Positions 1 to 64,000 of a DNA stretch of 64,000 nt are shown in pieces; the first letter of the stretch is position 1; the number at the start of each line of letters is the position of its first letter. Source of the DNA: Dehalococcoidia bacterium (GTDB lineage Bacteria > Chloroflexota > Dehalococcoidia > Bin125). The position numbers and the translations under genes were made by a program. Where the stretch lies: the NCBI GenBank assembly GCA_963555985.3, contig OY820591.1, forward strand, positions 832,001 through 896,000. Direction: 5' to 3'. The notes beneath the pieces are model-generated. The model ran no database searches. It saw only the letters and a list, made by a program, of their open reading frames with translations, and was not told the origin of the DNA.

Positions 1-376
1 AGGTCGCGCCGAGCGCCTCGAACTCCGGCTCCAGGTAGCCCGCACCCACGCCCAGAATCATGCGCCCGTTCGAGAGCACATCGGCGCTGGCGAATTCCTT
101 CGCCACCACGACCGGGTTGCGCTGCGCAATCAGCACAATGCCAGTGCCGAGCATCAGCCGTTCGGTCACCGCCGCCAGATATGTCAGCACGACCGAGGGA
201 TGCAGGAAGGGCAGGTCAGGCTCCGCCGGAGAGGGCGCGACACGCGGCTTAGGCAGTACCACGTGTTCGCCGCACCAGAGCGATTCAAGTCCCGCCGCCT
301 CCGCCGACTGCGCCACGCTGCGCAGCACGTCCGGATCCGCGACGCCCGAACCGAGGCCGAAAACGCCGAATTTCAT
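1..376 (-). CDS. LLM-class (probably F420-dependent) oxidoreductase, runs off the window edge
   Basis: Not in the ORF track; manual translation from ATG at 376: MKFGVFGLG...ESLWCGEHVVLP...LGTGIVLIAQRNPVVVAKEFASADVLSNGRMILGVGAGYLEPEF. Confidence 0.85.
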   Translation of the reverse strand, partial: MKFGVFGLGSGVADPDVLRSVAQSAEAAGLESLWCGEHVVLPKPRVAPSPAEPDLPFLHPSVVLTYLAAVTERLMLGTGIVLIAQRNPVVVAKEFASADVLSNGRMILGVGAGYLEPEFEALGAT

Positions 377-403
377 GGTCTGCTCCTTGCACTGAGAGAT
401 CGG

Positions 404-1756
404 TCAAGACTTGAGCAGCGTGTCAGTGAGGGTGACGTCATAGTTGCCGCTGCGGAATGGCTCGGTCTGGATCACCCGTTGCAGGAAAGGCACGTTGTGC
501 TTGAGGCCGTCGATCCGCGTGTCCTCCAGCGCCTCCGCAAGTCGTTCGAGTGCTTGCGAGCGGTCTGCCCCATGCACAATCAGCTTCGCCATGAGCGGAT
601 CATAGAAGTGCGAAACATCGTCGCCCGAAGCCACACCGGCGTCGAGCCGAAGCCAGTCGCGCTCGGGGACTTCGAGCGTGTCGATCGAGCCCGGCGAGGG
701 CAGCAGCGTCTCGGGGTCTTCGGCATACAGCCTCGTCTCTATTGCATGACCCGAGATCGGCGGCGGATCGCCGTAGCCCGGCAACTCCGAGAGCGGCTCG
801 CCGGCGGCGATCCGCAACTGCCACTCCACCAGGTCAAGCCCTGTCACCATCTCGGTCACCGGGTGCTCAACTTGCAGGCGAGTGTTCATTTCGAGGAAGA
901 AGATCTCGCCCGACGCATCCAGCAGACATTCGACCGTACCCGCGTTGCGGTACTGGAGACCGCCGACGGCGGCGCGAACCTGCGCGTAGAGCCGTTCACG
1001 CAGCGCATCGGTCAACTGTGGAGCCGGCGCGGGCGCCTCCTCAATCACTTTCTGATGCCGTCGCTGAACCGAGCACTCGCGGTCGCCGAGGATGACCGCC
1101 CCGCCCTGCCCGTCTCCGAAGACCTGCAACTCAATGTGGTGCGGCTCGACCAGCAGCCGTTCGAGGTAGACCTCGCCCGATCCGAAGGCGCGCTCGGCGG
1201 AAGAGCGCGCGCGGCGAAGCGAGCGGGCGAACTGCGCTTCGCGGCGCACGGTCGCCATGCCGATCCCGCCGCCGCCGTAGGAGGCCTTGATCAGCAAGGG
1301 GTAGCCAACCTCGGCGGCAATCGCTTCGGCGTCTTCGTCGTCAACTGTGGCGGCCGAGCCCGGGATCACGGGCATACCCAGTTCGCGCATCGTCGCGCGG
1401 GCCTGGTTCTTGTTACCCATCAGCTCCATATGCTCAGGCGCGGGACCAATGAAAGTGATCCCGCGGGCCTCACAGGCTTGGGCGAAGTGCGCGTTTTCGG
1501 AGAGTAGGCCGTAGCCCGGATGCACGGCGTCGCAGTCGGCGTTGACGGCCGCGTCGAGCACGGCCTCGACGTTGATGTAGGACTCGGCGACGGGTGCCGC
1601 ACCGATGTGAGTCGCGCCGTCCGCTTCGCGGACATGCAGCGCGTCGGCGTCGGCGACGGAATAGACGGCATGGGAGGTGATCCCCAGCCGTCGGCAGGTA
1701 CGGGAGACGCGGGCGGCGATCTCGCCGCGGTTGGCGATCAGAACGCGGCGGAACAT
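404..1756 (-). CDS. accC: Biotin carboxylase subunit of an acyl-CoA carboxylase
   Basis: VLIANRGEIA, HPGYGLLSENA, RECSVQRRHQKVIEEAP, FLEMNTRLQVEHPVTE motifs. Confidence 0.93.
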   Translation of the reverse strand: MFRRVLIANRGEIAARVSRTCRRLGITSHAVYSVADADALHVREADGATHIGAAPVAESYINVEAVLDAAVNADCDAVHPGYGLLSENAHFAQACEARGITFIGPAPEHMELMGNKNQARATMRELGMPVIPGSAATVDDEDAEAIAAEVGYPLLIKASYGGGGIGMATVRREAQFARSLRRARSSAERAFGSGEVYLERLLVEPHHIELQVFGDGQGGAVILGDRECSVQRRHQKVIEEAPAPAPQLTDALRERLYAQVRAAVGGLQYRNAGTVECLLDASGEIFFLEMNTRLQVEHPVTEMVTGLDLVEWQLRIAAGEPLSELPGYGDPPPISGHAIETRLYAEDPETLLPSPGSIDTLEVPERDWLRLDAGVASGDDVSHFYDPLMAKLIVHGADRSQALERLAEALEDTRIDGLKHNVPFLQRVIQTEPFRSGNYDVTLTDTLLKS

Positions 1757-1762
1757 GGCGAG

Positions 1763-1978
1763 CTATTCGGCGATCGTGACGAGCGTGTCGCCTTCCTGCA
1801 CCTGATCGCCTTGCGCAATGTGAATCTCCGCCACACTGCCGTCGATCGGGGCTTCGACCGGGATCTCCATCTTCATCGATTCGAGAATGACGAGTTCGTC
1901 GCCCTCTTCGACCGCGTCGCCGACTGCGGCGATCAACTCAAAGATGGTGCCCGCCATCGGCGACTTCACCTCAGCCAT
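1763..1978 (-). CDS. accB: Biotin carboxyl carrier protein
   Basis: 71-aa biotinyl domain with ESMKME; adjacent to biotin carboxylase. Confidence 0.88.
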   Translation of the reverse strand: MAEVKSPMAGTIFELIAAVGDAVEEGDELVILESMKMEIPVEAPIDGSVAEIHIAQGDQVQEGDTLVTIAE

Positions 1979-2087
1979 GTTTGCGCCCCCTGTCTCACTT
2001 GCTCAATCGTGTCCGCTTGGATGGTGGCCTACAGTATGGGCTGACGCGCGCCTACAGGCGAACGCGCGTCAGCGGGGGAGGACGCAG

Positions 2088-2276
2088 ATGCGGCGTGAAC
2101 TGGTCGAGCGGCTGGTCTGTCCGGTCACGCGCGAGCCGTTGGAGTTGGAAGTGGAGCAGGAAGGGGAGGACGGCGAGGTGCTCAGCGGCTGGCTCTACTC
2201 CGCAGCGCTCGATTTCCGCTACCCGATTGAGGATGGAATCCCCAACCTCTTGCCGCCGGATATGCAACGACGCTGA
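2088..2276 (+). CDS. Trm112-family protein
   Basis: LVCPVTREPL...YPIEDGIPNLLP signature; start placed at ATG 2088. Confidence 0.85.
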   Translation: MRRELVERLVCPVTREPLELEVEQEGEDGEVLSGWLYSAALDFRYPIEDGIPNLLPPDMQRR

Positions 2277-2293
2277 AGACAAGATCGACCGAG

Positions 2294-2827
2294 ATGCGGC
2301 TCGAACTGCCCAACGGCGTTGTGCTCCGGCCTTGGGACGCCGCCTGGCGCGACGGCGACCAAGAGCGGTTCCTGACCCTTGCCGACGACTATGACGTCTG
2401 GATCAATCTGCGCGATCGCTTTCCCCATCCATACACGCGAGCCGACGCTGAGTTCTGGGTCGCGCTCAACTCGGATCAGGATCCGGTGACGCAGTTCGCC
2501 ATCTGCGACGCGGCGGGCCCGATCGGCGGCATTGGCTTGGATCTGCGCGAAGCCGACTATCGGCACTCAGCCGAGGTCGGCTACTGGCTGGGGCAGCCGT
2601 TCTGGGGTCGCGGGATTGCGACTCATGCGCTGCGAGCGGTGACCGCGTACGGCTTCGAGCGGCTTGGCCTCATCCGGATCGAAGCGCATGTGAAGTCGGG
2701 CAACGACGCTTCAGCGCAGGTGCTGCTGAAGCAGGGATACGAGCAGGAAGGGCTGCTGCGCAAAGCCGCGCTCAAAGAAGGCGTGCCGGTGGACTATCTG
2801 ATCTTTGCCGTCTTGCGCGAGGAGTGA
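2294..2827 (+). CDS. GNAT acetyltransferase (RimJ/RimL type)
   Basis: LRDRFPHPYT, AEVGYWLG..FWGRGIAT, N.AS..VL.K.G. Confidence 0.88.
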   Translation: MRLELPNGVVLRPWDAAWRDGDQERFLTLADDYDVWINLRDRFPHPYTRADAEFWVALNSDQDPVTQFAICDAAGPIGGIGLDLREADYRHSAEVGYWLGQPFWGRGIATHALRAVTAYGFERLGLIRIEAHVKSGNDASAQVLLKQGYEQEGLLRKAALKEGVPVDYLIFAVLREE

Positions 2828-2931
2828 GCGGTCAGAGGTCTCGATCTACTTGACCAGAACGGCGGCGCTCTCCCGCGCGTCCACCAATTGACAGACAGCG
2901 CGGCGGAGACTCGGTACGCTCGCTGACAACA

Positions 2932-2972
2932 GTTGGACTTTAATCCGGTCCCGTGAGGCCGGAAAGGACAAC
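2932..2972 (+). promoter_or_regulatory. PyrR-binding RNA stem-loop
   Basis: CTTTAATCCGGTCCCGTGAGGCCGGAAAG resembles the PyrR binding-loop consensus (UCCNGNGAGG) and lies directly upstream of pyrR. Confidence 0.8.
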
Positions 2973-2975
2973 GCG

Positions 2976-3590
2976 GTGACGAATTCCCTCCCGGCTCAGG
3001 GCGTACCACGCGCGCGCGGCGAGTTGCGTGGACGTGAACTGGACGAAGCGGCGCTGACCCGCGCCCTGACCCGGATCGCTCACGAGATCGTCGAACGGCA
3101 TCCCGAACCTGACCCGCTCGTACTGGTGGGAATGCGCACTCGCGGCGTGCCCCTGGCCGAACGTCTGGCGCTGGCGATTGAGCGAATCGACGGACGACAG
3201 ATTCCGGTCGGCGCGATTGACATCTCCCTCTACCGCGACGACCTCGCGCAGCGTCCGCACGCGCGCATCCAACCGAGCCGGATTCCGTTTGATATCGATG
3301 GCGCGACGATCGTGCTGGTGGATGATGTGTTGTTCACCGGGCGTTCGATCCGGGCTGCGCTGGATGCGCTGATCGATTACGGACGTCCGGCGGTGATCGA
3401 GCTAGCGGTGCTGGTCGACCGGGGTCACCGCGAGCTGCCAATTCGAGCCGACTACGTGGGCAAGAACATCCCTACGCGGCGCTCGGACGATGTGCGAGTG
3501 CGTCTCTTTGAGACCGACGACGAGGATGACGTAACGGTGTATGCGGCCAGTCTGGACGCTCGTGGATCGGAGTACCAGCGTGGTCGCTGA
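2976..3590 (+). CDS. pyrR: Bifunctional pyr operon regulator / uracil phosphoribosyltransferase
   Basis: [59 protein letters not shown]. Confidence 0.96.
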
Positions 3591-4599
3591 ACCCGTGCGC
3601 ATTGGCAACCATGCCTCGTCTGCGCCGCTCGAAAACGCCGAGATGCAGTGGGCACACCGACATCTGTTGGATGTCGATGTGCTCTCGCGCGATGAGATCG
3701 AGCAGGTACTAGATACCGCCCAGGCGATGGCGGAAGTGCTGGAGCGTCCCGTCGCTCGAACGCCCGCGCTGCGCGGAGTGACGGTGTTCAACCTCTTCTA
3801 CGAGGCCAGCACACGCACGCGCGGCTCGTTCGAGCTGGCAGGCAAAGTGCTGGGCGCGGACGTGATCAACCTGACCGGCTCCGGCTCCTCAGTGGAGAAG
3901 GGCGAGTCGCTGGTCAACACGCTGAAGACGCTGGCTGCGGTGGGCGCTGACGTAGTGGTGATGCGGCATCCCGCCTCGGGTGCTCCCTATCTTGCCGCGC
4001 GGACAATCGACGGACACATCATCAATGCGGGCGACGGACAGCACGCGCATCCCACGCAGGCGCTGCTGGATGCCTACATCCTGCGCCGTGAGCTGGGCGA
4101 TCTGGACGGACGACGGGTCGTGATCGTGGGCGACGTCCTGCACTCGCGGGTGGCGCGCTCCAATGTGTGGTCGTTAACGACGTTGGGCGCCGAGGTAACG
4201 CTGGTCGCGCCGCGCTCGCTGGTACCGGTTGGACTGGTGAACGGCACAGCTGATTTGGAACACCCGCTGTCGCTGCCGCCCGTTGAAGTAGAGCCGGATC
4301 TGGATCGAGCAATCGTTGGCGCGGACGCAGTGATGGCGCTGCGCACACAGCGTGAGCGGATGCGCGGGGCGCTGCTGCCGAGCGTGGCTGAATTTGCCCG
4401 CCGCTATCAGGTCACTTCAGAGCGGCTGGCCCAAGCGGCGACGCACGCCGTCTTAATGCACCCAGGGCCGATGAACGAAGGAGTCGAGATCGCCTCGGAT
4501 GTGGCGCATGGGCCGCAGAGTCAGATTGAAGCGCAAGTAGCTGCTGGGCTGGCGGTGCGAATGGCGGTGCTGTTCCTGCTGGTCAGGGGGGCGCCATGA
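3580..4599 (+). CDS. pyrB: Aspartate carbamoyltransferase catalytic subunit
   Basis: [34 protein letters not shown]; start uncertain (GTG 3580 or ATG 3643). Confidence 0.95.
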
Positions 4600-5906
4600 C
4601 ACACATCCTGATTCGCGGGGGACGGATCATTGATCCGTTGCGGGACATTGACGAGCAGCTTGACGTGTTGATCGAGTCCGATCGGATCGCAGCGACAGGA
4701 AGGCGCTTGGACGCGCCCGGCGCGGAGATCATCGAAGCCGCAGGACTCGTCGTCACACCCGGATTCGTCGATCTGCACACCCATCTGCGGGAGCCGGGGC
4801 AGGAACACAAGGAGACGATTCGCACAGGAGCCGAAGCGGCCGCGCGAGGCGGGTTTACCACCATCTGCGCGATGCCGAATACGGAACCGGCGCTCGATTC
4901 GGCCGCGGTGATCGAGGGGATGCTGGAGCGGGCTCGAGATGCAGCGGTGCGAGTCTTGCCGATCGGCGCAGTCACGGTCGGGCGCAAAGGACGCGAACTG
5001 ACGGAGATGGCCGCCTTGCGCGATGCTGGCGCGGTAGCTGTGTCTGACGACGGCGATGCGGTGGCGGACGCAGCAGTGGCGCGGCGAGCATTTGAGTATC
5101 TCGCCGATCTGGATATGCCGTTGGCAGAGCACTGCGAGCATCCGGCATTGTCGGGCGGTGGCGTGATGCATGAGGGAGTGGTGTCTACCCGGCTCGGACT
5201 GCGCGGGCAACCGACGTCGGCAGAACTGGCGATCGTGCAACGCGACATCGCACTGGCGGAAGCGGCGGGCGCACAGCTGCATTGCTGTCATCTGTCCACT
5301 GAGGCCGCACTCAGCGCCGTCGCCGACGCGAAGGCTCGCGGCGTGCAGGTCACAGCAGAAGTGACGCCGCATCACCTGATGCTGGATCACTCGGCGGTCG
5401 CCGGCAGCGGTCCGCCCTTGGCCTATGACACGAGCGCGAAAGTGAATCCGCCACTCCGTACCGAGGCCGATGTCCGCGCCTGCGTGGATGCGCTGGCGGC
5501 GGGCGTTGTCGATGCGGTGGCGACGGATCACGCGCCTCATGCGGCAGTGGACAAGGATTGTGAGTTTGACACTGCGGCGTTCGGGATTTCGGGACTTGAA
5601 TCGGCCTGGCCGGTTGTGAATACGCTGGTTCAACGCAGCCAGATCTCGCTGCCGGATGCGATTGAGCGACTGACGATTGGCCCGGTGCTGGCTTGGAATC
5701 TTGACCGCGTGGAGCCGGGCTTGGGCACGCTCCAAGTTGGCGCGCCGGCTGATCTCGCTTTGCTCTCCACCGAAACCGTGACTCGGATCGACTCCCAGTC
5801 GTGGGCTTCGATGGGCAAGAACACTCCCTTCAATGGCCATTCGCTGAGCGGTGTGGTCGCACTGACGATCTCGCGCGGGCGGATCGTCTGGGACGGACGC
5901 GAATGA
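4596..5906 (+). CDS. pyrC: Dihydroorotase
   Basis: DLHTHLREPG, MPNT.P, EVTPHHL, KVNPPLR, ATDHAPH. Confidence 0.95.
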   Translation: MTHILIRGGRIIDPLRDIDEQLDVLIESDRIAATGRRLDAPGAEIIEAAGLVVTPGFVDLHTHLREPGQEHKETIRTGAEAAARGGFTTICAMPNTEPALDSAAVIEGMLERARDAAVRVLPIGAVTVGRKGRELTEMAALRDAGAVAVSDDGDAVADAAVARRAFEYLADLDMPLAEHCEHPALSGGGVMHEGVVSTRLGLRGQPTSAELAIVQRDIALAEAAGAQLHCCHLSTEAALSAVADAKARGVQVTAEVTPHHLMLDHSAVAGSGPPLAYDTSAKVNPPLRTEADVRACVDALAAGVVDAVATDHAPHAAVDKDCEFDTAAFGISGLESAWPVVNTLVQRSQISLPDAIERLTIGPVLAWNLDRVEPGLGTLQVGAPADLALLSTETVTRIDSQSWASMGKNTPFNGHSLSGVVALTISRGRIVWDGRE

Positions 5907-7027
5907 TGCCGGAACCTGCGGGCGAAGCCGCCCTTGTCTTGGCCGACGGCGCGATCTTCCGGGGAATCGCGTTGGGGTCGGCCACTGACACCTGGGGCGA
6001 AGTCGTCTTCAATACCTCGATGACGGGGTATCAGGAGATGCTCACCGATCCGTCGTACGCGGGCCAGATTTTGGTGCTGACGTATCCGTTGATCGGGAAC
6101 TATGGGATTGATCCGCCGATCGACGAATCACGGCAGGTGCAGGTACGTGGATTGGTAGTGCGGAGCGAGTGCGACTCGCCCTCGCATCCGCGCGGAGGGA
6201 TGCGGCTGCACGACTACCTCGTCGCTGCGGACATCCCTGGGATCGCCGGCGTCGATACGCGCGCGATTACGCGGCGCATTCGGCACGAGGGTGTGATGCA
6301 AGGCATGATCGTGCCAGTCACCGAGGCGGAAGAGGCTCGTGAGCGCTTGGCCAAGCTGCCCGACTACGACTCCCAGGACTTCATCTCGGTCGGCGCCGAC
6401 CAAGCTTATCTCTGGGATGGCGAGCCGCGACCCCTGAGTCGCGCCGATAACCTCGACGGCGACGCGCCCCACATCGTCGTGCTCGATCAGGGCTTGAAGT
6501 ACAACATTCTGCGCAATCTGCGCCGGCGCGGTTGCCGCGTCACCGCCATGCCGCCCACGAGCGGCGTCGAAGACATCCTCTCGCTGGAGCCGTCCGGCGT
6601 CCTGCTCGCGCCCGGCCCGGGCGACCCCGCCATGCGCGAGCTCCAGGTCCAGACCGCGACCGCTTTGATCGGCAAGCTGCCGGTGATGGGCATCTGCCTC
6701 GGCCATCAGGTGCTCGGACGCGCATTCGGCGCGGACACCTTCAAGCTCAAGTTCGGCCATCGCGGCGGCAATCACCCGGTCCTCGAAGTCGCCACCGGCC
6801 GTGTCGCGATCACGGCCCAAAATCACGGCTACGCCGTCGATCCCGACGGACTCTCAGCCGATGTCGAGGTTTCCCACATCAACCTCCATGACGACACGGT
6901 CGAAGGTCTACGGCACCGAACCGAGCCAGTGTTCTCGATCCAGTACCACGCTGAGGCGTCCCCTGGTCCATTGGACAACGGAATGCTCTTCGACCACTTC
7001 CTCAAGCTGATCCACGAGGCCGGCTGA
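5903..7027 (+). CDS. carA: Carbamoyl-phosphate synthase small subunit
   Basis: GEVVFNTSMTGYQEMLTDPSY, GICLGHQ, KFGHRGGNHPV, QNHGYAV, QYHAEASPGP. Confidence 0.96.
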   Translation: MMPEPAGEAALVLADGAIFRGIALGSATDTWGEVVFNTSMTGYQEMLTDPSYAGQILVLTYPLIGNYGIDPPIDESRQVQVRGLVVRSECDSPSHPRGGMRLHDYLVAADIPGIAGVDTRAITRRIRHEGVMQGMIVPVTEAEEARERLAKLPDYDSQDFISVGADQAYLWDGEPRPLSRADNLDGDAPHIVVLDQGLKYNILRNLRRRGCRVTAMPPTSGVEDILSLEPSGVLLAPGPGDPAMRELQVQTATALIGKLPVMGICLGHQVLGRAFGADTFKLKFGHRGGNHPVLEVATGRVAITAQNHGYAVDPDGLSADVEVSHINLHDDTVEGLRHRTEPVFSIQYHAEASPGPLDNGMLFDHFLKLIHEAG

Positions 7028-7061
7028 GACCCCGCCGGCAGACGGAGACGAGACCAGCGAC

Positions 7062-7529
7062 ATGAGCCACTCCAGCGCCGACACACTCGAATACCGCCGC
7101 GCGATCGGCGCCGATGCCGATGCCGTCGCCGCCGTCATCCGCGATGTCGTGGAAGGACCCAATCCGGTCGTGTTTGATCGTCCTCTCAGCGCCGAAGACG
7201 TAACGACCTGGCTCGCGCGACTCGGCGAGAGCGGCGCGATCTACGTCGCCGTCGACGACGATTCGGTGATCGGCTTCGGCGCGCTCGACTTCAATACCCA
7301 GAACTTCCAGACCGCCACCCTCGGCGTCTGGATTCGCTCCGAATGGCGCCGCAGAGGTATCGGTACGATCCTTGCGGAGTACCTGCTCGAACACGCGCGC
7401 GAACAGAAGTTTCGGCGGATCGTGGGCAGCTTGCCTGAGAACAACGAGGCTGCGCTCTCGTTCCTGAGCGCGATTGGCGGATTGGTGCCGCTGCTCAACC
7501 CCGAGTCTCGATTCGAGTTGCCCTTGTGA
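7062..7529 (+). CDS. GNAT-family acetyltransferase
   Basis: WRRRGIGT acetyl-CoA loop, N.AALSF motif. Confidence 0.75.
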   Translation: MSHSSADTLEYRRAIGADADAVAAVIRDVVEGPNPVVFDRPLSAEDVTTWLARLGESGAIYVAVDDDSVIGFGALDFNTQNFQTATLGVWIRSEWRRRGIGTILAEYLLEHAREQKFRRIVGSLPENNEAALSFLSAIGGLVPLLNPESRFELPL

Positions 7530-7559
7530 CGCGCGTATCCAGGCAGACCGGCGGACGCG

Positions 7560-7793
7560 ATGTACTTGCGGCTCCTCGCTGCGGCGGCTGGTTGTTTCGC
7601 CATTGGCGCGGGCACGCTGACGGTCGCAATCGTCTGTATCGCTGGAGCAATAGAGATCGGCTGCGAGCTCTGGCTGCTGGGGCCGCTCACGATGTGGCCG
7701 CTGGCAATCGGTTTGGCATTCCTCGCGCGAGCTGCGAGAGCTCCCCTGGACGACGGCATTACTCAAGACGGGACTCCCAGTGACGAAACCTGA
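7560..7793 (+). CDS. Small hypothetical membrane protein (about two TM segments)
   Basis: Two hydrophobic stretches; fills the gap and overlaps the carB start. Confidence 0.5.
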
Positions 7794-10700
7794 ATCGGTC
7801 CTGATCATCGGTTCCGGCCCGATCGTGATCGGCCAGGCCGCCGAATTCGACTACGCCGGCACCCAGGCCTGCAAAGCGATGCGCGAAGAGGGCGTCCGTT
7901 CGATCCTGGTCAACTCGAACCCCGCCACGATCATGACCGACGAGGGCGTTGCCGATGCGGTCTACATCGAGCCGCTCACGGTTGAGGTGCTGCGCCGCGT
8001 GATTGAGCGCGAACGCCCCGAGGGACTGCTGCCGACGCTCGGCGGGCAGGTCGGCCTCAACCTCGCCGTCGAATTGCATGACGCCGGCATCCTCGACGAA
8101 TTCAACGTCCGCCTGCTGGGGACGCCGCTCGACGCGATTCGCCGCGCCGAAGACCGTGAGCTCTTCCGCGACGCGATGCGCGAGATCGGCGAGCCGACCC
8201 CCCCCTCGGCGATCGTCCACACACTCGCCGAGGCGCGCGAAGCGCTGGAGGAGATCGGCCTCCCCGTCGCGATCCGCCCCGCCTACACGCTCGGTGGAAC
8301 CGGCGGCGGCTTCGTCCGCACGATGGATGAGTTTGAACGCGTCGTCCAGAACGGCCTCGACGCCTCCCCGATCACCCAGGTGCTCGTCGAACGATCCCTG
8401 CTCGGCTGGAAAGAGGTCGAGTACGAGGTCATGCGCGACAGCGCCGACACCTGCATCACGATCTGCAACATGGAGAACCTCGACCCGATGGGCGTCCACA
8501 CCGGCGACTCGATCGTCGTCGCGCCCTCCCAGACGCTCTCCGACAAGGACTACCAGCTACTCCGCTCGGCCTCGCTCAACATCATCCGCTCACTTGGCAT
8601 CGAAGGCGGCTGCAACGTCCAGCTCGCGCTCGCGCCTCGCCCCGATGTCGTCGCCTGGCCGCCCGAATCCCAACCCGAGCACGGCGGCGTCGGCGTCCCT
8701 CACGACGAACCGCTGCCCTACTACGTGATCGAAGTCAACCCGCGCGTCTCCCGCTCGTCGGCCCTCGCTTCCAAGGCTACCGGCTACCCGATCGCCCGCG
8801 TCGCGGCCAAGATCGCCACCGGCAAACGCCTCGACGAGATCCCCAACCAGGTCACCGGACGCACCCAAGCCGCCTTTGAGCCAGCCCTCGACTACTGCGT
8901 CGTCAAGATCCCGCGCTGGCCCTTCGACAAGTTCGAGGCCGGCGATCGCGTGCTCGGCACCCAGATGAAGGCCACCGGCGAGGTCATGGCGATCGACCGC
9001 ACCTTCGAAGCCGCCCTACAGAAGGCGGTCCGCTCGCTCGAGGTCGGCGGACGGTCCGTCCTCTGGGAGGACTCAGAGATCGATTCCTCCCCTACCGAAG
9101 CCGCGGCCGTGCCCACTGACAATCGCATCTGGCACCTGCTCGCCGCCATCCGCGCCGATATCTCCGTCGACGAGATCGCCCACACCTCCGGCGTCGATCC
9201 CTGGTTCCTCGAACGCCTCGAAACCATCGTCAACATGGAGCGTCGGCTGCTCGCCGAGCCGCTCACCCCCGCGCTGCTGCGGGCAGCCAAACGGATGGGT
9301 TTCGCAGACGAACAGATCGCGAATCTCGCGGGGGATGTCGGCGAGCGTGTCCGTGAGCTCCGCCGCGAGTGGGGCATCGCACCCGTCTACAAGATGGTCG
9401 ATACGTGCGCGGCCGAATTCGACGCGGTCACGCCCTACTTCTACTCGACCTATGAGGAGGAGAATGAGGCGATACCGGAGCCGGGTCCGCGGGCGTTGGT
9501 AGTCGGTTCGGGGCCGATTCGGATTGGGCAGGGGATCGAGTTCGACTACGCCTCGGTCAAGGCGGCGCAAGCACTGCGCAGCGCGGGCTGGGCCGCGGTG
9601 ATGGCGAACAGCAACCCCGAGACCGTCTCGACCGACTTCGACACCTCCGATCGGCTCTACTTCGAGCCGCTGGACGAAGAGGCGGTGCGGGACATTCTGG
9701 AGAACGAGGATGGGGCGCTGAGCAACGGCTCTTTGGATTACGACATCCGGACGGATGGCGGAGAAGTCTCCTCGATTCTCCAGTTCGGAGGGCAGACGGC
9801 GATCAATCTCGCCAATCCGCTGACCAGCGCGGCACGGCCGATTCTGGGTTCCCCGGCGGACGTGATTGATCTGGCCGAGGATCGGCGGCGATTCGAACGT
9901 TTCCTTGCCGATCTGGGTATTCCGCAGCCGCCCGGGACGGCGGTGAACAGCGTCGATGAGGCGGTGCTGGCGGCGGACGCGATTGGCTATCCGGTGCTGG
10001 TGCGGCCGTCGTATGTATTGGGCGGGCGGGCGATGGAGATCGTGCAGGGCGTGGGCGATCTCGCGCGCTACGTCACGCAAGCGCAGGCGGCTGCCCCAGG
10101 CAAGCCAGTGCTGATTGACAAGTATCTGGCCGGGATTGAAGTCGAGGTGGATGCGATTTGCGGCGGGCCGGACGACGGCGCGGTGCTGATTCCGGGGATC
10201 ATGGAGCATATCGAGCGCGCGGGCGTGCATTCGGGCGACAGCATGGCGGTCTATCCGGCGCCCAATCTCCGCGCCGGTGAGGTGGGCAAGATCATCGAAT
10301 ACACGCGCCAGATCGGGGTCGGGTTGGGCGTGAGCGGGTTGATGAACATCCAGTACGTGGTGATGCGTGATCGCGATGGCGCTGATGGGGACGTGTATGT
10401 GTTGGAGGTGAACCCTCGCGCCAGCCGGACGGTGCCGTTCCTGAGCAAGGTGACCGGCGTGCCGATGGTCGAGGTCGCGGTGCGGGCGATGCTGGGGGAG
10501 ACGCTGGCGGCGCAGGGGTATCCGAGTGGGCTCTGGCCGACTACGCCGCTGGTGGCGATCAAGGCGCCGGTGTTCAGTATGTCGAAGCTGTCGGGGGTGG
10601 ATACTCATCTTGGTCCTGAGATGAAGTCGACTGGCGAGGTGATGGGCGTCGATGTCGATTACGACCGCGCGCTCAAGAAGGCGTTGATGGGGGCGGGGAT

Positions 10701-11133
10701 GGCGCTGCCGGCGCAAGGGCGGGCGCTGCTGAGTATTGCCGACCAGGACAAGGCGCAGGCGCTGGGACTGATTCGCAATCTGGGTGACGCCGGCTATCGC
10801 TTTCATGCGACTCACGGCACTGCCAACCTGATTCGGGGCCTGGGCTACGAGGTGACGGAAGCGCCGAAGCGCGAGATGACCGGCGATCCGGACGTGATTG
10901 ATCTGATTCGATCGGGCGGGGTTGATCTGGTGGTCAACACACCTGAGAACACGTCGGTGACGATCCGCGACGGGTTCCACATTCGCCGCGCCGCCGCCGA
11001 GCAGCGGATCCCGTGCTTCACGAGCATTGATACCGCCAATCACGCAGTGGCGGCGATGGTCGCGCCGGCGGACACGGGTGCGGAGGACTATCACGTGGCG
11101 CCGCTGCCCGAGTACACGGCGGGCCGCGTCTAA
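7780..11133 (+). CDS. carB: Carbamoyl-phosphate synthase large subunit
   Basis: [18 protein letters not shown], duplicated ATP-grasp halves, [19 protein letters not shown]-terminal MGS domain. Confidence 0.97.
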
Positions 11134-11151
11134 GCGGGCGCTGGAGCGATC

Positions 11152-11961
11152 ATGCGCCGCGCCGCCGCCACCGTTGTCGAAACCGCGGAAATCTACCCCG
11201 GCACCTTCGTCACCTGGTACGACGCTCCGGCGCTGTCTCAACATGCTCGTCCGGGGCAGTTCGTGATGGTGGATCCGGGCTATGAGTTGGGATCGGTGGA
11301 TCCGCTGCTGCCGCGCGCGTTCTCGTACTATCGCTTTCGCTCGGTTGGGGGCCGCGAGGGAGAGCGGCAGTTTGCGTTGCTGTACACGGTGATCGGGCGG
11401 GTGACTGAGGCGATGGCGGCGCAGCAGCCCGGGGAGCGAGTGTGGATGACAGGGCCGCTCGGGCGCGGCTTCGAGGTGCGGCGAACGGCTGCGAATCTCT
11501 TGCTGATTGGCGGCGGGGTGGGGATCGCGCCGCTGGTCGCGCTAGCCGACTCCGAGCTGGAGCGCAGCGGCGGCCGCCGGCGCTCGATCGTGCTCTGTTT
11601 CGGAGCGCGGACAGCGGAGGGCGTCTATCCCGCCGATCTGTTGCCGCCGGAAGTCGAGTACGAGGTGGCGACGGAGGACGGCTCGCTGGGGCACGAGGGC
11701 TTCGTGACCGATCTGTTCGCACAGCATCTGAGCTGGGCGGACCAGAGCTTCGCTTGCGGGCCGGTGCCGATGTTCCGGGCGATGTCGCCGATCGTGCGGG
11801 CGGACGGGATGCGGCGTCCGGTGCAGATTTTGATGGAGACGGAGATGGCCTGCGGCACGGGCATCTGCTACGGCTGCGCGGTGTTCACGAAGCGGGGGGT
11901 GAAGTTGTGCTGTACGGACGGGCCTCGGTTCGAGCTGCTGGACGTGTATCCGCATGGCTAG
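11152..11961 (+). CDS. pyrK: Dihydroorotate dehydrogenase electron-transfer subunit
   Basis: PGQFVMV, GPLGRGF, GGGVGIAP, CGP, MACGTGICYGC...CTDGPRF 2Fe-2S motif. Confidence 0.9.
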   Translation: MRRAAATVVETAEIYPGTFVTWYDAPALSQHARPGQFVMVDPGYELGSVDPLLPRAFSYYRFRSVGGREGERQFALLYTVIGRVTEAMAAQQPGERVWMTGPLGRGFEVRRTAANLLLIGGGVGIAPLVALADSELERSGGRRRSIVLCFGARTAEGVYPADLLPPEVEYEVATEDGSLGHEGFVTDLFAQHLSWADQSFACGPVPMFRAMSPIVRADGMRRPVQILMETEMACGTGICYGCAVFTKRGVKLCCTDGPRFELLDVYPHG

Positions 11962-11970
11962 CCTTCACCA

Positions 11971-14247
11971 ATGCACAAATTCGCGTTGGCTGTCGCCGCC
12001 ACGCTCGCCCTGCTCGTCGCGCTCACTGTCGCGTCGTCGGCAGAGGAACCGGTACCTGATGCGCACACTGTCACGCTACAGCCGGGCGACAACTACGTGG
12101 GCTGGGTGGGCGACGCGATCTCGGTGGAGGACATCTTCGCGGCGATTCCCGAGGCGGCGCTGATCTATACATGGGACGCCGACTCGCGGTTCTGGCGATA
12201 TGCGATTCGGGGCGTTGGCGGACCGCTTGAGACGCTGGAGCCGGGTATGGCCGCGATGGTTCGCGTCGTCGGCGACGAACCGGTTGAGTGGACTCGGCCG
12301 TTGACGCCCGCGAAAGGATCGGTGGCGCTGAATACGGGCGTGAACTGGGTGACCTGGCTGGGGCGCGAGGGTTGGCCGCTCGATCAGCTTGTGCGCGGGA
12401 TCGGCAAGTCGTTGGTCAGCATTCAGCTGGGCGACGCCATCTACGCGGTGCCGATTGATGCGCCTGATACGGAACTGCCCGCCGTCCGGCGTGGCGACGC
12501 GCTGAAGGTGACGGTCAGCCGCGATCTGCGCTGGTTGCAGCCGACGGGGATCATGCCGAGGATCGTCTGGGTGGGGGAGTATCCTCAATCGCTCCAAAGC
12601 GAGTTGACCGCCGAGATTCGCGAGATCGTGGATTACTTCGCCGAGACGCACGGCGTGGAAACTGACTTCTCGGATACCACAATCTTACTCTGGCACACCA
12701 TCGAAGATGTCGTGGCGTATCAAGACTCAAGCCCGCAGTACCCATTTCACTTAGGTGGTGAGGCGCTCCGTTTGTCTCTTACAGACGGCCCCGGCGGCGG
12801 TACTGCTTGGGGAGCGTTCCTCACATCTGATTGGTGGCAGCTGAACCCTTCACGGTCAAGATTCAAAACTCTACTCACCCATGAGTGGTTCCATTACTTA
12901 CAGATTCAGTACACGGACTTCTGGGCGACAGCTGGCAAGCCGCCCGAGTGGATACTCGAAGGTACTGCGGTCTGGTCCGGCGACGAGGGAATTCGCATTG
13001 CTGATGACCTCGAGACATTTGAAGAGACGCGTCGTGAACACTTGGACAGCGCTAAAGTCACCTCCGCAACGTTGCGTAGCGCTGAGGAACGCAATACTCC
13101 GTGGCAGTATGTACTCGGCTTACTGGCGGTCGATCTGCTGGTAGAGCGCAATGGCGCCGACTCGATGGTCGAGTATTTCCGCCAACAGCATCCGCAGGCC
13201 GTTGGAGCGGATCGCCGATGGCAGTCCAGACCGGAATTGGCGGAGGCGTTCCTGGCTGCGTTTGGTCTGGAACCGGACGCATTCTACACAGAGTTCGAAG
13301 AATGGCGTGAAGCTCTCCCTGGTCGTCGGATACGCGACTCAGGCGAGCCCAAACTACGTGGTCGCCTCCTCAACGCCAGCGGTGAGTCGGCGGCGGGCTT
13401 CTGGATCAACGCGGCGCCATACGAAGGCGAACACAAAGCCGGTCGTATCCGCCGCAGCGAGGTCATGGAAGACGGCTCGTTCGTCGTCGACCTCAAGCCT
13501 AACACGACGCAGCGGATCTGGATCACGCGCGACGGCTGCGAGCTCTGGGTCACTGATGAGGGTCTAACGACCCAACGGCCAGAGCCTGGACAGTACCGCG
13601 ACCTGGACACCGATCGCTTGCCGACGCTGGAGCTTGAGTTGCCCGAGGACGCCTGCCGCTGGCAGTTGCGGATGCGCGTGTTGGGTCTGCGTGGGGACAC
13701 ACGCCCCATCGATGTTGTCGTGCAGGGTGAATCTTCCTACGACTGGGCGAAGCGGCACTGGGACGGTGGTTTCGTGTGGTTTGCTCCCGCCGCCGGCGAA
13801 TATCAGGTTGGGATTAAAGTCGACGGCTGCGAGCTCTGGTATCGCTCAGGCCGCTTGTTCCCCGCAAAGGACGATGCGGCCTGGCTCCAACTGGCGGGCG
13901 ATCCTGTTGAACTTGAGGTTCGCGTCCCGCACGATCTGTGCGTGCGCACGTTGACTGGACGACTCATTGACGAAGAAGGTTCGCCGCTTGGCGACGTTTG
14001 GATATCTGCCGAGGGGCAAGGGACCGCCAGCCTCTCATACACCGACTCGAATGGCCAATTCACAATCACCGTGCCCGAGAGCGGCGATTACGGGCTGTAC
14101 TTCTGGCAAGATGACTGCTTTGTCGCCTACCGCCAGCCGGAGGCGACCGGCGACTGGGCCCGAGCGGAGCGGATCGACGTCAGCGGCGAAGATGTGACCG
14201 GCATCGAGTTCAGAGTCCCAAACCGCCTATTCGAATCCTGCCGCTGA
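11971..14247 (+). CDS. Secreted multidomain protein with gluzincin-like HEXXH metallopeptidase core and carboxypeptidase-regulatory-like C-terminal repeats
   Basis: Signal peptide; THEWFH...PEWILEGTA; GRLLNASGE and GRLIDEEGSPL...TDSNGQFTITVP beta-sandwich motifs. Confidence 0.65.
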   Translation: MHKFALAVAATLALLVALTVASSAEEPVPDAHTVTLQPGDNYVGWVGDAISVEDIFAAIPEAALIYTWDADSRFWRYAIRGVGGPLETLEPGMAAMVRVVGDEPVEWTRPLTPAKGSVALNTGVNWVTWLGREGWPLDQLVRGIGKSLVSIQLGDAIYAVPIDAPDTELPAVRRGDALKVTVSRDLRWLQPTGIMPRIVWVGEYPQSLQSELTAEIREIVDYFAETHGVETDFSDTTILLWHTIEDVVAYQDSSPQYPFHLGGEALRLSLTDGPGGGTAWGAFLTSDWWQLNPSRSRFKTLLTHEWFHYLQIQYTDFWATAGKPPEWILEGTAVWSGDEGIRIADDLETFEETRREHLDSAKVTSATLRSAEERNTPWQYVLGLLAVDLLVERNGADSMVEYFRQQHPQAVGADRRWQSRPELAEAFLAAFGLEPDAFYTEFEEWREALPGRRIRDSGEPKLRGRLLNASGESAAGFWINAAPYEGEHKAGRIRRSEVMEDGSFVVDLKPNTTQRIWITRDGCELWVTDEGLTTQRPEPGQYRDLDTDRLPTLELELPEDACRWQLRMRVLGLRGDTRPIDVVVQGESSYDWAKRHWDGGFVWFAPAAGEYQVGIKVDGCELWYRSGRLFPAKDDAAWLQLAGDPVELEVRVPHDLCVRTLTGRLIDEEGSPLGDVWISAEGQGTASLSYTDSNGQFTITVPESGDYGLYFWQDDCFVAYRQPEATGDWARAERIDVSGEDVTGIEFRVPNRLFESCR

Positions 14248-14300
14248 CCCGTTGCTACCCTGCCTGCGACTGAGTTGGATACTTGAGTTCGGGGGTTGTC

Positions 14301-15146
14301 ATGGCTGGTGCAGGTCGGTTGGTGTTGGATGGGTTGGTGTTTCCCGAGGGGCCTCGGTGGTTTGAGGGGCGGTTGTGGTTCTCGGACATGCATGCGCATG
14401 AGGTAGTGGCGGTGACTCCTGAGGGGAAGCGGGAGACGATTGTGAGGGTTCGGAATCAGCCCTCCGGTCTGGGCTTTCTCCCCGACGGGCGGTTGCTGGT
14501 GGTCTCGATGACCGATCGCAAGCTGCTTCGGCTCGACCCGGACGGCCTCTACGAAGTCGCCGATATCAGCGAGTACGCTCCCTATCACTGCAACGACATG
14601 GTGGTCGACGCCGACGGCAACGCATACATCGGCAACTTTGGGTTTGATATCACGGACGGGTCGCCGCCGCGGGCGACGACGATGGTGCAGGTGGATACGG
14701 ACGGCAACGCACGGGTGGTTGCAGACGGGTTGCAGTTTCCCAACGGGACGGTGATCACGCCGGACGGCAAAACCCTGATCGTTGGCGAGAGTTGGGGACA
14801 ACGGCTGACGGCGTTCGATGTCGAGGACGATGGCTCGCTTTCCAATCAGCGGGTCTGGGCAGACCTCGGTTTCCCGCCGGACGGGATTTGTCTTGATGCA
14901 GAGGGCGCGATCTGGGTCGCCGTGCCGACCAACCCGGGCGCGCTGGCGCGCGTCGCCGAGGGCGGCGAAGTGCTGGAGCGGATTGAGGTGTCGGATATGG
15001 GCGTGTACGCCTGCATGTTGGGCGGGGAGGGCCGGAAGACGCTGTTCTCGCTGGAGGCGCCGACCAGCAATCCACAGCCTGGGGATGCTCGGCGGGGTCG
15101 GATTCGGGCGTTTGAGGTGGAGGTGGGCGGAGCGGGTTTGCCGTAG
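14301..15146 (+). CDS. SMP-30/gluconolactonase family protein
   Basis: FPEGPRW, CNDMVVD, FPNG.VITPDG, PDGICLDAEG. Confidence 0.9.
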   Translation: MAGAGRLVLDGLVFPEGPRWFEGRLWFSDMHAHEVVAVTPEGKRETIVRVRNQPSGLGFLPDGRLLVVSMTDRKLLRLDPDGLYEVADISEYAPYHCNDMVVDADGNAYIGNFGFDITDGSPPRATTMVQVDTDGNARVVADGLQFPNGTVITPDGKTLIVGESWGQRLTAFDVEDDGSLSNQRVWADLGFPPDGICLDAEGAIWVAVPTNPGALARVAEGGEVLERIEVSDMGVYACMLGGEGRKTLFSLEAPTSNPQPGDARRGRIRAFEVEVGGAGLP

Positions 15147-15169
15147 GGATGGGGTGTTTGTGTCGAGTC

Positions 15170-15220
15170 GGACCCCCCTCTGTCACTGCGTGACATCTCC
15201 CCCCGCAGTGCGGGGGGAGC
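15170..15220. repeat. REP-like palindrome, family B
   Basis: CCCCTCTGTCACTGCGTGACATCTCCCCCGCAGTGCGGGGGGAG; near-identical copy at about 20071-20121. Confidence 0.75.
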
Positions 15221-15255
15221 GGGGATTGGGGTTTCGGGATGGCTCCCCGCGTGGT

Positions 15256-15837
15256 GTGGTGGGAGAGAAGGGAGCGTTGCGAAGGGAGCTTTGGCGCGGG
15301 CGGGCGGCGACGCCTCATGAGTTGGCGGCTGGTTGGTCGGCTGCGGTTGGTGCTCGGGTGGCGGCGCTGGAGGTCTGGCGTGCGGCGGGAGCGGTGCATC
15401 TGTTTGTGGGGGCATTGCCGGGAGAGGTGCGGACGATTGGGTTGCTGCGACGGGCGTTGTCGTCGGGGAAAACGGTGATCTGTCCGCGTGTGCTGGGGCG
15501 GGGGCGTCTGGAGCATCGGCGGGTGACCGGTTTGTCGCAGTTGACTCGCTCGCGACAGGGGCTGCTTGAGCCGGATGCGGAGTTGACGGAGTTGGCCGAT
15601 GCATCTGAGGCGGAGCTGATCCTGGTTCCCGGTCTTGGGTTTGATGCGCGGGGAGCGCGGCTGGGTTTGGGCGGCGGGTATTACGACCGCTTCCTGGCTG
15701 AGGTCGAGGGTACACAGTTGGGACTGGCGTTCGAGTGGCAATTGTTAAGCGAAGTACCAATGTCGGGGCATGATCAGCGGGTGGATGGCATAGTGACGGA
15801 GTTGCGCGTTATCCAGATTGCACGCGCGGAGGAGTGA
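15256..15837 (+). CDS. 5-formyltetrahydrofolate cyclo-ligase
   Basis: ILVPGLGFDARGARLGLGGGYYDRFL, HDQRVDGIVTE; start approximate. Confidence 0.88.
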   Translation: MVGEKGALRRELWRGRAATPHELAAGWSAAVGARVAALEVWRAAGAVHLFVGALPGEVRTIGLLRRALSSGKTVICPRVLGRGRLEHRRVTGLSQLTRSRQGLLEPDAELTELADASEAELILVPGLGFDARGARLGLGGGYYDRFLAEVEGTQLGLAFEWQLLSEVPMSGHDQRVDGIVTELRVIQIARAEE

Positions 15838-15841
15838 ACCG

Positions 15842-16303
15842 ATGAGCCATGAAGTTCGGATTGTCCAGTTGCCGGCGCGGCGGGTTGCTGCGCTGCGGGC
15901 GAATGCGTCCAGCGCGGAGTTGGGGGAGAAGTTCGCGGAGTTGTTCCCGGCGGTGTTCGGACACCTGACGGAGCAGGGCGTGAGCGAGTTCGGGGCGGTG
16001 TGCGCGGTCTATCACACGATGGATGCGGAGCAGATGGAGTTGTCGGCGGGGATTGAGATTGGTCCGGAGGTAGAGCCGGCGTCGCCGCTGGAGGTGGTGG
16101 AGCTGGAGGCGGGCGAGGCGGCGCAGGTGGATCACTTTGGGCCGTATGACCAGCTGTATCAGGCGCATGAGGCGGTGATGCCGTTTCTGACGGCTCAGGG
16201 GCGTTCGCCGGCGCGGGGGCCGATTGAGCGCTACATCACGGATCCGGAGGCGGAGCCGGATGCGTCGAAGTGGTTGACCGAGGTGATTTGGCCGCTTGAT
16301 TAG
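15842..16303 (+). CDS. GyrI-like small-molecule-binding domain protein
   Basis: HFGPYDQL..AH, IERYITDP, TEVIWP. Confidence 0.82.
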   Translation: MSHEVRIVQLPARRVAALRANASSAELGEKFAELFPAVFGHLTEQGVSEFGAVCAVYHTMDAEQMELSAGIEIGPEVEPASPLEVVELEAGEAAQVDHFGPYDQLYQAHEAVMPFLTAQGRSPARGPIERYITDPEAEPDASKWLTEVIWPLD

Positions 16304-16308
16304 CGCTC

Positions 16309-16524
16309 CTAGGCGGACATTGGGTTGAACGGCTGGCCGCGCGAGAGTCGTTCGAGGGCTTCGGCGGCGGCCTGGATCACCTCAGCGGCGGCGCGGCCGC
16401 GGGCGGCGATGCGCTTGCCCGTGGTCTCGGTCAGTGTGAGGCCGTTGCGGTCGATGCCGCAGGCGTCAAGCAGGGCTTGGCGCTCGGCGCTGTTGCGGGG
16501 GAGGAGTTCGTGCCGGTCGGACAT
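16309..16524 (-). CDS. Small hypothetical protein
   Basis: ATG at 16524 with upstream GGAG; 71 aa; no recognised motif. Confidence 0.5.
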   Translation of the reverse strand: MSDRHELLPRNSAERQALLDACGIDRNGLTLTETTGKRIAARGRAAAEVIQAAAEALERLSRGQPFNPMSA

Positions 16525-16611
16525 TTGGCGCTCCGATTTGGTCGGTTGGGTGTTGCCTTTCATAGGTAGTAACGCTTGGGGCGGGTGGAAGGTTCCGGTT
16601 GTGGTGTTTTC

Positions 16612-16822
16612 ACTCCCTCTGCCCCATTGGGGCATCTCCCCCCTTGAGGAGAGTTGCGCGTAAATCACATTCCCGTTGCTCTCGTCATTCCAGCGAACGC
16701 TGGAATCTCGCTCCGACCAGATAGCCCGCAATTCCGGACGAGATTCCAGGTCAAGCCTGGACTGACGGAATCCGGGATTACGCGCAGGTCTCCTTGAGGG
16801 GGAGATCGGTCAAGGGGAGGGG
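16612..16822. repeat. Nested composite of REP-like palindromes (family B inverted pair enclosing a family A inverted pair)
   Basis: ATCTCCCCCTTGAGGAGA ... GTCATTCCAGCGAACGCTGGAATCTCG ... CGAGATTCCAGGTCAAGCCTGGACTGACGGA ... TCTCCTTGAGGGGGAGAT. Confidence 0.65.
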
Positions 16823-16832
16823 ATTGGAGTGC

Positions 16833-16907
16833 TGGAGCGGGGGACGGGATTCGAACCCGCGGCCTCCTGCTTGGAAGGCAGGAGCTCTACCACTGAGCTA
16901 CCCCCGC
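16833..16907 (-). tRNA. tRNA-Gly (anticodon TCC)
   Basis: Reverse complement GCGGGGGTAGCTCAGTGGTAGAGC-TCCTGC-CTTCCAA-GCAGGAG...GGTTCGAATCCC...CCCCGCTCCA: cloverleaf, TTCG loop, encoded CCA. Confidence 0.96.
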
Positions 16908-16945
16908 GCGGGGTTGTAGGTTAGCGCGGCTGTGTCTTGGGGCTG

Positions 16946-18541
16946 TTAGTCGCGGAACTCGTTGAGGCGGTCGGAGGCCTGGTCGTTGCGGAGTTTGCGG
17001 ATGGCGTTGGCCTGGATTTGGCGGATGCGCTCGCGGGTGAGGTTCAGCGCTTCGCCGACCTCCTGCAAGCTCTTGGAGCCTTCGCCGTCGAAGCCGAAGC
17101 GCTTGTGGATGACCTCGCGCTCGCGTGGATCGAGGTGCTGGTCGAGCACCTGGCGCAGGACTTCGGTGGCGGCGGCGCGTTCGAGCTCTTCGTGCGGAGC
17201 CGGGGTCTGCTCGTCGGCGATGAAGTCTTCGAGCGAGCTGCCTTCGTCGTTCAAGATGCTCTTGTCGAGCGAAGTGGGGGTAAGCGCGGCGGCGCGCAGC
17301 AAGGCGATCCGGCTCTCGTCCAGATCGAGCAGTTGCGCCAGTTCAGCGGTGCTGGGTCGGCGTTCCCGCTCTTCGAGGAAGCGTTGCTCGGCGCGGATCA
17401 GCTTGTGCAGCTGTTCGGCGGTGTGTACGGGAGTGCGGATCACGTTGGCGGTGTCGGCGATCGAGCGGGTGACGGCCTGCCGGATCCACCAGGTGGCGTA
17501 GGTGGAGAACTTGTTGCCGCGGCGGTAGTCGAACTTTTCGACGGCGCGCACGAGTCCGGTGTTGCCCTCCTGGATCAGGTCGAGCATGGTGAGGCCGTCG
17601 CTGCGGTATTTCTTGGCGACGGCGACGACCAGACGCAGGTTGGCGGTGAGCATCCGATGCTCGGCTGCGTGTCCGGTCTGTTCGATCTGGCGCAGCCGCC
17701 GGGTGATGCGACGCAGCAGCGCCTCGTCCCGGGTGAGCCGAGTTGCGAACGCAGCGGGATCGACGTCCTGCTCCTGTTCGAGCTCGCCAAGCAGGGCCAG
17801 GGAGACGCAGAGCGGGCGCGGCTCGACGATTGCGGTGACGACGGAGAGACCGATCAGCGCGGCTTCGGCCTCGTCCGGAGAGAGCTCGAAGGTCTCGGCG
17901 GCTCGCTGCGTGCGCTGCGGATCGATCTTGCCGTCGATTGCGGCGCGGAGCTGGTCGTCGCCCAGGAGCTCAAGCAGGGAGCGTTCGGGGAAGTGATCGC
18001 CGATTTCGCCGGCCAGCCAGCGCAGCAGCGGTTCGAGCGCGCGGAATTGCAGGATCAGGTGGGCCCAGAGCAGGACGAGCGTCTGACCCGAGTTGTCGCC
18101 GCCGCCGGGCAGGCCGAGCTCGTCGCGGAGGCCGTGGAGCCAGCGGGCGCGCTCGATCTGCGCGCCCAGTTCCTGCTCGTCCTGTCGTTCGAGCAGGCTG
18201 AACTGGCTGATCCAGGCGAAGTACTGGCGGACGGGGTCGTCGCTGTCGTCGACCCGCTCGCGGGCGCGGCGCTTGGGAGCGGGCTGGAGGGCAGGCTTGG
18301 GCTTGGCGCCGACTAGCTGCGCCAACACCGGGTCGTCGGTGGGGTCGAACTGGAAGTCCCAGCTCGGGGCGAGGATGCCGTCGCGCCGGAGGTCGGCGGG
18401 GCGCTCGCTGCCGGCGACGCGGCGGCGGTGTTCGGCGGCGACGAGGCGGCCGGGGGAGCGCACCTTGTCGATGTCGCTGAAGGGCGTGTGCGGGATCGTA
18501 GCGCTCTCGGTGGTGCGCTGATCGCGGGTCGAATTGGTCAT
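16946..18541 (-). CDS. RpoD/SigA-like sigma-70 factor (probably a non-primary paralogue)
   Basis: Region 1.2 [54 protein letters not shown], region 4 LTRERIRQI. Confidence 0.9.
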
Positions 18542-18824
18542 CTCCGGCCTCCTTTCGCAGGCGGAATCAGGGCCGCTTGGCGCATCTGGGGCGCGGCGGC
18601 TATGGACCCATGACAACCTTACGTTTTTGGGTAGGCAAATGTTCCCGGCGATGATGTGCGGAGGGTGGGATTGCACCTGCCTGTACAGAACTGTTGTCGC
18701 GTTTGCTACAAGATTTGTGTTCGCGGCTCGGAAGTGGGCACGGTAGGGACTGGACGGTCGCGGTTCGCGGCCTGACGGGGGCTGTGAGAAAAAAACGAGG
18801 GAGTCGCCGCTTGCGGTCGGGGGA

Positions 18825-19181
18825 TTACTGCGGCTCTTCCTCTTCCTCGAGGCTGTCGTCGTCGTCCGGCAGGGGCACGTCTTCGCCGCGCATGAGGGCG
18901 ACGGCGATGGCGTGCGGGTGCAGGTGGAGTTCTTTCTTCTGCTCAGGGGTGAGCGGAGCTTCGGGGAGTCTGGGGGAGTGGTTGGCTCGGGGTTTGGGCG
19001 CGGGTTCGGGATGGGGTTCGAGGTCGAGCGCGTGGTGGATCTCTCGGGTCTTGGAGTTGGAGGGGGAGAGTTCGCGGATGAGGAGGGCGAGCGCTTTGAT
19101 GCGGACGTGGCCGGCTTCGTTGGAGTGGGCGAGTTGGCCGACGCCGGTCATGCTGGACTGGTAGGTGTGGGGGAAGGGCAT
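18825..19181 (-). CDS. Hypothetical protein, Pro/His-rich with acidic tail
   Basis: ATG with upstream AAAGGA; coding-like C-rich third positions. Confidence 0.55.
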
Positions 19182-19300
19182 GGCGGGGTGTTCCTTTCTT
19201 GGGAACCTGCGTTCTTAGACGATCGATCATATATGGATGGATGTTCGGGTGGGTAATTTGGGAGTGTGTTGTGGTTGTCGGTTTGGGGGTTGGGTGCTGG

Positions 19301-19340
19301 TCACGGCGAGATACCCGCGACGGAGCGCGGGTATGACGGA
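19301..19340. repeat. REP-like palindrome, family A
   Basis: TCACGGCGAGATACCCGCGACGGAGCGCGGGTATGACGGA; recurs near 59682 and 62237. Confidence 0.8.
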
Positions 19341-19408
19341 ACTGGATCAGGTACAGCGGAACCGGGTCAGGTATGAGGGCGCTCTTTGGTCGCTGATGTG
19401 AGCGGGGT

Positions 19409-20008
19409 TTAGTCGCCGGCGACTAGGGCGGGTTCGTTGGTGTGGGTGTCGGCGGTGGTTTGGGGTTGGTGGCGGACGTCTTCGGGGTTGAAGGCTCGGG
19501 TCCAGGCCGCGAATTCGAGCATGATGCCGTCGGGGTCGTAGAAGTAGACGGAGCGGACGAAGACGCCGGGGTGGTTTTCGCGGGCGATGCCTCTGGGGGA
19601 GTCGTCGTGGTTGATGATGGGGGTGCAGCGGACGCCTTTGGCGAGCAGGCGTTCGCGGCAGGCTTCGATTTCGTCGGCGTCGACATTGAAGGCGACGTGG
19701 TTCATGGAGGCGATGGCGGTGACGAGCTCGGCCGAGGGATCGAAGAAGGTGTTGGGGTCGGGCGAGGAGATGCCGGGGTGCGGTTCGGGCGCGTTGGGGA
19801 AGTTGAAGAAGGCAAGGCAGTCGCCGTTGCCGATGTCGAAGAAGAAGTGCTGGCCCATGCCGCCGGGGAGGTCGATGGTTTTGACCAGAGGAAAGCCCAT
19901 GACCTCGGTGTAGAACTCGACGGTTCGGGCCATGTCGCGGCAGACGAGGGCAAGGTGGTTGATGCCGGAGACGCGGAAGTCGCCGACGGTGGTTTTGTGG
20001 TTGGTCAT
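19409..20008 (-). CDS. VOC/glyoxalase family protein
   Basis: GINHLALVCRDMARTVEFY, MNHVAFNV, SVYFYDPDGIMLEF. Confidence 0.9.
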   Translation of the reverse strand: MTNHKTTVGDFRVSGINHLALVCRDMARTVEFYTEVMGFPLVKTIDLPGGMGQHFFFDIGNGDCLAFFNFPNAPEPHPGISSPDPNTFFDPSAELVTAIASMNHVAFNVDADEIEACRERLLAKGVRCTPIINHDDSPRGIARENHPGVFVRSVYFYDPDGIMLEFAAWTRAFNPEDVRHQPQTTADTHTNEPALVAGD

Positions 20009-20070
20009 GGCGGGATTCCTTTGCGGTGGGGTCTTGTGTTGATGATATCGCGGCTGTACCGAGGGTGACC

Positions 20071-20122
20071 GGACTCCCCTCTGTCGCTGCGCGACATCTC
20101 CCCCCGCAGCGCGGGGGGAGAA
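20071..20122. repeat. REP-like palindrome, family B
   Basis: CCCCTCTGTCGCTGCGCGACATCTCCCCCGCAGCGCGGGGGGAG. Confidence 0.75.
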
Positions 20123-20231
20123 GGGAAGAGGGGCAGGGCATCTCTGCTCGTGCGCGGGGAGGGAGTGGGTTGTGGGTATCAACTGCTTCGCGGGCGGTAT
20201 TCGTTTTCTTTATCGTGTTTGACAAGAGCTA

Positions 20232-20259
20232 TTGACGGTTGCAGAGTCGTGCATACCTT
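20232..20259 (+). promoter_or_regulatory. Putative sigma-70 promoter of aceBA
   Basis: TTGACG-16 nt-TACCTT in an AT-richer patch upstream of aceB. Confidence 0.4.
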
Positions 20260-20322
20260 AATCCAACGTTCACATTTCGCCGTTGCGCGGAGAGTCCGCG
20301 GGACGAGAAATCGAGGGCAGAG

Positions 20323-21909
20323 ATGGTTGAGTTGAGTACGCCGGCCGGGGTCGAGCTGCGGGGAGCACTTGCGGAGGGATACGAGATCGTCCTGACTGAA
20401 GAGGCGCTCGCGTTCGTTGCGGGTCTGCACCGTCGCTTCAACGCGCGGCGGCAGGAGTTGCTGGCGCGGCGGATGGAGCGGCAGGCCGAGTTCGACCAGG
20501 GCGCGCTGCCCGACTTTCTTTCGGACACCGAGGAGGCTCGCTTCGGCTCGTGGCAGGTCGCGCCGACGCCGGAGGATTTGCAGCAGCGCTGGGTGGAGAT
20601 CACGGGTCCGGTGGATCGGAAGATGATGATTGGGGCGCTGAACTCGGGCGCGGATGCGTTCATGGCGGATTTCGAGGACGCGCTTTCGCCGACCTGGGAC
20701 AACATCGTGCAGGGGCAGATCAATGCGCGGGACGCGGTGCGGCGTGAGATCACGTTCGAGAACCCGGATGGGAGCGTGCGTCAGCTGAACGAGGAGACGG
20801 CGACGCTGCTAATTCGTCCGCGCGGCTGGCATCTGGATGAGAAGCACGTGGTGGTGGACGGTGAGCCGATCGCGGCGAGTCTGTTCGACTTCGGGATGTA
20901 CATGTTCCATAACGCGGCGGAGCGGATCGCGCGGGGGACAGGGCCGTACTTCTACCTGGCGAAGCTGGAATCGCATCTGGAAGCGCGGCTGTGGAACGAT
21001 GTGTTTGTGGCGGCTCAGGACGGACTCGGAGTAGCGCAGGGCTCGATCCGGGCGACCGTGTTGCTGGAAACGCTGCCGGCGGCGTTCGAGATGGAGGAGA
21101 TTCTGTACGAGTTGCGGGATCACTCGGCGGGGCTGAACGCGGGACGTTGGGACTACATCTTCTCGGCGGTGAAGCGGTTCAAATCGCAGCCGACGTTCAC
21201 GCTGCCGGATCGGGTGCAGGTGACGATGACGACGCCGTTCATGCGGGCGTACACGGAATTGTTGGTGCGGACGTGTCACAAGCGCGGGGCGCACGCGATG
21301 GGCGGGATGGCGGCGTTCATTCCTTCGCGGCGGGATCCGGAGATCAACGAGATTGCGCTGTCGGGAGTTCGAGCGGATAAGGAGCGGGAGTCGACCGACG
21401 GCTTTGACGGCACCTGGGTCGCGCACCCGGATCTGATTCCGGTGGCGCGGGAAGTGTTTGAGACGAACCTGGGCGGCGCTCGCAATCAGCGCGAGCGGAT
21501 GCGTGAGGATGTCGAGGTGTCCGCGCCGGAGCTGGTGAGTTTGGATCAGAGCGGGGGACAGGTGACGGAAGCCGGCCTGCGGCTGAATATCTCGGTCGCG
21601 TTGCAGTACATCAACAGTTGGCTGAACGGAGTCGGCGCGGCTGCGATCAACAACCTGATGGAGGACGCGGCGACGGCGGAGATTTCGCGGGGTCAGCTGT
21701 GGCAGTGGATTCAGCACGGAGCAGCGCTGGACGACGGCCGCTCGGTGACGGCGGAGCTGTACGAAACGCTGCGCGACGAGGAGCTGGCGGCGCTGGGCGG
21801 CGACGGAGAGTCACGCTTCGGCGACGCGCGGGCGATTCTCGATCAACTGGTGCTGAACGACGAGTTCACCGAGTTTCTGACCTTGCCCGCCTACGAGTAT
21901 CTCGACTAG
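20323..21909 (+). CDS. aceB: Malate synthase A
   Basis: [63 protein letters not shown]. Confidence 0.96.
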
Positions 21910-22050
21910 GGGCCTCGGATTGGACTGAGGCCCAATAGCCAAGGACACAACCGGTTTGTCTCGGCCGGTGGTCGGCGCGAGAGCGTCCTAGAGCAGACGA
22001 GGCACAGATCGATCGCGCACAGCGCACCAGACAGGCAGAGGGGAACGCAG

Positions 22051-23364
22051 ATGTCACTGAACGGGATCGACGACACGGCGGCGGCAGCCGCGCTCGAGCG
22101 GGAGTGGGCGACCAATCCCCGCTGGGCCGGAATCGAGCGCAACTATACGGCCGCTGACGTGCTCAAGCTGCGTCCCAGTCTGTTGCCTGAGGCGACGCTG
22201 GCTCGTGCGGGCGCGGAGCGGTTGTGGAACGCGATGCAGGACACGAGCCTGGTGCGCACCTTCGGCGCGGTGACGGGCGCACAGGCGGTGCAGATGGCCA
22301 AGGCCGGCTTGCAGGCGATCTATGTGTCCGGTTGGCAGGTGGCGGCCGATGCGAACACGGCCGGTCACACCTACCCCGACCAGAGCCTCTACCCGGTCAA
22401 CAGCGTGCCGACGCTGGTGCGGCGGCTGAACAGCGCGCTGATGCGCGCCGACCAGGTGGATCGTCTGGAGCGGCGGCAGTCGGTGGACTACTACCTGCCG
22501 ATCGTGGCGGATGCGGAGGCGGGATTCGGGGGTCCGATCCACGCGTTCGAGCTGATGCGGAACATGATCGAATCGGGCGCGGCCGGGGTTCACTACGAAG
22601 ACCAGCTTGCGGCTGAGAAGAAGTGCGGTCACATGGGCGGCAAGGTGCTGGTGCCGACAGCGCAGCATGTGCGCACGCTTCAGGCAGCGCGGCTGGCGGC
22701 GGACGTGATGAACGTGCCGACCGTGCTGATGGCTCGGACGGACGCGCTCAGCGCGACGTTGCTGACGACCGACATTGACGAGCGGGATCGCGAGTTCACG
22801 ACCGGCGAGCGGACGGCCGAGGGCTACTTCAGCGTCACCGGCGGGATCGAGTCGGCGATTGCTCGGGGTCTGGCGTTTGCGCCGCACGCGGATTTGCTCT
22901 GGTGCGAGACGTCGGTGCCGGACATCGGCGAGGCGCGCGACTTTGCCAACGCGATCCACGCGGAGTACCCGGGCAAGATGTTGGCCTACAACTGCTCGCC
23001 GTCGTTCAACTGGAAGCGTCACCTGGACGATGCGACGATTGCGAACTTCCAGGAGCAACTGGCGGAGATGGGCTACCGCTTCCAGTTCATCACGCTGGCC
23101 GGCTGGCACGGGATCAACTACCACACCTTCAACCTGGCGAGCGGCTACCGCGACCGGGGGATGGCGGCCTATGTCGAACTCCAAGAGGGCGAGTTCGAGG
23201 CTGAGACCGTGGGCTACACGGCGACCAAGCACCAGCGCGAAGCGGGCACATCGTACTTCGACGAGGTGCTGCTCACGGTCACCGGCGGCGACGCTGCCAC
23301 AACGGCCCTGAGCGGCTCAACCGAGTCCGCCCAGTTCACGGCGGAAGCCGTCGCGGCGCACTAA
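22051..23364 (+). CDS. aceA: Isocitrate lyase
   Basis: [44 protein letters not shown]. Confidence 0.97.
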
Positions 23365-23385
23365 GTCCAGCCTCTTCCAGGCGAG

Positions 23386-23421
23386 CACAACGAAGCCCCG
23401 CTCTGGCGGGGCTTCGTTGTG
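23386..23421 (+). terminator. Perfect 16-bp hairpin after aceA (probable intrinsic terminator)
   Basis: CACAACGAAGCCCCGC-TCTG-GCGGGGCTTCGTTGTG. Confidence 0.7.
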
Positions 23422-23439
23422 GCCGTACATTGTCCATCG

Positions 23440-23778
23440 ATGCCAGCGATTCCTCACGCCGGCCTCGTGGGCAACGACGTCACAGTAGAGGAGCTTTGGG
23501 CTCACGGTCTCACGACTGACGATGCCGATGACGTCTGGGATGGGCCGGCCAAGTACTTTCCACAGCCCGCTCGTAGCGGCGTCGGAGCTGACGGCACTTC
23601 GTTCAGACAGCCAAAACGAACGAAGATGGTAGGACCTGATCACAGTGGCCGTTTGTTGACCTTCATCCTGGAGTTGCCAACCACGCGTGGATACTCTCAT
23701 GTCGTGACCGGCTGGCCTTCTGATAGCGATGAGCAAACCCGCTACCATCGGCCTGGAGGAAGGATGCGAATACGATGA
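23440..23778 (+). CDS. BrnT-like (RelE superfamily) toxin, copy 1
   Basis: HGL...DADDVW.GP.KYF...MVGPD.SGRLLTFIL...VVTGW..EQTRY pattern resembling BrnT/DUF497. Confidence 0.65.
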   Translation: MPAIPHAGLVGNDVTVEELWAHGLTTDDADDVWDGPAKYFPQPARSGVGADGTSFRQPKRTKMVGPDHSGRLLTFILELPTTRGYSHVVTGWPSDSDEQTRYHRPGGRMRIR

Positions 23779-24026
23779 CCCAACAGAAGAGCGCGCTTCA
23801 CATTGATACGCCGATCCACGATGTGGAAGAGATTCCTTACGACCGCTCTGAAATGGGACCCGGTTCCTTCATCTACGAGATTGAGTTCAATCGCGAGGAA
23901 ATGGACCGCCTGAAGACTCGAAGCACGAGACGTACTGAGCCACTGGGCCGATGGATCAAGCGTGTCGTGTTCGAGGCAATAGAGCGTGAGGCTGCGGCGA
24001 AGTCCGCCGACGTCGCTGCCGACTGA
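23775..24026 (+). CDS. Putative antitoxin, copy 1
   Basis: ATGA overlap with toxin; acidic N-terminus plus IEFNREEM.RLK...RWIK RHH-like C-terminus. Confidence 0.6.
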   Translation: MTQQKSALHIDTPIHDVEEIPYDRSEMGPGSFIYEIEFNREEMDRLKTRSTRRTEPLGRWIKRVVFEAIEREAAAKSADVAAD

Positions 24027-24071
24027 CAGCTTCCCTCCCGCTGACAATGGGCTGCTCTACCTGGACGGGGG

Positions 24072-24977
24072 TCAATCGCTGCCGCGGAGGCGGGGGTCGA
24101 AGATGTCTCGGAGGGAGTCGCCGAGCAGGTTGAAGCCGAGCACGGCGAGGGTGATGGCGAAGCCGGGGAAGATGCTGAGGTGCGTGTGCTGCCAGAAGTC
24201 GCGCGATTCCACGAGCATGCGGCCCCAGGACGGGTTGGGCGGCGGGACGCCGAGGGCGAGGAATGAGAGCGCGCCCTCGAAGAGGATCGCGCCGCCGAGC
24301 AGGGTCGTCACGTAGATCAGCAGCGGCGGGCCAATGTTGGGCAGCACGTGCCGCCAGAGGATGCGGAACGGCCCCACGCCAATTGTGCGGGCCGCTTCGA
24401 CGTAGGCGGCGCCGAGCGTCGCCAGGGTGCTGGCCCGCACGATCCGGACCATGCCCAGGGTGAAGATGATCCCCATACCCAGCGCGATTGATTGCCAGTT
24501 GCGGCCTGTTACCTGGGCCAGCAAGATCAGCAGGATGAGGCCGGGAAAGGCCAACAGCATGTCAAGCACGCGCTGGGACAGGAGATCGAACAGCCCGGCC
24601 GCGTAGGCCGAGGTCATGCCCCAGAGCAGCGCGATGCCGACCCCAATCGCCATCGCGGTCAGGGCCAGCGAGATCGAGAGCCGGGTACCCGCGACCACGC
24701 GCGCGAAATAGTCCCGCCCGAGCCCGTCGGTGCCGAACCAGTACTCGCCGCCGGGGGCGGCCAGGATGTTCGGGGAGAGCTTGGTCGGATCCCCGGCGAT
24801 CAGCGGCCCGAAGGCGGCGAGCGCGATCATCAGGATCACGATCAACAGCCCGAACGCGCCCAGGGGATGCTGCCGCAGCAGCCGCCGGAGGCGCCGGCGC
24901 AGCGGCGGCCGCACCAGCAGACCGTACTCATCGAAGACGGCCGCGCCCGGCTGTGGAGTGGGTTGGGCGGCGCTCAT
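24072..24977 (-). CDS. Peptide/nickel ABC transporter permease (DppC/OppC-like)
   Basis: FGTDGLGRD, YVEAARTIG, RHVLPN, LSFLALG.PPPNPSWG. Confidence 0.92.
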   Translation of the reverse strand: MSAAQPTPQPGAAVFDEYGLLVRPPLRRRLRRLLRQHPLGAFGLLIVILMIALAAFGPLIAGDPTKLSPNILAAPGGEYWFGTDGLGRDYFARVVAGTRLSISLALTAMAIGVGIALLWGMTSAYAAGLFDLLSQRVLDMLLAFPGLILLILLAQVTGRNWQSIALGMGIIFTLGMVRIVRASTLATLGAAYVEAARTIGVGPFRILWRHVLPNIGPPLLIYVTTLLGGAILFEGALSFLALGVPPPNPSWGRMLVESRDFWQHTHLSIFPGFAITLAVLGFNLLGDSLRDIFDPRLRGSD

Positions 24978-25936
24978 TGGAAGCGGATCCGGGGATCGAA
25001 GACGGCGTAGCTGAGGTCGACGGCCAGGTTGATGAGCACGAAGGCCGTGCCGAAGAACAGCATCCAGAGCTGCACCACCGGTAGGTCGTTCGCGAAGATG
25101 GAGTCGACGAGCAGGCGGCCCATGCCCGGCAGACCGAAGATCTGCTCGACGATCACCGACCCCGCGACGCCATCGGCGAAGACGAGCCCAATCAGCGTGA
25201 TCAGGGGGATCATGGCGTTGCGCAGGGCGTGGCGCATGACCACGATGCGGCCGGAGACGCCCTTGGCCTGGGCCGTGCGCACGTAATCCTGGCGCAGCAC
25301 TTCCAGCATCTCCGAGCGCGCCAGCCGTCCCAGCACGGCCGCGCCCGACAGCGCCGCGACCGCCGCCGGCACGATCATCTGGATCAGGTTGGTGCCCGGA
25401 TTGACCCAGAGCTGCTCGTAGGGGGCGGGCAGCGCATAGCGCCAGAGCACGAGCGGGATTAACACGACCAGCGTGGCCAGCCAGAAGTTGGGGATGGCGA
25501 GGAAGAGCACCGTGATGAAGCGGATGCCGTAGTCGTCGGGCCGGTTGCGGCGCACGGCCGACCAGATCCCGGTGCCAATCCCAATCGGGATGTACAGCAG
25601 CAGCGTCAGGAAGAGCAGTTGGGCCGTGACCGGCATGCGGCGGGCGAAGGTGTCCATGATCGACTCGCGCGTCAGCCAGGAGTCGCCGAAATCGCCGGTG
25701 AAGACCTGTCCAATCCAGTTCACGTACTGCACGTGCACCGGCTTGTCGAGCCCGAAATGCGCCTCCAACGCGGCTCGCTGCTCCGGGCCGCCGCCCGCCG
25801 AGGCGCCCATGGTGTTGGAGAGGCGGGCGTCGACCACCGATCCCGGCACGAGCCGAACCAGGCCGAAGGAGAAGATCGAGAGCAGGATCACCGTGACCGG
25901 CAGCAGCAGCAACCGTCGAATGACGTAGGTGCGCAT
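24974..25936 (-). CDS. Peptide/nickel ABC transporter permease (DppB/OppB-like)
   Basis: YVIRRLL, GLDKP..VQY, RSEMLEVLRQDYVRTAQAKG, HALRNAMIP, FDPRIR. Confidence 0.93.
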   Translation of the reverse strand: MRTYVIRRLLLLPVTVILLSIFSFGLVRLVPGSVVDARLSNTMGASAGGGPEQRAALEAHFGLDKPVHVQYVNWIGQVFTGDFGDSWLTRESIMDTFARRMPVTAQLLFLTLLLYIPIGIGTGIWSAVRRNRPDDYGIRFITVLFLAIPNFWLATLVVLIPLVLWRYALPAPYEQLWVNPGTNLIQMIVPAAVAALSGAAVLGRLARSEMLEVLRQDYVRTAQAKGVSGRIVVMRHALRNAMIPLITLIGLVFADGVAGSVIVEQIFGLPGMGRLLVDSIFANDLPVVQLWMLFFGTAFVLINLAVDLSYAVFDPRIRFQ

Positions 25937-25961
25937 CGACGTTGGCTCCGCTTCCCTCTGA

Positions 25962-26060
25962 TCCCCTCTCCCTGCGGGAGAGGGTTAGGGTGAGGGCCCC
26001 TTTGCAGTTGGGGAGCGGCCGGACCCTTACCCCAGCCCTCTCCCAGAGGGAGAGGGAGGG
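25962..26060. repeat. Inverted pair of CCCTCTCC...GGGAGAGGG REP-like palindromes
   Basis: CCCCTCTCCTGCGGGAGAGGGTTAGGGTGAGGG ... CCCTTACCCCAGCCCTCTCCCAGAGGGAGAGGG. Confidence 0.75.
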
Positions 26061-26105
26061 AAGGGTCAGAGGGCGGAGCAGAGGGAGCCCTGCAATACAA
26101 CCCCG

Positions 26106-27971
26106 CTAAACGCCGGGCTTCCCCTCGAACCACGACCGGTACCACCGATAAGTGGCGGCGGTTTGCATGTTGGTTGGGCCGTATCCTTTGAGCCAGGGAC
26201 GGTGTCCGGCGACCGGCCGGCTCCAAGAATGGTAGATCTGGGGCGCGTGCTCTTCGAGCAGCTTGGTCTGGATCTCGTCGTAGATCGGCACCCGGTTCTC
26301 GGTGCCGAGGGTGGTGCGTCCCTGCTCCAGTAGCGCGTCGATCCCGGGGTCCGAGAACTTGCCGAAGTTCCGTCCGCCGTCGCTGTGGTGGGTGCCGTGG
26401 AGGGCGTCGGGGTCGAACACGCCCCCGAGGCCTTGGGTGGCGAGGGTGAAATCCCCCGCCGCCCGCCTGGGGTTGTGCTCCGAGTCGGGAATCTCCTGGA
26501 GTTCGACCTCGAAGCCGATTTCGGCAAAGTTCTGCTGGAGCACCTCCGCGGTTGGGGTTTCAATGTGGCTGGTGGTCATCGGCGGCACGCTCCCGGGGTC
26601 GTAGCCGCTGGCGTCGAGCAGCCGTCGGCCCTCGGCCAGGTCCTCCTCGCGCAGGGCGCCGGAGCGGTAGCCGGGCCGTTGGCGGAGCTCGTCGACGCTC
26701 CACGCGTATGGACCGGCCGCGTGGCAGATCGGCCCGCCGATCTGCAGGAAGCCTTGTCTCACCACGAAGTGCTGTTCCCGGTCGGCCGCGAGGTGCAGCG
26801 CGAGGCGCACGCGCGGGTCGGTGTAGGGCTCGACCTGGGTGTGGAAGAATGTCGTTACCGACCAGATCGCATTCATGGGCACTTCGACGAGGTTCTCCTC
26901 GCCGACTTGGCCCCGCACGGCCTCGTTCTCCGCCGGGAAGCCCAGCCACGAAGCGAAGAGGAAGTCGGCCTCGCCGGCGACGTACTGCGCGGCCCGATAC
27001 GCCCCGTCGAGATTCCAGTCCGAGCGGATCCCGTCGATGTAGGGGAGCGGGGCGCGGTAGTAGTTGGGGTTGCGTTCGAGCTCGGTGAGGACGTCGGGCT
27101 CACGGGAGACGTACTGCATGCCGCCGGTGCCGATGGCGGCCTCGGGGTTGCTGGCGATGCCGTCGTCGCCGAAGGCCTCGACCGCGTCGCGTGAGACCAT
27201 CACCATCTGGTTCTCGCCGACGGCGCTGAGCAGCGGCGCGAACACCTCTTTCATCTTCAGGCGCAGGGTGAGCTCGTCGGGGGTCTCGAACTGGTCGACG
27301 GCGGAGAAGCGGTCTCTCCAGATGAACTCGGGGTTGTCCTGGCCGAAGCGCTGGAGTCCGAAGGCGGCGTCCTCGGCGACGAACTGCCGCCCGTTCAGCG
27401 GCGCCTTGTCCTGCCAGTGCACGTTCGGCTTGATGTTGTAGACGTAGGTGACGTCATCGACGACCTCGGGCAGCTCCGCCATCGCCGAGGTGAGCACCCC
27501 GCCCTCATCGTTGTAGTTGAGGTGGTCGTAGATCGGGAACCAGCCGCTGTCGAGGCCGCCGTGGTCGGCGATGGCCGGGTCGAGGATGCCGCCGTCGCCC
27601 AAGAAGAAGGAGATGACACCTCCGTGCTGCGGGCCGCTGTCGGCGGCCTGGGCGGCGGTTTGCTCTGCCTCCTGCTGTTCGTCGGCGGTCGCCGTCTGAG
27701 CCTGTTGCTGCTGTACCTGTTGTTCGGCCTGTTGCTCGGCTTGCTCCTGCTGCATTGACTGCTGTTCTGCCTGCTGCGCCGCCTGTTGCTGCTGTTCCTG
27801 CTGCTGCGCAACCTGTGCTGCTGCCGGCTGATCGTCGTCGTCATCGTCGCCGCCGCAGCCGACCAGGGCCAGTCCGGCGGCGCCAACCCCGGCTCGCGCC
27901 GAGGCTCGCAAGAGCGACCGCCGCGACATTTTGTTGCGCCGCATGCGCTGCCAGTAGTTTCGCGTGGTCAT
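26106..27971 (-). CDS. ABC transporter substrate-binding lipoprotein (family 5) with Tat signal and Gln/Ala-rich linker
   Basis: SRRSLL twin-arginine, LVGC lipobox, poly-D then Q/A/E linker, IGTG, LERNPNYY, PYTDPRVRLAL. Confidence 0.9.
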   Translation of the reverse strand: MTTRNYWQRMRRNKMSRRSLLRASARAGVGAAGLALVGCGGDDDDDDQPAAAQVAQQQEQQQQAAQQAEQQSMQQEQAEQQAEQQVQQQQAQTATADEQQEAEQTAAQAADSGPQHGGVISFFLGDGGILDPAIADHGGLDSGWFPIYDHLNYNDEGGVLTSAMAELPEVVDDVTYVYNIKPNVHWQDKAPLNGRQFVAEDAAFGLQRFGQDNPEFIWRDRFSAVDQFETPDELTLRLKMKEVFAPLLSAVGENQMVMVSRDAVEAFGDDGIASNPEAAIGTGGMQYVSREPDVLTELERNPNYYRAPLPYIDGIRSDWNLDGAYRAAQYVAGEADFLFASWLGFPAENEAVRGQVGEENLVEVPMNAIWSVTTFFHTQVEPYTDPRVRLALHLAADREQHFVVRQGFLQIGGPICHAAGPYAWSVDELRQRPGYRSGALREEDLAEGRRLLDASGYDPGSVPPMTTSHIETPTAEVLQQNFAEIGFEVELQEIPDSEHNPRRAAGDFTLATQGLGGVFDPDALHGTHHSDGGRNFGKFSDPGIDALLEQGRTTLGTENRVPIYDEIQTKLLEEHAPQIYHSWSRPVAGHRPWLKGYGPTNMQTAATYRWYRSWFEGKPGV

Positions 27972-28154
27972 GCCAGGGCTCCGTCCCCAATCGCCGCCTG
28001 TGCCGTGTCTCTATCGGCGATTGCCGCGAAACTACCCCCCCCCCATGTCAAGTCGGCGGCCCCGTCGAAGCGTCTAACTCGCGCCGGATAACCTGCAAGA
28101 CCAGGGCCGTCCCACCCGTCGCCTGTTCGCGGTGAACGCAGTTAGGGTTGAGCG

Positions 28155-28493
28155 ATGGTTGAGATTCCCGATCGCGGCGTGACCTTCAACGATCGGGGGC
28201 AAGAGCATTTGTGGCAGCACGGTCTGGAGTTCCACGATGCAGAGGAGGTCTGGATCGGGCCGGCGAAGTACTTTGAGCAGGGGGAGCGTGAGGAGACTGA
28301 TGAGGACGGCCGTCCATGGACACAGCCGGCGCGCGTGGTGATGATTGGGCCGGACTTTGGCGGGCGTCTCCTGACCATCATTCTCACTCAGCCAGACGAG
28401 GACAAGCGCTCGCGCGTGGTGACGGGTTGGGCCGCGAACCGCGGCGAACAAACGCGATACAATCGGCCCGGAGGAAGGATGCGTCATCGATGA
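28155..28493 (+). CDS. BrnT-like toxin, copy 2
   Basis: HLWQHGLEFHDAEEVWIGPAKYF...IGPDFGGRLLTIIL...RVVTGWAANRGEQTRY. Confidence 0.7.
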   Translation: MVEIPDRGVTFNDRGQEHLWQHGLEFHDAEEVWIGPAKYFEQGEREETDEDGRPWTQPARVVMIGPDFGGRLLTIILTQPDEDKRSRVVTGWAANRGEQTRYNRPGGRMRHR

Positions 28494-28747
28494 CTGAAAC
28501 TGAGCGACCTGTCCACATTATGAATCCGCCCATCCTGGAGGCGGAAGAGATTCCATATGATCCTGCGGACATGGGTCCCGGCTCTTTCGTGCTCGAAATC
28601 GAGTTCAACCGTGAAGAGATGGCCCGGCTCAAGGCTGGTACGCCCCGCCCCGTACGCCTCATTCGGTGGATCAAGCAGGCGGCGTTGGAGAAGGCGGATG
28701 CGGAGGCGCGGCGTCGGTCGGAGGGAGAGTTAGGCGCGGCGGACTGA
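28490..28747 (+). CDS. Putative antitoxin, copy 2
   Basis: MTETERP... ATGA overlap; EEIPYD...MGPGSF..EIEFNREEM.RLK shared with copy 1. Confidence 0.62.
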   Translation: MTETERPVHIMNPPILEAEEIPYDPADMGPGSFVLEIEFNREEMARLKAGTPRPVRLIRWIKQAALEKADAEARRRSEGELGAAD

Positions 28748-28825
28748 TCGATCTGCCCTCTCGCCGTTCGCTGTTACCCTGCCCGCATCTCGCGACACCG
28801 AAACGGTTGAGATACGTCAACGAGC

Positions 28826-29158
28826 ATGGCCATCCGGATTCGCGCGCTCGACTACAACGAGGCGACGGAGGATGAGTTGGCGGCGCACGGCCTGGATCTG
28901 GACGATGCACTCGATGTATACGACGGACCGGCCAAGTACTTTCCCCAGGATGCGAAGGATCGTCTGGACGACAGCGCTCGTCTGGTCCGACAACCGGAGC
29001 GGATGCTGATGATTGGTCCCGATGCCAGCGGGCGGCTGCTGACGTTCGTCCTGGAGCTTCCCGACGCGGATCGGATCTGCCACGTCGTGACCGGTTATCC
29101 CTCCGCGCGGAAGGACCGAACCCGTTACCATCAACCGGGAGGAAGGATGCGGCGCTGA
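28826..29158 (+). CDS. BrnT-like toxin, copy 3
   Basis: AHGLDLDDALDVYDGPAKYFPQ...IGPDASGRLLTFVLELP...HVVTGYPS...TRYHQPGGRMRR. Confidence 0.7.
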   Translation: MAIRIRALDYNEATEDELAAHGLDLDDALDVYDGPAKYFPQDAKDRLDDSARLVRQPERMLMIGPDASGRLLTFVLELPDADRICHVVTGYPSARKDRTRYHQPGGRMRR

Positions 29159-29394
29159 TGCCGATTCACGTTGGCACCGACCTGGAACCGGACACGCCGG
29201 AGTTGGACGTTGAGGCAGAGAAGCCGGCGCGCGCCACCCTGCAAGTGGAGTTCACGCGGGAAGAGTTGGCGCTCCTGCGCCAGGCAACCGGGCGGGGGCC
29301 AGGGCTGGTTCGGTTCGTCAAATCGGCGGCGCTGGAGGCTGCTAGTCGCAAAGCCAAGACCGAGTCGCCCGACAGCTTGCACGCAGCCGACTAG
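29158..29394 (+). CDS. Putative antitoxin, copy 3
   Basis: TGATG overlap; VEFTREEL..LR...RFVKSAALEAA. Confidence 0.6.
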   Translation: MPIHVGTDLEPDTPELDVEAEKPARATLQVEFTREELALLRQATGRGPGLVRFVKSAALEAASRKAKTESPDSLHAAD

Positions 29395-29501
29395 TCACTC
29401 TGTACTCGGCCTCCTCGCTGCTACTCTGCCCCAGACACCTGGACTTGAAGACCCCGCATCAAGTGCGGGGCGGGCCGCTTATGCGGCGAAAGGACTCCCC
29501 C

Positions 29502-30443
29502 GTGACCAACAGCCCACACTTCGGCGTGATGGTTCCCCAGATCAAGCGCAGCTGGCAGGAGACCCAGCGCGCGGCTTCGGCCTTTGAGGAGATGGGCTTC
29601 GACTCGCTCTGGGTCAACGACCATCTCTACGGCCCGCAGTCGCCCGCGATTCCGATGCTGGAGGCGTGGACGCTGGCGGCGGGCATCGCCGCGATCACCG
29701 AGAGCGCCGAGATCGGCACGCTGGTCACACCGGTCGGGATGCGCAATCCGGCGCACACGGGCAAGATGATTGCGACGGTGGACAACATCGCCGGCGGGCG
29801 CGTGATTCCGGGCTTCGGCTCGGGCTGGATGGCGCGTGAGTTTACGGACTTCGGGATGCCGTTCGTGAGCACGCGGGATCGGCTGCGACAGCTCGAGGAG
29901 GGCTTGCAGATTTTCAAGGGCATGTTCGACCCCGACCAGGACGAGTTCTCGTTCGAGGGCGAGTATTTCCACACCGAGAATCTGGTCACGCAGCCGAAGC
30001 CGCCGCGCGACGTGCCGATCCTGGTCGGCGGTGGCGGCGAGCAGGTGACGATGCGGATCGCGGCGCAGTACGCGGATATCTGGAACAACTCGGCGGGCGC
30101 GCAGGACAACCTCGAACATAAGGTGAGCGTGCTGCGCGGTCACGCGGAGCGGCTGGGGCGCGACCCGTCGGAGATTCGGGTGTCGCAGCAGTGCCTGGTC
30201 ACGATTGTGGAGAACGAGGGTCAGCTCGCGCCGATGGTGGAGCGCGCGCAGCGTATTTTCGGCGGTCACATGGGCAACCCGGCCGGCGAGATGGCGCTGA
30301 CCGGAACGCCCGACATGATCAAAGAGCGAATCAACCGCCACGTCGAACTCGGTTGCGACATGTTCATGATCGAGTTCTTCGGTCGGGACACGATCGAGCC
30401 GGCGCAGGCGTTCGCGGAGACGGTGATCCCTGAGTTTCGCTAA
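29502..30443 (+). CDS. LLM-class flavin/F420-dependent oxidoreductase
   Basis: GFDSLWVNDHL, LEAWT, RNPAHTGKMIATVD.IAGGR, PILVGGGGE. Confidence 0.88.
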   Translation: MTNSPHFGVMVPQIKRSWQETQRAASAFEEMGFDSLWVNDHLYGPQSPAIPMLEAWTLAAGIAAITESAEIGTLVTPVGMRNPAHTGKMIATVDNIAGGRVIPGFGSGWMAREFTDFGMPFVSTRDRLRQLEEGLQIFKGMFDPDQDEFSFEGEYFHTENLVTQPKPPRDVPILVGGGGEQVTMRIAAQYADIWNNSAGAQDNLEHKVSVLRGHAERLGRDPSEIRVSQQCLVTIVENEGQLAPMVERAQRIFGGHMGNPAGEMALTGTPDMIKERINRHVELGCDMFMIEFFGRDTIEPAQAFAETVIPEFR

Positions 30444-30516
30444 GGCTCGACATATCGCCGGCCCTCACCTGCTCTGAACAGATGCGCTATCGTGGAGCGC
30501 ATCTGTTTCGGAGGGT

Positions 30517-31422
30517 GTGAGCGTGGCGACACGGGACACCATTGAGGCTTCGCAGCAATCGTCCTTGTTTGCGGTCGACGCTGTCGGCCTGTCCGCACGC
30601 GCTGTCCTCGCCTGTCAGGACAACCTGGAGTTCATGCGGGCGTTCCCCGATGGGAGCTTCAAGCTCGTCGTCACCTCGCCGCCGTACAACCTCGGCAAGC
30701 CCTATGAGCGGAAGGCCGAGCTGGACGCCTATCTCGACCAGCAGGATCGGGTGATCGAGGAGTGCGTCCGGCTGCTGCATCCGCAGGGGTCGATTTGCTG
30801 GCAGGTGGGCAATTTCGTGGACAACGGCGAGATCGTGCCGCTGGACACGCTGCTCTACCCGCTCTTCCGTGAGCGGGGGCTAAAGCTGCGCAACCGCATC
30901 GTCTGGCACTTCGGTCACGGTCTGCATTGCACCAATCGTCTGTCGGGCCGCTACGAGACGATCAACTGGTGGACGTCGGGCGACGACTACACCTGGGATC
31001 TGGACCCGATTCGCGTGCCGTCGAAGTATCCGAACAAGCGGCACTTCAAGGGCCCCAATATCGGCAAGCTCTCGGGCAACCCGAAGGGCAAGAATCCGAG
31101 CGACGTCTGGGAGTTCCCGAACGTCAAGAACAATCACCCGGAGAAGACGATTCACCCCTGTCAGTTTCCGGTCGAGTTAGTGGAGCGCCTAGTGCTGTCG
31201 ATGACGAACGAGGGCGATGCGGTGTTCGATCCATACATGGGCGTCGGCTCGGCGCTGATCGCGGCGCTCAAGCATGGGCGCGATGCCGCGGGGTGCGACA
31301 TCGTTGAGGAATACGTGGAGATCGCGAAGGAGCGCGTCGCTTTGCTGGAGGCGGGGACACTGCGGACTCGTCCGATGGGCAAGCCGATCTATGACCCTGG
31401 GTTGCCGCGAGGCGGTCACTGA
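30517..31422 (+). CDS. Beta-class N4-cytosine/N6-adenine DNA methyltransferase (M.BglII-like)
   Basis: VVTSPPYN catalytic motif precedes FDPYMGVGS SAM motif; LRNRIVWHFGHGLH, GKNPSDVW, HPCQFPVEL. Confidence 0.9.
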   Translation: MSVATRDTIEASQQSSLFAVDAVGLSARAVLACQDNLEFMRAFPDGSFKLVVTSPPYNLGKPYERKAELDAYLDQQDRVIEECVRLLHPQGSICWQVGNFVDNGEIVPLDTLLYPLFRERGLKLRNRIVWHFGHGLHCTNRLSGRYETINWWTSGDDYTWDLDPIRVPSKYPNKRHFKGPNIGKLSGNPKGKNPSDVWEFPNVKNNHPEKTIHPCQFPVELVERLVLSMTNEGDAVFDPYMGVGSALIAALKHGRDAAGCDIVEEYVEIAKERVALLEAGTLRTRPMGKPIYDPGLPRGGH

Positions 31423-31499
31423 TGAAGGTTGGCGGCACCTATGCCCATCTGAACGGCCAGGAGTACCTGTTGGTCCATCTGCGCTCGTTGTGGGAATAA
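31422..31499 (+). pseudogene. Truncated BglII/BstYI-family restriction endonuclease (25-codon N-terminal remnant)
   Basis: TGATG-coupled ORF MKVGGTYAHLNGQEYLLVHLRSLWE* resembles the Y(S/A)HLNG.E(Y/F)LLVH start of this family. Confidence 0.65.
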
Positions 31500-31986
31500 G
31501 GAGCATTGTCCGATCTGGAGAGCGTGGCGCCGGCCTTCATCGATTCGTACAGGGAGCATGGCAAGCCGCCCTCGCCACCCGCTCAGGCTGGCGAACTCGT
31601 GGTTGCGGTTCAACCTCCCAATTCCTGACTTGGAAGCTCAGGCCGCCCCGTTCAGAGTGAGTCCCCAAACACATCTACGCTGTCCCAATCACCTCCAGTG
31701 AACGCCGGTTCTGATAAGATCATCAGCGCCAAACAGCCGGCGCGTCAATCCGGGCAGCCGGACATGGCCAATCACACCAAGTACAACACATAGAAACACC
31801 TCCGAAATCGCCGCAAACTCTTCGCATATAACTGCTGCGAGATCGGCACAAAACGAAACAAGGTGAAACAGAATGAAACAAAATGAAACAGCATCGAACA
31901 GGAAGACGCCCGATCCTCAGCCCAGGGCGGCAAATCCCACCGAAGCGCCCCAAATTTTTTTTCCGCCCGAACCTCACTCCCCCGGC

Positions 31987-32057
31987 GGCGTCCGCGACTG
32001 CACCACGTACATCGGATCGCTCCGACCCTTGGCCGGGGAGATGTCGTGCCATTGGGG
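31987..32057. repeat. 71-bp direct repeat, copy 1 (duplicate of methyltransferase 3' end)
   Basis: Identical to 33082-33152 by eye. Confidence 0.92.
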
Positions 32058-32243
32058 TGGATCGAAGGCTGTCGCAATACATGAGCAGTCGTGAGCCGGT
32101 GAAGGATTGGAACAGCGCTAGGCAGATTTCAGTGTCGAATGCAGACGTGACCGGCATCGAGTTCCGCCCGCCAGAGGGTCCGGGGTCGTTCTGCGGGTGA
32201 GGGTTGGCCGCGCTATGCTGGGCGCTCAGCGGAGAGGATCCCG

Positions 32244-32573
32244 ATGGCGACTCGGACGCGACGGGCGATGCGGAAGGCGGAGATGTCGCCTGAGGAGTTG
32301 CGGTTCAGCCGTGAGTTGCGCGACGCCTGGCAGCGCAACTTCGACTACTGGAACCTTCACGTGTCTGACATCTATGAGGCGCGCCCGGAAGGGGCCTGGC
32401 TTGCAGTCGTCTATGACGACGACCAGGTGCGCTATTTCGACGACATGCGGCCCATGTGCGAGTTTCTGGATTCGCTAGAGCCGTTGGTGAAACGCGCCGC
32501 GGTGGATCGACCATTAGTGGACCGCGAAATCAACTGGGCAGTGTCGCCGTTGGTCCATGTGCCGATCCGATGA
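32244..32573 (+). CDS. DUF5678-like small protein
   Basis: N..YW..H...IYE.RPEGAWLAVVYD pattern; TATGCT -10-like box and GGAGAGG RBS upstream. Confidence 0.5.
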   Translation: MATRTRRAMRKAEMSPEELRFSRELRDAWQRNFDYWNLHVSDIYEARPEGAWLAVVYDDDQVRYFDDMRPMCEFLDSLEPLVKRAAVDRPLVDREINWAVSPLVHVPIR

Positions 32574-33079
32574 CTGTGTTTCCGGGCGATTTTGAGGTGC
32601 TCCACGGCGCTGGACAACCGATCGGGCAGGCTGCAATGGAGCGTCCCACTCTTCGTGCCGCCGTGACGTTGCTCGAAGTGGGCTACGGCCTGGGATTGGT
32701 ACGTGGCGACGTTCGGTTCCTGATCGACAGTGGGGCTGACCGCACAGTGCTTCAACCGCGCGACGCGGAGCGTCTGTGCGGGGTTGGCTTGTTCGAGATT
32801 GATTTCGACGCCGACCCGATGACCACCGGCTCACAAGGCATCGGCCAAGGTAGACAGGTGCAGATTGAACGAGAAGCGGAGATTGGGCTGTGGGATGAAG
32901 ACGGACAGCTGTGGCCCTTTCAGTTAGGTATCCTGATTGCTCGACCCGATCCGCCACAGCGGGCCTTGCAGGGGAACTGGGGACTGCCCTCTCTGCTGGG
33001 GCGGGACGTCCTGGAGCACCTGGATCTCCACCTCTCCTACAATCCGCCGGCGGTCTATCTCAGCACTCCGGATCTGTAG
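32570..33079 (+). CDS. Retropepsin-like (clan AA) aspartic protease
   Basis: FLIDSGADRT catalytic motif and LLGRDVL motif; ATGA overlap with the previous gene. Confidence 0.82.
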   Translation: MTVFPGDFEVLHGAGQPIGQAAMERPTLRAAVTLLEVGYGLGLVRGDVRFLIDSGADRTVLQPRDAERLCGVGLFEIDFDADPMTTGSQGIGQGRQVQIEREAEIGLWDEDGQLWPFQLGILIARPDPPQRALQGNWGLPSLLGRDVLEHLDLHLSYNPPAVYLSTPDL

Positions 33080-33716
33080 CGGGCGTCCGCGACTGCACCA
33101 CGTACATCGGATCGCTCCGACCCTTGGCCGGGGAGATGTCGTGCCATTGGGGCGCCTCGAACGCTCCCGAGTAGTGGAAGTAGGCGCCGACTTGTTGGAT
33201 GTGGCCTTCGTCGCCCATGCCCTGCCAGAGCCAGACGGCTTTGGTCGGGAAGCAGCGGTTGCTGAAGCTAACGATGCAGCCGCCGCCGGGCCGGAGGACG
33301 CGGGCGAGGTCGCGGAAGACCTCCAGCGGGCGGGTCAGGTACTGGACCGAGACGGCGATCGTGACAACATCGAACTCGTCGTCGCCGTAGGGCAGGACGG
33401 GGTTGGCGTTGAGGTCGTGGACGACCCACTCGGTCAGCTGGGGGTTCTCTGCCAGCTCCTCGGCGTTCATGCCGAGGCCGGCGACGCGCTCGGATTCGAG
33501 GTCGTCGGGGTAGTGCGAGACCCAGGACGACATCAGGTCGAGCAGGCGGCCTTGCTTGGGCAGAAATTTCGAGTAGTGCTCGCGCAATGCTGCGATGGCC
33601 GCGTCGTCGATGTGGGTGACAAGGCGCGGGAGTTCGTAGAAACGGGCGTCGTCGGACTCGTCGACGCGGCGGAAGTGGGCGTCTTCGAAGGGGGGATCGT
33701 CGGGTTGGTCGGGCAT
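33060..33716 (-). CDS. Class I SAM-dependent methyltransferase (type 11)
   Basis: DDARFY..PRLVTHID, LDLMSSWVSH, GLGMNAEEL..NP, SFSNRCFPTKA. Confidence 0.9.
   Translation of the reverse strand: MPDQPDDPPFEDAHFRRVDESDDARFYELPRLVTHIDDAAIAALREHYSKFLPKQGRLLDLMSSWVSHYPDDLESERVAGLGMNAEELAENPQLTEWVVHDLNANPVLPYGDDEFDVVTIAVSVQYLTRPLEVFRDLARVLRPGGGCIVSFSNRCFPTKAVWLWQGMGDEGHIQQVGAYFHYSGAFEAPQWHDISPAKGRSDPMYVVQSRTPATDPEC
33082..33152. repeat. 71-bp direct repeat, copy 2
   Basis: Within the 3' end of the methyltransferase gene; identical to 31987-32057. Confidence 0.92.
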
Positions 33717-33719
33717 GGG

Positions 33720-33841
33720 GCCCTCACCCCCCGCTTTCGCGGGGGCAGGCTCTAACCCTCTCCCTCAGGGAGAGGGGATGGACGCTCCCAGTCCTGCTTC
33801 CGCTCCCTCTCCCCCCCCTGGGAGAGGGCTGGGGTGAGGGA
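33720..33841. repeat. Inverted pair of CCCTCTCCC...GGGAGAGGG REP-like palindromes
   Basis: CCCTCACCCC...CCCTCTCCCTCAGGGAGAGGG ... CCCTCTCCCCCCCCTGGGAGAGGGCTGGGGTGAGGG. Confidence 0.75.
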
Positions 33842-33846
33842 TTCGC

Positions 33847-34044
33847 TTAGAACTTGGGCGGCTTGGGCAGGATGTAGCCGGCGGTGAGTCCGATCAGGAT
33901 CGCGGCTAGGGCGATCCCGATCGCGATGGCCACGATCTGTCCAGCGTGGAGTCCGCCGCCGCCCTCGCCGCCGGCGGCCATCGCCGCGCCGCCCAGGAGG
34001 ACGGCGGCGATCAGCGCCAGTGCGACGGTTGTGGTGCGCAACAT
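33847..34044 (-). CDS. Small membrane protein
   Basis: Signal-like and TM hydrophobic segments; co-oriented with neighbours. Confidence 0.65.
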   Translation of the reverse strand: MLRTTTVALALIAAVLLGGAAMAAGGEGGGGLHAGQIVAIAIGIALAAILIGLTAGYILPKPPKF

Positions 34045-34060
34045 GCGCCTGATCCTCCGA

Positions 34061-34507
34061 CTAGAAGGGGTTCAGGATTTGGGCGGCGTGGTCGGCCAGA
34101 TGCCAGGTGGCCATGGCCATCAGCGCGCCTACGGGCGCGGCCGCCATGCCCTCGCCGCCAGCCGACTTGCCCAGTTCCTCGTCCTGGACGTAGTTGACCT
34201 TGGAGTCGAACGCCGCGGCGATGGCGTCGAGCGCGGCTAGCGCGTCGGCGGGGTCGGCGAAGTCGGTGCTGGCCAGCGGGTTGTCGGGGCCGTCGTAGCC
34301 GCAGGCGGCGCAGATGCCGTTGGCGAACATCATCTCGGCCGGGATCACGTGTTCGGCGACCTGTCGCGGCGACCAGCCGGCCTCGCCGTCGTCAGCCGTG
34401 CCTTTGGCCGTTTCCCAGTTGCCGTGTGCGGCGGAGCCGGCGATTGCGACTTTGAGCGCGGCGCGGGCGCCAGAGATTCCGGCGCGCAATTCATCTGCTT
34501 GTGACAT
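34061..34507 (-). CDS. DinB-superfamily protein
   Basis: WSPRQVAEHV and HLADHAAQI His motifs. Confidence 0.7.
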   Translation of the reverse strand: MSQADELRAGISGARAALKVAIAGSAAHGNWETAKGTADDGEAGWSPRQVAEHVIPAEMMFANGICAACGYDGPDNPLASTDFADPADALAALDAIAAAFDSKVNYVQDEELGKSAGGEGMAAAPVGALMAMATWHLADHAAQILNPF

Positions 34508-34632
34508 CACTTCTCCTGTGCGGTCTGTCGCCGACCTCGCGGGTCGGATCTGGGTCGGTCGGCTACAGGCAGCATAGGGCAGCCGCCGACTATTCTGAGC
34601 CGACGACGGCGATGTAGCGGGAGGAATCGGTC

Positions 34633-35685
34633 ATGGCGTTCGGAATCGGACTGATCGGCGCGGGCGGCAATCAGAAGCTGCGGCATATTCCGGGCTTCCG
34701 CGCGATCAACGACGTGGAGGTGGTCAGCCTCGTCAACCGCTCGCGCGCCAGCGGCGAGGCGGCGGCAGCCGAGTTCGGGATTCCCAAGGTCTGCGATTCG
34801 GTCGAGGAACTGTTGGCCGACCAGGCGGTGGATGCGGTCTCGATTGGCACGTGGCCGTACAAACATCTCGAGTACACGCGGGCGGCGCTGGAGGCGGGCA
34901 AACACGTGCTCTGCGAGGCGCGCATGGCCTGCGACGCGGACGAGGCTGAGCAGATGCTGGCGCTCGACCGCGCTTACCCTGATCTGGTTTGTCAGCTGGT
35001 GCCGGCGCCGTTCGACTTCCGGCTGGGGCCGACGATCACGCGGATGTGCGGCGACGGCTCGCTGGGCGCGATTCTGGAGGTGCATCTGACGCTGCTCAAC
35101 GGCGGCGGTCTGGACGAGTCCGCGCCGCTGCACTGGCGGCATCGGAGCGACTACTCGGGTAAGAACATGATGCAGCTGGGCATCTTCAACGAGACGATCC
35201 AACGCTGGCTGGGCGACACCGCGCGGGTCACGGCGCACGCGCGGACGTTCGTCCCCTCGCGCATCGATCCTGAGTCGGGCGAGCGCTACGAGATTGTGAT
35301 TCCCGACTCGCTGGGGATTTTCGCAGATATGGCGAACGGGGCGCGCTGCACGTACCGGGTGAGCGCTGTGACAGCGGGTGCACCGCCTCCGCCCACGATC
35401 GATATCTACGGCACGGAGGGACGTCTGCACTGGCGAATGGGTCCCACCAACGGCGACACGGCGCAGTGGGGCAAGCACGGGGAGGAGCTGGAGGCGCTCA
35501 ATCCGGATCCGGGTACCTCGCACGACTGGCTGGTGGAGTACGACTTCATGCGCAGCGTGCGAGAGGGCGCGCCGGTGACGCTGACGAATTTTGAGGATGG
35601 GGTGCGCTATATGCGCTTTACGGATGCGGTCTGGGAGTCGTGGAATTCTGGCGAGAGCCGCGACATCGAACCGCTGGCTGATTAG
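34633..35685 (+). CDS. Gfo/Idh/MocA family oxidoreductase
   Basis: IGLIGAG, AVSIGTWPYKH, AGKHVLCEARMA. Confidence 0.9.
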   Translation: MAFGIGLIGAGGNQKLRHIPGFRAINDVEVVSLVNRSRASGEAAAAEFGIPKVCDSVEELLADQAVDAVSIGTWPYKHLEYTRAALEAGKHVLCEARMACDADEAEQMLALDRAYPDLVCQLVPAPFDFRLGPTITRMCGDGSLGAILEVHLTLLNGGGLDESAPLHWRHRSDYSGKNMMQLGIFNETIQRWLGDTARVTAHARTFVPSRIDPESGERYEIVIPDSLGIFADMANGARCTYRVSAVTAGAPPPPTIDIYGTEGRLHWRMGPTNGDTAQWGKHGEELEALNPDPGTSHDWLVEYDFMRSVREGAPVTLTNFEDGVRYMRFTDAVWESWNSGESRDIEPLAD

Positions 35686-35694
35686 GGAGAGAGC

Positions 35695-36630
35695 ATGGCG
35701 CGGATCGTTTCGCTACTGCCCAGCGCGACCGAGATCGTCTGCGCCCTCGGCGCTGGGGGCAATCTGGTCGGCCGCTCGCACGAGTGCGACTTTCCGGCTG
35801 AGATGCAGAGCCTACCGGTGCTGACCAGTCCCAGGTTCGTTCCCGCCGCGAGCAGCGGCGCGATCGATCGTCAGGTGCGCGAACTGGCGCTGGAAGCACG
35901 GGCCGAGGATGCACTCGGCGTCTACGCGATCGAGATGGACCTGCTGCAAGAGCTTGCGCCGACGCACATTGTGACGCAGACGCAGTGCGAGGTCTGCGCC
36001 GTGAGCCTGCGCGACGTAGAACGAGCCGTCGAACAACTGACGGGCTTCAACACATCGGTGATTCCGCTGGCGCCGAACTCGCTGTCCGACATCTGGGACG
36101 ACATTCAACGCACTGCCGACGCGCTGGGCATCGGAGAGCGCGGCAGCGCGCTCGTTGTAGCGCTGCGGCGCCGAATGGATCGGGTGTCGGCGACCTCAAG
36201 CGCTCCTCGGGTTGCGGTCGTCGAGTGGGCTGATCCGCTGATGACGGCGGGGCACTGGACGATGGAGTTGGTCGAGCGCGCCGGCGGCGTGCCGGTGATC
36301 GGTCAACCACGGGGAGCGTCGTTGCGCTTCGAGATGTCCGAGCTGGCCACAGCCGATCCCGACGTGATCATTGTCGCGCCGTGCGGCTACGACCTCGCCA
36401 GGACGCGGGAAGATGCGGAACTTCTTCATGAACGCGAAGACTGGCGACGGTTGCGGGCTGTGCGCAAGGGTCGAGTAGCGCTGATCGATGGAAATCAGTA
36501 CGTCAATCGTCCGGGTCCGCGGGTCGTGGAGACGCTGGAGATCATCGCCGAGATCATCAATCCCGACATCGCAGAGCGTCGGCACGAGGGCATCGGCTGG
36601 GAACGCTTTGCCACCGCCGTTAGGGACTAG
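35695..36630 (+). CDS. BtuF-like cobalamin/Fe-siderophore-binding protein
   Basis: RIVSLLPSATEIVCALG, GRSHECDFP, TQTQCEVCAV, NRPGPR. Confidence 0.85.
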   Translation: MARIVSLLPSATEIVCALGAGGNLVGRSHECDFPAEMQSLPVLTSPRFVPAASSGAIDRQVRELALEARAEDALGVYAIEMDLLQELAPTHIVTQTQCEVCAVSLRDVERAVEQLTGFNTSVIPLAPNSLSDIWDDIQRTADALGIGERGSALVVALRRRMDRVSATSSAPRVAVVEWADPLMTAGHWTMELVERAGGVPVIGQPRGASLRFEMSELATADPDVIIVAPCGYDLARTREDAELLHEREDWRRLRAVRKGRVALIDGNQYVNRPGPRVVETLEIIAEIINPDIAERRHEGIGWERFATAVRD

Positions 36631-36699
36631 GGATCGGAGAGCAGCGGCGAGACTTGGGAGATCGAGCCGTTGGTGAAATGAGGAAGGCCTGGGTACCTC

Positions 36700-37512
36700 A
36701 TGCCCTTAGACGAGCAGTCCACGAAGATCGAACTGATCGGGCCAGCGCTTGAAGCGCGCGGTTGGACACTGTCGCTGGTTGCCCAGGAGGTCAAGACGGG
36801 TCGCGTCTCTCTCGCTGGGGAGTGGTCTGCTGGGACAGCCGACTATGTGCTGTCGGTGGTCATTGACGGTCAGAAGATGCCTGCCGCAGTCTTGGAAGCC
36901 AAGGCAGTCCACAGGGATCCGAAAGTAGGCGCTGGGCAAGCTCGTGACTATGCCCGTTCGATCAAGGCACCGTTCGCGTTTGCGACAAATGGCCATGCTT
37001 TCGTTGAAGTCGACAGCGAGGGAAACCCGGGATCGCAGGAACCGCTTGAGCAATTCCCAACGTCCAGTGAGCTCAAGCAGCGTCATCCGATACAGCAAGA
37101 GCAAGAGCTACAGCGACAGAAGGAACGCGAAGAGAAGGAACGCCGTGAGCGGCAGCGGCAGGAGCGCGAACGCGAGGCAAGGCGGCGCGAAGAGGAAGCG
37201 AAGAAGCGGCGAGTGAGTGCGGCGACACAGCAGCGCGCTCAGGAGAACCACAATCTGGTTGAGCAGGCAAAACAGGACTACTTTTGGGCAGTCGACAAGG
37301 GGTATCGATGGGCTGCGGCACAAGCCGCACTGCGCCTAAAGGACGCTGATGTAGATGTCGCTGATCTACGCCCAAAGGACGCTGATGTAGATGTCCCTGA
37401 CCTGCACCCAAAGGACGCTGATGTCGATGCCGCTGACCCGTGGATTCAGGCCGAGGAGAAGCCGAGTAGAACCGGCGTGTTTAGGTTTCTCAAGCGGTTG
37501 TTTAACCGCTAA
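36700..37512 (+). CDS. Protein with type I restriction HsdR N-terminal nuclease domain, charged coiled coil and 12-aa repeats
   Basis: ADYVL...VLEAK...QARDYA...FAFATNG; E/R-rich helix; KDADVD repeats. Confidence 0.72.
   Translation: MPLDEQSTKIELIGPALEARGWTLSLVAQEVKTGRVSLAGEWSAGTADYVLSVVIDGQKMPAAVLEAKAVHRDPKVGAGQARDYARSIKAPFAFATNGHAFVEVDSEGNPGSQEPLEQFPTSSELKQRHPIQQEQELQRQKEREEKERRERQRQEREREARRREEEAKKRRVSAATQQRAQENHNLVEQAKQDYFWAVDKGYRWAAAQAALRLKDADVDVADLRPKDADVDVPDLHPKDADVDAADPWIQAEEKPSRTGVFRFLKRLFNR
37338..37440 (+). repeat. 36-bp tandem repeat, three copies, coding
   Basis: AAAGGACGCTGATGT units start at 37338, 37374 and 37410. Confidence 0.9.
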
Positions 37513-38462
37513 AGGTCTGACAGCCAGTCCACGAGGATGCGGTTGAGTTCCTCCGGTTCTTCCTGCTGGGTCCAGTGGCCGCATTCTTCGATGTGGCCTC
37601 GACTGAGGTTGGGGATCCACTCCTCCATGCCCTCCGACATTGAGGGGAGCAGGACGCCGTCTTTGCCGGCGGTGACCATCAGCGCGGGCTGGGCGATGTC
37701 CTGGCCGTCGACGGCTGCGCCCCATTCCCAGTTGCGGCCGTGGTTGCGGTACCAGTTCAGGCCGCCGCGGAAGCCAGTGCGCTCGAAGGCGCTGACGAAG
37801 GTTTGCAGGTCCGCCTCGGTCAACATGATCGAGCGTTCGGCGTCGTCGGGCAGGCCGACGAGCAATCCGCCGCGATCGCGGACGCCGGAAGTCATGCCGA
37901 TCACGTCGAGGCGGTCTTCGGGCTTGGAGGTGCGCAGCATCAGGGTCATGGTGCGGCGCACGTTGCCGCCGAGTTCGGCCTCGGCCACGCCTTCGTCCTG
38001 GAAGTAGAGCTGGTAATCGAAACGGCCCGGGGCCATCTTCATAGCGTCGAGCGGGTTGATCGGCGGGCGGCGTCCGGCGGGGGTGTTGATCCCGGCGACG
38101 GCGTTGCAGCGCGTGGGGTGATGCTGGGCCATGTTCCAGACGACCGCGCCGCCCCAGTCGTGGCCGACGAAGACGGCGCTGTCGATTTCCAAGGCGTCGA
38201 GCAGGGCGACCATGTCGGCGCAGATCAGTTCCTGGGTGTAGTCCTCGGCGTTGGGCGGAGCGTCGGTGTCGCCGTAGCCGCGCATGTCAGGAGCGATGGC
38301 GCGGAATCCGGCCTCGGCGACGGCAGGGAGTTGGTGCCGCCAGGAGTACCAGAGCTCGGGGAAGCCGTGGCAGAAGACGACGGCGGGTCCGGAACCGGCC
38401 TCGGCGATGTGCATGTTGATGCCGGTGGAGAGTGCGATCGTGGAGTGGGAGACGTCGGTCAT
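37509..38462 (-). CDS. Epoxide hydrolase-like alpha/beta hydrolase
   Basis: HGFPELWYSWRHQ, PDMRGYG, GHDWGG, GGLNWYRN, CGHWTQQE. Confidence 0.92.
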   Translation of the reverse strand: MTDVSHSTIALSTGINMHIAEAGSGPAVVFCHGFPELWYSWRHQLPAVAEAGFRAIAPDMRGYGDTDAPPNAEDYTQELICADMVALLDALEIDSAVFVGHDWGGAVVWNMAQHHPTRCNAVAGINTPAGRRPPINPLDAMKMAPGRFDYQLYFQDEGVAEAELGGNVRRTMTLMLRTSKPEDRLDVIGMTSGVRDRGGLLVGLPDDAERSIMLTEADLQTFVSAFERTGFRGGLNWYRNHGRNWEWGAAVDGQDIAQPALMVTAGKDGVLLPSMSEGMEEWIPNLSRGHIEECGHWTQQEEPEELNRILVDWLSDL

Positions 38463-38546
38463 GTGGCAACACTTTCTGTGTCCTGCGTCAGCGGCTTTAC
38501 CTTAGCGTGAGGTAGTCGTGGAGCAGGTGCAACGGAGACTGAATCG

Positions 38547-40529
38547 ATGAGCATCGAGACGCCGAATTGGGCCGAAACGACTGCCGACGATATTCGAAGG
38601 GGCGTTTCGGAGGCGATTCGCAGGGCGGAGCAACTGGCTGACGAGCTCGCGGCCGTGCCCGACGGGCGGCGCAGTTTTGAGAACACGGTGCTTCCGCTCG
38701 ACGAAATCTCCAATGTGATCGGGCAGGCTTCGGGCGCGTTCGGATTTCTCTCTCAAGTGTCGGACGATCCCGAACTGAGATCGGTCGCGCACGCTGAAGA
38801 AGAGCGGCTGGATGTCTTTGCCACCAGTCTGGGCTTCCGTGAGCCGATCGATCGGGCGCTGAAGGCGTATGCGCAGCGGGCGGAGTTGGAGGCGTTGCCC
38901 GACGACGCGCGGCGGCTGCTGGAGTTTGCTCTGCGCGATTACCGCCGCAACGGTTTCGGACTGCCGCAGACGGAACGCGACGTATTGCAGCAGTTACATG
39001 AGCGGCTGGTTGGCTTGGGGATTCGTTTCCGGCGGCAGATCGACGAATACGAGGATGCGATCGAGGTCTCGCGTGAGGAACTGTCCGGGCTGCCGGATGG
39101 GTACATCAATCGCTTGCAGACAGTTGAGGCGAACGGGTCGACGCGGTATCGGGTGTCGCTCGACTATCCGGAATTGCATCCGTTTCTCGACAGCGCCGAT
39201 GACGCAGAGCGTCGGCGCGAGTTGTTCTTCAAGAACCACAACAAGGCGGCAGATCAGAACATCGCGCTGTTGGAAGAGGCGATTGGCGTTCGGGATGAGA
39301 TCGCGCGGCGGTTGGGATACGAGTCGTGGGCTGCCTACGTGCTCGAGATTCGGATGGCGAAACAGCCGGACGCAGTGCTGGAATTCCTAGTTGATCTGGG
39401 GCAGCGGCTGGCAGGGAAGCTGGGCGATGATCTCTCTGCGCTTGCCGATGAACAGGAGCGGCGTACCGGAATGAGTAGCGCTGTCGGAATTGCTGACTGG
39501 CGCTACTACACCAATCGCGTAATCCAGCGCGAGTACCAGGTGGATCCGTTCGCAGTGGCGTCGTATTTTCCGCTTGAGACGGTGCTGGAGGGAATGTTCG
39601 ACATCTATCAGCGTCTGGTCGGGGTGCGTTTCGAGCCGCGAACAGAGGCGTCCACGACCGCCTGGCATCCCGACGCGCTGCCCTACGACATCGTTGATGC
39701 GGAGTCGGGCGAGGCGCTGGCGCGGTTCTACATGGACCTGCATCCGCGGCCGGGCAAGTTCGGCCACGCGGCCGCGTTCACGCTGCGCGGCGGACGGCGG
39801 CTGTCGGGCGATGCCGGCTATCAGCAGCCGGTGTCGGCGATCGTGGCCAATTTCACTCGGCCCGGCGCGGACTCGCCCTCGCTCCTGCGGCACAGCGAGG
39901 TGGTCACGCTCTTTCACGAGTTCGGGCACATTTTGCACCAGACGCTGACGCAGGCTCAGTACACGCGATTTTCAGGCACTCGGGTAGAGCGCGACTTCGT
40001 CGAAGCTCCCTCGCAGATGCTTGAGCATTGGTGCTGGCAGCCGTCGATGCTGCGGAGCTTCAGCCGCCACTACGAGACTGGCGATCCGCTGCCAGGCGAC
40101 CTGATCGAGCGGATGATCGAGTCGCGGTTCGTGTCGAGCGGGATTGCGACGCTGCGCCAGATCTACTTCTCGCGCTTGGACATGGCCTATCACGGACCCG
40201 GCGCGCAGAAAGACACTGACGCCATCGCTCGTGAGCTGCACCCGCTCACGGGGTTTCCGTTCCCCGAGGACACGCACTTCCAAGCCGGCTTCGGCCACCT
40301 CTTCGGGTACGACGCGGGCTACTACGGCTACCTCTGGAGCCGTGTCTTCGGCGACGACATGTTTACGCGGTTCGAGGAACCGGGCGCGTCAGTGGCGGCT
40401 GTAGGTCGGGAGTACCGCACAGGCATCCTCGAGCTGGGCGGGACGAAGGACGCCGAGGAATTGGTCAAGAGCTTCCTCGGTCGGGAGCCGAACGCGGATG
40501 CGTTTCTGCGCGAGCTGGGGCTGAGCTAA
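38547..40529 (+). CDS. M3-family (thimet-like) oligopeptidase
   Basis: FYMDLHPRPGK, TLFHEFGH, RDFVEAPSQMLE, FGHL.GYDAGYYGYLWS. Confidence 0.94.
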   Translation: MSIETPNWAETTADDIRRGVSEAIRRAEQLADELAAVPDGRRSFENTVLPLDEISNVIGQASGAFGFLSQVSDDPELRSVAHAEEERLDVFATSLGFREPIDRALKAYAQRAELEALPDDARRLLEFALRDYRRNGFGLPQTERDVLQQLHERLVGLGIRFRRQIDEYEDAIEVSREELSGLPDGYINRLQTVEANGSTRYRVSLDYPELHPFLDSADDAERRRELFFKNHNKAADQNIALLEEAIGVRDEIARRLGYESWAAYVLEIRMAKQPDAVLEFLVDLGQRLAGKLGDDLSALADEQERRTGMSSAVGIADWRYYTNRVIQREYQVDPFAVASYFPLETVLEGMFDIYQRLVGVRFEPRTEASTTAWHPDALPYDIVDAESGEALARFYMDLHPRPGKFGHAAAFTLRGGRRLSGDAGYQQPVSAIVANFTRPGADSPSLLRHSEVVTLFHEFGHILHQTLTQAQYTRFSGTRVERDFVEAPSQMLEHWCWQPSMLRSFSRHYETGDPLPGDLIERMIESRFVSSGIATLRQIYFSRLDMAYHGPGAQKDTDAIARELHPLTGFPFPEDTHFQAGFGHLFGYDAGYYGYLWSRVFGDDMFTRFEEPGASVAAVGREYRTGILELGGTKDAEELVKSFLGREPNADAFLRELGLS

Positions 40530-40728
40530 CTGCTCAACGCTGAGCATTCCGCAGTCAGACTCCGATTACGGGCAACGAGCGCACTGAGCTTCGTGCCTCC
40601 GCTCAAGCCGTCACCTGTCAGCGGGTACACTGCTCATGTCTCTGCGTTGGGGCAGTCCAGGCTCCCGCCTTGAGACGTGCGAGCGAGACTTCACGCCGCG
40701 GCGCTGCCGTGTGTTCAGCCGAGGAGCG

Positions 40729-41949
40729 ATGACCATGCCACAAATCGACACTCTCGAACAGGCTCAGCAACGGTTTGGCGAGCTGTTGGCGGCTCAGCAG
40801 GAGCGCGTAGACGCGATCAAGGCCGAAGGCGAGCCAACCGACTTCAGCGCGCTCGACCACATTGAGATTGGCGTGCTCGGGGGCGACGGAATTGGCCCCT
40901 CGATTGCCGATCAGTCGCAGCGCGTGCTCGAATCGCTGCTTGAGGAACCGGTCTCGTCCGGGCGGGTCAGCTTTCGCACCATTGATGGGTTGACGATTGA
41001 GCGCCGCGCTGAAGAGTTGGCGGCGATTCCCGAGGGCGTGCTCAAAGAGATCCACGAGTGCGACGTCACACTCAAGGGTCCGACCACCACTCCCGAGCAG
41101 GGCGACGGTTGGCCCAACATCGAGTCGGCCAACGTGGCCATGCGCAAGGTGCTCGATCTCTTTGCCAACGTCCGTCCGGTGCGCGTGCCCGCTGAGGGGA
41201 TTGACTGGACCTTCTTCCGCGAGAACACGGAAGATCTCTACGCAGTCGGCTCCGAGGGGTTTTCGCTGGGTGATCTCAATATCGATTTCAAGATCCTCAG
41301 CAATCCGGGTAGCGAGCGGATCATCCGCGCGGCGTTTGAGTACGCCAAGAACAACGGCAAGGACAGCGTGACCGTCGTGACCAAGGCGAACGTGGTCAAG
41401 ACGACTGACGGCGCGTTCTTGGACGCGGCTCGGCGCGTGGCCGAGGATTACCCCGACATCGGCTGGGAGGGGTGGTACATCGACATCATGACCGCCAAGT
41501 TGGTCGACCCCAAGCGGCGGACGAACTTCCAAGTGTTCGCGCTGCCGAATCTGTACGGCGACATCCTGACCGACGAAGCGGCCGAGTTCCAGGGCGGCGT
41601 GGGCACAGCCGGCGCGGCCAACATCGGCACGAAGACAGCGATGTTCGAAGCGATCCACGGCAGCGCGCCGCGCATGGTTCGAGAGGGCCGCGACATCTAC
41701 GCTGATCCGTCCTCGATGCTCCGCGCCGGTGCGATGCTGCTCAGTCACATCGGCTACCAGGAACTGGGCGACAAGCTGGACAAGGCAATGGATTTGTGCG
41801 GCCAGTACGAGAAGGAACTCGTGATGACGGGCCGCAACACCGGCGCGACGACGGCTGAGTTCGGCGATTACGTGTTGGCGACGGTGCGTGACTCGCAGCT
41901 CGAGGAGCGCTGGGCTGAGGCGATTGAGCGCGTCCGCGCCGGCGCCTAA
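40729..41949 (+). CDS. Isocitrate/isopropylmalate dehydrogenase family protein (probable isocitrate dehydrogenase)
   Basis: GDGIGP, KGPTTTP, SANVAMRK.LDLFANVRP, FRENTEDLY, PNLYGDILTD, FEAIHGSAP. Confidence 0.88.
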   Translation: MTMPQIDTLEQAQQRFGELLAAQQERVDAIKAEGEPTDFSALDHIEIGVLGGDGIGPSIADQSQRVLESLLEEPVSSGRVSFRTIDGLTIERRAEELAAIPEGVLKEIHECDVTLKGPTTTPEQGDGWPNIESANVAMRKVLDLFANVRPVRVPAEGIDWTFFRENTEDLYAVGSEGFSLGDLNIDFKILSNPGSERIIRAAFEYAKNNGKDSVTVVTKANVVKTTDGAFLDAARRVAEDYPDIGWEGWYIDIMTAKLVDPKRRTNFQVFALPNLYGDILTDEAAEFQGGVGTAGAANIGTKTAMFEAIHGSAPRMVREGRDIYADPSSMLRAGAMLLSHIGYQELGDKLDKAMDLCGQYEKELVMTGRNTGATTAEFGDYVLATVRDSQLEERWAEAIERVRAGA

Positions 41950-41977
41950 GGAAGAATGAGGCGGGGAGGGGGCGGTT

Positions 41978-42607
41978 ATGCCCAATGAATTGCAGCGCGC
42001 CCGCGCTCGCGCGGAGCGGGCCGAGGAAGGCCGGAAGGCGGCGGTCGTCCGCGCGGATTCGCTTGAGGATCGGGCGAAGAAGGCCGAACGCCAGGCGCGT
42101 GAAGCGCAGCAGCGGGCGGAGCGTCTGGCGGATCGTCTGGCCCACGCAGGCGAAGAAGTGGGGCCGCTGCGGGCCGAACTGCGCGCGGCAAAGGCGGAAT
42201 TGGCGAACGTGAGCGAGCGCGTGGCCTCCGCTGAGGACGCAGCGCAATCGGCCAACGAACGCGCGGACGCCCTCGCTGCCCAGCATGATGAAGCCGAGCG
42301 TGCGCGCGCAGCGCTGGCCGCGCAGCAGGATGATCTAACGCAACGAGCCAGTTTCTATGAACAGGCGGCCAAAGAGTCAGCCGCGAGTCTGGCCGCGGCC
42401 GCTGCGGCGCAAAGCGAAGCGGAGCAGCAAGCCTCGGAACTACAAGCCAAGCTCGATGAACAGCACAGTCAGCATCGGACGGAACTCAACCGCGTCACGC
42501 GCGAACGCGACCAGCTGCAGAAGAAGCTGACGGCGCTGGAGGCCGAGCTGGAAGAGGCGCGGAGAGGCGTAAGCGGGGCTTTGCGGCGTCGTTTCGGGCG
42601 CGGATAA
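41978..42607 (+). CDS. Hypothetical coiled-coil protein
   Basis: A/E/R/Q-rich heptad-like sequence over the whole length; basic C-terminus. Confidence 0.7.
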   Translation: MPNELQRARARAERAEEGRKAAVVRADSLEDRAKKAERQAREAQQRAERLADRLAHAGEEVGPLRAELRAAKAELANVSERVASAEDAAQSANERADALAAQHDEAERARAALAAQQDDLTQRASFYEQAAKESAASLAAAAAAQSEAEQQASELQAKLDEQHSQHRTELNRVTRERDQLQKKLTALEAELEEARRGVSGALRRRFGRG

Positions 42608-42707
42608 GGCGGCTGTCGGTCGTTCCTGTACGTTCCTGTATTGGCCGTCACATGCAAGCGGTCCGCCGCTGGTTAACCTCTCGACAGAGGCGTGAACGGA
42701 GTCCGTC

Positions 42708-45700
42708 GTGAGTGAGCGAGCGGGGCTGTTGGATGTGGCGGCGCAACGGGTCGTCGTGCTTGACGGCGCGACAGGGACTGGTCTCCAGCTCATGGATCTG
42801 TCGCTGAGCGACTTTGACGGTCTCGAAGGCTGTAATGAGATTCTGAATCTGAGTCGTCCCGATGCAGTTGAGGCGTTGCATGAGTCGTATTTGGCGGCGG
42901 GCGCAGATGCGGTGTTGACGAACTCCTTCGGCGGCTCCGTGATCACATTGGGTGAATACGACTTGTCTGAGCGAACGCGCGAGATCAACGCCGCCGCCGC
43001 GAACCACGCGCGGCGCGTGGCTGATCGTTTTGCGACCGTCGATCGTCCCCGCTTCGCGATCGGATCACTTGGGCCGGGCACCAAGCTGCCGTCGCTGGGC
43101 CATGTCGATTTTGACGACCTCTACGCGGCTTACCTGGAACAGGCGCGAGGGTTGCTGGACGGCGATGTCGACGCCTTGCTGGTCGAGACTGTCTACGACC
43201 TGTTGCAAGGCAAAGCCGCGATTTTGGCTTGTCACGACGCGGTTGCGGAGCGCGGCGCTGCCACACCGGTGTTCGGTACAGTCACGATTGAGACCACCGG
43301 CCAGATGCTGGTCGGTTCCGAGATTGGCGCGGCGCTGACGGCGCTTGCGCCGATGCGGTTGGACGGGATCGGGCTGAACTGCGCCACCGGCCCCGATCTG
43401 ATGCATGAGCCGCTGCGTTATCTGTCGCTGAGCGCCGATGGCCCGTTGCTCTGTTCGCCGAATGCCGGGCTTCCCCGCACAGAGAACGGGCAGATGGTCT
43501 ACGACCTGACTCCAGCCCAGCTCGCAGAAGCGCACCGCACCTTCGTCTCGGAATACGGCGTGAACATCGTCGGCGGCTGTTGCGGGACGACCCCCGAACA
43601 TGTGCGGGCTGTCCAGGAAGAAGTAGGAGGCCAAAGCGCGGCTGTGCGGTCACCAGAGTCGGAACCGGCGGCGGCGTCGCTCTTCGTCAGTACGCCCTAT
43701 CGCCAGGACACGTCGTTTCTGATCGTGGGCGAACGCGCCAACGCGAACGGCTCGCGGCGCTTCAAGCGCCTGCTCCAGCGAGAGCGCTGGGAGCAGATGG
43801 CGAACATCGTGCGCGATCAGGCCGCCGAGGGCGCGCATGTCGCCGATGTCTGCGTCGATTTCGTGGGCCGCGACGGCGTTCCGGACATGGAGCAGCTAGT
43901 GACGCTCGCTCGCGGGGTCTCAACGCTGCCGCTGATGCTCGATTCGACCGAGCCGCCCGTGCTGGAGGCGGGGCTGAAGCTGTTGGGCGGCAAGGCGATC
44001 GTGAATTCGATCAACCTCGAGGATGGTGGCGTGCGTCTGGATCGGACGCTGCGAGCGGCTGTGCGTTTCGGCGCGGCGGCGGTCGCGCTCGTGATTGACG
44101 AAGAGGGACAGGCCCGCACCTGCGAGCGGAAAGTGGCAATCGCGGAGCGGCTCTACCGGATTGCGACTGAGGACTACGAACTCGCGCCGGAAGATTTGTT
44201 CTTCGACGCGCTCACTTTGCCGGTGAGCACGGGACAGGAAGACCTGCGCCGCGACGGGATTGAGACGCTTGATGCAGTTGAACAGATCAGCCGGCGCTTT
44301 CCCCGCGCGCAGACGATTCTTGGCGTCAGCAATATCTCCTTTGGCCTCAATGCAGCTGCGCGGCAAGTGCTCAACTCGGTCTTCCTGCAAGAGGCGATTG
44401 ATCGCGGGTTGACCGCGGCCATTGTGCACGCCGCGCAGATTCTGCCGATCAACCGTATTCCCGACGAACAACTCACCGCTGCCCGCCGCTTGATCTACAA
44501 CGAGTGGATGGACGGCGCCGATCCGTTGCAGGCGTTCATGGCGTTGTTCGAGGGGCACGAGGCGAACGTCTCCGCGCGCGACGATCTGAGCACGCTGCCG
44601 TTGGAGGAGCGCTTACACCGCCGGATCGTGGACGGGCAGCGCGAAGGTCTGGAAGCCGACCTTGATCAAGCGCTCGAACGTCGCGGCGCGATCGAGATCA
44701 TCAACGGCCTATTACTGCCCGCAATGCAGGAGGTAGGCGAGCTCTTCGGCGCGGGCAAGATGCAGCTGCCCTTCGTGCTGCAATCGGCCGAGACGATGAA
44801 GCGCGCGGTCTCTCAACTGGAGCCGCATATGGACAAGCTCGATGCGAGCGGCAAGGGCGTGATCGTACTGGCCACCGTGCGCGGGGATGTGCATGACATC
44901 GGCAAGAACCTGGTCGACATCATCCTCTCCAACAACGGCTTTACGACGGTCAATCTAGGGATCAAGCAGCCGATCAACACGATCATCGACGCTGCCATTG
45001 AGCACGAAGCGGACGCGATCGGGCTGTCGGGCTTGCTGGTCAAATCGACTCTGGTGATGCAAGACGACCTCAAGGAACTGAACGCGCGCGGTCTCGCAGA
45101 ACGTTGGCCGGTGTTGCTAGGTGGGGCGGCGCTGACGCGGAAGTTTGTCGAATCCGATCTGCGGCGCGAGTTCGAGGGCAAGGTCTTCTACGGACAGGAC
45201 GCCTTTGAGGGGTTGCGGATCATGAATGCGCTGGCGGACGGTGTGGAATTAGACGCATCGCCGGTAGAGGTTACGGCGCGCCCTGCTCCTCGCGCGCCTG
45301 CCGCCGCAAAGACGCGAACGACCGTCGCGCCCGCGCCGTCGATCCCCAAGCCGCCCTTCTGGGGATCGCGAGTAGTGCGCGGGATTTCGTTGGGCGAGGT
45401 CTTTCCCTATGTGAACAAGCGGATGCTGTATCGCGGGCAGTGGTCGCTGAAGGACGACGGCGCCGAGACGGAGCGGGTTGCCGAGGAGTCGTTTCGGCGG
45501 CTACAGGATGAGGCGGTGCGCGGCGGGATTCTGGAGCCGGCGGTGGTCTACGGGTTTTTCCCGGCGCAGGCCGACGGCGATGCGGTGATCGTCTACGGCC
45601 CGGAGGGCGGCGGCGAGTTGGCGAGGTTCGAGTTCCCCCGCCAAGTGGGGAAACAGGGACTCTGCCTCTCCGACTTCTTCCGCAGCGTGGAGAGCGGTGA

Positions 45701-46109
45701 GCTGGATGTGATCGGCTTCCACGTGGTCACGATGGGCCGCCGCGTGAGCGAGTACACCGCCCGTCTGTACGCCGAAGACCGCTACCAGGATTACCTCTAC
45801 TGGCACGGCTTCGGGGTCGAAACCGCCGAGGCGCTGGCCGAGTACTGGCATCAGCGGATCCGCCAGGAGCTCGGGATCACCGGCTCCGACGGCACGATCG
45901 AGGAATTGTTCAAGACGACATATCAGGGGCAGCGCTACTCGTTCGGCTATCCGGCCTGTCCGAATCTTGAGGATCAGCAGATTCTCTGGCGGCTCTTGGA
46001 GCCGGAGCGGATCGGCGTCTCGCTGAGCGATGAGTTCCAGATGCATCCGGAGCAGTCGACTTCGGCGCTGATCGTGCATCATCCCGAGGCCCGTTACTTC
46101 GGTATCTAG
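42708..46109 (+). CDS. metH: Cobalamin-dependent methionine synthase
   Basis: GLNCATGP, GGCCGTTPEH, GERANANGS, ATVRGDVHDIGKNLV B12 motif, RYSFGYPACP. Confidence 0.97.
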   Translation: MSERAGLLDVAAQRVVVLDGATGTGLQLMDLSLSDFDGLEGCNEILNLSRPDAVEALHESYLAAGADAVLTNSFGGSVITLGEYDLSERTREINAAAANHARRVADRFATVDRPRFAIGSLGPGTKLPSLGHVDFDDLYAAYLEQARGLLDGDVDALLVETVYDLLQGKAAILACHDAVAERGAATPVFGTVTIETTGQMLVGSEIGAALTALAPMRLDGIGLNCATGPDLMHEPLRYLSLSADGPLLCSPNAGLPRTENGQMVYDLTPAQLAEAHRTFVSEYGVNIVGGCCGTTPEHVRAVQEEVGGQSAAVRSPESEPAAASLFVSTPYRQDTSFLIVGERANANGSRRFKRLLQRERWEQMANIVRDQAAEGAHVADVCVDFVGRDGVPDMEQLVTLARGVSTLPLMLDSTEPPVLEAGLKLLGGKAIVNSINLEDGGVRLDRTLRAAVRFGAAAVALVIDEEGQARTCERKVAIAERLYRIATEDYELAPEDLFFDALTLPVSTGQEDLRRDGIETLDAVEQISRRFPRAQTILGVSNISFGLNAAARQVLNSVFLQEAIDRGLTAAIVHAAQILPINRIPDEQLTAARRLIYNEWMDGADPLQAFMALFEGHEANVSARDDLSTLPLEERLHRRIVDGQREGLEADLDQALERRGAIEIINGLLLPAMQEVGELFGAGKMQLPFVLQSAETMKRAVSQLEPHMDKLDASGKGVIVLATVRGDVHDIGKNLVDIILSNNGFTTVNLGIKQPINTIIDAAIEHEADAIGLSGLLVKSTLVMQDDLKELNARGLAERWPVLLGGAALTRKFVESDLRREFEGKVFYGQDAFEGLRIMNALADGVELDASPVEVTARPAPRAPAAAKTRTTVAPAPSIPKPPFWGSRVVRGISLGEVFPYVNKRMLYRGQWSLKDDGAETERVAEESFRRLQDEAVRGGILEPAVVYGFFPAQADGDAVIVYGPEGGGELARFEFPRQVGKQGLCLSDFFRSVESGELDVIGFHVVTMGRRVSEYTARLYAEDRYQDYLYWHGFGVETAEALAEYWHQRIRQELGITGSDGTIEELFKTTYQGQRYSFGYPACPNLEDQQILWRLLEPERIGVSLSDEFQMHPEQSTSALIVHHPEARYFGI

Positions 46110-46202
46110 TCGGAAACTAGACGTGCGGCGCGATAGGCTGCGCGCTATTGAGCGCGACTGACTCGAATTGAGGGAGACGGCGGGTGAAGACGCAGGCGCC
46201 GC

Positions 46203-47555
46203 ATGGCTGATCTCTTCCGACCGCGTTGGCGCGAGGGCACCGATCCGTTCCGTCGGATTGTTGTGCAGGGGACCTTGCGCTTCATGGAGGTCGAAGCCGC
46301 GGGCGGCATTGTGCTCGTGGTGGCGGCCGTGATCGCCATGCTCTGGGCCAACATCGATTTCCATTCCTACGACTCCTTCTGGCACACGCACATCAAGCTC
46401 GATCTCTCCATCTGGTCGTTCGATCAATCGTTGCAGCATGTCGTCAACGACATCCTGATGGTGGTCTTCTTCCTCGTCGTAGGAGCCGAGATCAAGCGCG
46501 AAGTCACGCACGGCGAGTTGCGCGATCCGCGCCAGGCGGCGCTGCCGATTTTCGCCGCGCTGGGCGGGATGCTGGTGCCGGCAGCGCTCTACGCCGCGCT
46601 CAACGCCGGCGGCGAGGGCGGCTCGGGCTGGGGCATCCCGGTGGCGACCGATATCGCCTTCGCGCTGGGCGTGCTGGCGCTGGTCGGTCGCGGCGTACCG
46701 GTTCAGCTCAAGGTGTTCCTGCTCACGCTGGCCGTCGCCGACGATGTCGGCGGCATTCTGATCATCGCCATCTTCTACTCGGAATCGATCCAAGTGGAGT
46801 GGATTGCGGGGATGATCGGCGCCGTTGCATTCTTGTTGTTGCTCAAGCAGATGGGCTTCCGCCACGTTGGCATCCATGTCCTTGGCGGCCTGTTCCTCTG
46901 GCTGACGCTTTGGGAGGCGGGCGTCCACGCGACCCTGGCCGGAGTCATTCTCGGCTTGATCGTTCCCGCCGATGCCCTCTATGACGACAAGGGCATCACC
47001 CGCCGAGTCGATTATCTGCTGCAACGGTTGCGATATGTCCAGGAGGACCCGGACCCCGCGGTCCGCGAGCACGACTCTCACGAAGCGCTGCGCAATATTG
47101 AGCACGTCGCTCGCGAAGGCGTGAGCCCGCTCGAGCGCCTGGAGGAAGGCATCGCGCCGATCTCCGCGTTCATCGTCGTGCCGCTCTTCGCTCTGGCGAA
47201 CGCGGGAATTCACATCACCGGAGACAGCATCGACGCCGCGCTCAGCTCGAATATCGCGTGGGGTATTTTCCTGGGTCTGTTGTTGGGCAAATTCTTCGGG
47301 ATCGTCGCGGCATCAGCGTTGGCGATCAGGCTGGGGCTCGCATTCAAGCCCGTGCAGCTTCAGTGGTCGCATCTGGGCGGCGCGGCGCTGCTGGCCGGGA
47401 TCGGGTTCACCGTGGCGATCTTCATCGCCAACCTCAGCTTCGGGGCGGACGAGACCAAACTGCTCGAGGGCGCGAAGATTGGCATCTTCGCTGCCTCGAT
47501 TGTGGCCGCCGTGCTTGGCTTCATCGTGCTGCGTCGGACCGCGGCGCGCTTCTGA
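46203..47555 (+). CDS. nhaA: Na+/H+ antiporter NhaA
   Basis: VNDILM..FF, GWGIPVATDIAF, LLTLAVADD, GVHATLAG, GIGFTVAIFI. Confidence 0.94.
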   Translation: MADLFRPRWREGTDPFRRIVVQGTLRFMEVEAAGGIVLVVAAVIAMLWANIDFHSYDSFWHTHIKLDLSIWSFDQSLQHVVNDILMVVFFLVVGAEIKREVTHGELRDPRQAALPIFAALGGMLVPAALYAALNAGGEGGSGWGIPVATDIAFALGVLALVGRGVPVQLKVFLLTLAVADDVGGILIIAIFYSESIQVEWIAGMIGAVAFLLLLKQMGFRHVGIHVLGGLFLWLTLWEAGVHATLAGVILGLIVPADALYDDKGITRRVDYLLQRLRYVQEDPDPAVREHDSHEALRNIEHVAREGVSPLERLEEGIAPISAFIVVPLFALANAGIHITGDSIDAALSSNIAWGIFLGLLLGKFFGIVAASALAIRLGLAFKPVQLQWSHLGGAALLAGIGFTVAIFIANLSFGADETKLLEGAKIGIFAASIVAAVLGFIVLRRTAARF

Positions 47556-47689
47556 GCGATACCTGACTTGCCGGACAAGCGCCAGACGAGGCTCGCGCGT
47601 GCGCTACACTTTCGTGGGTTCTCCGACAATCGTCGGTGAAGCCTGTGCGGCGGTGCATGGCCGCCGTCCACCACAGTTTCGAGTGACGG

Positions 47690-48574
47690 ATGGAGCAGGA
47701 GGCGGCCTACGTGCAAGCGGTCAAATATGCCCGCGCGGGCAGCGTCGAGGAAGCGGTAAGCCTGTTGCAGGAGGGCGGCGAAGGCGCGCGTCCGCTCGCG
47801 GGCGGTACCGATGTCATCGTCCAGGCGCGCGAGCGCACCCGCGACATCAGTCTCTTCGTCGACATCAAGCACATCGACGAGGTGATGCAACTCTCCTACA
47901 ACCCCGATGACGGCCTCACCATTGGCGCGGCCACGCCCTGCCACGAGATCTACGGGGACGCGACGGTGCAGGAGTTGTATCCGGCGCTGGTCGATTCGAC
48001 CTCGCTGATCGGCGGTACCGCGATTCAGGGGCGCGCCTCGCTGGGCGGGAACCTATGTAACTCGTCCCCAGCTGCGGACGGGATTCCGACCCTGATCGTG
48101 CTGGAGGCTCAAGTCGAGATCGCCGGCCCCGGCGGACGCCGCTCGGTCCCGGTGGAAGACTTCTGCACCGCTCCGGGACGCAACGTGCTCGAAGCGGGTG
48201 AGTTTGTGGTTGCGCTCCATTTCCCAGCCCCCGCAGCAGGCTCCGGCGCGCGCTTCCTGCGTTTCATTCCCCGCAACGAAATGGATATCGCCGTCACCAA
48301 CGCCGCCACTCAAGTCCGGCTTGACGGCGACACGGTGACCTGGGCTCGGGTCTCAATCGGCGCTGTCGCGCCGACGCCGTTGCTGGTGGCCGACGCAGCC
48401 GCAGCGCTGGTTGGGCAGCCGTTGAGCGACGACACGATTGCAGCTGCTGCGGCTGCTTCACGCGCCGCCGCCAACCCGATTACCGATATGCGCGGCTCGA
48501 TCCGCCAGCGTGTGCATTTGTCGGGCGTCTTGACCGAACGAACGATCCGCCAGGCCGCTGAGCGCGCGGCATAG
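47690..48574 (+). CDS. Xanthine dehydrogenase family FAD-binding subunit (CoxM-like)
   Basis: LAGGTD, ASLGGNLCNSSPAAD, PITDMRGS. Confidence 0.9.
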   Translation: MEQEAAYVQAVKYARAGSVEEAVSLLQEGGEGARPLAGGTDVIVQARERTRDISLFVDIKHIDEVMQLSYNPDDGLTIGAATPCHEIYGDATVQELYPALVDSTSLIGGTAIQGRASLGGNLCNSSPAADGIPTLIVLEAQVEIAGPGGRRSVPVEDFCTAPGRNVLEAGEFVVALHFPAPAAGSGARFLRFIPRNEMDIAVTNAATQVRLDGDTVTWARVSIGAVAPTPLLVADAAAALVGQPLSDDTIAAAAAASRAAANPITDMRGSIRQRVHLSGVLTERTIRQAAERAA

Positions 48575-48590
48575 TGAGGGAGACAGCTCA

Positions 48591-49073
<483 letters not shown>

Positions 49074-49108
49074 CCGCCCATTCCGCCCACCACGAGAGGA
49101 CTCTTCGC

Positions 49109-51400
49109 ATGGTTACGGCTCAGTCGAAAGAAACCGAGAAGTACAACGTCATCGGTACCCGTCCGATCCGCCACGACGGAGTGGACAAGGTCACCGGCGC
49201 GGCCCAGTACGGCGCTGATCTCAGCCTGCCCGGGATGCTGGCCGGACGTGTTCTGCGCAGCCCCCACGCGCACGCCCGGATCGTGAGCATCGACACCAGT
49301 AAGGCCGAAGCGCTCGAGGGCGTCCACGCTGTGATTACCAACGCCGACTTCCCGCGCGCCTCCGATGAGGTGATCGACACCGGCGAGGGCACCGCCCAGC
49401 TGAACTGGGTGCTGGACAACGTGATCGCTTCCGACAAGGTGCTCTACAAGGGCCACGCGGTGGCCGCTGTCGCTGCTGCGGACCATCACATCGCCGAGGA
49501 CGCGCTCGAACTGATCGAGGTCGAGTACGAGTTGCTCACGCCGGTACTCGATGTCCGCGACGCAATGGTTGACGGCTCGCCGCTGCTCCACGACAGCCTG
49601 CACACCGGCGAGATGGACGGCTCCAAGAGCGACAACGCCAGCAACACCGCCTCGCACCTCCAGTTCACCAAGGGCGACCTCGACGACGGCTTCGCCGATG
49701 CCGATGTCGTGATTGAGCGCGAGTTCGAGACCTCGATGGCGCACCAGGGCTACATCGAGCCGCATAACGGCTCCGCCTACTACCGCGCCGACGGCACGCT
49801 CGACATCTGGACTTCGACTCAGGGCGCATTCGTCGTGCGCGACTCGGTTGCGCCGCTGCTGCAACTCTCACCATCGCAGGTCAAGGTGACGCCGATGGAG
49901 ATCGGCGGCGGGTTCGGTGGCAAGATCCCCGTCTACCTCGAACCACTGGCCGCACTGCTCTCGCAGAAGACCGGCCGCCCGGTCAAGCTGACCATGAACC
50001 GCGAGGAAGTCCTGCTCGCCACCGGCCCGACCTCAGGTACCTACATGCGTGTCCGTATGGGCGCGAAGCGCGACGGCACGATCACGGCGGCTGACGTGCA
50101 CTTGGCCTTTGAGGCCGGCGCGTACCCCGGTTCGCCGGTCGGGGCCGGCGCGATGTGCGCGCTGGCGCCGTACGACATTCCCAACCAGCGGATCGACGGC
50201 TACGACGTGGTCGTGAACAAGCCGAAGACCGCCGCCTACCGAGCGCCCGGCGCGCCGCAGTCCGAGTTCGCCACCGAATCGGTGCTGAACGAGTTGGCGG
50301 AAGAGCTGGGCATTGACCCGCTCGAGATTCGGCTGAAGAACGCCTGTGAGGAAGGCGCGCAGCGCGCCGACGGCTTCACCTACGGCATCATCGGCAATGT
50401 CGAGTGCATGGTCGCAGCACAGGAATCGCCGCACTGGCAGTCGGAGCTCGAAGGCCCGAACCGCGGCCGCGGCGTTGCCCAGGGCTTCTGGTTCAACATC
50501 GGCTTCGAGTCCTCGGCCTACGCCCAGGTCAACGGCGACGGCACCGTGCCGCTCGTGCTCGGCTCGACCGACATCGGCGGTACCCGCGCCTCGATCGCGA
50601 TGCAGCTCGCCGAGACGCTCGGCATCTCCGCCGAGGAAGTGCATCCGCACGTGGTTGACACCAACTCGGTCGGTTACACGCAGGTCACCGGCGGCAGCCG
50701 CACGACCTTCGCCGGCGGCTGGGCCGCCTACGAGTGCGCGATGGACATCCGCCGTCAGATGGAAGCACGCGCCGCCCAGATCTGGGAGTGCGACGCGGAC
50801 GACGTCGAATACGGCGACGACGCGATCATTCGCGGTCCCGCCGACGAGGACGGCAACGACCGCCAGTTCACGTTCAAGGAGCTCGCCGGCCAGCTCGCCG
50901 CCAGCGGCGGCCACATCGTCGGTCGCGCGGACGTGAACAAGACCTCCAGCGGCCCCGCCTTTGCCACGCACATCGTTGACGTCGAGGTCGATCCCGACAC
51001 CGGCAAGGTAGACATCCTCCGCTACACCGCCGTCCAGGACGCCGGCACTGCCATCCACCCGGCCTACGTCGAGGGTCAGATGCAGGGCGGCGTCTCCCAG
51101 GGCGTCGGCATGGCCCTGAACGAGGAGTACTACTACGACGACTCCGGCGACCTCAAGAACGCCAGCCTGCTCGACTACCGGATGCCGACCGCGCTCGACC
51201 TGCCGATGATCGACCCGATCATCGTCGAGGTGCCGAACCCAGGTCACCCCTACGGCGTGCGCGGCGTCGGCGAGGTGCCGATCATTCCGCCCGCCCCGGC
51301 CGTGCGAGCCGCCATCGCCAACGCGATCGGCGTGCATATGTCCGAACTACCGATGTCGCCGCGAGCGATCCTCGACGCGACCATGCCGGACGAGGACTAA
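49109..51400 (+). CDS. Xanthine dehydrogenase family molybdopterin-binding subunit
   Basis: DKVTGAA.Y, LRSPHAHARI, GGGFGGK, AYRAPG, VEGQMQGG, RGVGE. Confidence 0.93.
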   Translation: MVTAQSKETEKYNVIGTRPIRHDGVDKVTGAAQYGADLSLPGMLAGRVLRSPHAHARIVSIDTSKAEALEGVHAVITNADFPRASDEVIDTGEGTAQLNWVLDNVIASDKVLYKGHAVAAVAAADHHIAEDALELIEVEYELLTPVLDVRDAMVDGSPLLHDSLHTGEMDGSKSDNASNTASHLQFTKGDLDDGFADADVVIEREFETSMAHQGYIEPHNGSAYYRADGTLDIWTSTQGAFVVRDSVAPLLQLSPSQVKVTPMEIGGGFGGKIPVYLEPLAALLSQKTGRPVKLTMNREEVLLATGPTSGTYMRVRMGAKRDGTITAADVHLAFEAGAYPGSPVGAGAMCALAPYDIPNQRIDGYDVVVNKPKTAAYRAPGAPQSEFATESVLNELAEELGIDPLEIRLKNACEEGAQRADGFTYGIIGNVECMVAAQESPHWQSELEGPNRGRGVAQGFWFNIGFESSAYAQVNGDGTVPLVLGSTDIGGTRASIAMQLAETLGISAEEVHPHVVDTNSVGYTQVTGGSRTTFAGGWAAYECAMDIRRQMEARAAQIWECDADDVEYGDDAIIRGPADEDGNDRQFTFKELAGQLAASGGHIVGRADVNKTSSGPAFATHIVDVEVDPDTGKVDILRYTAVQDAGTAIHPAYVEGQMQGGVSQGVGMALNEEYYYDDSGDLKNASLLDYRMPTALDLPMIDPIIVEVPNPGHPYGVRGVGEVPIIPPAPAVRAAIANAIGVHMSELPMSPRAILDATMPDED

Positions 51401-51489
51401 CCCTCCAAGCAACCGGTAGACACACAACGAGGGCGGCTCCGCGGCAGATGCGGGCCGCCCTCGGTCGTACCGGCGATAAAGGCCTGAGC

Positions 51490-51753
51490 ATGATCACAGT
51501 CCTCGTTCCACAGCCGCTGAGAACGCTGACAGACGGTGAGGGCGTGCTCACTGCGGAAGGACATAATCTCCGCAGCGTGATTCGGGATCTGGGTCAGCGC
51601 TACCCGGAGTTGGCCGAGCGGCTGGTGCAGAACGGACGCATCGGGCGAGGCCTGTCGCTGGCGATCAATGGTGATGTGGTGAGCACAGGTCTGATCACCA
51701 AGGTGCCGGAGGGCGCGGAGATCGCGATCGTGCCGCAGATCAGCGGCGGCTAG
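51490..51753 (+). CDS. MoaD/ThiS-family sulfur carrier
   Basis: Ubiquitin-like size with C-terminal ISGG; follows the Mo-enzyme genes. Confidence 0.85.
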   Translation: MITVLVPQPLRTLTDGEGVLTAEGHNLRSVIRDLGQRYPELAERLVQNGRIGRGLSLAINGDVVSTGLITKVPEGAEIAIVPQISGG

Positions 51754-53357
51754 AGGAGGCGTCGGAATTCACGACCGAGTGCGATGGGGAGCTCAGGGAA
51801 TTTGCCGTTGAAGTACTCGGTGATGGACCAAAGCTGGACGCGGGGATAGCTGCGATCGCCGATTCGGACGACTCCGGCGCGGGCGGCGGTCGCAGGTGCT
51901 GTGCTGCGGGAACCCGGCGGGTCCATCACAATCAGGACACCGAGATCAGCCGAGGTGGTTGGGTCTTCCATCGCTCCGATCAACTCACGGACATCCTTCA
52001 CATTCCAGTCGCCGGACTTGACTTGCGCGACGGCTATGCCGGTATCCGTCCGACGCTGCCCTGGGCCGTTCGGTTTTGAGAATCGCATCTGTCCGTCCAC
52101 ACCGCCATCGCCTCGTTGTCTTCGGTTCGGGCGAAAGCCATCCAGACGGGTCACGGCCCAGGCTTCAAACTGGAACCGATCTCTCTGGGCGAGGTCGCGT
52201 GCAGCGCCCAGATCCTGAGGCGCTCCGACAATTCGTGGAGTCACGCCCACTTCCGCGAGTCGGCTCTCAACTAGTCCGATCGCCAAGTGAGTGATGTCGA
52301 TCCCGATCCATTCACGGTTGCAGGCTTGTGCAGCGCGAATCGCTGTTCCGCAGCCGCAGAACGGATCGAGGACGACATCGCCCGGGTTCGAGGAAGTCTC
52401 AATAATGCGCTCCAGCAGCTTCAGCGGTTTCTGGGTCTGGAAGCCGCGCCATTCCTTGTACCTGTGGCTCTGGCGCACTTCGGGGATATCGGTCCAAACC
52501 GAACGTGTTCGGGACGGGTTAATCGTGAAAGCGACATCATCGTCTCTCGGGCTTTGGCCGGTGCGTCGTTCAATCCGCGCGCGACTCCTTGCTTCCTCGA
52601 CTTGTTCATGCTTGATCGAGCCGTAGAGCACGGTCCTGCCGTCGTCTTCGAGGTACTGACCCCAGCGCCGCTGCATCTGTTCCGAGATCGCGTCCTGACG
52701 CGGCAAGTGAAACGTCCAACTGTCTCCGCGTGTATAGAACAGCAATGTGTCGTGTTTGCGGGGGAAGACTTTGCTGGCGCTCGTAAGCGCGGAAGCTCGA
52801 TAGTGCCAGATGATCTCGTTTCGATAGTTCGCCTGTCCGAGTACGGCATCCAGCATGATTTTGAGGTAGTGGCTCGCTGTTGGATCACAATGCAGATAGA
52901 GGGAACCGGTCGTCTTGAGGACGCGCTTCATTTCGCACAGACGGATCGCCATCATCGCCAGATAGGCCGTCATCTGGTTTGTGCCCAAAGCGCGTACGAG
53001 CGATTCCAGTAATTGTCCAGCCTCAATACAGGGCGAGGAGTCGCTGAGCAATTCAGTCAGAGCCAATTCAGATTCGTGGCCCCAGTGCCATGTGTCCTCA
53101 TAGGCCAGAATCTGTGAGGGCGCAGCCCGCCCGGATTCGTCTTCGAAGAGCACGTTGTAGTCGGTGTTCGAGTTGAACGGCGGATCTAGATAGATCAGGT
53201 CGATGCTCTCGTCGGGGATCTGTTCCCGCATGACGGAGAGGTTGTCGCCGAAGAACAGCGTTCCCCTGAGATGATCAGCGGCTGGCATTTCGACCTCCGC
53301 CTCAAACTCTAGCTCGCTCTGCCGTCGCAGCACGGTCGGCGCCTTGAAGGTGCTCAA
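51750..53357 (-). CDS. Beta-class DNA methyltransferase fused to a C-terminal Mrr-like endonuclease domain
   Basis: YLDPPFNS, TQKPLKLLERII, VLDPFCGCGT; C-terminal QFEAWAV...DGGVDG...AQVKSG; start may be ATG 53288. Confidence 0.88.
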   Translation of the reverse strand: MSTFKAPTVLRRQSELEFEAEVEMPAADHLRGTLFFGDNLSVMREQIPDESIDLIYLDPPFNSNTDYNVLFEDESGRAAPSQILAYEDTWHWGHESELALTELLSDSSPCIEAGQLLESLVRALGTNQMTAYLAMMAIRLCEMKRVLKTTGSLYLHCDPTASHYLKIMLDAVLGQANYRNEIIWHYRASALTSASKVFPRKHDTLLFYTRGDSWTFHLPRQDAISEQMQRRWGQYLEDDGRTVLYGSIKHEQVEEARSRARIERRTGQSPRDDDVAFTINPSRTRSVWTDIPEVRQSHRYKEWRGFQTQKPLKLLERIIETSSNPGDVVLDPFCGCGTAIRAAQACNREWIGIDITHLAIGLVESRLAEVGVTPRIVGAPQDLGAARDLAQRDRFQFEAWAVTRLDGFRPNRRQRGDGGVDGQMRFSKPNGPGQRRTDTGIAVAQVKSGDWNVKDVRELIGAMEDPTTSADLGVLIVMDPPGSRSTAPATAARAGVVRIGDRSYPRVQLWSITEYFNGKFPELPIALGREFRRLL

Positions 53358-53417
53358 GTTTGGTCGACCGAACGGATTGCGCGGGAGGCCAGCCTCTAAA
53401 TCGCACGCGCAGATCGA

Positions 53418-53753
53418 CTACGGCCCTGTGCTCAACCCGAGGTGCAGTTGCAGTGCCCGGCTCAAGGCACGTAGGCCTGACTCGTCTAGCTCTCCGATCT
53501 TTGCGTCGATGCGCGAGCGATACACGGTCGTCACCTTGTCAACCATGATCTCGGATAGTTCGCGCAAGCCGTTCTGTGCGCTCGGCTCGACGAGAATTCG
53601 GAGACCAGAATCCTCTGTCAGCATCGTTGTTAGACCACAGATGGTGACGGATCCTGACGAGCCGAATTGGGTGTTCTGGACGATGACGCAGGGTCGCGGT
53701 TTGTTCAGATAGTCCCCACCACCCGCCACGATCCAGATCTCGCCGCGCTTCAC
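53418..53753 (-). CDS. PemK/MazF family toxin (endoribonuclease)
   Basis: MKRGEIW...KPRPCVIVQ, LTT, R..VEPS..NGL...SEIMVDK, IGELD. Confidence 0.92.
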   Translation of the reverse strand: MKRGEIWIVAGGGDYLNKPRPCVIVQNTQFGSSGSVTICGLTTMLTEDSGLRILVEPSAQNGLRELSEIMVDKVTTVYRSRIDAKIGELDESGLRALSRALQLHLGLSTGP

Positions 53754-55138
53754 TCGTCGTCGATCTCATCGAGCGGGATCGAGACTGATTCCACCCAGGC
53801 CATCTCCTCGTCCGCGTGTGGGTTGTTCTCCAGAGCCCGCGCTTCCCGCTGCATTGCCGCTTCGAATTCGGGCGAGGCGGGATCCATGTCCAGGACCTTC
53901 ATGGTCTCTCGCTTCTTGGCGACCGTCTCATTCTCTGCCGTCAGCAGCGCAATTGACGCCGTGAAGCCGTGCAGATAGTTTGACCCTCCTACCGGACCAA
54001 TCTCCCCGTTGCAGAAGAAGCCGGCGGTCGGTGTGGGACCGAACGCCTCCGTCAGTGCGGCGGCGTCGTGATCCGGCGCTCCGAAGAGGCCGCGGCCGCG
54101 ACCGTTGCAGGAACAGAGCAGCGCGCCCAGGACTTCCTCACCAGGATCCAATTTTGAGCGGAGATCGGAGAGCCGCGTGCGCAGATCGTCGTCGGCTGCG
54201 CCAGCGTCGCGGAATTGGAACTGAAAGGTTTGGCCGAGGCGGGGGACTTCGTTGATCGCCACTGCGCCGGACTCGCGGTCGGCGCCCATCACGTTGCGGA
54301 TCAGGAAGTCGCCGCGCTCGTGCGACTCGCGGTATTCGTCCATGGCCAGCCCGGCGAGCAAATTGCGAGCTGCGCGTTCGCGCGTGGCGTCGTCGAGCGC
54401 GAACAGCGTCTCGGTCAGCACTTCCAAAGCCGGACGCGAGCCCAGAGTCTTGATCATGTTGGCTTCGCAGTCGGTCACGATCCAGGGCTGACCCAGCGGC
54501 TCCGCGCCCTGCGCGACCACGGGCCGCACGCGCACGCCGCCCAGACCCATCATCGCTGCTCCGTTCATTAACACGCGGTCGTCAATGAAGACGGCCGCGC
54601 CCTGCTGTTGGCGGTGCGACGAGGCCATCCCGCCCAGCAGGGTCAGCTCGGGCCGCAGCTGCTGGAGATGCGCCACCAGCTGGTCGGTCATGATCGTGAA
54701 CGGGTTCGTGAACATCAGCCAGACATCGGGACCGTCCGCCAGCGGCGCGAACAAGTCGTCGGGCATGTGCTGCGGATCGATGGCGATCGAGGTCAACGCG
54801 GCGTCGGGCAAGTGAAACGCCAGCAACGCCATCGCGGATCCGTCCTCCGCCTCGAGCGACGATCCAATTACCCGTTGGCCCGAGGCTCCAATCAGGTGAC
54901 GCGCGCCGGTGGCGCTGCGCAGCCGCTCGATCATCTCGCTGTAGTGGCCGGCGTAGCGCGAATCGATGAAGACCAACAGCAGCTCCGGGGCTGTCTCCAG
55001 GTTCAGGGCGTTGACGGCGCTTTCACAGGCGGCCTCCCAATCGGGATCGAATGCCAGCGACGCGGCGGCCGCCGACTCTCCGACCTGCGTGTGCGCGACT
55101 CCCGGCGCAGATGCTTCGCGGATCGTCTCGATGCTCAT
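53750..55138 (-). CDS. FIST/NosP-like sensor protein with an in-frame C-terminal MazE/DUF3018-like extension
   Basis: LLGGMAS, VVAQGAEPLG, FLIRNVMGAD, FQFQFRD, SCNGRG, GFFCNGEIGPVG...HGFTAS, then about 60 extra aa ending DEEMAWVESVSIPLDEIDDE; stop overlaps the mazF start. Confidence 0.85.
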   Translation of the reverse strand: MSIETIREASAPGVAHTQVGESAAAASLAFDPDWEAACESAVNALNLETAPELLLVFIDSRYAGHYSEMIERLRSATGARHLIGASGQRVIGSSLEAEDGSAMALLAFHLPDAALTSIAIDPQHMPDDLFAPLADGPDVWLMFTNPFTIMTDQLVAHLQQLRPELTLLGGMASSHRQQQGAAVFIDDRVLMNGAAMMGLGGVRVRPVVAQGAEPLGQPWIVTDCEANMIKTLGSRPALEVLTETLFALDDATRERAARNLLAGLAMDEYRESHERGDFLIRNVMGADRESGAVAINEVPRLGQTFQFQFRDAGAADDDLRTRLSDLRSKLDPGEEVLGALLCSCNGRGRGLFGAPDHDAAALTEAFGPTPTAGFFCNGEIGPVGGSNYLHGFTASIALLTAENETVAKKRETMKVLDMDPASPEFEAAMQREARALENNPHADEEMAWVESVSIPLDEIDDE

Positions 55139-55254
55139 GTCAGCCTCCCTCTCGCCGCCGCTGCAAGGGCTTGGGCCGGATCGATGCATAATGCGATCCT
55201 GCCGTTGATCGGAGTGTAGGTGCGCATTCGCGGCTCTGGGGTAGCATCGGGAAC

Positions 55255-56169
55255 ATGTCTACTCTCACGGCGGGAGAGCTCGACGAACTCTGCCAAGCGG
55301 CACGTTCATTGGCGGAGCGCGCAGGCGTCGTATTGCTTGATCGTTTTCAATCTTCGCTGCATATCTCGTACAAAGGTCAGAGCGCGCACGATCCTGTCAC
55401 CGAGGTCGATCACGCGATCGAGGACATGGTGCGTGAAGAAGTGCATCAGCTCTTCCCCGAGCACGGTGTGTTGGGGGAAGAGCGCGATGAGGGAGGACCA
55501 AGCTCGGCCGAAGTGGTCTGGGTGATTGATCCGCTTGACGGCACCAGCAACTTCATCAATGGCATCGGCGTGTTCGCCTGTTCAATCGGCATCCTCGAGC
55601 GCGGCTTGCCTATTGCGGGCGCAATGTTTTTGCCCACGAATCGCTACCTGCGCCCGGGCGTGTATCACGCCAGACGCGGTTCCGGCCTTTATTTCGACGA
55701 CGAACGCGCCGATTGCACGCCGCCGTCGGTACAGTCGGCCAGTCGGCTCAGCACGGTTCCTGGCGGTACTGGCGGCGTGACTGGCCCGGCCGGGCGACGA
55801 TTCGGCGTAGCGCGGACATTCGGCAGCGCCGCCGCCGAACTCGCCTTCGCCGCCGAGGGTTCGGTCCAGATGGCGCTGTTCGACGGACCGCAGATTTGGG
55901 ACGTGGCCGGCGGTGTGGTGCTCTGTCAGGAAGCCGGACGCGCCATCTTCACTCGCCACGGGCGATCGCAGCCGTGGCAGCGGTTCACCCACTTCGGACA
56001 GGATCAGCCCGAGCCCGTACTGATCGAGAACCTGCGTGGCTGGCGCGACGGTCTCGTAGCCGGAGATCCGGCGGTGTTGCCCGCGGTCGCAGAAGATCTC
56101 AGCCGCGAGCAAGGTATCCGGGCCAGCGCGCGCCGCGCGGTGAAGAAGACACTGCTGCGCAAGGAGTAG
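55255..56169 (+). CDS. Inositol monophosphatase family protein
   Basis: VLGEE, WVIDPLDGTSNF, GSAA, WDVAGG. Confidence 0.9.
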   Translation: MSTLTAGELDELCQAARSLAERAGVVLLDRFQSSLHISYKGQSAHDPVTEVDHAIEDMVREEVHQLFPEHGVLGEERDEGGPSSAEVVWVIDPLDGTSNFINGIGVFACSIGILERGLPIAGAMFLPTNRYLRPGVYHARRGSGLYFDDERADCTPPSVQSASRLSTVPGGTGGVTGPAGRRFGVARTFGSAAAELAFAAEGSVQMALFDGPQIWDVAGGVVLCQEAGRAIFTRHGRSQPWQRFTHFGQDQPEPVLIENLRGWRDGLVAGDPAVLPAVAEDLSREQGIRASARRAVKKTLLRKE

Positions 56170-56171
56170 CG

Positions 56172-57095
56172 CTATGCGTGTACGACTGGCAACACCTCGT
56201 CGAAGAGCCGCTGCGACTGATACATGATCGGGTCGTCGCCGCGCGCCATCGGGCGCATGATGAACTTGCTCACGCCGGCCGCTCGGTACTCGTTCACTCG
56301 CTTGAGGATCTCCTCCGCGTCGCCGACCGCGAAGTAGGTGTCGGGGTTGACCTCCGGCAGACGCGCCTTGATTCCCCTGATCGTCATCTGCACGTCGGGG
56401 TCGTCCCAGGAGCCGAAGTGATAGCCGAAGCCCGCGCCGAAGTGATCGGGTTCGTAGTCGGTGCGACCAGCCTCGGCGAGAGCGGCGCGGATCTGCTGGA
56501 TGATTGGGCCCACCTCGTGCGCCGACTGGATTCCCGCGACCCAGCCTGTGCCGATTCGCGCCGTGCGGCGGATCGCTGCCTTGCTGTGCCCGCCGATCCA
56601 GAGCGGCAGCGGATCCTGCACCGGTCGGGGCGAGATCGTCGCATTGTCGTAGTGGAAGTGCTCGCCGTGATAGCTGAACGATTCCTCGTTCCACAGCCCG
56701 TTGATGATGTCCAGCATCTCGTCCGCGATCGGCGCGCGTCCGCGCAGCTGGCGATTGGTCACGTTCCACTCGGGCGCGAACCCGCCGCCGACGCCGAAGG
56801 CGGGCAGCATTCGCCCGTTGGAGAGAAAGTCAATCGTCGCGCACTGCTTGGCCAGGACGAGCGGGTCGCGGAAGCCGACCACGACCACGTTCATGCCGAA
56901 CTTGAGCTTCTCCGTGCGCGCCGCGAGCGCCGCCATGAACGTCATTGACTCCAGGATCGGTTCCCGCGAGATCAGGCGGTCGGTCTGCCAGATCGAGTCG
57001 ACGTCGTGCTCCTCGCAGAGGTCGATCCAGCGCCACATGGTGGCGACATCGGAGAAGGGGAAGTTGGCCAGGCCCATGCCAATGCGGTCGCTCAT
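56172..57095 (-). CDS. LLM-class flavin-dependent oxidoreductase
   Basis: DSIWQTDRL, RDPLVLAKQCATIDFLSNGR, PRPVQ..LPLWIGG. Confidence 0.9.
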   Translation of the reverse strand: MSDRIGMGLANFPFSDVATMWRWIDLCEEHDVDSIWQTDRLISREPILESMTFMAALAARTEKLKFGMNVVVVGFRDPLVLAKQCATIDFLSNGRMLPAFGVGGGFAPEWNVTNRQLRGRAPIADEMLDIINGLWNEESFSYHGEHFHYDNATISPRPVQDPLPLWIGGHSKAAIRRTARIGTGWVAGIQSAHEVGPIIQQIRAALAEAGRTDYEPDHFGAGFGYHFGSWDDPDVQMTIRGIKARLPEVNPDTYFAVGDAEEILKRVNEYRAAGVSKFIMRPMARGDDPIMYQSQRLFDEVLPVVHA

Positions 57096-57123
57096 CGTCG
57101 GTTCCTCTACTAGGTGCGTTGCC

Positions 57124-57771
57124 TTATGCGCTCAGCCTAAACGGTGGGTAGCGGTCGGTGATCAGCATGAAGCCGTAGGCCGCGACTCGCCAGCCGTAGC
57201 GCGTCACCCCGACGACGAAGTTGAACAGCACTCTCGGGTAACGGCCAGTCGCCAGAATCGCGAACCAGGCCGCGATGATCGCGAGCAGTGAGAGCACGCC
57301 GAGGATGACGAGCACGACGTAGTGCGGAATCAGCAGCAGCCATTTGACCAACGGCAGAAACCGATTGAGTTGCTCCGCCTCCGGGTAGTCGAAATCGAGG
57401 TGGATGCGTTGCTCCTCATCAGTGGAGGGGTATTCATCGGTGAGCAGTGCGGCGTAAGCGCCGATCCGCGACTCGAAGCGGAGGAAATGCACCAACACGT
57501 CGAACCACCAGCGCGGATACTTTTGCCGGACGACGATCATCAAGATCAGCGGCAACCAAAACATGCCCGCCCAGGCGCCGGAGACGTCGTTGCCCGCGAT
57601 CGCGCCATTCTCCGCCAGAGTGACGAACAGCACCGGCACTGCCGGCATTAGAGCCGCCACTATCGCGATCGGGATGATGAAGGGAATCCGCAACAGCGTG
57701 CTCAGGCGGTCGAGGCTGTCGGGATAGTCCACGTCATAGCGGACTGGATAAGCGTCGGTATCGCGTTCCAT
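57124..57771 (-). CDS. DUF4389-like membrane protein
   Basis: Internal duplication: YPRWWFD...AYAALLTDEYP and RYPRVLFNF...RVAAYGFMLITDRYPPF. Confidence 0.85.
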   Translation of the reverse strand: MERDTDAYPVRYDVDYPDSLDRLSTLLRIPFIIPIAIVAALMPAVPVLFVTLAENGAIAGNDVSGAWAGMFWLPLILMIVVRQKYPRWWFDVLVHFLRFESRIGAYAALLTDEYPSTDEEQRIHLDFDYPEAEQLNRFLPLVKWLLLIPHYVVLVILGVLSLLAIIAAWFAILATGRYPRVLFNFVVGVTRYGWRVAAYGFMLITDRYPPFRLSA

Positions 57772-57794
57772 CGGTCACCTCCAGTACGGGAATG

Positions 57795-58307
57795 CTAGTC
57801 GGTTTGACGCAGCGGACGCTGCCAGAAGGCGACGTCCCAGTACTTGCCGAACTTGTAGCCGGACTCGCGCCAGACGCCGCAGCGTGTGAAGCCGAGTCGT
57901 TCGATGGCCTTCTCGGACGGTTCGTTGGGGAGCGTGATCAGGGCGAAGAGTTGGTGCAGCCTCTCGACCTGCTGGAGTTCGTCGATCAGCGCGCGCACGA
58001 GCTTGGGGCCAAGTCCGCGCGCCGTTTCGCCGTCGCGGCAGTAGACGCTGAGTTCGACACTCGATGCATAAGCGGCCTTCCGGTGCAGCGGGCCTGAGTA
58101 GGACTTGCCGAGGATTTGGCCATCGTCATCCTCCGCGACGAGCACGCGATAGGGGCCGCTGTCCGAGTATTGCGAGAACCACTCACGGCGCCGGCGTTCG
58201 ACCGTGAACGGCTCCAGGTCGAATGTCGTGGGCGTGTTCAGGATGTAGTGGTTGTAGAGCTCGGTCAGTTGCGGCAGGTCGTCGTCCACCGCTGCTCGAA
58301 TACGCAT
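57795..58307 (-). CDS. GNAT acetyltransferase (phosphinothricin acetyltransferase-like)
   Basis: LYNHYI..T..TFD, ELSVY, PNEPS, GYKFGKYWDV. Confidence 0.88.
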   Translation of the reverse strand: MRIRAAVDDDLPQLTELYNHYILNTPTTFDLEPFTVERRRREWFSQYSDSGPYRVLVAEDDDGQILGKSYSGPLHRKAAYASSVELSVYCRDGETARGLGPKLVRALIDELQQVERLHQLFALITLPNEPSEKAIERLGFTRCGVWRESGYKFGKYWDVAFWQRPLRQTD

Positions 58308-58403
58308 CGCTCCTCCTCGCCGATCAGCCCGCCAGACGCTTGTGTAGCTGCGATTGCCTACACTCGCCCCAATCTACTGCGCGACGACTGAGGAGACGAC
58401 GTC

Positions 58404-59612
58404 ATGGTGACCGAAGAAGTCCAGGCCGAAACTACTGCTTTCACGCTGGCTCGTGAGCGCTATGAGGGAGAACTCATGGATGCGCTCAGCGTTAGCCAGC
58501 GCGTGATCTCCGCTGACTCGCACATCATCGAGCCGGGTGATCTATGGACGAGCAGAATCGACGCGCAGTACCGCGAGCGCGGCCCGCACATTGAGATGCA
58601 AGGCACGCTGCCCGACGGCAGGGTCGAGGAAGGCCAGTTCATGGTCGTTGAGGGCGCTGTACCCCAGCGCGTCGCCGGCTTTGCCGCAGCCAACGTGGAT
58701 CCCGAGGATCGGGCCGAGGCGAACAAGCGCGGTTATGAGCAGATTCGTCCGGGTGCCTGGGATCCGGTCGAGCGCTTGAAGGACCAGGATATTGACGGGA
58801 TCGTGAGCGAGGTGATCTACCCCTCGATGGCGATGCCGTACTTCAGCTTGCCGGACACCGGGCTGCAACAGGCTGTCTTCCGCGCGTACAACGACTGGAT
58901 CGCGGAGTTCTGCTCGCACTCTCCGCAGCGGCTTGTGGGACTGGGCATGATCTGCACCGACGATGTCGACGAGGCGTGCGCCGAACTGCGGCGAGCGCGC
59001 AATCTCGGTCTGCGCGGAGCACTGATTCCCAACTCGCTTGCGCCCGAAGGGAGCTACGGCGACCCGGCCTTTGATCCGCTCTGGGCGACGGCGGCCGAGC
59101 TGGACATGCCGCTCTCGATGCACATTCTGACCGGTCGGTACCGGCCCGCCGGGGCAGCGGCGGACCCGTGGTTGGTCTGGTACATGGACTTGCCTGCGCC
59201 GGCGATGAAGTCGATTACCTCGATGCTGTGCTCGGGCGTGTTCAGCCGGCACCCGAATCTCAAGGTCATCTCGGTCGAGAACGACATTGGCTGGCTTGGG
59301 CACTACCTGTATCGGCTACAGCACGGCTGGGACGAGTTCCGTTACATGCTCAACCTAGAGCAGGACCTGTCGCCCAACGAGTACTTCGCGCGCAACATCT
59401 GGGCCACGTTCCAGAGCGATCCGGTAGGCGTACAAACGCGCGAGCAGATTGGGATCGAGCGGTTGATGTGGGGTTCGGATTATCCCCACGGGGATAGCAC
59501 CTGGCCGGAGTCGCGGCCGACGATCAACTTCAACTTCCAGGGAGTCGAACAGGACGACATTGCGGCGATCTGTTACGACACCGTGGCGGAGCTGTACGGG
59601 ATCGAGTTGTAG
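58404..59612 (+). CDS. Amidohydrolase family (Amidohydro_2) protein
   Basis: ISADSHIIEP, RLKDQDIDG, RAYNDW, LMWGSDYPH. Confidence 0.9.
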   Translation: MVTEEVQAETTAFTLARERYEGELMDALSVSQRVISADSHIIEPGDLWTSRIDAQYRERGPHIEMQGTLPDGRVEEGQFMVVEGAVPQRVAGFAAANVDPEDRAEANKRGYEQIRPGAWDPVERLKDQDIDGIVSEVIYPSMAMPYFSLPDTGLQQAVFRAYNDWIAEFCSHSPQRLVGLGMICTDDVDEACAELRRARNLGLRGALIPNSLAPEGSYGDPAFDPLWATAAELDMPLSMHILTGRYRPAGAAADPWLVWYMDLPAPAMKSITSMLCSGVFSRHPNLKVISVENDIGWLGHYLYRLQHGWDEFRYMLNLEQDLSPNEYFARNIWATFQSDPVGVQTREQIGIERLMWGSDYPHGDSTWPESRPTINFNFQGVEQDDIAAICYDTVAELYGIEL

Positions 59613-59659
59613 CCGGGTTTTGCTCTCCAGGCGTTCAATGGCAATGCGCTAGCACCGAC

Positions 59660-59783
59660 TCCGTCATTGCCGCGCCGCACCTCCGTCATACCCGCGCTTG
59701 CCGCGGGTATCTCGCCGAGTCGAGCACAGAGGTCAGTGCAGAACACGGCGGGATTGCCGCGTCGGAGCGCGGCAATGACGGAA
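59660..59783. repeat. Cluster of REP-like palindromes, family A (inverted pair plus partial copy)
   Basis: TCCGTCATACCCGCGCTTGCCGCGGGTATCTCGCCG ... GGATTGCCGCGTCGGAGCGCGGCAATGACGGA, between convergent genes. Confidence 0.8.
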
Positions 59784-59813
59784 CCCAAGATCACGCATCC
59801 CCACGGCCGCTCC

Positions 59814-60719
59814 CTAGCCGAAGAGGCGGCCGCCCTCGATGGCCGGTTTGAAGACTCGCTCGATCTCCTCGCCGGCTCGCTCGACGGTCCAGCGCTCGTT
59901 GCCGGAGAGGTTTCGGATCACCTCGTACTGCGAGTAGAGGCCGATGTCGTAGCCCATCGCCTGGATCACCTGGCCGTTGAGCCAGTCGGAGGCTTCGGAG
60001 GCGATGTAGACCAGCGGCACGGCGACGTTGGCGGGCGAGCGGCGAGGGTCAACGACAGTCTCTGAGTCCTCGTCGAAACCGCGTGAGCGGCGCTCCTGCG
60101 GCACCGTGTCGGTCATGCGGGTGGATGCGCCCGGGCCGATTGCGTTTGAGGTGACGCCGTAGCGTCCCAGCGCGTTGGCGCAGCTGTAGGTGAAGCCGAC
60201 GATGCCGAGCTTGGCGGCGGCGTAGTTGGGCTGACCGGGCGCGCCGTGCAGGCCGGAGCCGGAGGTGAAGTTGATCAGGCGGTAGTGGCCTTCGCGGTTG
60301 GCGCGCCAGTAGATCGAGGCGTACTTGGTCGTGTTGAAGGTGCCCTTCATGTGCACCGCTACGACCGCGTCCCACTCTTCCTCGGTCATGTTGAAGACCA
60401 TCCGGTCGCGCAGGTTGCCGGCCACGTTGACGAGGATGTCGAGCCGTCCGTAGCTGTCCAGCGCCTGCTGGATGATCCCCTCTGCGCCGTCGTAGTCGGC
60501 GACCGAGGTGTAGTTGGCGACGGCGTCGCCGCCGGCGTCGCGGATGGCGGCGACGGTCTCGTCGGCGGGTCCGGCCTCGCCGCCGGTACCGTCCACAGCG
60601 CCGCCGAGGTCGTTGACGACGACGCTGGCGCCGTTGGCGGCGAAGAGCTTCGAGACTTCCGAGCCGATTCCGCGGCCCGCGCCGGTGACAATCGCGACGC
60701 GTCCGTCGAGCATTCCCAT
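59814..60719 (-). CDS. Short-chain dehydrogenase/reductase (paralogue B)
   Basis: TGAGRGIG, VVVNDLG, NYAAAK. Confidence 0.93.
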   Translation of the reverse strand: MGMLDGRVAIVTGAGRGIGSEVSKLFAANGASVVVNDLGGAVDGTGGEAGPADETVAAIRDAGGDAVANYTSVADYDGAEGIIQQALDSYGRLDILVNVAGNLRDRMVFNMTEEEWDAVVAVHMKGTFNTTKYASIYWRANREGHYRLINFTSGSGLHGAPGQPNYAAAKLGIVGFTYSCANALGRYGVTSNAIGPGASTRMTDTVPQERRSRGFDEDSETVVDPRRSPANVAVPLVYIASEASDWLNGQVIQAMGYDIGLYSQYEVIRNLSGNERWTVERAGEEIERVFKPAIEGGRLFG

Positions 60720-60746
60720 GATGTTGGTTCCTTTCTGGAGCGGCCT

Positions 60747-61652
60747 CTAGCCGTAGAAGCCGCCGCCGGCGACGGCCGGCTTGAAGATCTCTTCGATCTG
60801 GGCCGCCGCGCCCTCGACGCTCCAGCGTTCGGTTCCGCGCATCTGGCGGATCACGGCGGGCTTGTTGAAGAGCTGGAGGTCGTAGCCGGACGCGCCCACG
60901 ATCTGGCCGTTGAGCCAGTCGGACTGCTCGGAGGCGATGTAAACGAGCGGAATGGCGACGTTGGCGGGCGAGCGCTGCGGGTCCTCTTCGGTCGAATCGC
61001 CGATGTTGCTGCCCTCGCGGCGTCGTTCCTCGGGCACGGTGTCGGTCATGCGGGTGGAGGCGCCGGGCGAGATCGCGTTGGCGGTCGCGCCGTAGCGTCC
61101 GAGCGCGTTGGCGCAGCTGTAGGTGAAGCCGACGATGCCCATCTTGGCGGCGGCGTAGTTGGGCTGTCCGGGCGCGCCGAAGATGCCGGAGACCGAAGAG
61201 AAGTTGATCAGGCGGTAGTGGCCCTTGCGGTTGGCGCGCCAGTGGATCGAGGCGTACTTGGTCAGGTTGAAGTGGCCCTTGAGGTGGACATTGAGGACGG
61301 CGTCCCACTCTTCTTCGGTCATGTTGAAGACCATCCGGTCGCGGAGGATGCCGGCGGTGTTGACGACGATATCGAGGTCGCCGAAGTTGTCGAGCGCGTC
61401 GCGGACGATGCTCTCGGAGGCGTTGTAGTCGGCCACCGAAACGTGGTTGGCCACCGCTTCGCCGCCGGCGTCGCGGATCGCGGCGACGGTTGCGTCGGCC
61501 GGGCCGGCGTCTGCGCCGCTGCCGTCGACCGCGCCGCCGAGGTCGTTGACCACGACCTTGGCGCCTTCGGCGGCAAAGAGCTTCGCGGTTTCGGCGCCGA
61601 TCCCGCGTCCTGCGCCGGTGACGATTGCCACGCGGCCGTCAAGCATTCCCAT
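60747..61652 (-). CDS. Short-chain dehydrogenase/reductase (paralogue A)
   Basis: TGAGRGIG, NTAGILRD, NYAAAK; same length as its neighbour. Confidence 0.93.
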   Translation of the reverse strand: MGMLDGRVAIVTGAGRGIGAETAKLFAAEGAKVVVNDLGGAVDGSGADAGPADATVAAIRDAGGEAVANHVSVADYNASESIVRDALDNFGDLDIVVNTAGILRDRMVFNMTEEEWDAVLNVHLKGHFNLTKYASIHWRANRKGHYRLINFSSVSGIFGAPGQPNYAAAKMGIVGFTYSCANALGRYGATANAISPGASTRMTDTVPEERRREGSNIGDSTEEDPQRSPANVAIPLVYIASEQSDWLNGQIVGASGYDLQLFNKPAVIRQMRGTERWSVEGAAAQIEEIFKPAVAGGGFYG

Positions 61653-62179
61653 GGGTTCTGTTCCTCTCGGTGCTCACAGGTTGTTCCGCCAATCTGATTT
61701 CGGCGGGGGTCGCGGCGTCGCAGATTTGCCGCGCACACTGTGGCGCAGGCTATCACCGGAGTTGGCTATCTTCCGCCAAGTGTTGGGCTGTTGGCGGCGG
61801 GAGGAATTTCTGGGCGTGCGGGACGAATTTGCCGCTGTGCGCGGGGAATTCGGCGGCAGGTAGTCCGGAAAAGTCCAGATTTGTCCCGTTCTGCCTGGAT
61901 TTTGGCAGTGTTTTGAGCGGAAATGAGAGTGTGAATCCTGGTCTGTCCAGATCTGTTTGAGCGGGTGTCGGCGGTCATAGCGGGTTTCGTTGGTTGTGGA
62001 CGGGAGGTTCGATGGGGCTGATCGTATACGGACAAGAGTTCTGTGGCGGATTGGGTGGAGTGGAGTGTTGCGGGAGGCACAGTCTGGGTTTGGGGCAGCG
62101 ACTGGGATCGCGAGAATGCAGTCGGCTTCTCTCTGTCTCCTACCTCCGAAGGCCGTCGCGTCGCCATCCGCAGCTCTGT

Positions 62180-62276
62180 TCCGTCATTGCCGCGCTTGTC
62201 GCGGCAATCTCGATGTGTTGGAGGCGGCGGTGCTGTTCACGGCGAGATACCCGCGGCAAGCGCGGGTATGACGGAG
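62180..62276. repeat. Inverted pair of REP-like palindromes, family A
   Basis: TCCGTCATTGCCGCGCTTGTCGCGGCAATCTCG ... CGAGATACCCGCGGCAAGCGCGGGTATGACGGA. Confidence 0.8.
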
Positions 62277-62296
62277 TTAGATATGCGTAACAGGCA

Positions 62297-62656
62297 CTAG
62301 TGGCGGGGGCCGCGGCGGTTGGGGTCGGGGAGGGTGTCGGTGACTTGGCGGGTTCCGACCGTCTCGGTGATTACCGGTTCGTAGAGGCCGAGCTGCGGCG
62401 GGCCCGCCAACACGCCGGCGACGGTGCCTTGGGCGTGACCTTTGCGGAACGCCTCCGATTGCGTCCAGGCATGGAATGCCGCCTGGTCCTCCCAGACCGA
62501 GTAGGAGATGTAGTCGCCCGGCTCGGCTCCGCGCAAGAGCATGAACTGGATGAATCCGGGCACGTCCTGCAAGTAGGTCTCGCGGTTCTTCCAGATCGCC
62601 TCCCAGTCGGCCTCGCGCTCCTTGTTCACGTGAAAGCGGTTCATGGCCAGATACAT
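62297..62656 (-). CDS. Antibiotic biosynthesis monooxygenase family protein (IsdG/HmuD-like)
   Basis: MYLAMNRF, VPGF..F.LLRG, WEDQAAF.AWT.SEAFRKGH. Confidence 0.85.
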   Translation of the reverse strand: MYLAMNRFHVNKEREADWEAIWKNRETYLQDVPGFIQFMLLRGAEPGDYISYSVWEDQAAFHAWTQSEAFRKGHAQGTVAGVLAGPPQLGLYEPVITETVGTRQVTDTLPDPNRRGPRH

Positions 62657-62745
62657 CGTTTGCGCCTTTCTCAATTCTGTGTTCGGCGGTGTTCGCTGGT
62701 GGCGGCAGGCTTCGCAGATGCAATGTCCGCGTAGACTGAGCCTAG

Positions 62746-63348
62746 ATGAGAGTAGCTTTGCCACTCCGCTTTCCGGCCGCATTCGCTGTTCTGGTTGCGA
62801 TTAGTGCGACCGCCCTTGCCTGTTCCGGCGGCGTTTCCTCCGACGAACTGGAGGCGCTTGAGCGCGAGGCGGCGCTCAATGCCGAGTCCGCCCGCCGCGC
62901 GCAGGTGATCACGGCGCTCGAACCGCTCAATCCGCTTCACTACCACCACCTCGACGCAATCGTACGCAACGAGGAGCGGATCCCGTCCGACGCGGTGATC
63001 TGGGCGACTCGCGCCGAGCTTGTCCTCGGCTGGGTCGATTGGCCGCATGAACTGCGTCCCCACGTTGAGCAGTACAGCGAGTGGTTGGCTGCGCTGCTTG
63101 CCGCGATGCGTGAGGACGATGCGGAAGCAGCAGCCGAACCCTCGCGGATCACACACGCGCTCGCACATACCTTTGAGGCATCGGTGATCGCGTGGCTCGA
63201 GGGGCGCAGCGTGCCCGAACCGCCAGAGCTCGCCGGTCTGGAGCCGCCGCCGCACGCCGGACATGAGGGCATGTCAGACGGACAGATGGAATCGATGCAG
63301 AGCGACGATGAGGCAAGCGATTCCTCCGGCCACAGCGAGCACGAGTAG
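62746..63348 (+). CDS. His-rich hypothetical lipoprotein
   Basis: ALAC lipobox; LHYHHLD, THALAH, His/Met-rich tail. Confidence 0.7.
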   Translation: MRVALPLRFPAAFAVLVAISATALACSGGVSSDELEALEREAALNAESARRAQVITALEPLNPLHYHHLDAIVRNEERIPSDAVIWATRAELVLGWVDWPHELRPHVEQYSEWLAALLAAMREDDAEAAAEPSRITHALAHTFEASVIAWLEGRSVPEPPELAGLEPPPHAGHEGMSDGQMESMQSDDEASDSSGHSEHE

Positions 63349-64000
63349 GAGTCTCGGCTTCGCGGGGCTGTTGGCAGTGTCGCTGGCGGCGCTGGGCCTG
63401 GGCTTGTTCGCCGGGTTTCGGCCCGCCAGCGCGCACGCCGCCTACGAGGAATCGGAGCCGCCCTTCGCAGCCGTGCTCGAGGCCTCACCTGAGCGGATTT
63501 TGCTGCGCTTCACACAGGAGCTCTTTCGGCGCGAAGGCGCGAACACGATCACGCTCACCAACCTCGACACCGCTGCGCCCGTCCGTCTCGGGCAGATTGA
63601 GATCGCCAATCAGGATCGGCACGTGATGTCCGCCGCTGTGCTGGAATCGTTGACCGTTGGTCGCTATGAGGTTGCTTGGACGAATCTCTCCGCCGAAGAC
63701 GGCGACGCCGACACCGGTGCGTATCCCTTCTACGTCGGGCGCGAACCGACCGCCGCGGAGGTCGAGTCGGATCGCGAGACCGCGATCGCGCTCCTGATTA
63801 CTTATCCCGGCGACAAATCGTTGGAAGTCGAGGACGCCAACACCGCCGTCACTGTGACTCCGACCGTCGTACGCGGCGCCAACGACTCCGAAGCGGTCGG
63901 CGGCGGGATTGGCCTTGGGGTCTGGATCTGGTTGGCGATTGGCGTGGTCGCGGCGGGCGGGCTGCTTGCGACGCTGCGGCGCAGTAGAGGGGGTCTGGAT
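63308..64000 (+). CDS. CopC-family copper-binding protein with C-terminal membrane anchor, runs off the window edge
   Basis: Manual translation: signal peptide ASA|HAAYEESEP..AVLEASPERILLRFTQEL...GRYEVAWTNLSAEDGDADTGAYPFYV. Confidence 0.8.
   Translation, partial: MRQAIPPATASTSRSLGFAGLLAVSLAALGLGLFAGFRPASAHAAYEESEPPFAAVLEASPERILLRFTQELFRREGANTITLTNLDTAAPVRLGQIEIANQDRHVMSAAVLESLTVGRYEVAWTNLSAEDGDADTGAYPFYVGREPTAAEVESDRETAIALLITYPGDKSLEVEDANTAVTVTPTVVRGANDSEAVGGGIGLGVWIWLAIGVVAAGGLLATLRRSRGGLD

Follow-up and report, generated by a model that had tools for sequence, protein, structure and literature searches.

A strain-variable in-frame fusion of a FIST domain protein with the C-terminal part of a MazE-like antitoxin in a recurrent toxin-antitoxin slot

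How should a locus be read in which an apparently intact mazF gene begins on the stop codon of a FIST domain gene, while no separate antitoxin gene is found? In the present study, this question was examined in a window of 64,000 nucleotides, the whole stretch of DNA that was analysed. The original prediction was that the FIST frame runs on into a MazE-like tail and that the product places MazF under the control of a sensor. We found that the cassette is a type II toxin-antitoxin system, composed of a PF11455/MazE-like antitoxin and a PemK/MazF endoribonuclease, in a recurrent toxin-antitoxin slot behind the FIST gene, and that the fusion is a real, accessory and strain-variable rearrangement. 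It seems to us fairly probable that a small deletion-type rearrangement took place in this slot, and that the C-terminal 52 residues of the antitoxin now form a tail on the FIST protein and are kept by toxin-antitoxin selection. The features are as follows:

53750..55138, minus strand: fused reading frame, from ATG at 55138 to TGA at 53752-53750, 462 aa
53939..55138, minus strand: FIST core, residues 1-400, with Pfam FIST_N and FIST_C, ending in ...HGFTASIALLT
53903..53938, minus strand: linker A401-T412, 12 codons, AENETVAKKRET, at the junction of FIST gene and cassette
53753..53902, minus strand: antitoxin remnant M413-E462, with homology to the C-terminal part of PF11455 and predicted to be the toxin-binding module
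53750..53753, minus strand: GTGA overlap of the fused-frame stop (TGA) and the mazF start (GTG), read from the sequence as a site of translational coupling
53418..53753, minus strand: mazF/pemK, 111 aa, GTG start at 53753, apparently intact
51750..53357, minus strand: DNA methyltransferase with a weak Mrr-like C-terminal region (N6_N4_Mtase, E 2.5e-39)

The fused frame (minus strand, 55138-53753) encodes a complete FIST protein and a tail of 62 aa (A401-E462). A longer reading of 479 aa from a start at 55189 is possible, but the start at 55138 is favoured by the N-terminus MSIETIRE, present in all seven members of the 90% identity cluster, and by a preceding Shine-Dalgarno match, the pairing with a generic anti-SD motif being -12.4 kcal/mol. 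Both FIST profiles (PF08495 and PF10442) passed the Pfam threshold, FIST_N over residues 53-233 (98 bits, E 8.5e-28) and FIST_C over residues 237-382 (80.7 bits, E 1.4e-22), which places the protein among the FIST domain proteins. The AF2 model of the core had a pLDDT of 86.9 and a final strand at 393-402; the nearest solved fold was the FIST protein FBXO22 (Foldseek E 3.6e-13). The core is 72-78% identical to orthologues of 404-425 aa that stop just past residue 400. Close orthologues end 2-12 residues beyond ...ASIA(L/V)LT, whereas the frame in the window continues for 62 aa with no intervening stop, in agreement with the predicted extension. The label of a NosP-like sensor did not hold, as the NosP equivalog profile (NCBIfam NF041558) gave 11.5 bits against a cut-off of 450. 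Genes for NosP typically adjoin a histidine kinase or cyclic-di-GMP enzyme gene; neither is found beside this FIST gene, whose neighbours encode an inositol monophosphatase, a luciferase-like monooxygenase, a ThiS-family protein, a molybdopterin dehydrogenase subunit, the methyltransferase and MazF.

The MazE-like (DUF3018) nature of the tail, which had been proposed, was supported by homology to bona fide members of PF11455, and the profile search agreed in part. The Pfam model PF11455 matched the tail with 18.0 bits (E 0.0029), aligning tail positions 17-50 to profile positions 25-58 of 65, and the gathering cut-off of 22 was not reached; the antitoxin of genome G041, the closest full-length standalone one, also lies just below it with 21.9 bits. 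In a phmmer search, the tail gave five matches, including the standalone antitoxins P0130-P0132 of 74-84 aa (E 1e-4 to 6e-4), which score 29.8-54.7 bits on PF11455, above the cut-off. Furthermore, residues 411-462 align without gaps over 52 aa to the antitoxins of G041 and G066, with 17-18 identities (33%) and reaching the C-terminus. The homologous stretch of 52 aa (E411-T412 together with the remnant) corresponds to the C-terminal part of PF11455 antitoxins, and about 22 N-terminal residues of a standalone antitoxin are missing. It had been suggested that the IQIWVPD strand was lost. Instead, the strand is kept in a degenerate form (MKVLDMDP, against MPIWTLDP in the closest standalone antitoxins), and the absent part is the segment before the W-x-P-D strand (profile positions of about 1-24), where the FIST core and the linker now stand. 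Standalone antitoxins of this family, of about 65-85 aa, lie directly upstream of PemK/MazF; the tail has the position but not the form of a separate protein, being residues 411-462 of 462. Word-based protein searches yielded no candidates for the tail by itself; for the region 401-462 they found, among proteins of 254-809 aa, only the window's own cluster (13 candidates). By sequence, the tail has no match among solved structures. Two apparent relatives were rejected. P0129 (2751 aa, phmmer E 6e-15) is a giant repeat protein with repeated TVNVTDLD..AP.F motifs, and its match is spurious; P0128 (178 aa), with a tail identical to that of P0121, has a different FIST_C joined at the GFFCNGEIGPVGG motif and is a probable chimera or fragment, not an independent fusion.

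The GTGA overlap with an intact PemK/MazF gene was confirmed, TGA and GTG sharing positions 53750-53753. The PemK_toxin profile (PF02452) matched at full length (positions 1-108 of 109) with 73.7 bits against a cut-off of 23.1, and the protein retains all 18 columns invariant among 10 relatives. Among solved structures, MazF9 and MazF7 are closest to it (E about 2e-5). It is the sole PemK in the 3.33-Mb genome, and its 90% cluster has one member only. Relatives with 44-49% identity carry classic PF11455 antitoxins upstream, and the MazF proteins of the G041 and G066 cassettes are 52-55% identical to that of the window (56-59 of 107 positions). A search with MazF gave seven loci from metagenome contigs and six from genome contigs, with identities of at most 49%, and the contigs of the other fused alleles were not among these 13. 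PADLOC left both MazF and the fused FIST-tail protein unmatched. The absence of a separate antitoxin gene was likewise borne out. The other two frames over 53750-54150 contain stops, nothing antitoxin-like and no hidden antitoxin N-terminus, and the search of the genome for PF11455 gave nothing above the cut-off. A weak PF11455 match in L001 (E 0.05) was rejected as a second antitoxin, no antitoxin-like ORF being found there.

In canonical neutralisation, the C-terminal tail of MazE runs along the MazF dimer. The ability of the tail to bind MazF, a further part of the original prediction, was supported at the level of structure prediction. The model of the tail with a MazF dimer scored 0.75, and the best of three controls 0.17. 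Among solved complexes 58 of 80 attain the calibration mark, and among mismatched pairs 2 of 110; this calibration applies only roughly here because the alignments were our own. The runs had at least 86% of contacts in common, with a partner pLDDT of at least 73. In the model, the main contacts are those of residues 444-454 of the tail with MazF 70-78, at the dimer interface and near R20/T42, a placement like that in canonical MazE-MazF complexes; K408-R410, upstream of M413, are also in contact. Since MazE-MazF complexes of other families have been solved, the score may stem from likeness and not from binding by this particular copy. The tail is predicted, with this reservation, to bind the MazF dimer. 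Unlike canonical MazE, it has no N-terminal dimerisation or DNA-binding domain, so that neither the usual MazF2-MazE2-MazF2 assembly nor operator binding is expected.

The reality of the fusion was examined at the junction itself. Logan contigs of four runs, which span 53350-54299/54305 or the whole stretch, showed 0 differences (the runs belong to one study with at most three samples, and one may be the source of the assembly). Over 53750-53950, they contain no insertion, deletion or stop, and the variant contig of run X4 differs in this interval only by T>C at 53905 (T412A). Two more fused alleles of 462 aa were obtained from other sources. These findings indicate that the predicted fusion is real. 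Within the 90% identity cluster, three of seven alleles are fused (the window's own, P0121 and P0123), with the same linker length of 12 aa, and four are unfused (P0122 and P0124-P0126); the smallest distance between a fused and an unfused allele is 7 of 400 core residues. The linker has no counterpart in the unfused alleles, which end in AERE* or AEGQESASA*. Between the two fused lineages, 23 of 400 residues differ in the FIST core, 10 of 50 in the tail and 7 of 12 in the linker, where the length is unchanged and AKKR is retained. The difference between tail and linker (Fisher p 0.013) suggests that the tail is constrained and the linker is not. An open frame over the 12-codon linker in two lineages is a weak sign of selection on the fusion itself.

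Outside the cluster, the search of 64 other species of the family gave FIST orthologues in 62. All are unfused, and none reads past residue 409 without a stop. The search of relatives for the FIST, tail and mazF architecture was thus positive for fused FIST within the cluster and negative among the orthologues of other species. Two long matches seemed to read on beyond FIST, in G051 as far as residue 434 and in G064 as far as residue 424, but both contain stops and show no real similarity past the FIST stop. P0057, a database protein with FIST and PF11455, was rejected as a second genuine fusion, as it is the frameshift read-through of a decaying cassette. In 17 of the 62 species, the distance from the FIST 3' end to a PemK gene is about 400 bp or less (13 tandem, one of them broken, and four convergent), and these cassettes are mazEF with a separate antitoxin directly behind FIST. 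G022, which has a remnant, is additional to these 17. The slot holds several different mazEF lineages in both orientations, as well as eroded cassettes (a 46-aa MazF remnant in G022 and an interrupted MazF in G059). The closest cassettes, in G041 and G066, have antitoxins of 72-73 aa. As a separate observation, about 12 genomes carry a further PemK 2-6 kb away on the other side of FIST.

Because 17 of 62 species carry mazEF behind FIST, we regard the site as a toxin-antitoxin hotspot and the fusion as a small deletion derivative. The tandem FIST-mazE-mazF arrangement of sister species (G041, G066, G024, G055 and G060) shares with the window the conserved FIST orthologue, the orientation, the cassette superfamily and a slot between FIST and a ThiS-family gene. 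It differs in that the FIST of the sister species has its own stop, followed by a separate antitoxin of 72-127 aa. In such tandem cases the antitoxin begins about 10-35 nt past the FIST stop, and therefore a short deletion would be sufficient for fusion. It is suggested that such a deletion took out the stop of FIST, the few nucleotides between the genes and some 22 codons at the start of the antitoxin; this route is read from comparison with relatives that share no more than 33% of the tail and 52-55% of the MazF sequence. Alternatively, a cassette that was truncated beforehand may have entered by insertion or recombination, but deletion within an existing tandem FIST-mazE-mazF arrangement fits better than insertion. 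The chance fusion that had been put forward as the alternative to gating is, to this extent, closer to the evidence than gating, although its proposed route, insertion at the FIST stop codon, fits less well. As the stop is absent, ribosomes starting at the FIST codon must read through the tail, and each FIST chain would bear one MazF-binding module. The mazF gene would be translated through coupling at the GTGA overlap, and the tail would wrap the MazF dimer and block its RNA groove. Since the antitoxin N-terminal part is absent, operator control has probably been lost, and the pair would rely on the FIST promoter. The fused allele may be retained as an accessory variant through ordinary toxin-antitoxin selection. 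The better conservation of the tail than of the linker, the kept MazF invariants, the sole PemK and the complex model make it likely that the cassette is still a working system. The fused chain, expressed from the FIST gene without autoregulation, is most likely its antitoxin, and it would neutralise MazF by way of the tail.

The strongest competing explanation, which we nevertheless consider rather doubtful, is that the working antitoxin is a 50-aa peptide from an internal ATG at 53902 (MKVLDMDP...), the FIST extension being a harmless by-product of the lost stop. M413 is present in all three fused alleles, a purine-rich AAGAAGCGAGAG lies directly upstream of the ATG, its pairing of -5.5 kcal/mol is near that of some real neighbouring starts (-5.8), and the predicted core contacts at 444-454 are all downstream of M413. 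However, this position is Met also in the SMPIW of the G041 and G066 antitoxins and of the second module of G024; as a conserved lineage residue, it needs no start function. The Shine-Dalgarno score is at background, 31% of in-frame FIST positions being equal or better, and the putative site and its spacer are altered by E411D and T412A, substitutions seen in the other alleles and in the variant of run X4. The linker has no ATG, GTG or TTG codon. In the region 51600-55400, the scan for sigma-70-like promoters gave 0 sites, where shuffles average 0.6, with a consensus that may not apply to this phylum. Furthermore, the three standalone relatives among the five phmmer matches have 74-84 aa and none is of about 50 aa, the AKKR that precedes the Met is conserved and has predicted contacts with MazF, and the fused chain arises anyway with every translation of FIST. 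The ATG near 53901 is not an evident start, and the main antitoxin would be the fused chain, more likely than a short internal peptide.

It is improbable, in our judgement, that the fusion is an erosion step of a decaying cassette, with a non-toxic or unexpressed MazF and a tail that is junk heading for loss. The slot does contain eroded cassettes in G022, G059 and P0057, the cassette is missing from four of the seven alleles and the N-terminal part of the antitoxin is gone. Against decay, the MazF is full length with every family-invariant column, the divergence of the tail relative to the linker indicates purifying selection on the tail, and the complex model, for its part, passes.

Gating by a signal is slightly less probable still. 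According to this explanation, a FIST ligand, or a change of conformation or stability, controls exposure or proteolysis of the tail and so frees MazF, and the FIST-mazEF neighbourhood is a functional partnership. The fusion is real and persists in two diverged lineages; the mazEF tandem lies within tens of bases of the FIST stop in 13 of 62 species, compatible with co-transcription; and the AF2 model sets the tail as three predicted helices after the last FIST strand (pLDDT 75-84 at 401-440). On the other hand, the fusion occurs only in three of seven alleles within a single species-level cluster and in none of the 62 orthologues of other species, same-cluster alleles with nearly the same core lack it, and its linker is unconstrained. 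The slot behaves as a hotspot, with opposite-orientation cassettes in four species, broken ones, a methyltransferase and other accessory genes. Further PemK genes lie on the other side of FIST in about 12 genomes. The second apparent fusion in the database, P0057, is the frameshift read-through described above, and the FIST protein is not NosP. The broader idea that a MazF-binding module tethered to FIST ties toxin release to its ligand, fold stability or turnover, with the tandem synteny as a FIST-MazEF partnership, was also given a small probability; if true, the fusion would be the most extreme form of that partnership and a natural sensor-gated type II system.

An artefact of assembly or sequencing, such as a missing stop or indel in one assembly, is effectively refuted: the assembly is of metagenome type (96% complete, 7.5% contamination), a hyper-conserved 34-nt stretch (53991-54024) draws contigs from many organisms and P0128 appears chimeric at that stretch, but the contigs of four runs are error-free over 53750-53950, a variant strain shows a single substitution, three distinct fused alleles come from differing sources and the other frames hide no antitoxin N-terminus.

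The deletion derivative can be compared with several known systems. CapRel is an example of a fused toxin-antitoxin protein. CRISPR-Lon CalpL with the MazF-fold CalpT is described as a sensor-coupled toxin system (bioRxiv 10.1101/2021.12.06.471393). The likeness to both is in concept only, namely the physical linkage of a sensor domain with the part that controls a toxin or MazF-like protein; in the window the partner is a FIST domain, joined to the antitoxin module and not to the toxin, and strain-variable. A pair of DUF3018 and MazF-like proteins is listed as a putative toxin-antitoxin system of a Pseudomonas syringae plasmid (PMC6354349). With the modules of PF11455 antitoxin and PemK/MazF, the cassette shares the toxin family, the homologous 52-residue antitoxin C-terminus and the upstream position with start/stop overlap. 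Unlike them, it has no separate antitoxin gene, its module has become the C-terminal end of a FIST protein of 400 aa, the N-terminal residues are gone (profile 1-24 unmatched) and the Pfam score is below the cut-off. In the literature search (titles among the matches listed, supplementary files left aside), no link of FIST domains with antitoxins or toxin-antitoxin systems was found, and among the titles listed on fusions of antitoxins with ligand-binding domains, none concerned a FIST-antitoxin architecture.

The locus offers a natural, population-level case in which the toxin-binding module of an antitoxin has outlived its own N-terminal domain, apparently under selection, and has been grafted on an unrelated 400-aa protein. 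It is also a ready-made test of whether the module alone is sufficient and of the fate of a toxin-antitoxin pair that is driven by a host gene without autoregulation. In addition, a strong integration hotspot for such pairs is seen behind one conserved gene across a bacterial family. For annotation, an 'orphan' MazF may have its antitoxin concealed as the tail of the upstream gene, and the FIST-plus-PF11455 combination in P0057 is a warning that such a pairing can be a read-through and not a designed architecture.

The methyltransferase gene forms the remainder of a low-GC3 accessory segment behind FIST. It is matched by the PADLOC models for type II/III methyltransferases, with Mrr_cat at 19.2 bits under a cut-off of 21, and its orthologues (68-79% identity) lie directly behind FIST in G021, G002 and G011. 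GC content falls over about 51750-53950, and GC3 is 0.82 in the FIST core and 0.69 in both tail and methyltransferase, with a range of 0.69-0.71 for tail, MazF and methyltransferase.

In the present study, the FIST gene of the window was found, as claimed in the original prediction, to run on in frame past the point at which family members usually end (...HGFTASIALLT, T400). It stays open for 62 more residues, through AENETVAKKRET and then MKVLDMDPASPEFEAAMQREARALENNPHADEEMAWVESVSIPLDEIDDE, and a single ORF encodes the 462-aa FIST-tail protein (P0001), with a FIST core (residues 1-400), a linker (401-412) and an antitoxin-like tail (to 462).

Features of the FIST locus
55138 (ATG) to 53752-53750 (TGA), minus strand: FIST-tail ORF, 462 aa
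Residues 53-233 of FIST-tail, minus strand: FIST_N (Pfam E 8.5e-28)
Residues 237-382 of FIST-tail, minus strand: FIST_C (Pfam E 1.4e-22)
53753-53418, minus strand: PemK/MazF toxin gene, 111 aa (PemK_toxin 73.7 bits, profile 1-108 of 109)
51750-53357, minus strand: DNA methyltransferase, 535 aa (N6_N4_Mtase E 2.5e-39)
Flank, divergent from FIST: inositol monophosphatase gene (Pfam)
Flank: luciferase-like monooxygenase gene (Pfam)
Flank, convergent: ThiS-family gene (Pfam)
Flank: molybdopterin dehydrogenase subunit gene (Pfam)

The stop of FIST-tail overlaps the GTG start of mazF in the sequence GTGA, also as predicted, and reading from 53753 gives a profile-complete MazF. The methyltransferase gene begins 60 bases past mazF, and its C-terminal region is weakly Mrr-like (19.2 bits, under the cut-off). 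The reported lack of a separate antitoxin gene was confirmed, as the other two frames over 53750-54150 contain stops and no antitoxin-like sequence, and no further gene resembling PF11455 (the MazE-like antitoxin family, formerly DUF3018) was found in the 3.33-Mb genome, of which this MazF is the only PemK.

The tail had been described as MazE/DUF3018-like, and its relatives agree with this. The last 60 aa alone matched PF11455 over profile positions 25-58 of 65 only, at 18.0 bits, below the 22-bit cut-off. A phmmer search of 1.84 billion representatives with the tail gave five matches at E <= 0.001; three are standalone proteins of 74-84 aa, themselves clear PF11455 members, and none of the five is a standalone form of ~50 aa. 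One match was a repeat protein and was judged spurious. P0128 (178 aa) was rejected as a separate fusion because it is a fragment and looks chimeric. Contigs of many other organisms align to a highly conserved 34-nt stretch (53991-54024) encoding part of the GFFCNGEIGPVGG motif and then break off; depth there reaches 236 versus ~18 beside it, and metagenome contigs that are chimeric, P0128 among them, probably arise at this stretch.

The closest full-length relatives of the tail are the 72-73-aa antitoxins of two related genomes, G041 and G066. These align with residues 411-462 ungapped to the C-terminus (17-18/52 identical), with the Met of their SMPIW... at the position of M413 (TMKVL...), and their MazF is 52-55% identical to that of the window (56-59/107). 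MazF relatives of other phyla (44-49% identity) have classic PF11455 antitoxins directly upstream. The ungapped alignment and the PF11455 relatives indicate, at the sequence level, that the tail is the C-terminal 52 residues of a G041/G066-type antitoxin, with ~22 N-terminal residues gone. The W-x-P-D strand, which the original prediction took to be lacking, persists in degenerate form. The tail differs from a canonical PF11455 antitoxin in score, N-terminal part and standalone size, and had no sequence match among solved structures; as a toxin binder it most likely behaves like a canonical member. The genome G024 carries a 127-aa antitoxin (L005:1097-1477, minus) with two tandem MazE-like modules (two Pfam stretches), the second of which (..SMPIWDADPRSPDF..) is of the same lineage as the tail. 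In addition, a contig titled Candidatus Symbiobacter sp. encodes, upstream of a MazF sharing 45% identity with that of the window, a 102-aa protein (L031:731-1036, plus). Its last ~35 residues align with the MazE-like tail, whereas the N-terminal part shows no relation to it and no Pfam match; the protein is a further case of a toxin-binding module joined to a different front end.

The toxin is intact by sequence, keeping 18/18 invariant columns in an alignment with nine relatives; its nearest solved structures are MazF9 and MazF7 entries (E ~2e-5). Two MazF chains modelled in complex with the 62-aa tail scored 0.75, against 0.17 for the best of three controls. This mark was attained by 58/80 solved complexes and 2/110 mismatched pairs, a rough calibration since our own alignments were used. 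The runs shared >=86% of contacts, with a partner pLDDT of >=73. Predicted contacts are most confident between tail residues 444-454 (EEMAWVESVSI) and MazF 70-78 at the dimer interface, with others at K408-R410 and T412-D417. The model, which the original prediction had proposed as a check, supports binding of the tail to the MazF dimer; since MazE-MazF complexes of other families have been solved, its pass may reflect likeness to these. In the full-length AF2 model (pLDDT 86.9), three helices (404-416, 423-437, 442-452) follow the last FIST strand and lead into a disordered end. In the proposed mechanism, the FIST promoter would drive FIST-tail, mazF and perhaps the methyltransferase, the GTGA overlap would couple mazF translation, and the tail would wrap and block the MazF dimer. 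Operator binding and conditional cooperativity are usual for such antitoxins, and with the N-terminal part gone both would probably be lost.

An extra short product could possibly arise from the internal ATG at 53902. Its pairing with a generic anti-SD motif, rather than the genome's own, is -5.5 kcal/mol; 31% of in-frame FIST positions pair at least as well, and the FIST start reaches -12.4 kcal/mol with the same motif. Furthermore, this Met is a residue conserved in the antitoxin lineage of G041/G066, and the residues just before it vary among alleles, altering any SD there. Because there is no stop in frame, translation from the FIST ATG can yield only the fused chain. These observations favour the fused protein as the putative main carrier of antitoxin function.

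Control of MazF by a sensor, as originally proposed, is improbable: no data point to regulation by a FIST ligand, and the fusion is absent from 62 orthologues. NosP identity was rejected, as FIST-tail scored 11.5 bits on the NosP profile against a cut-off of 450, and no kinase gene was found by Pfam among the checked flanking genes. The nearest solved fold is FBXO22, a eukaryotic FIST protein. Both parts, a PF11455/PemK type II toxin-antitoxin (TA) module and a FIST protein, are of ordinary kinds, and their join is a new variant; the literature library searched contained no pairing of 'FIST domain' with 'antitoxin'.

An assembly artefact is ruled out for practical purposes by the contigs of four runs, unchanged at the junction, and by a seven-member, multi-source 90%-identity protein cluster with three 462-aa alleles (P0001, P0121, P0123) and four of 404-409 aa. 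The Logan contigs, from one study with at most three samples and one run possibly the source of the assembly, showed zero differences over 53350-54299/54305 or the whole stretch, with neither stop nor frameshift at the junction and no inserted or deleted letters reported within 53750-53950. A variant contig of run X4 has T>C at 53905 (T412A) as its sole change there. The linker has the same length, 12 residues, in both fused lineages (P0001; P0121 and P0123). These lineages differ at 23/400 core positions, 9-10/50 tail positions from M413 and 7/12 linker positions, AKKR being kept (linker versus tail, Fisher p 0.013; tail versus core, p 0.0015; indicative only, as protein-level counts on related sequences). 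The tail and linker counts point to a constrained tail, though one evolving faster than FIST, and a nearly free linker; antitoxins are commonly fast-evolving. The core of P0121 differs at only 7/400 positions from the unfused P0124 and P0126, and that of P0001 is nearer the unfused P0122 and P0125, with 16-17 differences, than P0121 and P0123, with 23. Such intermixing indicates that the cassette-bearing allele segregates as an accessory variant that has persisted for some time.

Of 64 other species genomes of the family, 62 have a recognizable FIST orthologue, and none of the 62 reads on beyond query residue 409 without a stop, so the search for the fusion in these species was negative. Matches reaching residues 424 (G064) and 434 (G051) contain stops and proved noise. 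Database searches, including the top 120 of 3365 homologues, gave no FIST-antitoxin architecture beyond the window's cluster except the frameshifted P0057; no further protein in that top 120 combines FIST with PF11455. In P0057, residues 1-262 correspond to the G022 locus in frame 1 (98.5%) and residues 261-361 to the frame-3 antitoxin ORF of G022; the translation passes beyond the antitoxin's stop, and the G022 MazF is broken. P0057 is a different event from the window's fusion. It shows that read-through fusions arise easily at this slot and can be by-products of decay.

The slot between FIST and the convergent ThiS-family gene may be empty (e.g. G013, G006) or hold the methyltransferase alone, other accessory genes or mazEF cassettes. 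By our comparison of FIST and PemK coordinate tables, 17/62 species have a PemK gene no more than ~400 bp from the FIST 3' end, 13 in tandem (one interrupted, G059) and 4 convergent; G022 additionally has a 46-aa MazF remnant. The cassettes represent at least five antitoxin lineages, assigned by eye from alignments and ORF translations, and the MazF proteins of five of them share only 43-54% identity while FIST is 72-78% identical. GC dips over ~51750-53950; GC3 is 0.82 for the FIST core, against 0.71 for mazF and 0.69 for both the linker plus tail and the methyltransferase. Orthologues of this low-GC3 methyltransferase (68-79% identity) stand directly behind FIST without mazEF in G021, G002 and G011, so it is another occupant of the slot. 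In tandem cases, a separate 72-127-aa antitoxin begins ~10-35 nt past the FIST stop; we infer that deletion of the stop, spacer and ~22 antitoxin codons from such a FIST-mazE-mazF array would give the window's arrangement.

The whole FIST neighbourhood is TA-rich. Comparison of the FIST and PemK coordinates placed another PemK 2-6 kb on the FIST start side in 12/62 species (e.g. G055:C44:16618-16920, G072:C1:576585-576884), on the far side of the genes for the inositol monophosphatase and the luciferase-like protein; two are incomplete (G059, interrupted by stops; G051, partial at a contig end). Antitoxin-like sequences without toxin adjoin convergent cassettes in G007 (L009:3326-4015, minus) and G019 (L010:714-914, plus) and appear to be left over from cassettes that occupied this slot earlier. 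A ~250-aa accessory gene (...KLIDEPG.AMN...) occupies the slot in two genera, in G018 (L004:703-1443, minus) and G022 (L012:3078-3830, plus).
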